A DNA stretch of 64,000 nucleotides from a bacterium. GTDB taxonomy: Bacteria > UBA8248. Numbering within the stretch: the stretch's first letter is position 1; each line of letters begins with the position of its first letter. Where the stretch lies: assembly GCA_963692865.2 (NCBI GenBank), contig OY843592.1, forward strand, positions 512,001 through 576,000. Reading direction: 5' to 3'. The notes under the pieces are model-generated. The model was not told where the DNA came from and did not search any database. It saw only the letters and a list, made by a program, of their open reading frames with translations. The translations under genes and the position numbers were made by a program. Of this stretch, positions 1 through 64,000 are shown piece after piece.

Positions 1-10823: not shown

Positions 10824-12179
10824 CTCCGCCTGGACGCGGCGCAGGGCGGTGTCGAGAGCGGAGGCGGCGCGCTCTGCTTCTTCCTCCGTCAAGACCAGCG
10901 GCGGGCTGATGGTGACGGTGTTCGAGGGACCCGCCGCGATGCCGGCGTTCTTGCCGAAGATCACGCCTTGCTCCTTCGCGTAGGCCAGCACCTTCGCCGT
11001 GGCCGCCGTGGACAGCGGCGCGCCGTCTTCTTCTACCAACTCGACGCCCCAGATGAGGCCCACGCCCCGCACGTCGCCCACGCAGGGGATGTCGGAGAGT
11101 TTGCCCAAAAGCCCGCCGAGATAAGCGCCCACCTTGGCGCCGCGCGCGGGCAATTCCTCGTCCATCATGATCTCGAGGTTCTTGAGCGAAGCCGCGCAGG
11201 CGACGGGGTGTCCGCCGTAGGTGTTTATCTGCAGGAACCCCGAGTCGCCCTCGGCGTTCAGGGCTTCGAATATCTCGTTCGTGGTCGCCGTCGCCCCGAT
11301 GGGCAGATAGGCGCTGCTCAGTCCCTTGGCCATCGTCATGATGTCCGGCTCGACCTCGTACAGATCGGAAGCGAAGAGCTGCCCCGTGCGACCGAAGCCG
11401 GTGATGACCTCATCGGCGATGAACAAGACGCCGTGGTTCCGGCACACTTCGCGCATGCGCTTCAGGTAATCCGCGGGCGGCGGTATCACCCCGCCGCCGC
11501 CGATGACGGGCTCCGCGATGAAAGCCGCCACGGTCTCGGGATCCTCGTAGCGGATGACCTCGTCCAGCTCGTCCGCGCATCTGGCGGCGAGTTCTTCCTC
11601 GGTGTCCGCGTTGCTGCGGTAGAAATAGGGCGCGCTCACGTGGATCACGCCCGGCAGGAGCGGCTCGAACATCGCGCGCCTCAGCGTCTGGCCGGTGAGG
11701 CTCGCCCCGCCGATGGTCGCCCCGTGATAGCCCTGGTGGCGGGCGATGATCTTGTACCGCCTCCCGCCGTTCAGTCGCCCGTAGGCGCGGGCCAGCTTGA
11801 TGGCCGTGTCCACCGCCTCGGAGCCGGAATTGACGAACCAGACGCGCTCGACGCCCTCGGGCAACAGGGACGCGAGCCGTTCGGCGAGCCTGGCCGCGGG
11901 CGGGTTCACCTGCGTCAGCGGATAGTAGGCCAACTCGAGCATCTGCTCGTAAGCCGCCTTGGCGACCTCGTCGCGCCCGTAGCCGATGTTCACGCACCAA
12001 AGCCCCGCCATGGCGTCGATGTATTCCCTGCCGGAGGCGTCCTGGATGGTCGAGCCACTGGCCTTGACCACGACGTCGAGGGGATTCTCCTCCATCCCGG
12101 AATGGTTCATGAGCGGATGCCAGACGTGTTCCTTGTCCATCGTCCGCAAGGATTCGGCTTCGGCTATGGCTGGATTCAT
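10812..12179 (-). CDS. class III PLP-dependent aminotransferase (omega-amino acid:pyruvate type)
   Basis: DAMAGLWC, NSGSEA, YHG, FIADEVITGFGRTG, PDIMTMAKGLSS, TYGGHP. Confidence 0.93.
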   Translation of the reverse strand: MNPAIAEAESLRTMDKEHVWHPLMNHSGMEENPLDVVVKASGSTIQDASGREYIDAMAGLWCVNIGYGRDEVAKAAYEQMLELAYYPLTQVNPPAARLAERLASLLPEGVERVWFVNSGSEAVDTAIKLARAYGRLNGGRRYKIIARHQGYHGATIGGASLTGQTLRRAMFEPLLPGVIHVSAPYFYRSNADTEEELAARCADELDEVIRYEDPETVAAFIAEPVIGGGGVIPPPADYLKRMREVCRNHGVLFIADEVITGFGRTGQLFASDLYEVEPDIMTMAKGLSSAYLPIGATATTNEIFEALNAEGDSGFLQINTYGGHPVACAASLKNLEIMMDEELPARGAKVGAYLGGLLGKLSDIPCVGDVRGVGLIWGVELVEEDGAPLSTAATAKVLAYAKEQGVIFGKNAGIAAGPSNTVTISPPLVLTEEEAERAASALDTALRRVQAESGA

Positions 12180-12274
12180 GGGAGTCCCCTCTCGGGTTTC
12201 AGCGATTCGGGATGCCATCGATTCGATGCGGAAATCTTAATCTCCAAGCAGATGCGGATCAACCGGTGGACAGG

Positions 12275-13261
12275 CTAGCCCGGCGCGTACTCCGGGTTTT
12301 CGCTCCTGATCCGAAAGGCCTGGCGTCCGACCCTCTCGATTTCGCCCTCTATCAGGTCGCCCGGCTCCAGGTATTTCCCCCAGGAGGCGGCGTTACCGGC
12401 CGGCGAGCCGGTGCCGATGATGTCGCCCGTCCGCAGCGTGGCGATTCCCGACAGATACGATACCTGCTCGGCGACCCGCCAGACCATGTCGCCCGTGGTG
12501 GCGTCCTGCCTCAGTTCGCCGTTCACCCGGAGCTTGAGCCTCAGATCGTGGGGGTCGAGTCCCTCTTCGGGCAGGAGGATATAGGGGCCGATGGGCGCGA
12601 AGCCGTCGGGCGCCTTCATGGCGTACCAGTCGATGAACTTGCCCATGTTGAGCGTCGTGCGATCGCTCATGTCGTTGAACAGGGTATAGCCGCCCACGTG
12701 GCCCATGGCGCGCTCCACGGGGATGTTTTTGCCGCCCTGTCCGATGAGCACGCCGAGTTCGAGCTCGTAGTCGAGCTTTTCCATCGAGGGATAGACCGGC
12801 ACATCGTCATACGGGCCGCTCACGCAGGTGGCGGGCTTCAGGAAACAATAGAGCGGGAGTTCCTCCTTGAAGTCATCCACCTCGGTGCGCGCCATCTCGG
12901 CGGCGTGGGCCACGTAGTTCCTCGCCATGCAGAACAGCGTGTCCGGGACGACGGGAGGAAGAATCTCGACTTCTTCGGGTTCATAGACCACCTGCATCCC
13001 GTCGAAGCGAACCGGGTCTTTTTGGCTCTCGTTCGCTTCGAGCGCTTCGAGAGCCTCCTCGGCGAGAGGGCGGTTCAACTCCAGGTCCTCGATGAACTCC
13101 TCGCAATCACCGGGAACCTCGGCCTCGACGCGATCCATGGCCTCCGCCGCCGACTCCTCCTCCAGCGACAAGGCGTAGGCCAGCTTGAGATCGGCGATTT
13201 TCTCCCCGAACAAGACGCCGATGCGCGCCTCGCCCGCCAGGCTGAACGTACAGATTCGCAT
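12275..13261 (-). CDS. fumarylacetoacetate hydrolase family protein
   Basis: RNYVAHAAEM, FLKP, LDYELELGVLIG, NDMSDR, K..DGFAPIGP, GDIIGTGSPAG. Confidence 0.93.
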   Translation of the reverse strand: MRICTFSLAGEARIGVLFGEKIADLKLAYALSLEEESAAEAMDRVEAEVPGDCEEFIEDLELNRPLAEEALEALEANESQKDPVRFDGMQVVYEPEEVEILPPVVPDTLFCMARNYVAHAAEMARTEVDDFKEELPLYCFLKPATCVSGPYDDVPVYPSMEKLDYELELGVLIGQGGKNIPVERAMGHVGGYTLFNDMSDRTTLNMGKFIDWYAMKAPDGFAPIGPYILLPEEGLDPHDLRLKLRVNGELRQDATTGDMVWRVAEQVSYLSGIATLRTGDIIGTGSPAGNAASWGKYLEPGDLIEGEIERVGRQAFRIRSENPEYAPG

Positions 13262-13392
13262 GAGGATGAGCCTCCAGGTTTCAAGCCCGCGATGAGGGGA
13301 ATCCTACCACAGCAGGGTGGACCTTGCCGCACCGCCCTTGGAAATGGAACTTGCGGGAACAACAAAGGATCTGACGCCCGCCATGACCGCTT

Positions 13393-14211
13393 TTATTCCG
13401 TCCTGTGGTGTCGCTTCAAAAAATCGAGAATCAGCCGCCGCGCCGTCTCGTCGCGCGAGAGATTGTGCGCCCGGCCCTCGAAGAGGTGAAACTCCATGTT
13501 CACGCCCCGCTCTTTGGCCCTGCGCAGACACCGGTCGGCGGGCCGGCCGCGCCGCCAAGGGTCGTCTTTGGAGTAAAACGCGAGGGCGGGCGTATCGCGC
13601 GGCAGGCGCACCCCGCGCCCGCACGTGGAGCCCGAGATGACGCGGGCGCCGAACTCATCCCCCTCATAGGAGGCGGCCGCGGTTCCGCCTTGGCTGTGGC
13701 CCATCAGGAAGAGGTTTTTCCGGTCCGCCCAGGGGGTTCTCAACAGCCGATAGGCCGCGTGGCGGATCTCTTCCTGGCGCATCCGGCCCACCCGCCTGAA
13801 CGGCGCGCCCTTGACGGCCTGGCGCAGGGAGGGAATGCAGGTCTCGGGCCGGTAGCGGCGCGCGAAGCTGTCGGGCGCGATGACGGCGTATCCCGCCCGC
13901 GCCAGAAGGCGCATATAGCGCAAGTTCCCCCGGCCGAGCCCCGAGCAGCCGTGCGCGAATACGACGGTCGGGCGTTTGTTCTTAAGGCCCGATAGTTTCG
14001 CCTGAACGAATCCGTCGCTCATCCTGCCTTCGATGAATTCATCTTTCAGTTGAATCATGAAATATGCGGAATCGAATGTGCGCCTCGCCTCATCGGCCAG
14101 ATCGAGCGTTTTGGGGTCGACCCCTCCGACACAGCCTGAGAGAAAAAAACAAATCACCAACAGGAAAACGGATTGTCGCATGATTGAAAAACCAGCGCTT
14201 TCTCTACTCAT
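13393..14211 (-). CDS. dienelactone-hydrolase-like alpha/beta hydrolase, probable lipoprotein
   Basis: HGCSG, GHSQGG and C-terminal AH. A hydrophobic stretch ends in lipobox LSGC. The true start may be the second Met. Confidence 0.8.
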   Translation of the reverse strand: MSRESAGFSIMRQSVFLLVICFFLSGCVGGVDPKTLDLADEARRTFDSAYFMIQLKDEFIEGRMSDGFVQAKLSGLKNKRPTVVFAHGCSGLGRGNLRYMRLLARAGYAVIAPDSFARRYRPETCIPSLRQAVKGAPFRRVGRMRQEEIRHAAYRLLRTPWADRKNLFLMGHSQGGTAAASYEGDEFGARVISGSTCGRGVRLPRDTPALAFYSKDDPWRRGRPADRCLRRAKERGVNMEFHLFEGRAHNLSRDETARRLILDFLKRHHRTE

Positions 14212-14217
14212 GAACCC

Positions 14218-15450
14218 CTAGACTACACCCTCATCCGTCAACTCTTGCAACTCCGCATCCGACACGCCGAGCAGGCCGCCCAAAATTTCCGCGTTGTGCT
14301 GGCCCACGAGCGGAGCGGAGGCCTCGTAGCCGCCTTCCATCTCGCTGAACTTGAAGGGAAAGCCCGGGGCTTTGGCGCCCTCCAGCCTCCCGAGGGTGGG
14401 ATGTTCGATGTCGACTATCATCCCGCGCTCCTGCATGTGGGGCCAGGCGAGGATGTCGTCGATGCTATTCACAGGCCCGCAGATGACGTCGTGCGCCCGC
14501 AGGGAGGAGACCGCCTCTTTCGTTTCGCGCCGCTTCGTCCATTCGGTGATGACGGCGTCGACCTCCGCGACCCTGCTCACGCGGCGGCTCATGTCCTCGT
14601 ACCGTTCATCGCCTATCAGGTCGGTGCGCTCGATGCCGCGCAGAATGTTGCGCCAATGCGGGTTGGTGCCCGAGGCGATGATGACCCAGCCGTCTTTCGT
14701 CTCATAGGCGTTGAACGGCGCGAGCCGCATGATGCGGTTGCCGATGCGCGGCGGGAGGCCGAGCCTTTCGTAGCAATCCATCGGCTCATCGAAGATCAGC
14801 GAGAAGATGCAGTCGATCATCGAAATGTCGATATGCTGGCCCATGCCCGTGCGCTCGCGGTGAAAGAGCGCCGTCATGACGGCGCCGAAGGCGAACGTGC
14901 CGCCCATGCTGTCGCCCAGGGCGGAGCCGGCCTTGGTGGGCGGGCCGTCTGGAAACCCCGTGAGGTTCATGAGGCCTGAGGCCGCCTGGGAGACGGCGTC
15001 GTAGCCCTTTAGCTCTGCGTCCGGCCCCGTTTGGCCGTAGCCCGTGATGGAGCAATACACCAGGGAGGGCTTGCGGGCATGGAGCGTCTCGTAGTCGATC
15101 TTGAGCCTGTTGGTGACGCCGACGGAGAAATTCTCCACCAGGATGTCCGAGCGATCCACGAGCCCGTAGAACATATCGAGACCGCGGGGGTCCTTGATGT
15201 TCAGGGTGATCGCCTTCTTCGCGCGCGTGCGCTTCAGGTAGGCCATCCCCATGTCCTCGTCCGTCTGGGGATGGTAGGAGACGCCCTTCTCGCCGATGAA
15301 GGGAGGGGAGTAGGCCACCGGGTCGCCCGTGGCCGGATTATCGATCCGGATCACCTCGGCCCCCAGTCCCGCCAGGAACAGCGTGGCCTGCGGACCCGAG
15401 AGAAACTGCGTCAGGTCCAGGACGCGAATGCCTTCGAGTGGCTTCGTCAT
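14218..15450 (-). CDS. family III CoA-transferase (CaiB/BaiF)
   Basis: PLEGIRVLDLTQFLSGP, LVENF, SITGYGQTGP, GYD, GQHIDISM, AP.VGQHN. Confidence 0.95.
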   Translation of the reverse strand: MTKPLEGIRVLDLTQFLSGPQATLFLAGLGAEVIRIDNPATGDPVAYSPPFIGEKGVSYHPQTDEDMGMAYLKRTRAKKAITLNIKDPRGLDMFYGLVDRSDILVENFSVGVTNRLKIDYETLHARKPSLVYCSITGYGQTGPDAELKGYDAVSQAASGLMNLTGFPDGPPTKAGSALGDSMGGTFAFGAVMTALFHRERTGMGQHIDISMIDCIFSLIFDEPMDCYERLGLPPRIGNRIMRLAPFNAYETKDGWVIIASGTNPHWRNILRGIERTDLIGDERYEDMSRRVSRVAEVDAVITEWTKRRETKEAVSSLRAHDVICGPVNSIDDILAWPHMQERGMIVDIEHPTLGRLEGAKAPGFPFKFSEMEGGYEASAPLVGQHNAEILGGLLGVSDAELQELTDEGVV

Positions 15451-15461
15451 GAAGAGCCGAA

Positions 15462-16004
15462 CTAGCCTTCGATCAGAATCTTCACCGCCTGGCGGGCCGC
15501 ATCGCCCGCGCGCGCGGAGATTTCCTCATCCGAGAGCGTGCTCAGGGGGTGTTCGATGACCACAGGATTGAGGTCGTTCATGCCCAACGCCGCCCTTTGC
15601 ACGTGGGCTTCGTGCAGGAAAACCTCCGTCACGACCACGGCGGTGGGCACGCCTTTTTCTTCCAGGGAGACCGCATCGTGCATACAGCACGAGGTGCAGG
15701 AGCCTCAGTCCCCGATCGCCGTCAGGACGACGTCGTTCTCCTCCACGATCTGCGCGATCAACTCGGGCGCCGCGTTCTTGGAAAAGCTCTCTTTCTTGTA
15801 GTAGCGCACCTCGGCGAAGGGGCCTTCCGCCTCCATCAGCGCCGTGGTTTTTTCGAGCAGCCTGCGCCCGTTCCACTTCGTGTTGTCCAGAACCCCGAGT
15901 TTCAAGCCCTTCAAGTTCCGGACGCGCCGCGCGGTTGGCTGGGCTTCGGCCTCGACCACCCCCCGTGGGTCGTAGACGATCTGGCCCGTGATGACGTCGC
16001 TCAT
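15462..16004 (-). CDS. UGSC-motif selenoprotein (predicted Sec at codon 100)
   Basis: ATG 16004 after AGGAGG reads MSDVITGQ...AIGD-TGA-GSCTSCCMHDAVSLEEKGVP in one frame to the stop at 15462. A hairpin follows the TGA at 15705-15707. Confidence 0.9.
15671..15699 (-). promoter_or_regulatory. Putative SECIS element
   Basis: mRNA CUGCA-cc-UCGUGC-UGUAU-GCACGA-UGCGG, with loop GU at +20/+21 from the UGA. Confidence 0.7.
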
Positions 16005-16033
16005 TGGTTTCCTCCTGTTTTCTCTCCCAAACG

Positions 16034-17128
16034 CTAAAGCAGACAGGTGCCGTCCACGCAGACGGGGCCGCCTTCGAGCGTTCTTCCGTCGATTGCCCGC
16101 AGAACCGGATTCGTCATGTGGCCCCAGCCGGGTATGAAGGCCGAAAAACGGCCCGCCTCCCCGCCCGCGACGAACAGGTGGATGTTCTCGGGACCCGGCA
16201 CGATGGGGATCCTCTCGTCCGGCTCGCGCCTGTACCACTTGGGGATGTTGCGGTTGTAGACCTTCCCGTAGCGGTGGTTGAACGAGATATCGGCGAACGT
16301 GTTCCTGGTGTGCATCCAGAGGTAACTCTTCACGTCGTTCCGCGTCCAGTTCTTCGCGCTGATGGTCGCCCCGTGCTCCGGGCTGATGACGACGGCGCAC
16401 GAGCCGCTGCTCACCGAATTGTTGTGCGCGATCGTGCTCATCGCCGAGCAGATGCTGTCGAGGATGCCCTCGGGGTCGTCCGCGATGTGGTTCGTCACGC
16501 TGTGGGGGGCTTCGGCCGCGATGGCGAAGACGGTGGAGTCCTCGGGCGCGTAGCCCTGTTCCACGTGATAGGGCGCCCAGGGGCTCGCCTCTTCGTTCTC
16601 CGCGATGCAGTAGGTGTATTTCGTGGGGCAGCCCAGCGTGCTCTTGTCCAAGTCGCCGGGCCAAGCGCCGCCGGCGTTCAAGAGCATCATCCGCACCGCG
16701 CGGCCTATCGTCGCGTTCGCGCGGTTGCCCGAGCCGAATACGTTGCAGCCCGCGTTCATGCCGATCTCGCCGCGAACCGGCCCGTTCACCACGATGAGCG
16801 GACTCGCCATGTGGGTGGTGGCCTGCACGCCGTTCAGGTTGAAGTGCGGGTCGCAAAGCGCCAACATCGCCGCGCGGACGACGGGCGCGTATTCCGCCTT
16901 GCAGCCCGCCATCACCATGTTGATCGCCAGAACCTCCCTCGTGAGGTTGCCCCAGCGCGGGGGCACGCGGCACTCGATGAGGTCTTTATCGCCCCCCAGG
17001 GCCGCGACGGCGGCGTCTATCTTCTCGGGCGTGGGCGGGACGACGGGAAGCCCGTCCGAGAATCCCTGCTCGTAGTAGTACTCCACCAGATCGACTTCCT
17101 GGTCGACTATCTGCGTCGTCTGCGGCAT
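16034..17128 (-). CDS. Uncharacterised protein of the family usually found with UGSC proteins, with C-terminal CxxxxC
   Basis: G(F/W)SDGLPVVPPT, AINMVMAGC, NGP, RANATIGRA, AENEEASPW. Ends CVDGTCLL. Confidence 0.8.
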   Translation of the reverse strand: MPQTTQIVDQEVDLVEYYYEQGFSDGLPVVPPTPEKIDAAVAALGGDKDLIECRVPPRWGNLTREVLAINMVMAGCKAEYAPVVRAAMLALCDPHFNLNGVQATTHMASPLIVVNGPVRGEIGMNAGCNVFGSGNRANATIGRAVRMMLLNAGGAWPGDLDKSTLGCPTKYTYCIAENEEASPWAPYHVEQGYAPEDSTVFAIAAEAPHSVTNHIADDPEGILDSICSAMSTIAHNNSVSSGSCAVVISPEHGATISAKNWTRNDVKSYLWMHTRNTFADISFNHRYGKVYNRNIPKWYRREPDERIPIVPGPENIHLFVAGGEAGRFSAFIPGWGHMTNPVLRAIDGRTLEGGPVCVDGTCLL

Positions 17129-17243
17129 GCCGAATCACCCCTGCTCGTCGTTTTCCAAAAATCCATCATAAACCGAATCCCGCCAAAGAAAAAGACGGGG
17201 GAATGGAAAGGAGGTAACAATACCTCTTTGGAATCACGTGTTC

Positions 17244-17894
17244 TCACACATCCGGAAAGAGCGTTTCCGCGTCCTTGAGCGCGCCTTCGGCCTGCTCGGG
17301 GGTGAGGCCCTTCACGCCCGAGAGGTCGACGCCGCGCAGGTCGGCGAGTTCCAGATCGGCGTCGTCGACGAGCGCGCCCGAGAGGTTCGCGCCCCCGAGT
17401 TTCGTCCGCTGGAGCGAGGCGCCGCGCAGGTCGGCGCCGCCGAGGTCCGCGCCCGTCAAATCCGCGAACTTGAGAGCGGCGGACATCATGTTCGCCCCGG
17501 CCATCCGCGCATTGGTGAGGTTCGCCCCCTCGAGGCTCGACTGGAACAAGTCGGCTCCTTCGAGACTGGCGCCGGCGAGGTCCGCGCCATCCAGGTTCGC
17601 CCATTGCGCGTTGGCGCGGAAGAGGCGCGCTTCGCGCAAATCCGCCTTGGAGAGGTTCGCCATGAACAGGCTGACGGTTTCGAGATTCGCGCCCGAAAAG
17701 TCCGCGCGCTCCCCTCTCGCTCCCGAACTCTGGAGCCACTTGCCGTGGGCTTCGATTTTTTCGGCGAAAAGCGCCTCCTGCTCCGCCTGCTCCGGCGCCA
17801 TGGGCAGGCCGAAGCCGCCGCCCGAAGCGGGCGGTCCGCCCACGGGCGGAGAGTCGTTCTTTTGCGTGAACCAGCCGAAAATCTTCTTGAGGAT
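17244..17894 (-). CDS. pentapeptide repeat protein
   Basis: Many A(D/N)Lxx repeats. The best RBS (GAGGTG) precedes an in-frame ATC at 17894; alternative GTG start at 17843. Confidence 0.85.
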   Translation of the reverse strand: MLKKIFGWFTQKNDSPPVGGPPASGGGFGLPMAPEQAEQEALFAEKIEAHGKWLQSSGARGERADFSGANLETVSLFMANLSKADLREARLFRANAQWANLDGADLAGASLEGADLFQSSLEGANLTNARMAGANMMSAALKFADLTGADLGGADLRGASLQRTKLGGANLSGALVDDADLELADLRGVDLSGVKGLTPEQAEGALKDAETLFPDV

Positions 17895-18063
17895 GGCGCA
17901 CCTCGCTTTCCGAATTTCGACGCCGTACGGCTTTATGACCGAAGAGGATGAAACCGGGTTTTTCTTGCCTCAAGCCCCGGCCTTTTGTCAAACCGGCGGC
18001 GGCTTCAAACACTTTCGGGGAGCCGGGGTTCGCCCGCTCGTTAAGGCGATGCGGTTTTGTCGC

Positions 18064-18867
18064 TCATTCCCTCGGAAGGGAAACCAGAAACTCATGGCAG
18101 ATGCGCGAGAAGGCGTCGGGCCGCTCGATGAGCGCCACGTGGCCCGTACCCTCCATGACGATGAGTTGGGAACCCTCGATGCGCTCGTGGATTTCCTTCG
18201 CGTGGTGGGGGTCGACGATGAGGTCGCGGTCCGAACAGGTGATGAGCGTGGGAACCTGTATCCGGTGAAGCCGATCGAGCGTGTCTCCCTCCAGGCAGGC
18301 GCGCAGTTGCCCCTCCCAGCCCAGGTCGACGCCGGATTGCTCGGTGAGCCACTGCCTTTTCTGCTCCATTACATCGGCGTTCGCATCGTAGAACGCGTGG
18401 GAATAAAGCCCCAGGAGGCTCAGTTCCACCAAAGCCTCCCGTTCGCCGCGCGCGGCGAAGCGCATGCGGGCGCGCTGAAAGGAACCCAGCCGCGCGCAGT
18501 TTCTCGCCCAGGTGTGGTGCAGCCCCAGGCTGACGACGCGCCCCGGGTGGCGAAGCGCGAGCTCGGTGGAAATGTGCCCCCCCATCGAAAAACCCATCAC
18601 GTGGGCGCGCTCCACGCCCGCGGCGTCCAGAACGCCCGAGGCGTCATCCGCCATGTCCGCCAGGGAATACCCCGGCGCCGGCGCCGTACTCCTGCCCACC
18701 CCCCGGTTGTCGAAGACGATGCAGCGGTAATCCGCGCTCAGCAGGGGAAGCTGCGCCGACCAGAAGGTGTGGTCATGGCCCGTCCCGCTCACCAGCAGAA
18801 GGGGATGCCCCTCACCAAAGGTCTCATAGAAAATCTCCACGCCTGAGCGCAGCGTTACGAACGGCAT
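18064..18867 (-). CDS. alpha/beta fold hydrolase
   Basis: DNRGVGRS, GFSMGG, C-terminal GH. Confidence 0.9.
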   Translation of the reverse strand: MPFVTLRSGVEIFYETFGEGHPLLLVSGTGHDHTFWSAQLPLLSADYRCIVFDNRGVGRSTAPAPGYSLADMADDASGVLDAAGVERAHVMGFSMGGHISTELALRHPGRVVSLGLHHTWARNCARLGSFQRARMRFAARGEREALVELSLLGLYSHAFYDANADVMEQKRQWLTEQSGVDLGWEGQLRACLEGDTLDRLHRIQVPTLITCSDRDLIVDPHHAKEIHERIEGSQLIVMEGTGHVALIERPDAFSRICHEFLVSLPRE

Positions 18868-18902
18868 TCAGTCATCCTCAAAATAGCGGGGGCGGCGCGC
18901 CC

Positions 18903-19583
18903 TCACATTTTCGGTTCATCCTCGGGTCCCCAGAAGTACGGATCGAGCAGCAAGCCCTCGCGCGGTATCTGCGCGACGGGCGCGAGGCCTTGTTTGAGCT
19001 TCAGGCGATGAATGGTCCGCAAGTGCACGAGCGCCTCCCAGTACATCTGCCGGAGCATACCCGCCAGGGTATAGGTGAATTCCGTCTCATCCTCGGGGTC
19101 TTGCGAGAGGCCCTCGTCGTGAAACGTGGAGACGTGCATCCAGAACCGGTACACGGGAAGGTCCGTATCGCCCATCAGCAATTCGGGCTTGAACGTGCGG
19201 GTGATGGAAATCGCCTTCAAATCATCCGTGCTCTTTCCCTCCGCCGCGCGTTCGGCGAAATGAATCGCCTCGTCGAACTTGGCCAGCAAATCATCGAGTT
19301 TCCAGTATTTCTCCTCATCCAGCCTGCGGTCGTATTGGCTGGGAGCAGCCTTCCTGAAATCCACCGGGTCTTCGGGCGGGTTCTCCGGCCAGAGGGTCTT
19401 GCCCCACATCTTCACCCACCAGAAGAAATAGGCGAGCGCCACGTGGCTTATCTGCCGCCTGATGCTCCAGCGCGACCACTCCTCGGATGGGCCCTCCCAG
19501 TCAAGCTGGGCGTCGGTCAGCCCTTCCACTTCCTGGTGATACATCGCGCGCAACGCCTGAAAATCAGGGACTCCCCCGCTCAC
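18903..19583 (-). CDS. DinB superfamily protein
   Basis: GLTDAQLDW...WSIRRQISHV and C-terminal E...H. GTG start after GGAGGAG. Confidence 0.7.
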   Translation of the reverse strand: MSGGVPDFQALRAMYHQEVEGLTDAQLDWEGPSEEWSRWSIRRQISHVALAYFFWWVKMWGKTLWPENPPEDPVDFRKAAPSQYDRRLDEEKYWKLDDLLAKFDEAIHFAERAAEGKSTDDLKAISITRTFKPELLMGDTDLPVYRFWMHVSTFHDEGLSQDPEDETEFTYTLAGMLRQMYWEALVHLRTIHRLKLKQGLAPVAQIPREGLLLDPYFWGPEDEPKM

Positions 19584-19686
19584 GCCCGTCTCCTCCCGAA
19601 TGAATGCTCCCATATCATGAAACCGCCGAATTCCCCACCGCCAACCGATACTCGCCGAACCGGGCGAGAAGGGCAACGCCCGGGCG

Positions 19687-21228
19687 CTAGAGAACCCTCA
19701 AATCCTCTCCCGTCATCTCGGGCGGCGGAGAGATGCCCATCAACCCCAACAGGGTGGGGGCCACGTCGCAAAGCGCGCCGCCTGTTCTGAGCGGGCCGTC
19801 GAAGCCGGGCGCGGCGATGATGCAGGGCGTATCGTTCAGCGTGTGCGCCGTGTGCGGACAGTCGTTCTCCGCATCCCACATCGTCTCGCAATTGCCGTGA
19901 TCCGCCGTCACCACCGCCGCCCCGCCCGCTCGCTCCAGCGCTTCGAGAACGCGCCCGAGACAGGCGTCCACGAAGCCGGCGGCCCGGACGGCGGCGCTCT
20001 CCACCCCCGTGTGCCCGACCATGTCCGGGTTGGCATAGTTCAAGACGATGGCGTCTTCATCGCCTCGTGCGATGGCGTCCAGTACCACCTCGGTTACTTC
20101 GCTCGCGCTCATCTCGGGCTTTAAGTCATACGTGGCCACCTTGGGCGAGGGAACCATGCGGCGCCTCTCGCCGGGGAGCGGCGCCTCCTCGCCGCCGTTG
20201 AAGAAATATGTGACGTGGGGATACTTCTCCGTCTCGGCGACCCTCAGGCAAGTCTTTCCCGCATCCGCCAGGGCGTGGCGGAACAGGCCCCCCATCCTCA
20301 GGGGCGGAAACGCGACGGGCAGCGCGAAGCGCTCGTCGTACTCCGTCATGCAGGCGTAATGAACCGAAGGCCTGCCCGAGACGTCGAAGCCGCCAAAACC
20401 CTCGTCCGTGAAGGCGCGGGTGATCTGCCGCACCCTGTCCGCGCGGAAGTTCATGCAGATCACGGCGTCGCCGTCCCGGATCAGCCCCGCCGGACGCCCG
20501 TTTTCAACGAGAACGACCGGCTCGATGAACTCATCCGTCACACCCTGCGCATAAGAGTTCCTTATCGCCTCTGCCGCGCTCCGCGCGTGAACGCCTTCTC
20601 CCGCCGCCATGGCGCGGTAGGCGCGCGCGCTTCTCTCCCATCGCTCGTCTCGGTCCATCGCGTAGTAGCGCCCGATGACGGTGGCGAGTTCGGCCCCCGC
20701 CTCGCGCCGCAGGTTCTCCGCGTAGCGGCCGACGAATTCCAGCCCCGAGCGGGGCGGCGTATCCCGCCCGTCGGTGAAGGCGTGCGCGAAGATGCGCCCT
20801 ATCCCGATTTTTCTCCCCAGCCGCGCCAGCGCGACCCCGTGGTACTGGAGGCTGTGCACGCCGCCGTCCGAGACCAGACCCAGAATGTGCAGGGCGCCGC
20901 CTTGATCTTTGGCCCGTTGAATGCACTCGACGAGTGGGGGGAGCTCGAAAAAATCGCCGCTTTCGATGGAGCGGTCGATGCGGACGATGTCCTGATCCAC
21001 CACACGGCCCGCCCCGAGGTTCAGGTGCCCCACCTCGGAATTGCCCATTTGCCCGTCGGGAAGCCCCACGGCGCGCCCCGAGGTGAGGAGGCGGGTGTGG
21101 GGACTGTCAGCGAGCAGGGCGTCCATCGTCGGGGTATCGGCCAGTGCGACGGCGTTATGGGCGCGCTCGTCCGATAATCCCCATCCATCCAGAACGATGA
21201 GCATGACGGGGCGAGGGGAGGGCTTCAC
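19687..21228 (-). CDS. gpmI: 2,3-bisphosphoglycerate-independent phosphoglycerate mutase
   Basis: LIVLDGWG, GQMGNSEVGH, SDGGVHS, DGRDT, GRYYAMDRD, ETEKYPHVT, NPDMVGHTG, TADHGN. Confidence 0.97.
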   Translation of the reverse strand: MKPSPRPVMLIVLDGWGLSDERAHNAVALADTPTMDALLADSPHTRLLTSGRAVGLPDGQMGNSEVGHLNLGAGRVVDQDIVRIDRSIESGDFFELPPLVECIQRAKDQGGALHILGLVSDGGVHSLQYHGVALARLGRKIGIGRIFAHAFTDGRDTPPRSGLEFVGRYAENLRREAGAELATVIGRYYAMDRDERWERSARAYRAMAAGEGVHARSAAEAIRNSYAQGVTDEFIEPVVLVENGRPAGLIRDGDAVICMNFRADRVRQITRAFTDEGFGGFDVSGRPSVHYACMTEYDERFALPVAFPPLRMGGLFRHALADAGKTCLRVAETEKYPHVTYFFNGGEEAPLPGERRRMVPSPKVATYDLKPEMSASEVTEVVLDAIARGDEDAIVLNYANPDMVGHTGVESAAVRAAGFVDACLGRVLEALERAGGAAVVTADHGNCETMWDAENDCPHTAHTLNDTPCIIAAPGFDGPLRTGGALCDVAPTLLGLMGISPPPEMTGEDLRVL

Positions 21229-21261
21229 AACGACCTTTCCGGAAAAACCGAGACGCTCGTT

Positions 21262-22155
21262 CTATCTCGAGTCGAAGACGCGGACGAATTGCAACTTCTT
21301 CTTGTCCCACCGCCAGAATTCCTCGAACGGGAACCGATCGACCAGGAACGCGCTCTTCTCTTCTCCGCCGCTGAGGCTGAAAACCCGCTCTTTGTATTCT
21401 CTCTCCCCCTTAAGGATGAGAGTGGCCGGATTGCCCGGCCCGTTAAAGCGAAAACGAATCTTGGCGCTGAGATCCGCGCTTCTTTGAACGGACTGGGTTC
21501 CCGCATCGCCCAGTTGCGCCCTCGGCCATTGCAACTTCTCTCGCAGGCGCGCGAACCACACCAGTTCGAATCGGCGCTTGCGGGTCGGCTTGATTACCCG
21601 CACGGCGTCCGAAAAGCGGCCGTTCGAACCCTCGCGAACGTTGACTATCAACTCATACGAGCCGTCCCCCGTCAGATCGGCTATCTGGTATGTGATCTCC
21701 CGCCCCCGGCTCAAGTCGCTATAGGAGACGAGCGGTTTTCGGGCGCTCTTGTCGTCATCCATCAGACAAAAGGTGATGTAATGGTCCTTGGCGTGATCCG
21801 ACTGGATGACCATCAGGGTTTCGAGGCGCTTGTCCGCGTCCATGTTGATCGGGATGAAATCCACGGAAAAGGCGTAATTCTTCAGGTGATCGGAAGAGAG
21901 ATACCAGGGCCATTCGTTTTCCGGCAGCGGGCAATTCGACAGGGCGTTGAGCTGCACGTTCGAATCGGAGGAGAAAAACTTGCGCACCAGCAACCAATCC
22001 TCGGGCCTCTCCAGCCGCTTGAGATGAGAGACGAGACGGGAGATGCGTCTTTGCTCTATCGCTTCGGGCGTCTCCGGCGCGGCCGCAGACGCCTCCAATC
22101 TCCAGGCCGAGGCAAGAAGACACAAAATCAAGGCCATCCACATGAGGCCTTTCAT
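21262..22155 (-). CDS. Secreted hypothetical protein with DxDxD-type (FG-GAP-like) loops
   Basis: Signal peptide after AAGGAG-ATG 22155, with motifs NMDADKRLE and DLTGDGSYE. Confidence 0.6.
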   Translation of the reverse strand: MKGLMWMALILCLLASAWRLEASAAAPETPEAIEQRRISRLVSHLKRLERPEDWLLVRKFFSSDSNVQLNALSNCPLPENEWPWYLSSDHLKNYAFSVDFIPINMDADKRLETLMVIQSDHAKDHYITFCLMDDDKSARKPLVSYSDLSRGREITYQIADLTGDGSYELIVNVREGSNGRFSDAVRVIKPTRKRRFELVWFARLREKLQWPRAQLGDAGTQSVQRSADLSAKIRFRFNGPGNPATLILKGEREYKERVFSLSGGEEKSAFLVDRFPFEEFWRWDKKKLQFVRVFDSR

Positions 22156-22232
22156 CGCATGCTCCTTACAGGGCGCCACCCTATGCAGCAACATCAGCCA
22201 GCAATCTTACAATAAAACCGCGAAAAACAACA

Positions 22233-23195
22233 TCAGGACCGGAGCAACACCTTGATTATGCCCTGTTTGCGCGCTTTTTCAAACGCCTCCGGCGCGTTTC
22301 GCAGGGCGAAGCGGCCATGAATCATCGGGGACGTGCGGAGCGCGCCCGTCTCGAGCGCGCGAATCGCAGGCGGAAAAGGCCCGCAGCGCGAACCCATAAC
22401 GGTGATTTCATCCACCACGACGGAAGACAGGTTCAGGCGAGCCTCCGAAGCTACCGTGCTCTTGAGCACCAGCACGCCTCGTGGCCTCGTTTTCGAGACG
22501 GCGAGTGAGAACCCCTCCGCAGCGCCCGTGGCCTCGACCACGACCGGCCATCTCTCTCCCTCGGAGCACAGGGCCTCCGCAGGCTCGATCCAGGCGGGAA
22601 TCTCATCAGGAGCGAGCAGCGCCATTTTTTCCGGATGGCGGCCCAGCAGGCCCACCCTCGCCCCGGCGGCGCGCAGCACCTGAGCCTGCAAGAGGCCCAG
22701 CCGCCCGTCCCCGATCACCAGTACCTCCCGGTCCACGACCTCCGGGAATTGCTCGATCACTTCGAAACAGGCGGCCAGAGGCTCGCAGAAAACGGCCGCC
22801 TCGTCTTCTATTCCATCGGGAAGGGGGTGCAGATTCCGGCTCGGCAGACAGGCGTATTCCGCAAAGACGCCGGGACGATCCAGAATGCCGAGGACGCTTC
22901 TCCCGGGGCAATGCCGCTCCATGCCGCGCGCGCACCAGACGCAATTCCCGCAACCGCAGTTGATCTCGCCCACGACCCTGCGCCCGATGAGCGGATGCGC
23001 CTCCGGCCCCGCCACCTCGCCCACGAACTCATGGCCCAGCACGCCCCGGAAATTCATGTACCCGCGAATCAACTCCAAGTCGGTGGCGCAAATGCCCGCG
23101 AGCCGCACCCGAATGAGGGCTTCACCCCCGGAAGGCTCAGGGCGCGCCATTTCTTTCAACGAGGGGCCGTTCTCCTCCAGCACGTAGGCAAGCAA
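22233..23195 (-). CDS. zinc-dependent alcohol dehydrogenase (MDR family)
   Basis: GICATD, GHEFVG, CGNCVWC...HC, EPLAA, GDGRLG. Confidence 0.92.
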   Translation of the reverse strand: MLAYVLEENGPSLKEMARPEPSGGEALIRVRLAGICATDLELIRGYMNFRGVLGHEFVGEVAGPEAHPLIGRRVVGEINCGCGNCVWCARGMERHCPGRSVLGILDRPGVFAEYACLPSRNLHPLPDGIEDEAAVFCEPLAACFEVIEQFPEVVDREVLVIGDGRLGLLQAQVLRAAGARVGLLGRHPEKMALLAPDEIPAWIEPAEALCSEGERWPVVVEATGAAEGFSLAVSKTRPRGVLVLKSTVASEARLNLSSVVVDEITVMGSRCGPFPPAIRALETGALRTSPMIHGRFALRNAPEAFEKARKQGIIKVLLRS

Positions 23196-23272
23196 TGGGT
23201 GATCTCTTCCGCTTCAGATGGCTCGGGGCGGTTCGGTTTTCATCGCGGCCCGGAGCATGGGCGCTCGGCGGC

Positions 23273-24007
23273 TCACTTGCGCGACCTCAGGGCCTCCTTG
23301 ACGCGGCCGACTCCCAGATGTTCGGCGATTACGTCTTCTCGCGCAAGAAGCTCTTCGCTCGCGCCCTCGAAGGCGACGAAACCGCGGCTCAGCACGTAGA
23401 AATAATCTCCCACCTCCAGCGCGAGAGAGAGGTTCTGCTCCACGAGCAAAATGGAGAGGCCGTGCGTGCGGGTCTTCAGGATTCCGTCTCTGATGGAGCC
23501 GACGAGTCCGGGGGCGAGTCCCTCGGTCGGCTCATCGAGAAGAATCAACCGCGGCCGCGCCACCAGGGCGCGCGCGATCACGAGCATCTGCTGCTCGCCG
23601 CCGCTCAGGCTTCCCGCCAGTTGTCCGGCGCGCTCCTCGAGGACGGGAAAAAACGCCAACGCCTCGCGGACGCCGTTTGCGTCCGAGCGCGGGCTGGCCT
23701 GTGCGGCGACGCGAATGTTCTCCTCCACGCTCAAGGAACCGAAAGGCCGTCTGTCCTCGGGCACGTAGGCCACCCCCATGCGGGCGACACGGTGGGCCGC
23801 CATGGCGTCGATGCGCTGCTCCTCGAAGTGGATTTCGCCCGAGGTGGCCGGCGCAAGCCCCATGATGGCCTTGAGCGTCGTGCTCTTGCCCGCGCCGTTG
23901 CGCCCGATGAGGCAGACGATTTTACCGGCGTCCACCTCCAGGTTCACGCCGTGGAGTACGTGGGCGGTCCCGTAGTGAACGTGGAGCGAGGAGACCTTGA
24001 GCATCAA
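23273..24007 (-). CDS. branched-chain amino acid-type ABC transporter ATPase (LivF-like)
   Basis: GRNGAGKST, LSGGEQQM, LLDEPTEGL, VEQN. Confidence 0.93.
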   Translation of the reverse strand: MMLKVSSLHVHYGTAHVLHGVNLEVDAGKIVCLIGRNGAGKSTTLKAIMGLAPATSGEIHFEEQRIDAMAAHRVARMGVAYVPEDRRPFGSLSVEENIRVAAQASPRSDANGVREALAFFPVLEERAGQLAGSLSGGEQQMLVIARALVARPRLILLDEPTEGLAPGLVGSIRDGILKTRTHGLSILLVEQNLSLALEVGDYFYVLSRGFVAFEGASEELLAREDVIAEHLGVGRVKEALRSRK

Positions 24008-24762
24008 TCTCCCTCCACTTCGACGGCGCCCAGATAGGCGTCCTGCACCTGGCGGTCCTTGCTGATCCGCTCGGGTGGCCCCTGGGCGATCACCCGGCCC
24101 TGCGTCATCACGGTGATCTTGTCCGAAATCGAAAGAACCACCTCCGTATCGTGCTCGACGAGGAGGACGCTCATGCGGTCCGCAATCCGGCGCACGAGGC
24201 GGGCGATGCGCTCGGTCTCCGTTCGGGACATGCCCGCCGTCGGCTCATCGAGCAGCAAGACCTCGGGGTTGAGCGCGAGCCCGATGGCCACTTCGAGCAC
24301 GCGCTTGTCCCCGTGGCCCAGTTCCTCGGGCCGCAAGTGGGCCTTCTCGATCAGCCCGACCACCTCCAGCGATTCCTCCGCGTCCTCACGGGCTTCCCGG
24401 CAGGCGCTCGCCTTTCGGAAGAAGTCGAAATTCAGCCCCTCGCGCGAGCGCGCCGCGAGCTCGACGTTTTCGCGCGCGCTCAACTCGCCGAAGACCTGGG
24501 TAATCTGGAACGTGCGGACGATACCCTCCTTCACCAGCTTGTGGGACGGCAGTTGGGTGACGTCGCTTCCGTTGAGCAGCACCTTGCCTGCGTCGGGACG
24601 GAGGAAGCCGGTGATGCAGTTGAACAGCGTCGTCTTGCCCGCGCCGTTCGGTCCGATGAGCGCATGCACCTGCCCGGTTTCGATGTCGAGAGACACGTCG
24701 TTCACGGCGTGCAGGGCTCCGAAGGACTTGTGGAGACCCTCCACTACGAACGCGCCGGCCAC
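24004..24762 (-). CDS. branched-chain amino acid-type ABC transporter ATPase (LivG-like)
   Basis: GPNGAGKTT, RTFQ, LLDEPTAGM, VEHD, VQDAYLG. GTG start about 24762 after GGAGAAGG. Confidence 0.92.
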   Translation of the reverse strand: MAGAFVVEGLHKSFGALHAVNDVSLDIETGQVHALIGPNGAGKTTLFNCITGFLRPDAGKVLLNGSDVTQLPSHKLVKEGIVRTFQITQVFGELSARENVELAARSREGLNFDFFRKASACREAREDAEESLEVVGLIEKAHLRPEELGHGDKRVLEVAIGLALNPEVLLLDEPTAGMSRTETERIARLVRRIADRMSVLLVEHDTEVVLSISDKITVMTQGRVIAQGPPERISKDRQVQDAYLGAVEVEGD

Positions 24763-25748
24763 AACCTTCTCCAGATTCTCTCGGCGACCCCCGCAATCCC
24801 CGAGGGCATGAACAAGACGGCGAGCACGAAGGCGAGCCCGAAGGAGAACTGCCACGCCCGGTACATCGTCGTCACCTGATCGCGTACGAAAATGAAGCCG
24901 ATTGAGCCGATAATCGGACCGAACAGCGTGCCGATGCCGCCCAGAATCGTGATGGCCAGTATGTTGCCCGACTCGATCCAGTAGAGCGTCATCGGGTTCG
25001 CGCCCGCCTTCAGGAATACGAAGAGCGTCCCCGCCACGCCGCCCGTCATCCACGAGAGGATGAGAATCACCAGCTTGTGGCGCCTCACGTCGATGCCGAT
25101 GGCCGCCGCCCTGTCCTCGTTCGCGCGAATCGCCAGGAGGGTCTTCCCGAAGGGAGACTCCACCAGCCTTCTCAGGAGGAGATAGCAGACGATGAGCGTG
25201 GCGGCGGTCAAGAGGTAGAACTCCTCGCCCGGCTCCACCTCCCGGCCGAAGAGCGTGGGCAGCGGAACGCCGATGAGGCCGTCCAGCCCGCCGGTGAACG
25301 AGCGCCACACCACGGATATCTGGAACAAGACCTGGCAGATACACAGGGTGAGTATGGCGAAGGCGATGCCCGAGAGGCGCGTTACGACGAGGCCGGTGAG
25401 AAACGCCACGCCTGCCGCGGCGATTACGGCCACGAGGGTCGAGAGAAAAAAGTCCGCGGACACGTTCATGGCGAAAATCCCCGCGGCGTAGGTCGCGAAG
25501 CCGAAACTCGCGGCGTGGCCGAACGAGACGAGGCCCGTGTAGCCCACCAGCAAATCGAGGCTCATCGCCCAGATGCCGAAGATCAGCGCCTCGGTGAGCA
25601 GGGTGATGAAAAAAGGACTCGCGTTCAGGAACGGAACCGCGAGGAGCAGGAGCGCGAAGCCCGCGAGCATCGCTTGCGCCGCGACCACCCTCGATCGGCT
25701 CATGGAGCCTTCTTGCGTCCCGTTTGCCGCATCAGGCGATTCGGCCAC
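24744..25748 (-). CDS. ABC transporter permease (LivM-like)
   Basis: GYTGLVSFGHAA, TGGLDG, SPFGKTLLAIRANE, ILGGIGTLFGP. Confidence 0.92.
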   Translation of the reverse strand: MAESPDAANGTQEGSMSRSRVVAAQAMLAGFALLLLAVPFLNASPFFITLLTEALIFGIWAMSLDLLVGYTGLVSFGHAASFGFATYAAGIFAMNVSADFFLSTLVAVIAAAGVAFLTGLVVTRLSGIAFAILTLCICQVLFQISVVWRSFTGGLDGLIGVPLPTLFGREVEPGEEFYLLTAATLIVCYLLLRRLVESPFGKTLLAIRANEDRAAAIGIDVRRHKLVILILSWMTGGVAGTLFVFLKAGANPMTLYWIESGNILAITILGGIGTLFGPIIGSIGFIFVRDQVTTMYRAWQFSFGLAFVLAVLFMPSGIAGVAERIWRRLWPARS

Positions 25749-26598
25749 GTCCGAAGACTCCTCTGGGCCGCAGAACCATGATCGCGGCCACGACCAGGAA
25801 AAGCACCGCGATGGCCCACTCCGCGATGTAGCCCCCGCCGATGGATTTCGCCAGCGCCACGATGAACGCCCCGACGGCCGTGCCGGGCAGATGGCCGAGA
25901 CCGCCCAGGATCACCGCCAGGAACGAGTCGATGATGATGCCCATCCCCATTTCCGGCTCGACGGAGAAAATGGGAGCGCCCAGCGCGCCCGCGAACGCCG
26001 CGAACCCGGCGGCGCCGCCGAAAATGCTCGTGAGCAGCCACCGCGTGTTGATGCCGAGCGCCTCGGCCATCTCGCCGTCATCCGTGATGGCGCGAATCTG
26101 GAGGCCCACCGGCGTGAACTGGATGAAGGCGAAGACCAGCCCCGTCACCACCAGCGATAGCGCCGACGCAAAGAGCCTGTAGACGGGGAACTGGTTGCCG
26201 AGGATGTCCACCGTGCCCTGGAAGATGACGGGCGGCTTGATGAGGGTGGTCTCGGTGCCCCATAGATACTCTATCGCGCCCGTGATCATGAACGAGAGTC
26301 CGAAGGTCACGAGCAGGGTGTAGATTTCATCCCGGTTGCGAATGGGGGCAATCGTGAGCCATTCCATCGCGATGGCCAGGGGCACGACCACGAGGGGGGC
26401 GAACACCATCGCCCACCACCCCATCGAGGGCAGGATGATGATGAAGAAATATCCCCCCAGAGCGTAGAGCACGCCGTGGGCGAAATTGACGACCCGGCCC
26501 AAGCCGAACACCAGGCTCAGGCCGAGACTCGTCAACGCGAGGAACGAGCCGTAGATAATCCCGTTCAGTGAATTGACGAACAAGAAATTCCAGTCCAT
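25732..26598 (-). CDS. ABC transporter permease (LivH-like)
   Basis: GLSLVFGLGRVVNFAHG, GLQIRA, VILGGLG. Confidence 0.93.
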   Translation of the reverse strand: MDWNFLFVNSLNGIIYGSFLALTSLGLSLVFGLGRVVNFAHGVLYALGGYFFIIILPSMGWWAMVFAPLVVVPLAIAMEWLTIAPIRNRDEIYTLLVTFGLSFMITGAIEYLWGTETTLIKPPVIFQGTVDILGNQFPVYRLFASALSLVVTGLVFAFIQFTPVGLQIRAITDDGEMAEALGINTRWLLTSIFGGAAGFAAFAGALGAPIFSVEPEMGMGIIIDSFLAVILGGLGHLPGTAVGAFIVALAKSIGGGYIAEWAIAVLFLVVAAIMVLRPRGVFGRGRIA

Positions 26599-26606
26599 CC
26601 CAACCG

Positions 26607-27863
26607 CTATTTCTTCAAATTACAGCCGAGCTTCTTCGCCGGCTCGAGCGTCTTGGACGCAGGAAGCGCCGTAACCGACTGCGCGTACATGGCGCCGTAC
26701 TTGGGCTTCTTGAGCTTCTCGATCCTCCCGAGAATCAACGCAACCTCCGCCATGCGGCCGTCCTTCTGGAATCGCATTCTTCCCGCGGGAGCCTCCACGT
26801 CGAGTTTCTCGAGCGCCGCGACGATGGCCTTGCCGTCCGTAGAACCCGCCTTCTCGATGGCGTTGAACAGAAGCTGGGCCGCCGTGCCCGCCTGGATGGC
26901 CTGCATCCCCGCTACGCGGCCGTGCATCTTGTAGTAGAGCTCGTTGAATTTTTTAGTCGTGGGTATCGTGTCCTCGAGACGCCACGCGCTCCACGCGCCC
27001 GCCGAGACGATGTGGGTCGACAATTCCCCCAGCTTGGCGATGAGCCAGTCCGGCAGTCCGATGGGCGCCACCAGGGTCGCCTGTTTCGTGAGGCCGAACT
27101 CGTTGGCCTGCTGGATGAACTGCACGAGCGGCGTGCCCAGCGTTACGGGGATGACCACCGCCGTCGCGCCCGATGCGCGGACCTTGGCGATGAACGGCGC
27201 CCAGTCCGTTGTATCCAGCGGCGCATAGGCTTCGCCGACGTAATTCACGCCCTTGACGATCTTGACAGAGCGCGCCACCCGGCGGCTCCAGGGGTAATCG
27301 TGGCCCATGGTGAACCACTTCGCGGTCTTGAACTTCGGGTTGTCTTTGATGAGCGAGTCCATCGCCACGACGGCCATCTGGGGTGTGGGGTTCGTCTGGA
27401 ACACCCAGTAGTTGCACTTCTCGCCCGTGATGACGGCCGAGCCGCTGTTCGATGTGATGATGGGTACGCGGAGGCGGTTCGCCACGGGCAGCAACGCCAA
27501 CGCTTCCAATGTGCTCGTTCCCAGAATCGCCGTTACTTGGTTCTTCTGGACGAGCTTGGTCGCCTTGGTGACCGCCACCTGCGCGTTCACCAGGCTGTCT
27601 TCCAGGATCAACTCGATGGAACGGCCCATGACGGGTCCGTGCATCTTCACGGCCGTCTGGATGCCCGTGGTGATTTCATCCCCGATGGGCTTGAGTTTTC
27701 CGCTCAGAAAAGACAGCACCCCGATTTTGATGGGGTCTTTCTTCGCGGCGAATGCGGGGGAGCCGAAGGCGGCAACGAGCGCGAAAGACAGCGCCGCAGC
27801 CATCACCGCCGGACGAGAAACGCTGAGCCATCTCTTTTGGGAATACGCCGATCTCGTTGCCAT
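26607..27863 (-). CDS. ABC transporter substrate-binding protein (Leu/Ile/Val-binding family)
   Basis: Signal peptide, IKIGVL..LSG, DYPW, AIEKAGSTD. ATG 27863 after GGGAGG. Confidence 0.9.
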   Translation of the reverse strand: MATRSAYSQKRWLSVSRPAVMAAALSFALVAAFGSPAFAAKKDPIKIGVLSFLSGKLKPIGDEITTGIQTAVKMHGPVMGRSIELILEDSLVNAQVAVTKATKLVQKNQVTAILGTSTLEALALLPVANRLRVPIITSNSGSAVITGEKCNYWVFQTNPTPQMAVVAMDSLIKDNPKFKTAKWFTMGHDYPWSRRVARSVKIVKGVNYVGEAYAPLDTTDWAPFIAKVRASGATAVVIPVTLGTPLVQFIQQANEFGLTKQATLVAPIGLPDWLIAKLGELSTHIVSAGAWSAWRLEDTIPTTKKFNELYYKMHGRVAGMQAIQAGTAAQLLFNAIEKAGSTDGKAIVAALEKLDVEAPAGRMRFQKDGRMAEVALILGRIEKLKKPKYGAMYAQSVTALPASKTLEPAKKLGCNLKK

Positions 27864-28237
27864 TACCTGTTCCTCCCTGTCTTCCGATTCCGTGGACTCA
27901 GAGTGCGGACGCAGGGTCTTGCCCGTTTCCGCACGTACAAGAGAAGAAAGATTGAACCCTTCCCCCGGAATAGCTCCGGTGCGGTTCACGCAAGCAGTAT
28001 GGCGAGATGTATATTCGCAATATACAGGAAGGCCTTCATCCGCACAACAAGCGAAAACGCGCCCTGGCGCACCCCGATAGAGGATGCGTAGGGGCGCGCC
28101 GCAATCGGGCGGATGTGGTATGAATCGAGGGCTGTTTTGGCGTACCCTTCATGCGCCGACAAAACGCGCCCGCAGAAAACGGACATGACGCCTGCAAGGC
28201 TTTAGGCTGCGGCGCTTTTTCTTTGGAGAGATTCGGC

Positions 28238-29086
28238 TTGCTTCCCAGGTTCATCCTGCTCGCGCTGTTCGCATCGTTCCTGATCGGCGTGGCGGACTAC
28301 GTGTACGGACGCGCGGTCAGAAACAAGATACTGCCGGGCACGATTACGGCCTCGCAGTCGAGCATCGTCGTTCCCGTCACATGGCTCTGGGCGTATTACG
28401 AGGGCAGCTACGCCTGGACGCCCCCCGCTTTCCTGGGTATCGGCGCCGCTTTTTTTACATTCATCGGCTTTTGGAGCTTCATGAGAAGCGTGGAGCTCGG
28501 AGAGGCGAGCGCCAGCACGCCCATCTACCGGATGAGTTTCGTCGTCACCGCCATGCTCGCGGTCTGGTTTCTGAGTGAATCCATCACGCTCTCAAAAATC
28601 TTAGGGCTCGTTCTCACCGGCTGCGCCATTTTCCTGTTCTCCGATTTTCACCGGGGGAGTTTCTCTGCCGACAAGCTCGCCTCCGTCCTGTGGGCCGTCG
28701 CAGCGATGGTGGCCGTCGGCCTCGTAAACTTCATCTACAAGCTCGGCGTCTCCGGCGGCGTGTCGCCGATCATGTTTTTGCACAGCCAGGCGGTTTTCTT
28801 TATCACCACCGCGTACATCTACTCGTTCGCCGTGCAGGGGGGACCGCAGTTTTCGAAAAAAGGCTGGGCGCACGGACTCGCGACCGCCATCTGCTTCATA
28901 TTCGGGAACACCTCGCTGCTGGCCGCATTCAGAGATGGTGAGGCCACCATCATCTCACCTATCGTGCAATTGAGTTTCATCACGACCACGATCCTGGCCA
29001 CCTGGCGGCTGTCCGAGAAAATGACCTTGAGAAAATTACTGGGGCTGGCCGCCGCGGTGGGAACCATCGTCGCCTTCACGCAGTAA
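28238..29086 (+). CDS. DMT/EamA family transporter
   Basis: About ten hydrophobic segments and two GEAS/T..PI...L.E repeats. TTG start after GGAG. Confidence 0.8.
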   Translation: MLPRFILLALFASFLIGVADYVYGRAVRNKILPGTITASQSSIVVPVTWLWAYYEGSYAWTPPAFLGIGAAFFTFIGFWSFMRSVELGEASASTPIYRMSFVVTAMLAVWFLSESITLSKILGLVLTGCAIFLFSDFHRGSFSADKLASVLWAVAAMVAVGLVNFIYKLGVSGGVSPIMFLHSQAVFFITTAYIYSFAVQGGPQFSKKGWAHGLATAICFIFGNTSLLAAFRDGEATIISPIVQLSFITTTILATWRLSEKMTLRKLLGLAAAVGTIVAFTQ

Positions 29087-29149
29087 CGAGAAGAACCGAA
29101 GAAGCCGCCCTCCCGGCGGGGGAGAGGGAAGCGCCGCGCGCGCTCGATG

Positions 29150-30751
29150 CTAGGGGGATGTTGCGGACGATACCGCCCCGGCGCTTCGCATCCCGCGCTG
29201 CGCGAGGAGCGCCGCCCGGCGAAGCGTCTCCACGTCCGCGCTCTGGGCGTCCTTCAAGACGGCGAGCGCCAGTTCGAGGACGGGGTCTTCTTTCTTCTCC
29301 TGCGTCTTTTCCTCTTTCTTGTAGAGCGAAGTCTTCATCTCCTTTCTTCGCTCGCTGATCTCTTTTTTGGTGAGCGCCCGAGGACCCGCCTCTACGTCGG
29401 GCTGTATGCCCTTCTCGTGGATCAGGCGGCCCAGCGGCGTGTAGTACTTCGCCGTCGTGAGTCTGACCGCCGCCTTGCCATCGGTGGGGATGATGGCCTG
29501 AACGGAGCCTTTGCCGAAGCTCGTTCTGCCGATGATCAGGGCGCGATCCAGATCCTGCAGGGCGCCGGCCACGATCTCGGACGCGCTCGCGCTTCCCTTG
29601 TTGATCAGTACGACCAGGGGCTTACCCACCCAGACGCCGGCGCCGCGAGAGCGGAAATACACCGTCTCCTTGCGCCTCCGCCCCCGGGTGAAGACGACCA
29701 TGCTCCCATCGGGCAGAAAACGTTCGGAGACCTGGACGGACTGGCGGAGAAAACCGCCCGGGTTGTCGCGAAGGTCCAGCACGATCCCGCGCACCTTCTT
29801 GCGGATCAAATCGTTGAGTCCTACGTCCAGTTCCCGCGTCGTGCGGCCATGAAAGGCCGTGACCCGCAGATACCCGATCCCGCCCTCTTTCACCTCCGTC
29901 TTCACGCTGCGGATGCTGATGATGGCGCGGCGCAGCGTCACCTTGCGGGGCTCGGGCCAAGCGGCGCGCGAGATCAGCAAATCGACCGTCTTGCCCGCGG
30001 GGCCGCGCATGCGGCGCACCACCTCGAACAGCGGCATGTCCGCCGTGGCCGCGCCGTCGATCTCCAGAATCACGTCCTCGGACTTGAGGCCCGCGCGATA
30101 GGCGGGCGTGTCGTCGATGGGCGATATGACGGTGAGTTTCTTCTCCCGCACCGTGATGATGACGCCCACCCCGCCGTAGCGGCCCGTGTGCTCCACCTGC
30201 ATTTGCCTGTAGGACTCGGGCGATACGAACGTGCTGAAAGGGTCCAGGGAACGCAGCATGGAAGAAAGCGCGGCGTACATGACGCGCAGGCCCTCTTTTT
30301 CCTTCTTCTCCTTCTTCGCCGAATCCCCGATGTTCTCCATCGCGAACCGGTAGGCGCGCTCGAACCCGCCCAGCCCGCCGTCGGCGCCTCCACCGAGGCG
30401 AACGAGCAGTTCCTTCTCCCCCGACTTGAGGAGAACCTCGTCCCCTCCTTTCTCCTCGAAATCGAAGCTTCCCTCGCCCGCGCCTTTCTTGAGGCCTTCC
30501 AGGCCCGCGACGTACATTTTCCTGAAATCGGGCGTGCGCGCATAATTATCGTCTACGATCTGCACGGCCTGGTACAAAAGGGCGATGGCGTCTTCCTGAT
30601 CGCGCGAAAGCGAAAAGACGAGGCTCGCGGAGAGCACCGCAGCCAAAAGGACGAGGCATATCGCAAGATGCTTCGCGCGCCCGACGCCGCCTGCGCGGGT
30701 GCGGAAAAGGTGAGAAAAGCGGTTGCGTCTCATCGACATGGGTCGTCCCAA
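29150..30751 (-). CDS. S41 family carboxyl-terminal processing protease
   Basis: LDPFS, PDZ-like GVG..SPIDDTPA, DLRDNPGG, SASASEIVAGALQD, TSFGKGSVQ, AKYYTP. Confidence 0.95.
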   Translation of the reverse strand: MGRPMSMRRNRFSHLFRTRAGGVGRAKHLAICLVLLAAVLSASLVFSLSRDQEDAIALLYQAVQIVDDNYARTPDFRKMYVAGLEGLKKGAGEGSFDFEEKGGDEVLLKSGEKELLVRLGGGADGGLGGFERAYRFAMENIGDSAKKEKKEKEGLRVMYAALSSMLRSLDPFSTFVSPESYRQMQVEHTGRYGGVGVIITVREKKLTVISPIDDTPAYRAGLKSEDVILEIDGAATADMPLFEVVRRMRGPAGKTVDLLISRAAWPEPRKVTLRRAIISIRSVKTEVKEGGIGYLRVTAFHGRTTRELDVGLNDLIRKKVRGIVLDLRDNPGGFLRQSVQVSERFLPDGSMVVFTRGRRRKETVYFRSRGAGVWVGKPLVVLINKGSASASEIVAGALQDLDRALIIGRTSFGKGSVQAIIPTDGKAAVRLTTAKYYTPLGRLIHEKGIQPDVEAGPRALTKKEISERRKEMKTSLYKKEEKTQEKKEDPVLELALAVLKDAQSADVETLRRAALLAQRGMRSAGAVSSATSP

Positions 30752-30858
30752 CGGCTAGGGTTCACCGGATGGCTTCGCATGGGACATCATACCACAGCCC
30801 GGCGGAATGCGCCGCCCCGGCGCATTTTAGAGAGAGACCGGTTCCGAAGGAGGAATCC

Positions 30859-31542
30859 GTGATGATCTCCATCGTCGTGCCCGTACTGAACGAAGCGCCC
30901 AGGCTGTCCGCCATGTTCGACATGCTCGACGCCCAGCCGGGAGAGAAGCAGATCATCCTCGCCGACGGGGGAAGCGAGGACGACACGCGCGCCGCGGCGG
31001 AAGGGCGCGCCATGATCGTCGAGTCCGAACCCGGCCGCGCGCGCCAGATGAACGCGGGCGCGGCCCATGCGACGGGCGAGACGATCCTGTTTCTTCACTG
31101 CGACACGAGACTTCCGCCGGGGGCCGTAAGGGATATCGAGGACGTCATGGGCGCGGGCGACGTGGCGGGCGGCGGCTTTCTCCACAGTTTTGATCGCCAG
31201 GATCGCTTCAGCCGCTTCATCAGCTTCAGCGCCAACACGCGCGCGAAAATCGCGAAACTCTTCTTCGGCGATCAGTGCATCTTCATCCGGCGCGAGGCCT
31301 TCGAGCGTATGGGCGGCTACGCCGACATGCCCCTGTTCGAGGACTGGGATTTGAGCCGAAGGATGCGCGCGCTCGGGCGCGTGGCCGTCATCGAGACGCC
31401 CGTCGTCACCAGCGGGCGGCGCATCGACGTATGGGGCAAGCCCAAATGCCTCCTCATCTGGTGGGGGCTGAGCATCCTCTACGCGCTGGGCGTATCCGCC
31501 GAGCGCCTCGCCCGGTATTACGCGCATGTGCGCGACGCTTGA
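30859..31542 (+). CDS. glycosyltransferase family 2, TIGR04283-like
   Basis: ISIVVPVLNEA, DGGSED, GRARQMNAGA, FLHCDT, GDQCIF, PLFED, TSGRR. Confidence 0.88.
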   Translation: MMISIVVPVLNEAPRLSAMFDMLDAQPGEKQIILADGGSEDDTRAAAEGRAMIVESEPGRARQMNAGAAHATGETILFLHCDTRLPPGAVRDIEDVMGAGDVAGGGFLHSFDRQDRFSRFISFSANTRAKIAKLFFGDQCIFIRREAFERMGGYADMPLFEDWDLSRRMRALGRVAVIETPVVTSGRRIDVWGKPKCLLIWWGLSILYALGVSAERLARYYAHVRDA

Positions 31543-31685
31543 TGCGCGCATTTTCAGCGAAACTCCTTGCGCCCCACCGCCCAGGAAGTGATATATTGCG
31601 CCTGAATTCATCACCCATTCGCAGATAGCGGTTCAAAAGCCTCATCCGCGCGGGTCATGGCGCGGCTGACGGCGGGAGGCGAGGA

Positions 31686-33758
31686 ATGCGATTCGCGGTC
31701 GATACGGGCGGGACGTTCACCGATCTGGTGCTGGAAGACAACCGGGGCCGCCTCCACATGTTCAAGGCCCCCACGACGCCCCGGGACCCGGTGGAGGGCA
31801 TTCTCGCGGCAATCGAGTCGGCAGCCGTTGCCCTCTCGACGAACACCGAGGATCTCCTCGCCCAGGGCGAGCTCTTCATCCACGGCACCACCCACGCCAC
31901 CAACGCCATCGTGACGGGAGGCACCGCCAGGACCGCCTTCCTCACCACGAAAGGCCACCCCGACATCCTCGTGCTGCGCGAGGGCGGGCGCATGGAGCCG
32001 TTCAACTTCCTGGTGCCGTTTCCCAAGCCCTACATCCCGCGCGCGCTCACCTACGAGGCGCCCGAGCGCATGGGTGCTGACGGCAGCGTGTACGAGCCGC
32101 TCGATGAGGCGGGCGTCATCGGGATCATCGAGGAGTTAAAAGAAAAAGAGGTGGAGGCGGTGGCCGTCTCCCTGCTGTGGTCCACCGTGAATCCCGCGCA
32201 CGAGATCGGCGTGGGGCGTTTGCTGAAAAAACACTTGAAGGGCGTGCCCTTCACCCTGTCCCATGTTCTCAACCCGATCCTGCGCGAATACCGCAGGGCA
32301 TCTTCCACCTGCATCGACGCCTCTCTCAAGCCCCTGATGTCGCGCTACATCGGCGGGCTGCAAGAAAGGCTCAAGGCGGCGGGCTTCGGCGGGCGGCTCT
32401 TGATGCTGACGTCGAAGGGCGGCGTGATGGACGCGGACGAACTCTCCGAGGCGCCCATCCACTCGGTGGGTTCGGGGCCGTCGATGGCCCCCATCGCGGG
32501 CAGGCATTTTTCGCGCGCCGACGCCAGGGCGGCCACGGCGATAGTGGCCGACACCGGCGGCACCACCTACGACGTGAGCCTCGTGCGCCGGGGCGAGATA
32601 CCCATGTCGCCCGAAACCTGGCTCGGCCAGCGTTACCGGGGGCACATTCTGGGCTTCCCCTCGGTGGATGTGAAGAGCATCGGCGCGGGCGGGGGGAGCA
32701 TCGCCTGGGTGGATGAGGGCGGACTCCTGCACGTGGGGCCGCAGAGCGCGGGCGCGGAACCGGGACCGGCCTGCTACGGCCGGGGCGGAACACGTCCCAC
32801 CTTGACGGACGCCTCGCTCGTGCTGGGCCACATCGACCCGGACTACTTCCTGGGCGGCGCAATGACGCTTAAGCCCGCTGAAGCCGAGAAAGCCATATTG
32901 AAAGACGTGGCCGAACCGCTTGGCCTCTCTCTTCAGGAGGCGGCCTCGGCCATCCTGCGCCTCGCGACGGAGAACATGGTGGGCGCGATCGAGGAGATCA
33001 CCATCCACCAGGGCATCGACCCCAGGGGCGCGGTGCTGATCGGCGGCGGCGGGGCGGCGGGCCTGAACTCGGTCGCCATCGCCAAGCGGCTGGGCTGCCA
33101 GGGTCTGGTGATTCCGGAAGTCGGCGCTGCGCTCTCCGCCGCGGGCGCGATGATGAGCGACTTACACGCCGATTACCGCTCGATGTTCTTCACCGTCACA
33201 GACCGCTTCGACTTCAAGGGTGCGAACGAGACCTTGAAAACTCTTGGAGACCGCTGTCGCGCCTTCATCAAGGGCCCCGGCAAGGGGGCGGTGGAGAGCG
33301 CGACGGAATTCTACGTCGAGGCGCGCTACAAGCACCAGATATGGGAGATCGATCTGGGATTGCCCATCAACCGCTTCCGCTCGAAAAAAGACGTGGCGCG
33401 CACGCGGGCGGCGTTTGACGAGGTGCACGAGGAGGTATTCGCCTTCCGCGACCCATCGTCAGAGGTCGAATTCGTCGGCTGGCGCGCCGTGGCGCGGTGC
33501 AAGCTGAGAAAGGGCCGCTTCGGCAGGCTCGTCCGCGAGTCGATCCACGAGACGACGCTTCCCAGGCGGCGTGAGGCCTATTTCGCGGGCAAGGGCCTCG
33601 TGAACGCGCGCGTGGCGGCGTTCGATTCCATGAAGCCGGGCGAGGCGATGCGCGGGCCGGCCATCATCGAATCGCCGTTCACGACGGTGGTCATCGACCC
33701 CGGCGCCAGGGCCGAGCGCACGAGAAGCGGCAGTCTGTTCATCACGCTCCAGGAGTAG
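31686..33758 (+). CDS. hydantoinase/oxoprolinase family, subunit A
   Basis: AVDTGGTFTD, HGTTHATNA, SGPS, DTGGTTYDV, IGAGGGSIA, VGPQSAGAEPGPACYGRGG. Confidence 0.95.
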   Translation: MRFAVDTGGTFTDLVLEDNRGRLHMFKAPTTPRDPVEGILAAIESAAVALSTNTEDLLAQGELFIHGTTHATNAIVTGGTARTAFLTTKGHPDILVLREGGRMEPFNFLVPFPKPYIPRALTYEAPERMGADGSVYEPLDEAGVIGIIEELKEKEVEAVAVSLLWSTVNPAHEIGVGRLLKKHLKGVPFTLSHVLNPILREYRRASSTCIDASLKPLMSRYIGGLQERLKAAGFGGRLLMLTSKGGVMDADELSEAPIHSVGSGPSMAPIAGRHFSRADARAATAIVADTGGTTYDVSLVRRGEIPMSPETWLGQRYRGHILGFPSVDVKSIGAGGGSIAWVDEGGLLHVGPQSAGAEPGPACYGRGGTRPTLTDASLVLGHIDPDYFLGGAMTLKPAEAEKAILKDVAEPLGLSLQEAASAILRLATENMVGAIEEITIHQGIDPRGAVLIGGGGAAGLNSVAIAKRLGCQGLVIPEVGAALSAAGAMMSDLHADYRSMFFTVTDRFDFKGANETLKTLGDRCRAFIKGPGKGAVESATEFYVEARYKHQIWEIDLGLPINRFRSKKDVARTRAAFDEVHEEVFAFRDPSSEVEFVGWRAVARCKLRKGRFGRLVRESIHETTLPRRREAYFAGKGLVNARVAAFDSMKPGEAMRGPAIIESPFTTVVIDPGARAERTRSGSLFITLQE

Positions 33759-33761
33759 AAC

Positions 33762-35564
33762 ATGGCGAGAGCAAATACGAGACGCGCGAAGCGAAAGACG
33801 AAGCTGGACCCCATCACCCTGGCGGTGCTGCACAAGCGCTTCGACGCCGTGACCACCAAGATGGCGAACACGCTGCTCAGGACGGGCCGTTCGGGCGTCC
33901 TGAACCTCGCGCGTGATTTCTCGACCTCCGTGGTGACGCGCGAGTGCGAACTGCTCACGGGCGCGGAATCGCTGCCCATCCACCACCTGAGCGGGGCGGA
34001 CCTGATGGCCCGCTCCATGATGGATTTGCATCCGAACTTGAAACGCGGCGACGCGTATCTGCACAACTCACCCTACCACGGCTGCTCGCACCCGGCGGAC
34101 CACACCATCCTCGTGCCCGTCATCGACAAGCGGGGCGAGCACCGGTTCACCGTGTGGGTGAAGGCCCACCAGGCGGATTGCGGATGCAGCCAGCCCACCA
34201 CGTACATGGGCCACGCGCGCGACGTGTACGAGGAGGGCGCGCTCATCTTCCCGCCCACCAAGGTGCAGGAGAACTATGAGGACAACGAGGACTTCATCAA
34301 CTTCTGCCGGATGAGGATCCGCGTGCCCGAGCAGTGGTACGGCGACTACCTCGCCATGATCGGCGCAGCCAGAATCGGAGAGCGCGAGGTGCTCGCCATG
34401 GGGGATGAATACGGCTGGGAGACGCTGCACGATTTCTCCAAAGAGTGGTTCGACTACAGCGAGAAGCTCATGGTCTCCGCCATCCGGAAACTCCCCACCG
34501 GCGAGGCCACCACCCACAGCACGCACGACCCCGTGCCCGGCACGCCGGAAGAAGGCATCCCCATCACCGCGCACGTGCGGATTGACAATAAAAAAGCCAC
34601 CATCGAGGTGGATTTGCGCGACAATCCAGACGCCATGCCCTGCGGGCTGAACCTGAGCGAGGCCTGCGCGCGCACGGGCGCGATGATCGGCGTGTTCAAC
34701 AGCATCGACGACATCGTGCCCACGAACGCGGGCAGCTTCCGCCGGATCAACGTGCTGATTCGAGACGGCTCCGTCGCCGGCGGCGGCAAGCACCCCACTT
34801 CGATGTCGGTCGCCACCACCAACCTGGCCGACCGCGTGACGAGCCCGGTGCAGCGCGCGTTCTCGAAGATCCAGGACGGCATCGGGCTGGCGGAGTGCGG
34901 GCCGATTTTCCCGGCGTCGATGGGCGTCATCTCGGGCTTCGATCCGAGAAACGACAACGAACCCTTCGTGAACCACTTGTTCCTGATGGTCACGGGCGGC
35001 GCGGGCGCAGGGAAAACCGACGCCTGGCTCACCATCTTACACGCGGGCAACGCCGGCATGTGCTTCGTGGACAGCATCGAACTGGACGAACTCCACTTCC
35101 CCATCTACATCAAGACACGCAGGCTCATGCCCGACACCGAGGGCGCGGGCCGGACGATTGGCGCGCCTTCGGGCTATTGCGAATACGGCCCCGTGGGCGG
35201 GGGGGACCTGGAGGTCGTCTACGTGTCGGACGGCGCGATAAACGCCTCGAAGGGAACGCTCGGCGGGTTGAACGGAGCGGTCTGCCGGAACTTCCTCATG
35301 CGCGAGGACGGAACGCTTGAGGACCTGCCCGCCTGCGCGGACATCATCCTCAAACCCGGCGAGAACGTGGCGTCCTACTGCACGGGCGGGGGCGGCTACG
35401 GCCCGCCGCACGAGAGGCCCGTCGAGAAGGTGCGCGAGGACGTGGAGGAGAAGTGGATCACCAAAGAGCGCGCCTGGAAGGTCTACGGCGTCGCGGTCGA
35501 CGACGCGGGCGAAGTGGACATGGCCAGGACGAAGCGGAGAAGGAAGCGGTTGAGCGCGAAGTAA
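33762..35564 (+). CDS. hydantoinase B/oxoprolinase family, subunit B
   Basis: LDPITL, DFS, NSPYHGCSH, HQAD, EEG, DTEGAG, GGGGYGPP.ER. Confidence 0.95.
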   Translation: MARANTRRAKRKTKLDPITLAVLHKRFDAVTTKMANTLLRTGRSGVLNLARDFSTSVVTRECELLTGAESLPIHHLSGADLMARSMMDLHPNLKRGDAYLHNSPYHGCSHPADHTILVPVIDKRGEHRFTVWVKAHQADCGCSQPTTYMGHARDVYEEGALIFPPTKVQENYEDNEDFINFCRMRIRVPEQWYGDYLAMIGAARIGEREVLAMGDEYGWETLHDFSKEWFDYSEKLMVSAIRKLPTGEATTHSTHDPVPGTPEEGIPITAHVRIDNKKATIEVDLRDNPDAMPCGLNLSEACARTGAMIGVFNSIDDIVPTNAGSFRRINVLIRDGSVAGGGKHPTSMSVATTNLADRVTSPVQRAFSKIQDGIGLAECGPIFPASMGVISGFDPRNDNEPFVNHLFLMVTGGAGAGKTDAWLTILHAGNAGMCFVDSIELDELHFPIYIKTRRLMPDTEGAGRTIGAPSGYCEYGPVGGGDLEVVYVSDGAINASKGTLGGLNGAVCRNFLMREDGTLEDLPACADIILKPGENVASYCTGGGGYGPPHERPVEKVREDVEEKWITKERAWKVYGVAVDDAGEVDMARTKRRRKRLSAK

Positions 35565-35589
35565 GGAATTGAGACGGCGCATGGTTTTG

Positions 35590-35953
35590 CAGGGTCAGAC
35601 ATATATGTCTGACCTGTGTGTTCTCCCGTGCAGAGTCGGTCGTCATGAAATCGGGCGGACACGCAGGTCCGCCCCTACCAAAACTCTCCATTTTCACTGT
35701 AGGGGACGCATACATGCGTCCCTTCGCTTTTGGCCGTCACTCATGTGAAGTTCCATTCCCTCTTGATGTAGCATACAAATTCACTCCCCCCTTGAGGGGG
35801 AGTCACAGAGGCCGAGTCCTTTGGACGAAGGCCGATGTGGTGGGGGGACATGCCACAGAAAAAACTCCCCCCACCGATTCAGCCTTCGCATAAAATGCTC
35901 GGCTTCATCGTCGGGCTTTCCCCTCGGAAAGCTCGACCCTCAAGGGGGGAGTG
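35590..35953. repeat. REP-like palindromes plus a 173-bp element with 18-bp TIRs
   Basis: GTAG-type palindromes, and TCACTCCCCCCTTGAGGG (35781)...CCCTCAAGGGGGGAGTGA (35953). Related copies lie at about 52931-53093 and 56487-56672. Confidence 0.8.
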
Positions 35954-36002
35954 ATTTTCTTCTTCGCAGGAATGACAGGCGGGAAGCGGGTCTGGTGAAT
36001 CA

Positions 36003-36377
36003 TCACGCGGCCTTGCCTCTGCGTCGCGCCCGTTTCTGATACGCAACGCTCGGCCAATAGCAGGTAATAATTTCGCCGCCCTCCATGACGACCTTGAGGC
36101 CCCTCAAGCGCTCGAATCGCCGGACTCCATGCTTGAGCGCGGAAATCTCCCGGTTCGCGTCCGCGCCGTTCATGACATTAAGTTTCCTCATGCGCTCGAT
36201 CCACTTGATTTGATCTTTCAAATCGTCAATCTCACGATCCGCGTCGGAGTCCCTCATAAACCACTCGTCGGGGCCGATCTGCGTCCCGCATGTTAGAACC
36301 TTTTCTGCGTCTTCGTCCCGAACTCCTCGCTGGCTCATGCGTGTTATGGCGTGGTGGGTGAGTTTGTAATCAGGCAT
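36003..36377 (-). CDS. DUF4258-like small protein (putative RNase toxin) with an internal 28-aa duplication
   Basis: LTHHAITRMSQRGV..D...VL..G N-terminus and KVVMEGGEIITCY C-terminus. The ATG overlaps the upstream stop (ATGCCTGA). Confidence 0.65.
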   Translation of the reverse strand: MPDYKLTHHAITRMSQRGVRDEDAEKVLTCGTQIGPDEWFMRDSDADREIDDLKDQIKWIERMRKLNVMNGADANREISALKHGVRRFERLRGLKVVMEGGEIITCYWPSVAYQKRARRRGKAA

Positions 36378-37344
36378 TTTCGTCCCCTTTCTCAGACAAT
36401 TCATTGGCAAGGGTAGTAAGGTGAAAGGGAAAGCTATTCTCCCAGTCTTCATCGGGCACTTCCGATTCCAGCCACTTCACGCGCTTGGAAGTTACATCTT
36501 CATCTTCGCCGCGAAGCTCTTTAGGGATTTTGCCAATGCTCGTATATCCGTGCGACAGGGCGTAGTCGGCGCGAGTGGAGCCGCCCGTGAGGCTTTTTCG
36601 GTATGTTTTGAAAAGAGGGCCTTGGTCGAAAAATGTATCGGAACCGAAATGGATTTTTTCGGGATCGATAACGTCGTTGTCTGGACCTAATTCCCTCGCC
36701 AACTGTTTTAGAAAGTCAGAAAAAGAGTTGCCCTCAACACTTTCTTCAAACATTTCACCCCAATATTTCGTAAACAGATTTCGGCGGCCATAGCTACTAT
36801 CTAAGCCATAGAGAAGCACCCCCATGCCGATATCGAAACTGCTACAATCGTAATCAGTAATGTCCGCCTCAAGATAGTCATCAGTGTTCGTATAGAAGTC
36901 CACCATCCTCGGCTCGAAGGCTTCCAAAGCCGCTTTTGCTTCCTTGGCGTGGCGGTGGCGGGCAGCCAGGCTCATCTCAGCAAGCAGGGTCAAGAGCATC
37001 GGCGCCGCTTTGATGATCTGCCTCGTTTCAACGCCGTATTGCTCCGCTACTAAATCGTATGCGAGGATTGTTTCACTATCGAGAACCAGTTTAATTGGTC
37101 GCAATCCATGCTTTTGGAGTTCTTCCTCTCGCACCGCTTCGGAGTCGGGAGCTTCGAATAGGATTTCTGGTTTGACGTCCAAGGCTTTGGCGAGCAACCT
37201 TACCGTCTCGCCCCTAGGTTCTCCTTCGCCAAGTTCTATACGTGCTATCGTCTTCTTTGAAACGCCAGATACTTCTTTTAATGCCTCTTGACTGAGCCCC
37301 ATCTTCTTTCTTAAATTTCGTAGTGTGTCTTTGTGTACCTTCAT
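36370..37344 (-). CDS. XRE-family HTH protein with a long uncharacterised C-terminal domain
   Basis: LRNLRKKMGLSQEALKEVSGVSKKTIARIELG HTH. GGAGG RBS and lower GC. Confidence 0.85.
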   Translation of the reverse strand: MKVHKDTLRNLRKKMGLSQEALKEVSGVSKKTIARIELGEGEPRGETVRLLAKALDVKPEILFEAPDSEAVREEELQKHGLRPIKLVLDSETILAYDLVAEQYGVETRQIIKAAPMLLTLLAEMSLAARHRHAKEAKAALEAFEPRMVDFYTNTDDYLEADITDYDCSSFDIGMGVLLYGLDSSYGRRNLFTKYWGEMFEESVEGNSFSDFLKQLARELGPDNDVIDPEKIHFGSDTFFDQGPLFKTYRKSLTGGSTRADYALSHGYTSIGKIPKELRGEDEDVTSKRVKWLESEVPDEDWENSFPFHLTTLANELSEKGDENA

Positions 37345-37434
37345 AGCTTTGCCTCCATGGTAGAGAAACCCATAACCTACGCACCCCTGATTGTTACATC
37401 AAATATTGGAGAAATAAACCCCCATCTTAAATGT

Positions 37435-37459
37435 AATGACATTAAATATAAATGTCATT
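37435..37459. promoter_or_regulatory. Palindromic operator upstream of the XRE gene
   Basis: Perfect AATGACATT-N7-AATGTCATT in an AT-rich stretch. Confidence 0.55.
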
Positions 37460-37599
37460 TTATGAAGTTCAAGCAGATCAGTGTCCCCGAAACGTACTTT
37501 CTCGGGAGCAACTTGGCTGACACCCTCCAAAACCGCGCACGCCCCCGACACTTTGGGGACAAATCCGCCATCCGAAGCAGACTGCCAAGTCCACATCAT

Positions 37600-37925
37600 T
37601 ATTCATTCCCGTCCGCTCTGGATTCCGGCATACGCCGGAATGACGGGCGATATCGAGGTCTTGAGCCTGTAGGGACAGGTCTCGACCTGTCCCTACGGCC
37701 ACTCTATAAGGAATTCCCGCATCATTCGGGCGGACACACGGGTCCGCCCCTACGGTCATCATCTCCGGTTGTGACGTAGGGGTCGTTCGCGAATGACCTC
37801 TTTTCCTCATCCCGAGTAGGCGCGCTTGCGCGCCGTATCGAGGGAGAGCCAGCGACTCACCCCGAGCCCGTCGAGGGAAGGACGCCCTTCGATACGCCGC
37901 CTTCGGCGGCTACTCAGGGTGAGGC
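37600..37925. repeat. REP-like palindrome cluster
   Basis: ATTCCGGCATACGCCGGAAT, GTAGGGACAGGTCTCGACCTGTCCCTAC, GGGCGGACACACGGGTCCGCCCCTAC, and CTTCGATACG...CTACTCAGGGTGAGG (also at about 41000 and 53240). Confidence 0.75.
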
Positions 37926-38202
37926 CGGCAGGGCGGCTTATTAGGACGAGGGAAAGGCACCCGGTTCAAGGCGGGGAGCGAACCGGCAGTTTCTCCTTCA
38001 TCTGTCGACAATCGCTCCCGCACCGATCGGGAAACCGCAGCCCCTCCTCATCAGTCAGCAATCGCGCCCGCATTGGTTGCGATTGCCCCCTTCCCCATCG
38101 CACCAAAGGGCGGTATCATGCCCGCAAAAATCGAGACGCAATCCTTATCAGGGACTTTTCGCTTCCGGTACGACCCGGGAGCGCCGCAGGGAGGAAACAC
38201 CC

Positions 38203-38946
38203 ATGAAATTAAAAGACAAGGTCGCCATCGTCACGGGCGGCTCGCAGGGCATCGGCGAGGCCATCTGCCGCCGCTTCGCGGAAGAAGGCGCGAAGGTCGC
38301 GGTCGTGAACCGCACGGCGGAAACGGGAGAGGCGCTCGCGGCGGAGATCGGAGACGCGGCCCGCGCGTTTCCGTGCGACGTATCCAAGAAGTCGGCGGTG
38401 GACGCCATGGTGGCCGACGTGGTGGGGGCGTTCGGCACGGTGGACATCCTCGTCGGCAACCACGGCATCATGATCAACAAGGAGCTCGAAGCCTACAGTG
38501 AGCAAGAGTGGGACGACATCATCGACATCAACCTCAAGGGCAACTTCCTGCTCTCACAGGCCATCGTGCCCATCATGAAAGAGAAGAGCTACGGCAAGAT
38601 CGTCTTCATGGCCTCCATCGCCGCCACGCACGCCTTCCCCAACGCGGTGCCCTACTGCGCGAGCAAGGGCGGGGTGTATATGATCACGCGCGCGCTGGCG
38701 GCGGAGATATCCAAGTGCGGCATCAACGTGAACTGCATCTCGCCGGGCAACACGGCTACGCCGCTCAACCAGCACTTACAGGACGACCCCGAGTTCGTGA
38801 AGCTCATGGCGAGCTACACGCCCACGGGCCGGGCCTACATCACCACGGCGGAGATGGCGGGCGCTGCGGTGTTCCTGGCGTCCGACGACGCGAGCGCGGT
38901 GCACGGCCTCGACCTCATCGTGGACGACGGCTGGTGCGCCATTTAA
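38203..38946 (+). CDS. short-chain dehydrogenase/reductase
   Basis: TGGSQGIG, YCASKGG, NCISPG. ATG 38203 after GGAGG. Confidence 0.95.
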   Translation: MKLKDKVAIVTGGSQGIGEAICRRFAEEGAKVAVVNRTAETGEALAAEIGDAARAFPCDVSKKSAVDAMVADVVGAFGTVDILVGNHGIMINKELEAYSEQEWDDIIDINLKGNFLLSQAIVPIMKEKSYGKIVFMASIAATHAFPNAVPYCASKGGVYMITRALAAEISKCGINVNCISPGNTATPLNQHLQDDPEFVKLMASYTPTGRAYITTAEMAGAAVFLASDDASAVHGLDLIVDDGWCAI

Positions 38947-38966
38947 GCGCGGACTGAAAAACCGAT

Positions 38967-39863
38967 ATGCCCGGCGCGCTCAAATCCATCACGACCCCCG
39001 CGCTCGAAATCGGCTATCTGGAGACGGGCGAGGAGGCGGCCCCGCCCGTCATCCTGGTCCACGGCTTCCCGGACGACGCGCGAACGTGGGACAGGGTCGT
39101 CCCCATCCTGAACGATGCGGGCTTCCGGACGCTTTGCCCCTACGTGCGCGGCTACGGCCCCACGCGTTTCCTCAATCCTGAGACCCCCCGAAGCGCCCAG
39201 TACACGGCTTTGGCTTCAGACATCACGGCCTTCGCCGACGCCCTGGAGCTCGAGCGCTTCACCCTCGTGGGGCACGACTGGGGCGCGCGGGCTTCCTATT
39301 GCGTCGCGGCCATGCGGCCAAAGCGCCTGAACGCGCTCATCGTCAGCCCCGCGGGCTACGGCACGGGACGCCCCCAACAGCGGATGTCGGTCGATCAGGT
39401 GCGCGCGTACTGGTACCAGTGGTTTTTCTGCACCGACCGCGGACGCGATGCTCTGAAGGAGGACGCCGCCGGTTTCTGCCGCGAGCTCTGGCGGACGTGG
39501 TCGCCGAACTGGGACTTTTCGGACCCTGAATTCGAGGCGACGGCGCGGTCTTTCGAGAACCCCGATTTCGTGGATATCGTCATGCACTCCTACCGCTACC
39601 GGTGGGGATATGAGAAGCCCGACCCAAAGTATCAGGACGCGGAGAGCTTCATGGCGGGCCTGCCGGACATCTCCGCCCCGACCGTTCTCGTGCAGGGCGC
39701 AGAGGACGGGGCGTCGCGGCCCGAGAGTTCCGAGGGCAAGGAGCGGCATTTCACGGGCGGCTACCGGAGAATTCTGGTGGAAGGCGCGGGGCATTTCGCC
39801 CAGCGCGAGAAGCCGGAAGACTTCGCCGCCGCGATTCTCGAAGTCCTGAAAAGGGATGGATAG
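38967..39863 (+). CDS. alpha/beta hydrolase (epoxide hydrolase-like)
   Basis: HGFPD, RGYG, GHDWGA, WYQWFF, GHF.QRE. Confidence 0.9.
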   Translation: MPGALKSITTPALEIGYLETGEEAAPPVILVHGFPDDARTWDRVVPILNDAGFRTLCPYVRGYGPTRFLNPETPRSAQYTALASDITAFADALELERFTLVGHDWGARASYCVAAMRPKRLNALIVSPAGYGTGRPQQRMSVDQVRAYWYQWFFCTDRGRDALKEDAAGFCRELWRTWSPNWDFSDPEFEATARSFENPDFVDIVMHSYRYRWGYEKPDPKYQDAESFMAGLPDISAPTVLVQGAEDGASRPESSEGKERHFTGGYRRILVEGAGHFAQREKPEDFAAAILEVLKRDG

Positions 39864-40749
39864 CGTCGTGGCTTACGTCTGCTACGTGAACGGCGAATAC
39901 GTGAAGGCCGAAGAAGCGAAGGTCTCCGCCTTCGATCACGGGTTTCTCTACGGGGACGGCCTGTTCGAGTCCATGACGGTCGTGAGCCGGCGCATCTTCC
40001 GGTTTCAGGACCATCTCGACCGCATGGAGCGCTCCGCGCGCGCGCTCAAGCTCGAACTGCCCGAATCGCGGGAGCGGATTGCCGAGATCGTCAAGGAGTG
40101 CGTCCGAAGGTCGGATGTGAGCGACGTGTATCTCCGCGTCGTCATATCGCGCGGCGCGGGCTATCCCCTGCTGGACCACAGGGTGGTGGATAAGGCGACG
40201 CTCGCCGTGCTCCTGCACGACCCGGCGCCTCCGCCCGAGACGGGTTCGAGCTACAAGGCGAAGGGAGCGGGCCTTCGGCTCAAGACGGCGGGGGTGCGCA
40301 AGGTTCCGTCCGAATCCTTCGAGGCGCGCGTGAAATCGCTCAATTACTTGAACAACGTGATGGCGAGGATCGAGGCCGTGGAAGCAGGGTTCGATGAGGC
40401 CATCCTGCTGGACACGCGCGGCTTCGTGGCGGAAGCGCCCGGAGAGAACGTCTTCGTCGTGAAAGACGGCGGCTTGAAAACGCCCAGGGCGCACAACGTG
40501 CTCGACGGCATCACGCGAAAAGTCGTACTCGAACTCGCCGCCGGGGCAGGAATTCCGGCGGAAGAGGCGGACCTCACGCTCTATGACCTCTACACGGCGG
40601 ACGAGTGTTTTCTCACCTCTTCATTCAGCCGCGTGCACGCCGTGGCCGAGGTGGACGGACGGCCCATCCCGGCGCCCGGGCCGATTACGAACCGGCTGCG
40701 CGCCGATATCCTGGAAATGGAGAGAACGCAGGGCGAGCCGATAGACTGA
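39856..40749 (+). CDS. class IV PLP aminotransferase (IlvE-like)
   Basis: DHGFLYGDGLFE, HLDR, KSLNYLNN, EAPGEN, LDGITR, ADECFLT. Confidence 0.93.
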   Translation: MDSVVAYVCYVNGEYVKAEEAKVSAFDHGFLYGDGLFESMTVVSRRIFRFQDHLDRMERSARALKLELPESRERIAEIVKECVRRSDVSDVYLRVVISRGAGYPLLDHRVVDKATLAVLLHDPAPPPETGSSYKAKGAGLRLKTAGVRKVPSESFEARVKSLNYLNNVMARIEAVEAGFDEAILLDTRGFVAEAPGENVFVVKDGGLKTPRAHNVLDGITRKVVLELAAGAGIPAEEADLTLYDLYTADECFLTSSFSRVHAVAEVDGRPIPAPGPITNRLRADILEMERTQGEPID

Positions 40750-40789
40750 AACGCGCGTCCCCGTTCCGCCGAGGGGGCAAACCGCCCCG

Positions 40790-41087
40790 GGGCCCGGTTG
40801 AAAAAGTCCCGTCGGAGGGTTGGGGGTGTAGGGACAGGCCTCCGTGCCTGTCCTCATCGGGGTGAATATGATCGCCGGGCGGGCACGGGGGCCCGCCCCT
40901 ACGGTCGCCATTTTGTTGTTTTGATTGTATGCGACCCCTACACGCCCCTCGCCTTTGCGGAAGGGGTACCGCCCTTCGATAGAAACGCTCCTTTCTCAGT
41001 CGCGTTTGACCTTCGGCGGCTACTCAGGGTGAGGAAAGAAGCGTCGTCGGTTTGCAGAGGGCACAGACGGGGGCTTTTCAACAACCC
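40790..41087. repeat. MITE-like element with nested REP palindromes
   Basis: GTTGAAAAAGTCC...CTTTTCAACAACCC enclosing GTAGGGACAGGCCTCCGTGCCTGTCC and other palindromes. Confidence 0.7.
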
Positions 41088-41109
41088 ATGAAAGAGGAGA
41101 AATAGACAA

Positions 41110-41445
41110 GTGGCGACGATGGAGGATTTCGAGGGGCTGGACATCCGCCTGGGGCGGGTGGTCGAAGCGGCGGATTTCCCCGAGGCGAGGAAACCGGCCT
41201 ACAAGCTATGGATCGATTTCGGCGAGGCGCTGGGGGTCAGGAAATCCTCCGCCCAGCTCACGGCGCTCTATTCCAAGGAAGAACTCCAGGGAAAACTCGT
41301 GCTCGCCGTGGTGAATTTCCCCCCGAGGCAGATCGGCCCCTTCATGTCCGAAGTCCTGACGCTCGGCGTGCCCGACGCAGAGGGCGAGGTAGTGCTCATC
41401 GCGCCGGATGAGAAGGGCGCCGTGCTCGGCGGACGGTTGTTTTAG
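41110..41445 (+). CDS. csaA: CsaA / tRNA-binding OB-fold protein
   Basis: DIRLG, FPEARKPAYKL.IDFG, SSAQLT, VVNFPPRQIGPFMSEVL.LG. Confidence 0.92.
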   Translation: MATMEDFEGLDIRLGRVVEAADFPEARKPAYKLWIDFGEALGVRKSSAQLTALYSKEELQGKLVLAVVNFPPRQIGPFMSEVLTLGVPDAEGEVVLIAPDEKGAVLGGRLF

Positions 41446-41475
41446 GTCGAATCGGAAAAAGTGCGCTCTTAAAAT

Positions 41476-41712
41476 TACTCCCCCCTTGAGGGGGCTGTTG
41501 AAAAACCCATCCCTCTCGCATCAACCACGTTTTACCCGTAGGGGTCGCATATCATGCGACCCTGATTTTCGCCTTTACAAGGCGGGCCGCATGATATGCG
41601 GCCCCTACAAAAACCGTTCCTCCCCGGTCGCGTAAAACACTCGTTCATCAGGACTTTTTCAACAATTCCGATGAAAAAGGGTTCGCGCAGGGACAGGTCC
41701 CTGCGCCTGTCC
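41476..41712. repeat. MITE-like element next to a CCCCCCTTGAGGGG palindrome
   Basis: GGCTGTTGAAAAA...TTTTTCAACA. The interior is a close inverted copy of 56673-56856. Confidence 0.8.
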
Positions 41713-41764
41713 TTATAGAGGATTACTACTCGGGGCCGCAAAACCCTCATCCCTCCTTCAACGA

Positions 41765-42754
41765 TTATTTCCCGGCCCGGCGGAGGGCTGTCGCATCCGA
41801 CCGCGCCGGGGTTTCCGTTACGACCGTGACGCGGATCGCATAATGATCCGAACCGAATGGGCCGCGTCTCTCGGCGATCAACTTGCTCGCCTCGTCGAAA
41901 AACGGTCCCGCCGCGTAGATGTTGTCAATCGGACTGGCGGCGTATTTGGCCTTAACCTTCCCGCAACGACTCTTGCCCTTTTCCGTATAGCTCCTTCCCA
42001 GCCCGACGGTCAGGTTCCGCATGGCGAGACCTCGCACGAGGCCGCTGCTCAAGATGGCGTGGGTTTGATCGTATTGAACACATCGGCCTTGCTTCGGGCA
42101 GCGATGATCGATGTCCACGCCGACCTTCTGGACGTCACCCGGAGCTACGTTGAAATCGCCTGCCACCAGGTAGGAGTAGTCGCTGCGCTTCCGTCTGTCT
42201 TTCACAATCTTCTTGGCAAGGGCGGCGGCCACGTTCTCACGCTTGCAGGAGTTCTCCTCATCACAGCTTCCCATCTTTCCCACCGAGGATTTGAGATGCA
42301 CGGCCGCGACGGCGAGCCTGAGCGCGCGAATCTCAGCCCACAGCCAGCCACGCGCGGGCTTGCGGCATCGTTGATCCCCCGAAGCGAACGAGGACATATC
42401 TTTCGCGTCGGCGTCCTTATAGGGATCGAACACGCGCGCATTGCCGATCTTGCGAGGGGAGAGAATCGCAACCTGAAGCGATCCTCCCCTAGAAAAATCC
42501 GAGAGTCTCATATTCCAATGCGAAATGCCCGCCTCCCGCATCAATCTTCGCACCTGTTTTTCGCGGAGGACTTCCTGAAGAACCAAAACTTTGGGGTTCA
42601 CTTTCCGTAGATATTCACCGAAACCGGCGAGATCTGTTCCTTTAAGTTTATTTGCATTCCAAGTCATGACGGTCAGGGATGCGGATTGAACCGGCGGCGC
42701 GCAAACCATCACCGCCGCCGCCAATATGGCGGCGGAAAAACAGAATTTTCTCAT
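41765..42754 (-). CDS. secreted endonuclease/exonuclease/phosphatase (EEP) family protein
   Basis: Signal peptide, MTWN, LQEV, VHLKS, AGDFN, IDNI, GSDHY. Confidence 0.85.
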   Translation of the reverse strand: MRKFCFSAAILAAAVMVCAPPVQSASLTVMTWNANKLKGTDLAGFGEYLRKVNPKVLVLQEVLREKQVRRLMREAGISHWNMRLSDFSRGGSLQVAILSPRKIGNARVFDPYKDADAKDMSSFASGDQRCRKPARGWLWAEIRALRLAVAAVHLKSSVGKMGSCDEENSCKRENVAAALAKKIVKDRRKRSDYSYLVAGDFNVAPGDVQKVGVDIDHRCPKQGRCVQYDQTHAILSSGLVRGLAMRNLTVGLGRSYTEKGKSRCGKVKAKYAASPIDNIYAAGPFFDEASKLIAERRGPFGSDHYAIRVTVVTETPARSDATALRRAGK

Positions 42755-42858
42755 GTTCGGGTCCTCAGCAGAGGGCTTGACGGCCCTCCGTCGATATGTG
42801 TTTACGCTCCTCTATTTATAGAACGCACCTCGTGATTTTCGTTTATATGGCGTGACGC

Positions 42859-43752
42859 TTAACTCAAATCGGGCCGCTCCTCGTCCTGGTAGTGCGCGAG
42901 TCCCTTGGGCGCCGTGCCGTTGTTGCGCAGGACGTGCATGGGCGCGGGCGTGAGGGGCTTCCACTGGGTCTCCTCGGGGGGTTCGGGCCACTCGTGCGGG
43001 AGATGGCGGTAGGCGTTCGGGCCTTGGGCTTCCTCCAGATGCGCGCATACGTCGTCGCACACCGCGCGCTGGCCGATTCTATCGCCCACGTCTCCGAGCA
43101 TGCGCCCGAAGGGATACTGGATGAAGACCGCCCTCGGCACGCAGACCTTCTCCGATACTTCCGGCTGGTTACATATCGAGACGGTGGCGATTCCCAACTC
43201 TTCCAATCTTCTTTGCAGCAGGCTCACGGACCGCATGCAAAGCGGTCAGACGGGGATGAGAAAGGCCGCGTCCACGCCCTCCGCGCGCATCTTCTCGGCC
43301 ATGAGGGGGGCCGTCTTCTTCATCAGGGGGTGGAAGTTGGGCGTATAGCCCATGGTGGAGTAGAGGGTGTCGGCGAGCGCGCCGATCTTCCCCTCGCGCT
43401 CGTAGTCCAGGAAGATATCCACCGGGAACGAGACGTTCCGGTCGCGCTTCAAGTACTCGGTGTTGATGTGCAGGTGCGAGTATTCGCAATCGTCCTGGGC
43501 GGCTGTTTTCGGAATCTCGCGGTGGGTGGGGTCGCCCCAGTGCGGCTCGCGCCATTCGCGCTCATAGTCGAAGGAGACGTCTCCTTTCATGAATATGCCC
43601 GCCGTGGAGACGAGGGTGACCTTGCATTCTGAAAGTGGTTTTCCCAGCGGCGTCCAGGGCGTTTTCGCCGGGTCGGCGGGCCGCATGGCGTCGATGCGCG
43701 TTTTGCTGCCGGGGTAATAGACGTATCCGTCTACTTCCGTGATCGGTGACAT
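42859..43752 (-). CDS. GrdB/PrdB-like reductase selenoprotein B family protein (UxxC, predicted Sec at codon 169)
   Basis: ATG 43752 after AAGGAG, with LVSTAGI, DRNVSFP and GVDAAFLIPV-TGA-PLCMRSVSLLQR.LE..GIATV...PRA....PFG.MLG in one frame. A hairpin follows the TGA at 43246-43248. Confidence 0.92.
43211..43242 (-). promoter_or_regulatory. Putative SECIS element
   Basis: mRNA CUUUGCA...UGCAAAG 7-bp lower stem with an imperfect upper stem closing a CGU loop (G at +19). Confidence 0.68.
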
Positions 43753-43774
43753 GGGGTCTTGCTCCTTTACTGAA

Positions 43775-44605
43775 TCAATAATTCGTAAACAGAACGCACA
43801 GGAGTTCATTCGCCAGCTTCGCGTCGCCTTCGATCGTAAGGCGGCCGGCGGCCTCCATGGCGCTGCGCTTCGCGCGCCCGTAGAGCAAGAGGAAGTGCGC
43901 CTCGCCGTCCGCAGTGATCACGGCGTCGTGCGTGCCGGACGTGTGGGCGGACTCCTCCGCCTTCTCGCCGGCGACGGCGAGCGTCCACGCACGATCGGGC
44001 GTCGTGGAGCGGAACAGGAAACGGCCGGCGAAGGGCGGGTTCTCGCGGACGCCGAACAGGCGGCTCTGGCTCGCGGGGAGAAAACTCATGACGCCCTCCA
44101 CGCCCTCTTCGGAGACGCAGGCCTCCGCGTCCTCGCCGTAGCGGACGTCCCAATCGTGCGCCACGAGTTCGACGAGCCTGAGCCCGATCCAGGCGTCGAG
44201 CCGCGTCAGCCCGCGGGGATGAAAGCCGAGCTTGCCGAGATCGTCCGTGGCGATGTCCGCGAGCGCGTCGTTCACCTGGGAGGCCGTGGCGTCGAACGCG
44301 TCCATCATCTCTTCCCTCGGCAGGGCCATGAGTTCCTCGCCCCTGGCGGCGCGGATGGCGAAAAACTCCTTCGTGTTGCTCCCGTAGGGGGGTTCCGGCG
44401 GCAGGCCTTCCAGGGCGCGGCGGATCGAGTTCGTGTAAAAATCGGCCCCCGTCGCCAAGTGGGAGACGGCGTGCCGCGCCCGCCAGCCGGGACAGTAGGT
44501 GTCCACCTCCCAGCGCGCGTCCGAAAAGGCGCGCCAGCAGGCCGAGAGGCGTTCGGTTTCGGTTTTCACCAGGGCGACTCGGGAAAGTTGTTCTTCAGGA
44601 CTCAC
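43775..44605 (-). CDS. maleylpyruvate isomerase (MDMPI)/DinB superfamily protein
   Basis: TYCPGW....VSHL and ELVAHDWDV metal motifs, plus an SCP2-like tail LLLYGR...GRLTIEGD. Confidence 0.82.
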   Translation of the reverse strand: MSPEEQLSRVALVKTETERLSACWRAFSDARWEVDTYCPGWRARHAVSHLATGADFYTNSIRRALEGLPPEPPYGSNTKEFFAIRAARGEELMALPREEMMDAFDATASQVNDALADIATDDLGKLGFHPRGLTRLDAWIGLRLVELVAHDWDVRYGEDAEACVSEEGVEGVMSFLPASQSRLFGVRENPPFAGRFLFRSTTPDRAWTLAVAGEKAEESAHTSGTHDAVITADGEAHFLLLYGRAKRSAMEAAGRLTIEGDAKLANELLCVLFTNY

Positions 44606-44714
44606 GTGGGCGTCCTCCGTCTCGCGGGTTCGCGATTCGTCTTTGAAAAAGAAAGCCCCATCTCATGAACGGGGAGAGGCTTCAAGTATTGCGAAACCGG
44701 GGGCCGCCTGCAAG

Positions 44715-45146
44715 GGGCCGTTGAAAAAGCTTCGTGGCAGGGCAAAGGCAACCCCCTTGAGGGGAAGACCTCATAAAGGCAACCCCCCTACCCCCCTTGT
44801 CAGGGCTGTTGAAAAACCCGGCCCCGCTTGGTCGAACCCTCATTCACCAATCTGATTCGACCTTCCTCACCGGTCGGAATCGACCACCGTCGTCATTCCG
44901 GCGAAAGCCGGAATCCATTTTGACTTTTCACCGGGCGGAGCGGCCACGACTTCGTTGCCGCGCAACGCCTGAATGCGGTATCCGCGCAGAGGGAATGACG
45001 GTGCGTGGTCGACTACATCGGTGGATGAAAATGGATTCCGGCTTTCGCCGGAATGACGATCAAAAGCAAAGAGCAAAACCACTTTCCCGCATCGGATGGC
45101 GCTCTTTGGGACATCATTCCCCCGGAGGACTTTTTCAACAACCCCG
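44715..45146. repeat. MITE-like element of about 340 bp with ATTCCGGC-type palindromes
   Basis: GGGCTGTTGAAAAACCC...TTTTTCAACAACCCC. The interior is homologous to 59774-60136. Confidence 0.75.
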
Positions 45147-45263
45147 CAAGGGCCGCAAGCTGGCGGGGCGGGGGGGAGTTCTGCTAGGTTATGGCCTCGT
45201 GTCGAGGAGCGAGGCGAGGCGGAACCTCACGAAAGCGCTTCTCTTTTCAGGAGACGAAAACCC

Positions 45264-46589
45264 ATGTCCCCGTTGATGGTGGTCGCGGACGCCGAGGGCA
45301 ACCTGTTCGAACACCCCGAGTTCGAGATGGTGGGCGCGCAGGGGGCCGAACCCGTGGCGCCCGAGCCCGAGGAACTCTCCCCCCTGCCGGAGGGGAGCAG
45401 GTTCTTCACCCTCCCGGACAGCACGCCCGTGGGCGGCGACCCCGAAGAGGACGCGCTCGTGAGCGTCGAGGAAGCGGACTGGGGCGACGGGCCGGCCGCG
45501 TTGCAGGCCGCCTGCACGTTTCCCGCGCCCGGGTGGATGCGCACCCTGCTCCCCTTCGCCGAGAGAGACTCAAGCGCGCCCGTCCTTCCGCTTTGGGCCT
45601 ACACCGCATTGGGGTTCGATGAGGAGAGCGGCGGGTTCGTCTGCGCCGCCGTGCGCGTGGACGACTGCCCGCGCTGGGAGCCCGAGGAATACGACGACAC
45701 CGGCCTGCCCGGGCGGATCGAGCGGATGCGCGACGCCCACCCCGGAAACCGGATGATCCCCCACCTCGCGCGCTGCGCGAGCGAGTTCCACTGCTTCGCG
45801 GCGAAAAACTTCTTCGCCCGCCGCTGGGAGATGGGCCTCCCCATCGCCCCGCTTTGCAACGCGGACTGCCGGGGGTGCATCTCGCTCCAGACGGACGACC
45901 TCTTCCCGGCGAGCCACCGGCGCATCGAGATCGTCCCCACAGCTGAGGAGCTTTGCGAGATCGCCCTCCCTCATCTCGAAGAGGCGGAGATGACCGTCGC
46001 GAGTTTCGGCCAGGGCTGCGAGGGCGAGCCGCTGCTCCAGGCGGGCGTGATCGAGCGCGCCTGCCGCCTCATCCGCGAGCAGACGGGGCGCGGCACCCTG
46101 CACATGAACACGAACGGCAGCCGGCCCGAGTGGATGCAGCGTCTTAGCAGTGCGGGCCTCGAAAGCATCCGAATCAGCACGAACAGCGCGACGCCCGAGT
46201 GGCACCGCGCCTATTACCGGCCCGAGACGTATGACTTCACCGACGTGGAAGACTGCGTGAAGGCCGCCGTGGACGCAGGCCTCTACACTCAGATCAACTA
46301 CCTGGTCTTCCCCGGCGTCACGGATCTGGAAGCCGAGGTCGAGGCCATGCTCGATTTCGCCGGACGCACGGGCCTGCACGTCATTCAGATGAAGAACCTC
46401 TGCATCGACCCGGCTCTCTACCTCGACACCCTGCCCGACTTAAGCGAGGTGGGCGAGGCGATGGGCATGGCGCGGATTCTTGCCGTCTACCGGGAGGAGT
46501 TGCCCGACGTGGCGGTCCGCTACTTCAACCGGCCCCGGGAGGAATGGCACATCGACCCCGAAGGCTCGAAGGCCGGGGCCGTGCGATGA
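45264..46589 (+). CDS. radical SAM protein, uncharacterised
   Basis: CNADCRGCIS (CxxxCxxC), SFGQGCEGEP, MNTNGS. The stop overlaps the rimO start (ATGA). Confidence 0.88.
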   Translation: MSPLMVVADAEGNLFEHPEFEMVGAQGAEPVAPEPEELSPLPEGSRFFTLPDSTPVGGDPEEDALVSVEEADWGDGPAALQAACTFPAPGWMRTLLPFAERDSSAPVLPLWAYTALGFDEESGGFVCAAVRVDDCPRWEPEEYDDTGLPGRIERMRDAHPGNRMIPHLARCASEFHCFAAKNFFARRWEMGLPIAPLCNADCRGCISLQTDDLFPASHRRIEIVPTAEELCEIALPHLEEAEMTVASFGQGCEGEPLLQAGVIERACRLIREQTGRGTLHMNTNGSRPEWMQRLSSAGLESIRISTNSATPEWHRAYYRPETYDFTDVEDCVKAAVDAGLYTQINYLVFPGVTDLEAEVEAMLDFAGRTGLHVIQMKNLCIDPALYLDTLPDLSEVGEAMGMARILAVYREELPDVAVRYFNRPREEWHIDPEGSKAGAVR

Positions 46590-47995
46590 GCGAGAATCTC
46601 CTGCAAATCAAGCCCATTTCCGAGATGCCCCTCGTGCGGCGCGATGCGCCCGTACCGATGGGGCCGGAAGCGCCCCGGGCCGCGCTCATATCGCTCGGCT
46701 GCGCCAAGAACACCGTGGATTCCGAGATCATGCTCGCCGCGCTCGCGGGGGCGGGCTACCGGCTCGTGAGCGACGCGGAAAACGCGCAGGTCGCCATCGT
46801 CAACACGTGCGGCTTCATCGAGGACGCGAAGCGCGAATCCATCGATACGATCCTGGAAGTCGCTCAACTCAAAGAGGCGGGCGGTCTTGAAACCCTGGTG
46901 GTGGCGGGCTGTCTGGCCGAGCGCTACCGGGGAGAACTCGCGCAGGGCCTGCCCGAGGTGGATCTCTTCATCGGGACGCGCGAGTACGACCGCCTGCCGG
47001 AGCTCTTGAGCGGCGGACGCGGCGGCGCGCGCGAGGCGTTCTCGGACACGCTCATGGACTACGGCAGGAGGCTGCCGCGCATCCTCGCCGAACCGGGCCC
47101 CAGCGCCTATCTGAAAGTAGCCGAGGGCTGCTCGCGGCCCTGCACCTTCTGCGTCATCCCGAGGTTCCGGGGCAGGTTCCGCTCCCGCCCGCTCGACCTG
47201 GTGGTGGAAGAGGCGCGCGCGCTGGCGGAAGCGGACGTGCGCGAGGTGAACCTGCTCGCGCAGGAGATCACGAGCTACGGCGTGGATTTGGGCCTCGGCT
47301 TCTCCCTCGCGCGGCTGCTGGAGGAATTGAACGGCGTGGACGGCTTGAGGTGGATCCGCGTGCTCTACAACTATCCGCGCGGGGTGACGGACGAGCTGCT
47401 CGACGCCTACCGCGACCTGCCCAGGGTATGCGAATACATCGACATGCCGCTCCAGCACGTCGCCACGCCCGTGCTCGCCGCCATGCGGAGGGGGATCGAC
47501 GAGGCGGGCACGCGCGAACTCGTAGCGCGCATCAAGGAGCGCGTGCCCGGCTGCGCGCTCAGGACCACCATGCTCGTCGGCTTTCCTGGGGAGACGGACG
47601 CGGATTTCGAACGCCTGCTTGAGTTCGCGAAAGAGACGCGCTTCGCCCGGCTGGGCGGCTTCGTCTTCTCGCCCGAGGATCGCTCCATCGCGGCCAGGCT
47701 GCCCGATCAGGTGCCCGCCGAAGTCGCGAGCGAGCGCATGGCGCGCCTGCTCGCGCTCCAGGAGCGCATCATGGCCGAGGACAACGAGGCGCTCCTGGGC
47801 GGGGAGACGCAGGTGCTCGTCGAGGGTCTGACGGGCGAGGGACTCCTGCGCGGGCGAACGCGGCTCCAGGCCCCGGAAGTCGACGGCGAGGTATTCCTGC
47901 ATGAGACCGAAGCGGAGCCCGGGGAGATCATCACGTGTGAGATCATCGGCACCGACGGCGTCGACCTTATCGCGCGCGGCGTCGCGGCGGGCTGA
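46586..47995 (+). CDS. rimO: ribosomal protein S12 methylthiotransferase
   Basis: SLGCAKNTVDSE, NTCGFI, GCL, KVAEGCSRPCTFCVIP, YIDMPLQH, VGFPGET, APEVDG TRAM tail. Confidence 0.95.
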   Translation: MSENLLQIKPISEMPLVRRDAPVPMGPEAPRAALISLGCAKNTVDSEIMLAALAGAGYRLVSDAENAQVAIVNTCGFIEDAKRESIDTILEVAQLKEAGGLETLVVAGCLAERYRGELAQGLPEVDLFIGTREYDRLPELLSGGRGGAREAFSDTLMDYGRRLPRILAEPGPSAYLKVAEGCSRPCTFCVIPRFRGRFRSRPLDLVVEEARALAEADVREVNLLAQEITSYGVDLGLGFSLARLLEELNGVDGLRWIRVLYNYPRGVTDELLDAYRDLPRVCEYIDMPLQHVATPVLAAMRRGIDEAGTRELVARIKERVPGCALRTTMLVGFPGETDADFERLLEFAKETRFARLGGFVFSPEDRSIAARLPDQVPAEVASERMARLLALQERIMAEDNEALLGGETQVLVEGLTGEGLLRGRTRLQAPEVDGEVFLHETEAEPGEIITCEIIGTDGVDLIARGVAAG

Positions 47996-48015
47996 AAGAA
48001 GACCAAGGAGAGTAC

Positions 48016-48840
48016 ATGAACGAGACATCCGGCTACGACCCCGAAGCCTTCAGGGAATTCGAGCGCACGGGCTGGAACGGCGCGGCGGGCGAATACGCCG
48101 ATCTGTTCGGCGTCATCACCGCGCAGGCGGTTCCCACCCTGCTGGACGCGGCGGACGCGCGCTTCGGAACGCGCCTGCTCGACCTGGCCTGCGGGACGGG
48201 CGTCGTCTCGGCGGGGGCGCTCATGCGCGGCTGCACTGTGGTGGGAGCGGATTTCGCCGACGACATGCTGGCCGAGGCCGCCCGCCGCTGGCCGGGGGCG
48301 GAGTTCCGGCTCTGCGACGCGGAGGACATGCCCTTCGAGGATGCGCGCTTCGACGCCGTGGTGAGCAACTTCGGTTTCCTCCACTTCCCGTACCCGGAAG
48401 TCGCGCTGGCCGAGGCGGCGCGCGTGCTCAAGTCCGGCGGAAAACTCGCCTTCACCGCCTGGACGCACGACGCGGGCCACCGCGCCCTGATGACGCGGGC
48501 CATCCAGGAGCACGGCGACCCGGACGTCCCCGTCGTGGCCGGCCCGCCCGAGCCTTTCCTGGAAGACGATGGAAGATGCGCGCGCGCCATGGAGGCGGCT
48601 GGCTTCACCGCGCCCGAGATCGTGGAGGTCACCCTCTACATGGAGGCGGAAGAGCCCGCCCGCATCATCGAGGTGTTCGAGAAATCCACCGTGCGCACGG
48701 CCTCGCGCCTCGCCTCCCAGACGGCGGAAGCGAGGGAGAAGATACGCAAAGCGCTGGTCGATATGCTGCGCGAATACGAGAGCGAGGGAGCCATCGCGGT
48801 GCCCATGCAGGCGCGGCTCATCTCGGCAAGGAAGAAGTAA
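48016..48840 (+). CDS. class I SAM-dependent methyltransferase
   Basis: LLDLACGTG, DAEDMPFED..FD, RVLKSGG. Confidence 0.9.
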   Translation: MNETSGYDPEAFREFERTGWNGAAGEYADLFGVITAQAVPTLLDAADARFGTRLLDLACGTGVVSAGALMRGCTVVGADFADDMLAEAARRWPGAEFRLCDAEDMPFEDARFDAVVSNFGFLHFPYPEVALAEAARVLKSGGKLAFTAWTHDAGHRALMTRAIQEHGDPDVPVVAGPPEPFLEDDGRCARAMEAAGFTAPEIVEVTLYMEAEEPARIIEVFEKSTVRTASRLASQTAEAREKIRKALVDMLREYESEGAIAVPMQARLISARKK

Positions 48841-48864
48841 GGCGGGCGTTCACGGGCGCATGAA

Positions 48865-49030
48865 GCAGGGACAGGTCGCGACCTGTCCTTGCAGGTTCAA
48901 ATCCAACTGAGAAAAGGAACAATCCCGGCAGTCGAAAAAATCCCCTTGCCGGGGAGTAAAGGCACCCCCCCTACCCCCCCTTGTCAACCGGGAACCACTC
49001 CCCCCTTGAGGGGGTTGTTGAAAAACCCTG
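48865..49030. repeat. REP-like palindromes and a solo MITE end
   Basis: AGGGACAGGTCGCGACCTGTCCT, CCCCCCTACCCCCCTTGTCA and CACTCCCCCCTTGAGGGGTTGTTGAAAAA. Confidence 0.6.
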
Positions 49031-49251
49031 CAATGCCGGAATGACGAGCAAAAGCGCGTTCAGCACGCCTTCCCTCATTGCTCGCGCGAAACCTTCGCCT
49101 CCGGCGCGAGCCCGCGAGGGCGGGTTCTGAATTGCGCGCAGGGGTCGACCATGCCATAATCGCCGCACAAAACAGATTCAGAAGACCAGTATTGCAGGGA
49201 TGCGAACGTCCCTGGAGTTCATCTTCCATCACGGGAAAAAGGAGCACTGTT

Positions 49252-50274
49252 ATGTGGCGTAAATGGATACGGATTCTCCCGGTAATCGCAGCGCTAGCGC
49301 TTTCGCTCACGCTCACGAGCGCAGCGCCCGCCGCTGAAAAGGTCATTCTCACCCAGCCGGTGGACAGCCTGAGCTTCTTCCCCATCTACGTGGGGCGGAT
49401 AAAAGGGTTCTTCAAGGAAGAGGGCCTCACCCTGGACGTGAAGGCCACCGCGGGCGGCGGGCCGCACCTGACGGCCGTCCTGGCGGGTAAAGCGGAGTTC
49501 ACCGCCAGCCCGGGCACCTACCAGCTGAACGCGCTCAACTCCGGCAAGCGGGCCATCGGCTTCGTGGACCTTCTCAGGCGCAACATCATCGGGATGGTCA
49601 TCCACAAGGACGCCGCCAAGAAGGCGGGCATCAAAGACGGCATGCCGCTCATGGATAAGGTAAAACGCGCCAAGGGCCTTAAAGTAGGCGTGACGCGGCC
49701 GGGCGCGTTGACCGACGTGCTCGCCCGCAACCTGCTGGGCCGCGCCGGGATGAAGGTTCCCGCGGACGTGCGCATCCTCGCCGTGGGCGGCGGCGGCACC
49801 ATGCTGCCGGCGTTCAAGAACCGAAAAATTGACATCTTCACCATCTCGACCCCGCACCCCGAGCGCATGCTCAGCCAGGGGCTCGGCATCTGGTTCGTGA
49901 ACTGGGCGGCCGGCGAGGACAAGGCCATCAAGGAGTTCATGATGACGGCCGTCATGGCCACGCCCAAGCTCATGAAGGAGCGCCCCAAGCTCGTCAAGCG
50001 GATGGCGCGGGCGGTCATGAAGTCGCAGAAATACATCCAGAAGACCTCCGTCGAGCAGCTCACCAAGGACATGACGCCGTTTTTCGGCAAGCGCGTCACG
50101 CCCGAGGCGCTTCGCATCTCGGTCGCCACGGTGAAGGGCGCGGTCAACCCGACCGGCAGGATGACGGACGAGGCCGTCCAGACCACGTTCAACATCATGA
50201 AGAGCGGCGGCAAGCTCAAGAACCTCAAGAGCGTCAAGCGCAGCGACGTCTGGACGGACGAGTTTTTGAAGTAG
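49252..50274 (+). CDS. NitT/TauT-type ABC transporter substrate-binding protein
   Basis: Signal peptide, KGFFKEEGL, VGVTRPGALTD. ATG after AAGGAG. Confidence 0.88.
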   Translation: MWRKWIRILPVIAALALSLTLTSAAPAAEKVILTQPVDSLSFFPIYVGRIKGFFKEEGLTLDVKATAGGGPHLTAVLAGKAEFTASPGTYQLNALNSGKRAIGFVDLLRRNIIGMVIHKDAAKKAGIKDGMPLMDKVKRAKGLKVGVTRPGALTDVLARNLLGRAGMKVPADVRILAVGGGGTMLPAFKNRKIDIFTISTPHPERMLSQGLGIWFVNWAAGEDKAIKEFMMTAVMATPKLMKERPKLVKRMARAVMKSQKYIQKTSVEQLTKDMTPFFGKRVTPEALRISVATVKGAVNPTGRMTDEAVQTTFNIMKSGGKLKNLKSVKRSDVWTDEFLK

Positions 50275-50299
50275 GCGGGGTTTTTATCGTGTATGGAAC

Positions 50300-50588
50300 A
50301 GCCCCCGGAAGTTAGGGGGGCTGTTGAAAAAGTGATGATTAACGAGGATATGACACGACCGGGGAGGGGGCGGTTTTTGTAGGGGCCGCATATATGCGGC
50401 CCCTACAATTCGAATATCCTCCAAATTGCGACCGTAGCCGGACAACCCAAAAGGATTGACCGGGGCCCCCGTGCCTGTCCGGTAAAGGGCGACCACAGGG
50501 GGTCGCCCCTACGCAAAACGAGATGGAATTGTAGGGGCGGACCTGTGTGTCCGCCCGCTCGTGAAATAGGACTTTTCCACCAAACCCG
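50300..50588. repeat. MITE-like element with REP palindromes inside an ABC operon
   Basis: GGGCTGTTGAAAAAG...GACTTTTCCACCAAACCC containing several GTAG-type palindromes. Confidence 0.7.
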
Positions 50589-50635
50589 CCGGGGCGTGTA
50601 CGCTCCGGCCGGAGGAGCTCAGGGAGCATGATTAC

Positions 50636-51415
50636 GTGACGGCGTCTTTGTCCATCCGGCAGGTCGGCAAGCGGTTCCTCTCGCGGGGGACCATCGTCCA
50701 TGCGATGTCCGACGTGAACCTCGACGTGGGCGAGGGGGAGTTCGTGACCATCGTCGGGCCGAGCGGGTGCGGCAAGAGCACCTTGTTGAACATCCTGGCC
50801 GGGCTCTTTCCCCCCAGCAGCGGGGAGGTGCATTTCCGCGGAAAGCGCACCCGGGGCCTGAACCCCGAGATCGGCTACGTGACCCAGCAGGACAACCTGC
50901 TCCCCTGGCGGACCCTGCGCAAGAACGTATTACTTCCCCTGGAGTTCCGGGGGGTGTCCGTCTCGAACGGCGTCGCCGAGCGCGTGCAGACCCTGATCGA
51001 CAAGGTGGGGCTTTCGGGCTTCGAGAACCACTACCCACACGAACTCTCCGGCGGCATGCGCCAGCGGGTGAACATCATCCGCACGCTGATTTGCGACCCC
51101 CGCGTCATCCTGATGGACGAGCCCTTCGGCCCCCTGGACGCCCAGACCCGCCTGACGCTCCAGAACCAGCTCCTGGAACTCTGGCGCGAGGAGCGAAAGA
51201 CCATCATCTTCATCACGCACGACCTGGGCGAAGCCATCACGCTGGCCGACCGCGTGGTCGTGATGACGGGCCGCCCCGGGACCATCAAGAGCGTCTCCCC
51301 GGTGACGATCCCCCGGCCACGCGACGTCTACCACATCCACGACTCGCAGGCCTACCGCGAGATCTACGACAAGCTCTGGGAAGAACTCAGAGACGAAGTG
51401 GCGAAGGTGATGTGA
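50636..51415 (+). CDS. NitT/TauT-type ABC transporter ATPase
   Basis: [40 protein letters not shown]. Confidence 0.95.
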
Positions 51416-52326
51416 TGGCCCAAACCGACGAAGTGAAATCCACGCCGCCAGAAGATCTGGATCTGCTTCTGCCTCCGGAAGTAACGGGGCTGCGCCTGCT
51501 GTGGTGGCGGGTGCGCAACGCGGAGGAGCTCCGCTGGGTGCGCGTGGCGGCCCTGCGCGTTATCTTCGGGGTCGTCATGATCGTGTTGTGGGAATTTGTT
51601 TCGGGCCGCCTGATCGACCACCGGACTATCTCCAGCCCGAGCCTGCTCGTGACGTCTTTCTTCGAGATCTCGGATCCGGCCAACCCGGACGGCTCCCTGT
51701 GGGTGCACTTCTCCTACACGGTGGAGAACACCTTCTGGGGCTATCTCTTCGGCGCCCTGGCCGGGATCCTCTTCGGCTTCCTGCTGGCGGAGATCGAGGT
51801 GGTGGCCCTGGTCATCGAGCCGTTCATCATGGCTTTCAACGGGGTCCCGCGCATCGCGTACGCGCCCCTGTTCATCGCGTGGTTCGGGATCGAGCGGCAG
51901 CCCAAGATCATCCTGGTGATGACCATCGTCTTCTTCCTGACTTTCGTGAGCACGTTCGCGGGCATCCGCGGCGTGAGCCGTGACCTCATCAACGTGTCGC
52001 GCGTACTGGGCGGAAGCAAGATCGCCATTCTGCGCAAGATCGTGATTCCCTCCGCCTCGCCGTGGATCTTCAACGGCCTCAAGATCAGCATCCCGTTCGG
52101 CATGGTGGGCGCGATCGTCGGCGAATACATCATCGCCGACAAGGGTCTCGGGTACCTGCTCCAGCGCTACAACAACGAGTATTACACCACGGGCCTGATC
52201 CTCATCATCTTCCTGCTCATGATCCTGGTCATCCTGGTGAACCAGGTGCTGAACTGGGCCGAGGGGCGCGCCCTGCGCTGGCGGCCGACGAGCCGGATGG
52301 GGCAGGAAACCGTCATTCCGGGTTAA
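51415..52326 (+). CDS. NitT/TauT-type ABC transporter permease
   Basis: PRIAYAPLFIAWFG, VIPSASPWIF.GL, GAIVGE, GLG. TGATG overlap with the ATPase gene. Confidence 0.92.
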   Translation: MAQTDEVKSTPPEDLDLLLPPEVTGLRLLWWRVRNAEELRWVRVAALRVIFGVVMIVLWEFVSGRLIDHRTISSPSLLVTSFFEISDPANPDGSLWVHFSYTVENTFWGYLFGALAGILFGFLLAEIEVVALVIEPFIMAFNGVPRIAYAPLFIAWFGIERQPKIILVMTIVFFLTFVSTFAGIRGVSRDLINVSRVLGGSKIAILRKIVIPSASPWIFNGLKISIPFGMVGAIVGEYIIADKGLGYLLQRYNNEYYTTGLILIIFLLMILVILVNQVLNWAEGRALRWRPTSRMGQETVIPG

Positions 52327-52382
52327 ACGCCGCCCCGGCCCAATTGAAGCGCGGGCCGGTCCATAAACGGAGGTAAGAACCG

Positions 52383-52805
52383 ATGCCGCAAGTCGTCGTC
52401 CTGGAACAAGTCCGCGCTCCCGTCGATAAGGTCTTCGAGTTCGTCGGGAACGTGGAGACGCACCCGCAGATAGCGCCCTTCTCAAAGGAGGTGACGATCA
52501 CCTCTCCCGGCGGCCACCAGGGGGCGGGAACGCGCTTTCACCAGGTCTTTCACGACAGGCCCGAGTGCGACTCGGTGATCACCGTCTGGGAGCCGCATTC
52601 GAAAATCGTCTGGGAGAACTACGTCGGCGGGAGCGATAAGCCCGCCCAGGTCATCACCTACCGCTTCGAGCAGGTCGGCGACGTCACCCACGTGATGCAC
52701 ACCGTGGACAACGACGCCTATGAGGACCAGACCCTGCACCGGGGCGGAACGGAAGAGAACATCGTGGAACTGGCGAACCTGAAAAGGCTGGCGGAGAGTC
52801 TGTAA
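52383..52805 (+). CDS. SRPBCC (START-like) family protein
   Basis: VRAPVDKVFEFV, GTRF, ITVWEP, C-terminal LANLKRLAE. GGAGG RBS. Confidence 0.8.
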   Translation: MPQVVVLEQVRAPVDKVFEFVGNVETHPQIAPFSKEVTITSPGGHQGAGTRFHQVFHDRPECDSVITVWEPHSKIVWENYVGGSDKPAQVITYRFEQVGDVTHVMHTVDNDAYEDQTLHRGGTEENIVELANLKRLAESL

Positions 52806-53403
52806 GGACAGGCCCTCCTCGGGCCTGTCCGAGGCCGCGACGAGGCGATGCGGTTTTATTCGTCATTCCGGCGTCGGAGCCGACCAATGCGAGGCTGTTG
52901 AAAAAGTCCACAGGAGGAGCGCGCTGAATTTCACTCCCCCTCGAGGGTCGGCCTTACCTCCTCGGGAAGGCCGACGACGAGGTAAGGGCGTAAGCCCGCA
53001 AGCGAGTTGGTGGGGGGAGCTTTTTCTGTAGTATGTCCCCCCACCGAATCGGCCTCTTCGTCGGGCTTTCCCCTCGGGAAGCCCGACCCTCAAGGGGCTG
53101 TTGAAAAGCCCCGGTCTTCGCCCCCCGCAAACCGCCGACGCCTCTTTCCTCATCCTGAGTAGGCGCGTAAGCGCCGTATCGAAGGATGGGGGAACGCATC
53201 TGACCAGCGGGACGCGAATTTCGCCCTTCGATACGCGGCTTCGCCGCTACTCAGGGTGAGGCGGAGCGGCGGGCTGCGCAGGGCGAGGAGGGGATTGCGC
53301 CGCATCGGACTTTTTCAACAATCCCCTCAAGGGGGGAGTATATCTTCTCTCTCGTCTGTCGATTACATGCGCCGAATCACGCAAACAGGCTTTTTCAACA
53401 ACC
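52805..53403. repeat. Nested repeat cluster (TIR element interrupted by a MITE-like element)
   Basis: Element 53094-53326 is flanked by TCAA on both sides and sits inside CCCTCAAGGGG; an outer pair of TGTTGAAAAA/TTTTTCAACA ends encloses it. Confidence 0.75.
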
Positions 53404-53669
53404 CACTTACGTCCTGGCCTCTCCGGGGGCATATTTCCCCCTATCCCATTCAAGCGAGTTTTGCGATCGCGCTTTCCCTTTCCGCGCATTCGGGTTCATA
53501 ATCCGGGGTATGCAAAATCCCGAAGCCGCAGACGAAAAGGCCGGGGCCGATCGGACGGCCCTGGCGGAGAGGTACGGCGGGCGGGAGGCCGCCTCAAGCG
53601 GGGGCGGATATTTCGTCTCTCCCGCGCCGACCCATTGATGGACCAACAACCACCCCAAGGAGGAAGAGC

Positions 53670-54776
53670 ATGAGAAAGAAACTTTTCGTATTCGGCATCG
53701 CGGGGCTGGCCGCGGCGTGCGTCGCGGGCGCTTCGCTGGCGGAGGCCGCCAGGATCACCGACCAGGAGAAGAAGCTCATCCGCGCGGCGAAGAAAGAGGG
53801 CGGCGTGGTCATCATCAACCCGCTGTTCAGCGACCGCACCTCCAAGGTGATGGGCCCCGCCTTCGTCAAGCGCTACGGCCTGGGCGACGGCTTCAAGTTC
53901 CGTAACGTGCGAAAGGGAACGGGTTCCACCGTCGCGCAGGTGCGCCAGGAGATCAAGGCGGGCAAGTTCACGGTGGACGTCCACCTGGTGAGCGCGCCGG
54001 GGTTTTTCCACGCGGCGGTGAAGCGCGGCGCGTTCTTGAAACTCGACAGCGGCAAGTGGAAAGAACTCGTAAAAGTCGTGGAGAAGGCCGGCCAGTACCA
54101 CAACTACCCCTACATCGTGACGCCTCTGGCCTACAGCTTCCAGCCCGTTTGGAACAGCTCCTGCCCGGGTCTCAAGGACTTCAAGGTCACCTCGCTGTTC
54201 GACGTGGTCCACCCCTCGCTCACGGGCAAGACCATCGTGACCGACATCACCAAGAGCTTCACGACCACCAACACCGTTATCGGCCTGACCGAGGCGGGCG
54301 TGGACATGAGCGATTTCTGGAAGCGGATGAAGGCCACCAAGCCCATCGTCATGTTCCGCACCGAGCCGCGCATCCAGACGGTGATCAACTGCGAGCGTCC
54401 GGTGGACATGTTCAACCTCACGGGCCGCATCTACCAGAACGTCCTCAAGAAACCCTCTCTCGCCAAGATCATCAAGGCCAGCCACTTCAAGGAAGGCCAG
54501 GTCATGCTCGGCAACCAGGTGGGCGTGATCAAGGGCTCGCCGCACCCCAACGCGGGCAAGCTCCTGATCGAGTTCCTCATGAGCAAGGAAGGCACCGACA
54601 TCTACGTCGGCAACGAGGCCATCTACTCCTTCCGTGAGAACTACACGCCGCCCGAGAACGTGCGTCCGTTCCTGATGGACCTGAGCAAGGTGAAGCTGCT
54701 CGGTCTCAAGGACTGGGTCGCCGCCCAGCGCAGCTTCAAGAAAGTGCGCGGCGAATGGCTCAAGGTATTCAAGTAG
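53670..54776 (+). CDS. extracellular solute-binding protein (iron/thiamine-type family), no adjacent permease
   Basis: Signal peptide, LIRAAKKEG.V, KGSPHPNAGKLLIEFLMSKEG. Confidence 0.85.
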   Translation: MRKKLFVFGIAGLAAACVAGASLAEAARITDQEKKLIRAAKKEGGVVIINPLFSDRTSKVMGPAFVKRYGLGDGFKFRNVRKGTGSTVAQVRQEIKAGKFTVDVHLVSAPGFFHAAVKRGAFLKLDSGKWKELVKVVEKAGQYHNYPYIVTPLAYSFQPVWNSSCPGLKDFKVTSLFDVVHPSLTGKTIVTDITKSFTTTNTVIGLTEAGVDMSDFWKRMKATKPIVMFRTEPRIQTVINCERPVDMFNLTGRIYQNVLKKPSLAKIIKASHFKEGQVMLGNQVGVIKGSPHPNAGKLLIEFLMSKEGTDIYVGNEAIYSFRENYTPPENVRPFLMDLSKVKLLGLKDWVAAQRSFKKVRGEWLKVFK

Positions 54777-55400
54777 GGTAGGAACCCTCTCGCGCTCCCC
54801 TGCGGGGGAGCCGGGGGGAAGTAGGGACAGGTCGCGGCCTCGGACAGGCGCAGGGGCCTGTCCCTACAGGTATTGGAACACGGGCGGCCTTATGGGATTG
54901 TTGAAAAAATCCGTTGCGGCTCGTAACAGCGATTTCCTGCAATCGTAGGGACAACCCCTCCTCGGGGTTGTCCTGCCCTCCGTGGTTGTCCTTTTACAGG
55001 ATGGTTGCAATCAGGACAGGCGCGGAGGCCTGTCCCTACGGAACCCTGAAAAAACAAAACCGTAGGGGCGGCCCCCTGTGGCCGCCCGATTTCACGGCGT
55101 CCTTCTCCGCGCGGGAGACCGCAGGGGCCGTTCGCGAACGGCCCCTACAAAATCCGGCGGGCCGGCGCAGGTGTCGGACAGGCACGGGGGCCTGTCCCTA
55201 CAGCCGGAAAAGCAACCCCCCCCCCGACAAGGGAGGTTGGGGGGTTCTGTAGGGGACGCATACATGCGTCCCGGCTTTTTCGCCACTGGGACAGGGGTCG
55301 CATATATGCGACCCCTACAGGTGAAAGCCAGATTACGCGAGGAGACCCGCCTCCTCCCCGTAGCACCCCCGCCCCCTCCTGTGGTAAGAAAACCCCTCGT
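54776..55400. repeat. Dense array of GTAG-type REP-like palindromes
   Basis: About ten GTAGGG...CCC / GGG...CCCTAC hairpins, e.g. GGACAGGCGCAGGGGCCTGTCCCTAC, GTAGGGGACGCATACATGCGTCCC and GGGTCGCATATATGCGACCCCTAC. Confidence 0.8.
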
Positions 55401-55433
55401 TCTTTCGTTTCACACCCAGCACTTGGAGAATCC

Positions 55434-56444
55434 ATGAGCGACAAGATACGCCTGCTCGTCACGGACGGGGCGTCGGGCCGTTTTCTGGCGAGGGTCAAGG
55501 CGAATCCCGCCGCAGCGCCTTTTGAGATCATCGCACCCGACAGCACGGAAGAAGAAGCGCTCCTGGTCCTCGCGCCCGAGGCCGAGGCGACCCTCTGCTA
55601 CAAGGCGGCGCTGCCGGCTTCCGTCATTCGCGCGGCGGGCAAGCTCCGCTACATCCAGAAGCACGGTCTCAACTGCAAGAACATCGCCGTCGAGGCGGCG
55701 CGCGAGCGGGGCATCCCCGTCGGCACGCAGTCGCTCATGCGGAACGCCACGGTGGCCGAGCAGGCCCTCACCCTCATGCTCTGCTGCGAGCGCAAGACGA
55801 TCCCGGGCCAGAAGGCGGTCGAGGCGGGCGTCTACCGCGAGATGGGGCTGGAACCCGTCGCCACCAGCCAGTGGAACATCCGGCCCAACTGGCCGGAGAT
55901 CGAGGGCGTCGCGGAGCTATATGGCAAGAGCGCCGGGGTCATCGGCATGGGCGACATCGGCATGGACATCGCCAGACGCTGTCTCGCCTTCGGCATGGAG
56001 ATATTCTACTACCAGCGAACGCGGCACTTAGCCCAGGTCGAGGCGGAGTACCGGGCCGCGTATCTGCCCTTCGACGACCTGCTCGAGCGCGTCGACTATC
56101 TCGTGCTCGTCCTGCCGCACACCGAGGATAGCGAGGGGATGATAGGCGCCGAACAACTCGCGCGCATGAAGAAGACGGCGGCCCTCATCAACGTGGGCCG
56201 GGGCGCGCTCGTCGATGAAGCGGCGCTTGCCCGAGCGCTTGAGCAAGGCGAGATCGCCATGGCGGGGCTCGATGTTTACCGCTATGAACCCCTGCCCTAC
56301 GACAGCCCCCTTATCGGGCTGCCGGGCGCCGTGCTTCTGCCACACACCGGCGGCGGCTCGAACCGCCAGTGGGACGTGGACATCCCGGCGTCGCTGGGCA
56401 AGATCGCCGCGTTCTTCGCAGGAGAAGGGGGCGGGAAGTCATAG
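55434..56444 (+). CDS. D-isomer-specific 2-hydroxyacid dehydrogenase family protein
   Basis: NATVAE, GMGDIG, INVGRGALVDE, GLDVYRYEP, PHTGG. Confidence 0.92.
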   Translation: MSDKIRLLVTDGASGRFLARVKANPAAAPFEIIAPDSTEEEALLVLAPEAEATLCYKAALPASVIRAAGKLRYIQKHGLNCKNIAVEAARERGIPVGTQSLMRNATVAEQALTLMLCCERKTIPGQKAVEAGVYREMGLEPVATSQWNIRPNWPEIEGVAELYGKSAGVIGMGDIGMDIARRCLAFGMEIFYYQRTRHLAQVEAEYRAAYLPFDDLLERVDYLVLVLPHTEDSEGMIGAEQLARMKKTAALINVGRGALVDEAALARALEQGEIAMAGLDVYRYEPLPYDSPLIGLPGAVLLPHTGGGSNRQWDVDIPASLGKIAAFFAGEGGGKS

Positions 56445-56454
56445 CGCGGGTAAG

Positions 56455-56910
56455 GCAGCACTCCCCCCTTCTAGAGTACTCAACAGTCACTCCCCCCTTG
56501 AGGGGGTCGGGCTTCCCGAGAAGAAAACCCGACAGAGGCCGATTGGTTTGTGCGAAGGCCGATGTGGTGGGGGGACGATTCTCACTAGAATAAAAGCTCC
56601 CCCCACCGAGTCAGCCTTCACCTGTCGGTTCGGCTTCCTCGTCGGTCTTCCCCGAGGGAGACCGACCCTCAAGGGGATGTTGAAAAAGTCCTGATGAACG
56701 AGTGTTTTACGCGACCGGGGAGGAAAGGTTTTTGTAGGGGCCGCATATCATGCGGCCCGCCTTGTGGAGGCGAAAATCAGGGTCGCATGATATGTCAGAC
56801 ATATATGTCTGACCTACAAACAAATTGTCTCTCTCCGGCTTTTTCAACACCCCCCCTCAAGGGGAGTGGTTCTTTTCACTCTCGTTAATTGGCAACGACC
56901 CTCAAGGGGG
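56455..56910. repeat. Nested repeat cluster (TIR element interrupted by a MITE-like element)
   Basis: Element 56673-56856 is flanked by TCAA on both sides within the right TIR of the 56487 element. Confidence 0.78.
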
Positions 56911-56995
56911 ATTCATTTCATTAGCGTATGTCGATTGAGGAATCCATTCAGCTGCTTTTAGGACTTTTTCAAAAACCCACCGAATTTCAGGCCTG

Positions 56996-57024
56996 TTGCC
57001 GGGCATCCCGAAAGCGGCTAACAT
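56996..57024 (+). promoter_or_regulatory. Putative sigma70 promoter of hicBA
   Basis: TTGCCG-N17-TAACAT, with a second copy at 58068-58096. Confidence 0.5.
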
Positions 57025-57069
57025 CGAAGGGGTGACAGTATCGGCGTTGAAGGAGCAGGGAGAATCGCC

Positions 57070-57279
57070 ATGAAGAAAAAAACCACTTACACGGCCACCA
57101 TCGGTAAAGACGGTCCGTGTTGGATCGGATGGATTGAAGAGGTTCCCGGCGTCAACTGCCAGGAGGCTTCGAGGGAGTAATTGCTGGATTCCCTGACCAT
57201 CACCCTCCGGGAAATGCCGGAAATCGATCCCGCCAAATCGCCCGGGGAGAATTTCGAAAGAGAACCCATCACCATATGA
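57070..57279 (+). pseudogene. hicB: HicB-family antitoxin with an in-frame TAA
   Basis: MKKKTTYTATIGKDGPCWIGWIEEVPGVNCQEASRE*LLDSL..., TAA at 57178-57180. Confidence 0.8.
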
Positions 57280-57465
57280 AGCGCCGGGAACTTTTGAAAT
57301 ATCTCTCCGAGAACGGATGCGAAGAACTCAGGGAAGGCAAATAACATACCCTTTGGCACAACCCGGCGCTTAAAAAGTGCTCCACCATTCCCCGTCACAC
57401 CGAAATCAGCAACTACCTCTGTAAAAAGATTTGCAGAGATCCGGGCGTGACGCCCATCGGGATGA
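57276..57465 (+). pseudogene. hicA: HicA-family toxin with an in-frame TAA
   Basis: ATGA overlap with hicB, reading MKRRELLKYLSENGCEELREGK*HTLWHNP...STIPRHTEISNYLCKKICRD. TAA at 57342-57344; the 3' end is approximate. Confidence 0.8.
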
Positions 57466-57684
57466 AAAACCCGCGCATTCGTCCTCCTGACCCGGCCGTC
57501 CATCCCCCCGGCGGGGATGATGGGGGGCGTCTTAGAGGAACGGGAATCGAATCATTGCGCCATGTTTCCGGTAGCGTGTGCCGGAGTTTAGCCTTGCCTG
57601 GAAAAACTGATCTCTTCTTGTGAGGGATAGCGAAAGGATATCTTCTGCAATATGTCGTGAAAGCGGAACTTTTCTTTTCGAGCA

Positions 57685-57930
57685 TTACGAAAAATAGGCC
57701 CGCGACAGAAACCTTTGTTTGATGCTGTCGGGGCCACTGCTGCACTTCTGCACCAGAAAAGTGCCCAGCGTATGCGTTTTCATCGTCGTTTCGATTGCAA
57801 CTCTCCTGGTGTCGTAGTCTCCGATCACATTGCGATTTTTGATTACGATATGCCTGCCGTCATACTTCTCGGCGAGATCGGTCCGGTTTTCCAAATAGTA
57901 TTCAAATTCATCGTTCAATCCATTTTCCAT
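57685..57930 (-). CDS. small DUF5678-like protein
   Basis: EFEYYLENRTDLAEKYDGRHIVIKN..VIGDYD..., with AGGAGG RBS and lower GC. Confidence 0.7.
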   Translation of the reverse strand: MENGLNDEFEYYLENRTDLAEKYDGRHIVIKNRNVIGDYDTRRVAIETTMKTHTLGTFLVQKCSSGPDSIKQRFLSRAYFS

Positions 57931-58224
57931 GGCGCGCCTCCTGAGGAACTCTCGATTTCAGCCGATTGGCCAAAAACACGGAAGAGAGCAAAATTCATTA
58001 TACCATCATCTCGGAATGCCGCCCGCTCCCCCCTCTCGGCGGGCCGCCCGAAAACCGAAAAAATTTGTTGCCGACCATCCAAAAAGCGGCTAACATCGCA
58101 GGATCGAAATGCACGGCCGGTGAAAAAGAAAATGAAGCCGGCGCTTGGAGACGGGTTCACCGTGACCCCGGAGAGCCAACGCGAGCCTTGCTCACGCCCG
58201 CATCCGCTCCCGGGCGCGCATCGT

Positions 58225-58545
58225 CCGAAGAAGGAGGGGGTTACTCATTATTCCCGGAAGCGGATCTGAGGACCCAACTCGAACCCGAAACGGTACTGGC
58301 TACTCCACGAGGATGAGTAGCTAATGAGTAACCCCCAAATTCTTCATCCACTCGCGCGCGCCTCCGCGCCTCGGACGCGCCCTGCAAATCCCCCATACCC
58401 GCCGCCGGGACGCCGAAACGGGGAGGGGGCTACTCATTACTTCCCGTTTCATGTCGATGGCCGGTCGACAGGAAACGAGACGCGACGCATCCCTTAAGGT
58501 AGAGGTAAGCGGTTAATGAGTAGCCCCCGATGCTTCATCCGCTCC
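58225..58545. repeat. Two tandem units (189-nt period), each bounded by 15-bp inverted repeats
   Basis: GGGGGTTACTCATTA (58236)/TAATGAGTAACCCCC (58336) and GGGGGCTACTCATTA (58425)/TAATGAGTAGCCCCC (58528). Confidence 0.8.
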
Positions 58546-59157
58546 AGCGGGTTCCGGGCGCGCTCTCGAAACCGGCCCCGGCGCCATTCCCTGGGCAGGC
58601 GCCGTTTCTTCGCCTTCGGCGAGGTATCCGGTTTCCCCATTTGACCAAATAGTCATTTTCTCCTATAATGCATCCTTGAAAACGGTTTCACAAAAAAAGC
58701 CGCTCCCATAATTTTAGATTGACGCACACATGGCAAAGCCGTTCGACCCATACAATCGTCCCCAATCCACTCTCGGATTGATTCACTCGATCCGGCGGAC
58801 GAAGTCCGGGCTGGTTGGCATACAATCCACGTTTTGGAAGAAAAGTGGGTTCCCGCCTATTCCAACTCTCAGAAGAGTCGTTTTGTATTCAGCGGGCAGC
58901 CCGAGAATCTACCATACGCGGATTGTATGCCGGGTAAAATAGTGGAGGATACAACCTGACTTGTCAAGAAAGAAATTGAGACTTTCGCGCAACCTTTTCC
59001 GTTTTTCGAGAAAAAACCGGGTATCGCCCGGGGAGGCGCGGAGCCGACAAAAGCCCTCGGCCCGACTCACCGAATGTCCCGCATCGTTTCCGTATTCGAG
59101 CGGCCTGCGTCCGGCCGCCCATTGCGCGCAGGGCCCGGGTTCCTCAAAAGCGCTCCC

Positions 59158-59595
59158 CTATTTCTGCGCCCAGTCGGGAATCTCCTCGCCCTCGGGGACG
59201 TACTGCACCAGCTCTATCGCGAGGCCGCCCGTGGTGGCCGCGTTCGTGAAGGTGATGACGCCGCCGCGCGACCCGTAGGTGGGCGCCAGGACGAACTCGA
59301 CCCCCTTGGCCTCCCACTCGGCCATCGTGGCCCTCAGGTCGTCGACGACGAAACAGATGTGGTGCAGACCCTCGCCGCGCGAGGCGATAAATTGATTTAG
59401 CGGCGCCTCGGGGTCGCTCATCTCCACGAGTTCCATCACCGCGCCCTCGGCCTCGTAGAAATCGAGCCGCGCGGTGTTGCCAGGCCGCTCATACACCCTT
59501 CTCTCCAGATACTGAAAACCCAGCAAGTCCTCCATCATGTTTTTCTTCTCGTCGAGATTGCGCACGGCGTAGCCCAGGTGATCCACTTTCGGCAT
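59158..59595 (-). CDS. VOC family protein, methylmalonyl-CoA epimerase-like
   Basis: VDHLGYAVRNLD, MELVE, RGEGLHHICFVVDD, GGLAIELVQ. ATG after AAGGAG. Confidence 0.88.
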   Translation of the reverse strand: MPKVDHLGYAVRNLDEKKNMMEDLLGFQYLERRVYERPGNTARLDFYEAEGAVMELVEMSDPEAPLNQFIASRGEGLHHICFVVDDLRATMAEWEAKGVEFVLAPTYGSRGGVITFTNAATTGGLAIELVQYVPEGEEIPDWAQK

Positions 59596-59773
59596 GTTTC
59601 GCTCCTTCGAATATGTATGGAACCGCATATGCAAAAAACCGCTCGCAGGCTACCGCGTCCCCGCGCCCGCGCGCAAATTTACCAGGGCGCAGGCGGCGCG
59701 TCCGGCGCGAGAAGCGTTCACCCCCGCGAACAATGCGCCTCGCGCCCGCCCGGCGGAGCAGCCGCCCCATCGG

Positions 59774-60136
59774 AGGGTTGTTGAAAAACCCCTCCTCGCT
59801 CGGTCGATTCCTCCCTCATCGGTCGGAACCGACCACCGCCGTCATTCTGGTGTCAGACCCGATTGATGAATGAGGGTTTGACGGAATCCATTTTCAAGCA
59901 GAATAACGATACCCCGGCATTTCATCTCCCCATCACCCGCGGGGATCAATCAGAAAACAAAAAAACAAAAGCAAAACAATGGATTCCGGCTTTCGCCGGA
60001 ATGACGAGCAAAACCGAACCGCCTCCAAAGGACAGGTCGCTACCTCGGACAGGCCAAAGGGCCTCTCCGCTACGCACCCCCTCCCCGGTTGTTTACATTC
60101 GCCGAATCACGGAATCAGGACTTTTTCAACAACCCC
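59774..60136. repeat. MITE-like element of about 360 bp
   Basis: GGGTTGTTGAAAAA...TTTTTCAACAACCC. Homologous to the 44803-45146 copy and flanked by the two halves of a GCCGCCCC/GGGGTGGC hairpin. Confidence 0.75.
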
Positions 60137-60212
60137 TTCGGGGTGGCCACCTGGAGGAGCGGTCTGTATACTCTGCCTCTTTTGCGCAACAAAGAGGATT
60201 CTCAAGAAGCGT

Positions 60213-61094
60213 ATGTCCACCATCACACCGCTTTTGAACATCGTCTTTCCGGTCATGGCGGTGATCGGCATCGGCTACTTCTACGGGCGGTGGAAACAGT
60301 TCGACCCCAAAGTGCTGGCCGAGCTCGTCCTGTTCCTGCTCGCCCCCGCCGTGATGTTCGACGCCCTCGCGCGCCAGCATATCGTGTGGGGCGAGTTGAT
60401 GAAGGCGGGCGTCTTCTCCACGCTCATCCAGGTCATCCCGGGCGGGGTCGCCCTTGCCGTCAAGCGCGCGGCGGGCATGACGAACCGATCCTTCGTGCCC
60501 AGCGTGATGCTCATGAACTCCGTCTCGCTGCCCTATCCCCTGGCGCTCCTTGCCTTCGGCGAAGAGGGCCTCGCCCAGACGGTGCTGCTCTCCATACCGA
60601 ACGTCTTCATCTCCTTCACGCTGGGGATCATGGCCTACGGCGGGAGCGCCGACGTCAGGGAGCCGCTCAAGATGCCCGCCCTCTACGCGGCGGTTGCGGG
60701 CATCGTCGTGGCGCTGGCGGCGATTCCCGTGCCCAAATTCATCCTGCGCTTCTCGCACCTGACCGGGCGCGGCATGTTCCCGGTGGAGCTCTTCACGCTG
60801 GGCTACCGGCTCCGCACCATCCGGGCGTCTGATTTCAGAATCAGCCTCCTCGTGGCGGCGCTCAGGTTCGGGCTCGGGTTCGCGCTCGCCTGGTCGCTCT
60901 CCGAGGCCTTCGCGCTCACCGGCGCGTTCCGCGCGTCGCTCTTCCTGATGTCGTGCAGCCCGCCCGCCGTGCTGAACTACATTTTCGCCGAGCGCTATTG
61001 CGATGAAGGCTCGCTGGCCGCCTCCATCGTGTTCACGGGCACGGCGCTGAGCCTCATCTTCATACCCCTGCTTCTGCTCTATCTGGGGGTGTAA
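60213..61094 (+). CDS. AEC (auxin efflux carrier) family transporter
   Basis: IVFPV..VIGIGY, MNSVSLPYPL...AFG, SPPAV...FAERY, ASIVFTGT.LS. Confidence 0.88.
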   Translation: MSTITPLLNIVFPVMAVIGIGYFYGRWKQFDPKVLAELVLFLLAPAVMFDALARQHIVWGELMKAGVFSTLIQVIPGGVALAVKRAAGMTNRSFVPSVMLMNSVSLPYPLALLAFGEEGLAQTVLLSIPNVFISFTLGIMAYGGSADVREPLKMPALYAAVAGIVVALAAIPVPKFILRFSHLTGRGMFPVELFTLGYRLRTIRASDFRISLLVAALRFGLGFALAWSLSEAFALTGAFRASLFLMSCSPPAVLNYIFAERYCDEGSLAASIVFTGTALSLIFIPLLLLYLGV

Positions 61095-61137
61095 TAAGGG
61101 CAGGGATTGTTGACGAACCACAGTCATGCAGCCGTTA

Positions 61138-61316
61138 GGGGGTTGTTGAAAAAGCCCCGTATGCGGTCCCTGTGCGCCCCCCGAATGACGACTGTAGGGG
61201 CGGGCCTCCGTGCCCGCCCGTCGGACATATTCACCCCGGAATAGGACAGGCACGGAGGCCTGTCCCTACAACGAACGATCTCGAAAATTCATGCAGAGAG
61301 TTTTGCAACAACCCCT
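61138..61316. repeat. MITE-like element with REP palindromes between converging genes
   Basis: GGGGTTGTTGAAAAA...TTTTGCAACAACCCC enclosing two GTAG-type hairpins. Confidence 0.72.
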
Positions 61317-61342
61317 CATCAGTCGCGTCGAACACTCAATCA

Positions 61343-62056
61343 TCAATCGCGTTCGACCCCCCGGCCGGCCTTTTCCTTGAGCCAAAGCCTCAAGGGATCC
61401 TGAAAATAGACCGCCGCCGCCCCGATGATCACCATGATCACCAGAAGCGCGACCACCATGCCGTATTGCTCCTCGTACATCCCCGCCCCCTGGATGCCGA
61501 GCATGATGGTACCGGGAATTCTCCCCAGACACGCGATGATCACGAACGTCAGGGTCTTGAGGGGGCTCAGTCCCAAGAGGTAGCACATGTAGTCCTTGGG
61601 AAAGCCGGGTATCGAGAAGAAGACGAAGGCGAGAAACGCGCCCCTGTTCGTGATGAGGAAATCGAACTTGTCCAGAATCCTGGGCGGGATGAGCTTTTCC
61701 ACGAAGGGACGCCCGAGCTTCCGCCCGATGCAGAACGCGAGGAAGCTGCCTATCGTCAGGCCGATGGTGCTCAAGATCGTCGCCGTGAGCGCGCCGTAGA
61801 CGTAGCCACCCAGAAAGCCCGTCAACTCCCCCGGTATGGGCGAGAAGACCACCTGGAACACCTGCACGCCGATGAACACGGCCGGACCCCATGGGCCGAA
61901 GGAGTAAATCCAGTCCCTGAATTTTTCCTTCTGGTGGTGGAGCTGCAGAAGATACGCCCAGGCGTCGTCTATCTGCCCCCAGAAGAGGTAGGCGAGCAAC
62001 GCCGCCGCCAGCAGGCACAGCGCCGCCGCCCACAGGATTTTCCCGTTGCCGTTCAA
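61343..62056 (-). CDS. TVP38/TMEM64 (DedA/VTT) family membrane protein
   Basis: QVVFSPIPGE...GGYVYG, IGRKLGR, IPGFPKD...Y..GLS, GRIPGT. Confidence 0.9.
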   Translation of the reverse strand: MNGNGKILWAAALCLLAAALLAYLFWGQIDDAWAYLLQLHHQKEKFRDWIYSFGPWGPAVFIGVQVFQVVFSPIPGELTGFLGGYVYGALTATILSTIGLTIGSFLAFCIGRKLGRPFVEKLIPPRILDKFDFLITNRGAFLAFVFFSIPGFPKDYMCYLLGLSPLKTLTFVIIACLGRIPGTIMLGIQGAGMYEEQYGMVVALLVIMVIIGAAAVYFQDPLRLWLKEKAGRGVERD

Positions 62057-62305
62057 CTGAGGCTTCCCTTTTGAGGGCGATCAAATACTTAAATCGACGC
62101 GAATCAATACATACCACCAAATCCTCCGCATGAGTAACAAAAAATCTCCTATCATTGCAATTGTTGACAAGAGAACCGCTCGCGTCCCAAGATCGGTGGT
62201 TCACGAGACATGCTTGGAATGATTGGAGAAAAGATGGCAGATGCCCGCCCGAACGCGCATAACGAGAACAGGGGCACAGACTCCGCGCACCCGGTGGAGC
62301 TTCGC

Positions 62306-63475
62306 ATGAGCGCGATGGAGCTTACGAGCGCCGCCAAGGAACGCGCTCTCGCGCACGGCTTCGACTTGGCCGCCGTCGCCCCGCCCGGCCTGGGCGAGGC
62401 GCACGGACGGTATCTCGAATGGATCGAACGCGGCTATGCGGGCGAGATGAGCTATCTGAGCAGAAACCCCTACGTGCGCGGCGACTTGCGCCGCCTCTGG
62501 CCGGAGACCCGCGCGGTACTGGTCGTCGCCATGCAGTACAAGCCCGAGCGCGAGACGCCTCATATGGAGGGAGGGGGAAAAATCGCGCGCTACGCCCACG
62601 GCGGGGATTACCACAAGTTCATGAAGAAAAGGCTCATCCGCGTCCTGCGCGACCTGAAGGAGATCGATCCGGGGGTTGAGGGCAGAAGCTACGTGGACAC
62701 CGGCCCCCTGCTCGAGCGCGACCTCGCCGTCCTGGCGGGCCTGGGCTGGAAAGGGAAGAACTCGCTGCTCCTCTCGCGCCGGCTCGGGAGTTATTTCTTC
62801 CTGGGCTGCCTTCTCCTGAACAGGGCGCTGGAAGCGGATGCGCCCTTTTATGAGGAGCACTGCGGCACGTGCACGCGCTGCATCGACGATTGTCCGACGG
62901 ACGCCATCGTCGCGCCCGGCGTGGTGGACGCGCGCCGCTGCATCTCCTATCTCACCATCGAACTCAGAGGCCCGATTCCCAGAGAGCTCCGCGCTCTCAT
63001 AGGCGCGCACATTTTCGGCTGCGACATCTGCCAGGAGGTCTGCCCTTGGAACGACGACGCGCCCCATGCGCGCGAGCCGAGGTTCGACCCCCGCCCGGCG
63101 GCGCTGGAGCCCAATCTGCACGAGTTCGCCGCAATGGACGAGAGGCGGTTCCAGAAGGCGTTTCGCGGCACGCCCGTCATGCGCGCGCGCTACGGGGGGT
63201 TTTTGAGAAACGTCATCGTCGCCATCGGCAACACGGGCGGTGACGAGAGCATCGAAATCCTCTCGCGCGCCCTCGAGCACCGAGAACCCCTGGCCCGCGG
63301 CCACGCCGCCTGGGCGCTCGCCCGGGTCGGCAAAAGAATACGCGACGAACGCCCGCGCCTGGCCCTCGAAGCCAGGCTGGAAGTCGAAAGAGACGCCTGG
63401 GTGCGCGAGGAGATCGAACTGGCCCTCGGCGAATGCTCATTGCTCTCGCTGCCAATAGTGGGATGGGAGGAGTGA
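62306..63475 (+). CDS. queG: epoxyqueuosine reductase
   Basis: IARYA.G.DYH, VDTGPLLER, GLGW.GKN, CGTCTRCIDDCPT, CISYLTIE, GCDICQEVCPWN, HEAT-like tail. The start is approximate. Confidence 0.95.
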   Translation: MSAMELTSAAKERALAHGFDLAAVAPPGLGEAHGRYLEWIERGYAGEMSYLSRNPYVRGDLRRLWPETRAVLVVAMQYKPERETPHMEGGGKIARYAHGGDYHKFMKKRLIRVLRDLKEIDPGVEGRSYVDTGPLLERDLAVLAGLGWKGKNSLLLSRRLGSYFFLGCLLLNRALEADAPFYEEHCGTCTRCIDDCPTDAIVAPGVVDARRCISYLTIELRGPIPRELRALIGAHIFGCDICQEVCPWNDDAPHAREPRFDPRPAALEPNLHEFAAMDERRFQKAFRGTPVMRARYGGFLRNVIVAIGNTGGDESIEILSRALEHREPLARGHAAWALARVGKRIRDERPRLALEARLEVERDAWVREEIELALGECSLLSLPIVGWEE

Positions 63476-63699
63476 GGAACAAGCAAGTCCGCTTGTAAAA
63501 ACTCTCCTCGGTCTGGTCCCTTCTCTCGACTTCTCCGTTTGGCGCGATGCGCTGTTGTCGAAATCTCGAACGGCCGGCCGGATTTCTTCCCTCTCCACCC
63601 CTCCCAACGTTCCGGCGTTCTCGCTCGTGTGCTAGAATCTTGGGCCTCTAACGACAACTCGGCAGTTGCAAACCGGTTCAGACACGATGGGAGCGCGCC

Positions 63700-64000
63700 A
63701 TGAAAACCGTATCCGTGAACGGAATCGATATCGCCTACCAGGAATCGGGGAGCGGGCCGCCGCTCCTGCTCCTGCACGGCTTTTCGCTGGATCACACCAT
63801 CTGGGCGCCGCAGGTCGAGACGCTGCAAAGAAGCTACCGGCTCCTGGTCCCCGACCTGCGCGGCATGGGGCGCACGCCGCATTCGGGCGGCCCCATATCG
63901 GTCGCGATGATGGCCGACGACATGGCGGCGTTCCTGGGCGCGCTCGACATAAACGCCGCCGCCGTGGCGGGGTTTTCGCTGGGCGGCTACATCCTCCTGG
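63700..64000 (+). CDS. alpha/beta fold hydrolase, 5' part (truncated by window edge)
   Basis: MKTVSVNGIDIAYQESGSGPPLLLLHGF...DLRGMG...GFSLGG. Confidence 0.88.
   Translation, partial: MKTVSVNGIDIAYQESGSGPPLLLLHGFSLDHTIWAPQVETLQRSYRLLVPDLRGMGRTPHSGGPISVAMMADDMAAFLGALDINAAAVAGFSLGGYILL

Follow-up and report, generated by a model that had tools for sequence, protein, structure and literature searches.

A UGSC selenoprotein and its unnamed partner behave as a candidate two-subunit redox enzyme, at times followed by a family III CoA-transferase

The described systems closest to the locus considered here are (i) the UGSC family of selenoproteins; (ii) the selenocysteine (Sec) proteins of the Stickland reductases; (iii) class I ribonucleotide reductase; and (iv) the family III CoA-transferases. 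UGSC was reported among the most abundant ocean selenoproteins, and as a major selenoprotein family of ocean and fresh-water metagenomes, with no function given in the accessible part of that paper, where a thioredoxin-fold-like structure is predicted and a UGSC fusion with a domain named Unknown_1 is mentioned (Zhang and Gladyshev, PLoS Genet 2008; PMC2398784). In the accessible part of a 2026 review, UGSC is still listed without a function. The remark in a first-pass annotation of this DNA that the family has no assigned function is hence borne out, from 2008 to 2026, by the portions of these sources at hand. Their only trace of UGSC pairing or fusion is the 2008 mention of the fusion, and the literature found contains no biochemical work on UGSC or on the pair described below.

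The Stickland reductases belong to amino-acid fermenters. In GrdB, GrdF, GrdH and PrdB, a buried strand precedes Sec, which is part of a UxxC-type motif, as it is in UGSC. GrdB together with GrdE, and PrdB together with PrdA, form a two-protein enzyme fed by dithiols. In class I ribonucleotide reductase, the R1 protein carries a C-terminal Cys pair which is re-reduced by thioredoxin. Family III CoA-transferases, for their part, prepare CoA esters for unusual reduction or elimination in several pathways.

The window, that is, the whole stretch of 64,000 nt that was analysed (positions 512,001 to 576,000 of contig OY843592.1, assembly GCA_963692865.2, lineage UBA8248), contains three minus-strand genes in the order partner gene, UGSC gene and CoA-transferase gene (Table 1); the strand is not given in the first-pass annotation. 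The layout given in the first-pass annotation (a 364-aa protein ending in CVDGTCLL, a 29-nt gap, a 180-aa protein with UGSCTSCC, an 11-nt gap and a CoA-transferase) was confirmed to the base.

Table 1. Features of the locus (positions in the window; gaps taken from the sequence)
Feature	Positions	Strand	Remarks
Terminator-like hairpin	17211..17226	-	After upstream pentapeptide-repeat gene (17244..17843); consensus scan only
Partner gene	16034..17128	-	364 aa; ends PVCVDGTCLL; unnamed family
Codons for tail C357-V-D-G-T-C362-L-L	16037..16060	-	Putative redox shuttle
Partner-UGSC gap	16005..16033		29 nt
UGSC-family selenoprotein gene	15462..16004	-	180 aa plus stop; motif U100-G-S-C103-T-S-C106-C107
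In-frame TGA read as Sec (residue 100)	15705..15707	-	TGA in 75/75
SECIS-like hairpin	15674..15694	-	8 pairs, 5-nt loop; starts 13 nt after U of UGA
UGSC-CoA-transferase gap	15451..15461		11 nt
Family III CoA-transferase gene	14218..15450	-	410 aa; distinct clade recurring after pair
Dienelactone-hydrolase-like alpha/beta hydrolase	13393..14211	-	6 nt downstream of CoA-transferase; lineage-specific passenger
Fumarylacetoacetate-hydrolase-family protein	12275..13261	-	Lineage-specific passenger
Class III aminotransferase	10812..12218	-	Final gene ahead of terminator-like hairpin
Terminator-like hairpin	10776..10793	-	Directly after aminotransferase stop; consensus scan only

Two features would fit an operon: the short gaps (29, 11 and 6 nt) and a consensus scan of the minus strand that found no promoter-like site within the unit. 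The hairpin behind the aminotransferase gene is probably the downstream limit of the transcription unit and the one next to the pentapeptide-repeat gene, on weak grounds, probably its upstream limit; the terminator scan yielded 12 sites versus 9.5 +/- 3.5 in shuffles, a weak signal. In two metatranscriptome runs, only 0.05-0.06 of the sampled words were present. The contigs recovered from them are short, come from relatives (about 88-95% alike) and lie over parts of the partner and UGSC genes; one relative's contig of 245 nt, from an RNA library, spans the partner-UGSC junction (15884..16129), and such contigs are no proof of transcription or of a single transcript.

The 180-aa gene belongs fully to the UGSC family, as its product exceeds the curated cut-offs of both PF24696 (E 1.9e-58; 197.8 bits, cut-off 25) and NF041046 (157.9 bits, cut-off 125) with Sec in the motif, and nothing in the gene itself departs from the family. 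Against PDB sequences, phmmer gave chance-level matches only. Reading the TGA as Sec produces IGDUGSCTSCCMHD within the 180-aa chain, and this recoding is beyond chance: the window and 74 loci were matched across the Sec position, and all 75 sequences have TGA there, within a GDUGSCTSC core that does not vary. Cys replaces Sec in 44 more distant full-length homologues. One UGSC paralogue of the source genome has the motif UGSS and so lacks the resolving Cys. The source genome encodes a tRNA-Sec, SelA (567.2 bits), SelB (391.7) and SelD (334.6), all three sel proteins being over their cut-offs.

The SECIS-like hairpin was called from a 52-sequence comparison and not from a single-sequence fold, which after the UGA is no better than shuffles (z -0.11). 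In this comparison, 93.3% of the cells are paired versus 8-54% in slid controls. Five of the eight pairs are invariant, and at one pair two sequences have both bases changed, from GC to AU; as the encoded peptide is conserved, there is little covariation. An Rfam search of positions 13000..18500 returned no match.

Regarding the relation between the first two genes, UGSC comes directly after the partner gene in 76 of the 80 related loci, which are from many phyla (the best 80 of 570 confirmed loci, 73-98% identity), and since these loci are the most query-like, counts drawn from them lean to close relatives. Besides, both parts occur on one chain, in either order, in 39 of 149 representatives of the partner family, and five out of ten long forms were confirmed with Pfam. 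The source genome itself has 15 partner and 8 UGSC paralogues; each of the eight UGSC genes has a partner paralogue no more than about 3 kb away, and seven of them are adjacent or fused to it. The first two genes are, by this sequence evidence, the durable unit of the locus, and their products appear to behave as two parts of one enzyme. The two-component system proposed in the first-pass annotation is in this way supported by adjacency and fusion. The carriers of the pair include Nitrospinota, Acidobacteriota, Alpha- and Betaproteobacteria, which, unlike the organisms with Stickland reductases, we take to be mostly aerobes and not amino-acid fermenters.

The partner protein, a member of a large family (>7,500 sequences in one search; 4,877 clusters at 50% identity in another), had no match at E <= 0.01 in Pfam and NCBIfam, no phmmer match at E <= 10 among PDB sequences, and only unannotated clusters, with no usable named match, in the ESM Atlas. 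Across the family, the conserved residues are D25-G-L-P, C76, N138, R143, C174, E177 and W184, among which C76 (97%) and C174 (91%) are the sole cysteines. These two residues, as well as a relative in which the partner is fused to a thioredoxin-reductase-like Pyr_redox_2 domain, support thiol chemistry in the partner.

An AlphaFold2 model of the partner (pLDDT 94.5, 75-row alignment) had no clear solved relative in fold searches with Foldseek and VIA-align, in which the N-terminal half was barely covered. In the PDB, Foldseek placed class I fumarate hydratase first (E 5.1e-4, probability 0.87), with a TM of only 0.25 and an rmsd of 17. VIA-align of the class I fumarate hydratase-like 7xky_A gave Z 5.4 (rmsd 5.5, 190 aligned residues), the best value over 48,161 chains was Z 6.2 over 92 residues, and re-scoring of the Foldseek matches reached Z 6.4 for a chorismate-mutase/YjgF-like match at residues about 203-339. 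A fumarate-hydratase-like Fe-S cluster, with three Cys ligands for 4Fe-4S, was considered for the partner and rejected: class I (Fe-S) fumarate hydratase has three conserved Cys cluster ligands, whereas only C76 and C174 are conserved in the partner.

The C-terminal tail has a narrower distribution. Among 119 orthologue-level sequences, C357 and C362 are each 98% conserved, CxxGxC ends the protein in 109, and some Cys pair is found there in 116. Within the wider family, the CxxGxC tail is present in only 2 of the 149 representatives. The conservation of the tail cysteines, upon which the first-pass reading leaned, thus holds for the orthologue group, which the Cys pair seems to mark within the partner family; since hardly any member of the wider family has the tail, it is not the general point of electron entry. 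The model folds the tail into a short beta-hairpin with strands at 356-358 and 361-363; its confidence is lower here (block pLDDT 77 and 68), as would fit a mobile tail such as that of the R1 protein. The likeness to R1 consists of a Cys-x4-Cys within the last eight residues, conserved in orthologues; the two proteins have no relation in sequence or fold, and a shuttle role for the partner tail is suggested by analogy.

The third gene encodes a family III CoA-transferase with a full-length match to PF02515 CoA_transf_3 (E 3.4e-113; residues 5-386 on profile positions 1-366 of 366), as is common to CaiB, BaiF, Frc and the succinyl-CoA:mesaconate and succinate-glutarate enzymes. It contains the motif ALGDS, which we take to resemble the active-site region of Frc. 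In contrast to the characterised members, it falls under every NCBIfam equivalog cut-off (seven out of seven matches; best 281.8 bits with a cut-off of 750, then 274.2 with a cut-off of 700) and lies in a clade of its own, tied to the UGSC pair. In a quick IQ-TREE run with SH-aLRT support only, from which seven near-identical rows had been dropped beforehand, 15 adjacent and two nearby copies formed one clade (SH-aLRT 100) that spans Nitrospinota, Rokubacteria, Burkholderiales and Rhodospirillaceae. This clade is apart from 16 of the 17 other CoA-transferase paralogues of the source genome, the remaining one being inside it.

With a threshold of 45% identity, a CoA-transferase comes after the pair in 24 of the 80 loci and is absent in 56; none of the five other carrier genomes examined has a copy of >40% identity. 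Therefore, CoA activation is not required by the pair. Two further UGSC pairs of the source genome follow, respectively, a CoA-transferase plus an enoyl-CoA hydratase and two acyl-CoA dehydrogenases, so that three of its eight pairs adjoin acyl-CoA enzymes. To judge from gene neighbourhoods, the CoA-transferase is genuinely linked to the pair without being indispensable to it. Accordingly, the co-occurrence that the first-pass annotation expected was found to recur without being constant, and the CoA link it proposed is partly supported by the single clade, the 24 loci and the acyl-CoA neighbours of the two other pairs, while the 56 loci and the five genomes speak against it as a general trait.

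As regards the Stickland reductases, UGSC aligns weakly, Sec on Sec, with GrdB and PrdB. Out of 45 UGSC homologues, 39 match PrdB and 16 match GrdB at E <= 0.1 in searches with the models of these proteins, in both cases weakly. The window's UGSC scores 15.6 and 16 bits against the GrdB and PrdB models (TIGR01917 and TIGR04483), far under the cut-offs of 602.2 and 300, and has no match to PF07355 at E <= 0.01. In hhalign, the comparison with four GRDB-family selenoproteins of the source genome gave a probability of 54.7% (E 1.2e-4, 78 columns, Sec on Sec), versus only 2% with a single sequence; those four proteins share with UGSC a LEExG(I/V)(P/A)T stretch after Sec. There are also differences: UGSC covers only the Sec-bearing part of GrdB and PrdB, and the partner has no resemblance to GrdE or PrdA, with no sign of a pyruvoyl proprotein in the Pfam and NCBIfam searches.

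Taking all this into account, the three genes probably form one thioredoxin-type reductase pathway, and the reading we prefer, to which we give slightly less than an even chance, is that a single cytoplasmic thiol/selenol redox enzyme is built from two subunits, the 364-aa protein and UGSC, and has an acyl-CoA context in this locus. We infer a thioredoxin-linked, Stickland-like selenol/thiol reductase, often in acyl-CoA contexts and, by analogy with GrdB-GrdE and PrdB-PrdA, made of two proteins fed by dithiols; the complex, its electron path, its chemistry and a CoA-ester substrate are all matters of inference. The large subunit would hold the substrate through the family-wide residues D25, C76, N138, R143, C174 and E177, and Sec100 of UGSC, like the Sec of GrdB/PrdB, would act as nucleophile on the carbon beside a carboxylate or thioester. 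Cys103 would resolve the adduct, giving a selenenylsulfide that the flexible C357-x-D-G-x-C362 hairpin of the large subunit could re-reduce, and thioredoxin would in turn reduce the tail, as it does the Cys pair of ribonucleotide reductase. In the source lineage, the dedicated CoA-transferase may make or recycle the thioester. Points against this explanation are the weak similarity to GrdB/PrdB, the partner's lack of a GrdE/PrdA or Pfam match, the UGSS paralogue and the rarity of the tail in the wider family.

The same pairing and fusion would be just as natural for a carrier as for a catalytic subunit. A rather unlikely alternative is, then, that the large protein is a whole Cys76/Cys174 oxidoreductase or isomerase and UGSC its dedicated redoxin, whose Sec never meets the substrate; UGSC (U100/C103) would take electrons from thioredoxin reductase or thioredoxin and hand them to the tail, which would relay them to the active-site Cys, as NrdH or thioredoxin serves ribonucleotide reductase. 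The two family-wide cysteines of the large protein, the small size of UGSC and its published thioredoxin-fold-like prediction, the UxxC arrangement typical of redoxins and the existence of natural Cys forms all agree with such a role. On the other hand, the closest detectable relatives of UGSC are catalytic Sec subunits and not carriers, a partner already fused to a thioredoxin-reductase-like domain has less need of a separate carrier, and TGA in every orthologue would be unusual, though possible, for a mere carrier.

Much the same may be said of identities as high as 73-98% across phyla, which could also mean a general protective system (a peroxide, disulfide or electrophile reductase) with the CoA-transferase and other neighbours as chance passengers of a housekeeping operon. 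The neighbours, as delimited by a rough gene caller with a GC3 filter and one Pfam-checked representative per cluster, do differ between lineages (amidase, LarA-like, PQQ dehydrogenase, sel genes), and an AhpD-like selenoprotein pair is found just downstream in this clade. Nevertheless, the linked CoA-transferases are one clade over four lineages, the number of paralogues looks like substrate diversification, and three of eight pairs adjoin acyl-CoA enzymes, which makes the protective role very unlikely. Less probable still is a function in selenium metabolism itself (delivery, recycling or detoxification). It would explain the proteobacterial siting of the pair among selA, selB and an Ndh-SelD fusion: selA-like clusters are found in 6 of the 80 loci, selB-like ones in 5 and a Pyr_redox_2-AIRS (SelD-type) fusion in 3, by the same rough caller and Pfam check. 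Against it, sel genes are commonly found next to those of the selenoproteins they serve, UGSC also occurs in Cys forms, and in the source genome the pair maps to 0.53 Mb but selA and selB to 1.27 Mb.

To the known UGSC family, this locus contributes a partner family, its tail, a CoA-transferase clade and an alignment with GrdB/PrdB. With one unnamed and extremely conserved partner beside it, UGSC ceases to be an orphan motif and becomes part of a candidate two-subunit enzyme open to testing. If the Stickland-like reading were true, the chemistry of anaerobic amino-acid fermenters would extend to common environmental bacteria. A bolder version, which we regard as unlikely, would make the pair an undescribed class of thioredoxin-driven selenoenzymes with an unsolved large-subunit fold, in which Stickland-type chemistry (selenolate at the alpha-carbon, enolate release) would serve widespread non-fermenters for the reductive removal of alpha-substituents from acyl-CoA thioesters and not from free amino acids. 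In that event, the 15 partners and 8 UGSC genes would be a substrate-diversified family comparable to the acyl-CoA dehydrogenases, and this would explain the abundance of UGSC in ocean and fresh-water metagenomes. For experimental work, the locus offers (i) a mutable tail dithiol; (ii) a CoA-transferase clade whose substrates could reveal the pathway; (iii) natural Cys forms, such as the Advenella type, which can be expressed without selenocysteine machinery; and (iv) carriers already in culture, namely Reyranella and Advenella.

The unit conserved across genomes consists of two genes: that of the partner, an unnamed 364-aa protein, and that of UGSC, the 180-aa selenoprotein encoded downstream of it. 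On re-reading the sequence, all the figures of the first-pass annotation for this region (364 aa, 29 nt, 180 aa, 11 nt), as well as its motifs and gene ends, proved to be correct: a gap of 29 nt (16033..16005) separates the partner and UGSC genes, and another of 11 nt precedes the CoA-transferase gene. UGSC is a full member of its family (PF24696, E 1.9e-58; NF041046, 157.9 bits, cut-off 125), and the third gene is, as had been proposed, of the CaiB/BaiF type (PF02515, E 3.4e-113); it scores under the cut-off of every characterised NCBIfam equivalog (best, 281.8 bits vs. 750). The partner has no Pfam or NCBIfam match at E <= 0.01 and no PDB sequence match at E <= 10.

Coordinates of the features discussed (positions in the window, unless a contig of the same genome, C1 or C4, or a related locus, L, is given)
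Feature	Position	Strand	Details
Partner gene	17128 to 16034	minus	364 aa; C-terminal PVCVDGTCLL
UGSC gene	start 16004, stop TAG 15464..15462	minus	180 aa with TGA read as Sec
In-frame TGA (selenocysteine) of UGSC gene	15707..15705	minus	context TAIGDUGSCTSCCMHD
CoA-transferase gene	15450 to 14218	minus	410 aa
Alpha/beta hydrolase gene	13393..14211	minus	dienelactone-hydrolase-like
CxxU selenoprotein gene, same gene row	9867..10538	minus	223 aa; one in-frame TGA; C-N-Y-U
Sec-less paralogue of CxxU gene	about 9200..9870	minus	directly downstream
PrdB-like (Pfam GRDB) selenoprotein gene	42940..43809	minus	TGA residue 188; FLIPVUPLCMRS; UPLC motif
Terminator-like hairpins	17226..17211 and 10793..10776		flank the unit
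Own-genome locus L094	C1:145374..149086		TRAP transporter, family III CoA-transferase, enoyl-CoA hydratase, UGSC, partner
Own-genome locus L088, UGSC::partner fusion	C1:326630..329248		536 aa; TGA kept; motif GVUGGC
Four tandem partner paralogues	C1:686117..690226
UGSC ~3 kb from them	C1:682928..683341
tRNA-Sec genes	C1:1207500..1207596 and C4:29715..29811		two different contigs
selD	C1:65915..66877		one in-frame TGA
Two pairs of related locus L062	268..1925 and 6001..7713
Remnants in related locus L017	L017:7130..7577

Scanning one genome per species yielded 584 pattern matches, 570 of them encoding a relative, from which the best 80 (73-98% identity) were kept. These loci belong to Nitrospinota, Tectomicrobia, Chloroflexota, Acidobacteriota, SAR324, Rokubacteria, Methylomirabilales, and Alpha- and Betaproteobacteria. 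In 76 of the 80, UGSC lies downstream of the partner and is read from the same strand, whereas four (L020, L056, L059, L075) have no UGSC; as to particular cases, L017 holds remnants only, L070 is cut by a contig end, and in L042 and L044 UGSC lies ~1.1 kb off. In L017 (Longimicrobiales), the partner gene is intact, but all that remains downstream is two pieces of UGSC (residues 6-38 and 140-173) and a 74-residue remnant of the CoA-transferase (residues 1-74), a pattern suggestive of downstream gene decay. L062 carries two pairs inside one 13-kb locus, the second with 39% and 31% identity to the query and without the Cys tail.

The same association is repeated within the window's own genome (4.15 Mb, 8 contigs), which has eight UGSC genes, with one TGA each, and 15 partner paralogues: seven of the eight adjoin or are fused to a partner paralogue, and the other lies near four tandem partners. 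Downstream of the L088 fusion come another partner gene and one for an FAD-dependent oxidoreductase. The partner family is large: of 8,000 proteins scored, 7,506 match at E <= 0.001, and a separate count gives 4,877 clusters at 50% identity. Its members are named "hypothetical protein" in databases apart from one automatic UniRef label, "Thiol-disulfide oxidoreductase". Among its best 149 representatives at 50% clustering, 39 also include a UGSC-like stretch in their own chain: (i) some carry the whole UGSC domain at the N-terminus; (ii) others carry there the C-terminal UGSC half, as expected if the gene caller had started after the fusion's TGA; and (iii) five carry the N-terminal UGSC half at the partner C-terminus, ending exactly before the Sec position. 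Therefore, both fusion orders exist. Pfam finds UGSC in five of ten long forms checked; in a sixth, P0203, the partner is joined to a Pyr_redox_2 domain resembling thioredoxin reductase.

The UGSC family itself is already known and catalogued (PMC2398784, PMC13188914, PMC9312934) and, in agreement with the first-pass annotation, which gave it no assigned function, the literature searched for "UGSC" in full text holds no functional study. A UGSC/Unknown_1 fusion was mentioned in 2008 (PMC2398784), and this Unknown_1, drawn in a supplementary figure, may be the partner family. New here are (i) the tail as a mark of one orthologue group; (ii) the monophyly of the CoA-transferases linked to the pair; (iii) the presence of acyl-CoA enzymes next to other paralogous pairs; (iv) the partner/UGSC fusions in both orders; and (v) the profile alignment of UGSC to GRDB-family selenoproteins of the same genome.

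From an alignment of 75 rows, AlphaFold2 modelled the partner at pLDDT 94.5 and pTM 0.93. No clear match to this model was found among solved structures: the best Foldseek hit, class I fumarate hydratase, has E 5.1e-4 but TM 0.25 and rmsd 17, and VIA-align gave at best Z 6.2 over 48,161 chains (rmsd 3.5, 92 aligned residues) and, in a second look, Z 6.4 for chorismate mutase (partner residues about 203-339), values which, according to the tools' own notes, are common for unrelated folds. Since these comparisons barely covered the N-terminal half, a new fold is not claimed. ESM Atlas returned unannotated clusters only.

Residues conserved in at least 93% of 66 family representatives include D25-G-L-P, C76, N138, R143, E177 and W184. 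The sole cysteines conserved family-wide are C76 (97%) and C174 (91%), which by their conservation would favour thiol chemistry in the partner; an Fe-S cluster is disfavoured by there being only two. The tail cysteines are conserved in close orthologues, but are absent from most of the family. CxxGxC stands at the C-terminus in 109 of 119 close homologues (73-96% identity; some Cys pair in 116), whereas among the 149 representatives it occurs in two (any Cys pair in five); the tail thus marks this single, very conserved orthologue group and not the family as a whole. In that group, conservation reaches 98% at both C357 and C362 and 100% at C244, and every tail-bearing orthologue in the related loci terminates in C-x-[DG]-[GD]-x-C-x-x. 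The modelled tail folds into a small beta-hairpin, with residues 356-358 and 361-363 as its strands on either side of a D-G turn; its confidence is lower (block pLDDT 77 and 68), which fits a mobile element whose cysteines, judging from the hairpin, would face each other.

Gene anatomy and comparative pattern constitute the observed part of a model in which partner and UGSC would be two subunits of one enzyme, with Sec100/Cys103 as the putative catalytic selenol/thiol pair and the partner tail as a possible shuttle to thioredoxin, in what may be a setting of acyl-CoA metabolism. Family members without the tail must take electrons otherwise, the P0203-type fusion being one example. The main rival reading keeps the chemistry at the two family-wide cysteines: UGSC would be a mere redoxin serving a Cys76/Cys174 enzyme. 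We regard this as rather unlikely, and prefer the two-subunit enzyme.

UGSC also faintly resembles GrdB and PrdB, the Sec-bearing subunits of Stickland reductases. It matches both models weakly (E 0.006), and such weak matches (E <= 0.1) recur among 45 UGSC homologues, in 16 for GrdB and 39 for PrdB. The genome encodes four GRDB-family selenoproteins (three short forms and one full-length GrdB-like protein), with one TGA each at a matching place, which share with UGSC a hydrophobic strand, Sec, and then LEExGI(A/P)T. In hhalign, the UGSC alignment against these four gave a probability of 54.7% (E 1.2e-4, 78 columns, Sec on Sec), and against a single sequence only 2%. Both Sec-bearing domains are probably distant homologues, without common family membership.

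Regarding decoding, TGA occupies the Sec position in all 75 sequences with a match there (80 related loci plus the window; L017, L020, L056, L059, L070 and L075 have none), and the surrounding GDUGSCTSC core is invariant in them. An eight-pair hairpin, which corresponds to no Rfam family, begins 13 nt 3' of the UGA; in 52 distinct sequences, 93.3% of its cells are paired, vs. 8-54% with partner columns slid. Owing to peptide conservation, five of these eight pairs are invariant, and one varies (GC, GU, and AU in two sequences), so covariation support is slight. The genome has two tRNA-Sec genes, and selA, selB and selD all over cut-offs. Given the 6.69% contamination estimated for the assembly, one tRNA-Sec may be foreign or a duplicate; selD, given its TGA, is a selenoprotein SelD.

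The linkage of the pair to a CoA-transferase does recur, but in a minority of the loci. In 24 of the 80, a CoA-transferase of at least 45% identity lies downstream of the pair (L001-L013, with L012 truncated, L022, L023, L036, L063, L066, L068, L072, L078, L079, and L018 and L019, where it stands two genes further on). In a quick IQ-TREE tree (38 rows, seven near-identical ones having been removed beforehand), 15 adjacent copies, two nearby ones and one own-genome paralogue form one long-branched clade (SH-aLRT 100), separate from 16 other own-genome paralogues and spanning Nitrospinota, Rokubacteria, Beta/Burkholderiales and Rhodospirillaceae. Five carrier genomes that lack a copy next to the pair contain no match closer than 36-40% identity, vs. 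45-92% within the clade, by an identity criterion and not by tree.

Neighbours of the pair in other lineages are (i) an amidase in Tectomicrobia; (ii) PQQ dehydrogenase, glycosyltransferase and a LarA-like enzyme in Vicinamibacteria and other Acidobacteriota; (iii) selA, selB and an Ndh-SelD-type fusion in Alphaproteobacteria; (iv) selA, LysR and an AEC transporter in Burkholderiales; and (v) an MpaB/Lcp-like oxygenase in Stellaceae. The pair sits among Sec genes, with selA/selB upstream, in L051, L057 and L058 (Alphaproteobacteria), where a Pyr_redox_2-AIRS (Ndh-SelD type) fusion follows, and in L063, L078 and L079 (Beta).

In the own genome, acyl-CoA enzymes stand beside three of the eight pairs: the one described here, that of L094, and one downstream of two acyl-CoA dehydrogenases. 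A further pair is flanked by branched-chain amino-acid permeases on one side and an amidase on the other. Two of the 18 CoA-transferase genes in the 4.15 Mb directly adjoin pairs, which is unlikely by chance for two among eight (rough estimate, ~1.5% per pair). The L094 UGSC reads UGSS, with no Cys three residues past Sec.

From partner to class III aminotransferase, the gaps measure 29, 11, 6, 131 and 56 nt, and AGGAGG-type sites precede the partner and UGSC genes. A consensus scan found no promoter-like site on the minus strand of the unit; its totals are not above shuffles, so that terminator and promoter evidence is weak. Short contigs of relatives occur in two metatranscriptome runs; one of these contigs (245 nt) spans the partner-UGSC junction, only a hint of co-transcription. 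The alpha/beta hydrolase bears an N-terminal lipoprotein-type signal (FFLSGCVGG) and is probably exported, an odd member for a cytoplasmic pathway. The CxxU protein looks AhpD-like, and its gene and the Sec-less paralogue also follow the aminotransferase in close relatives (cluster c11).
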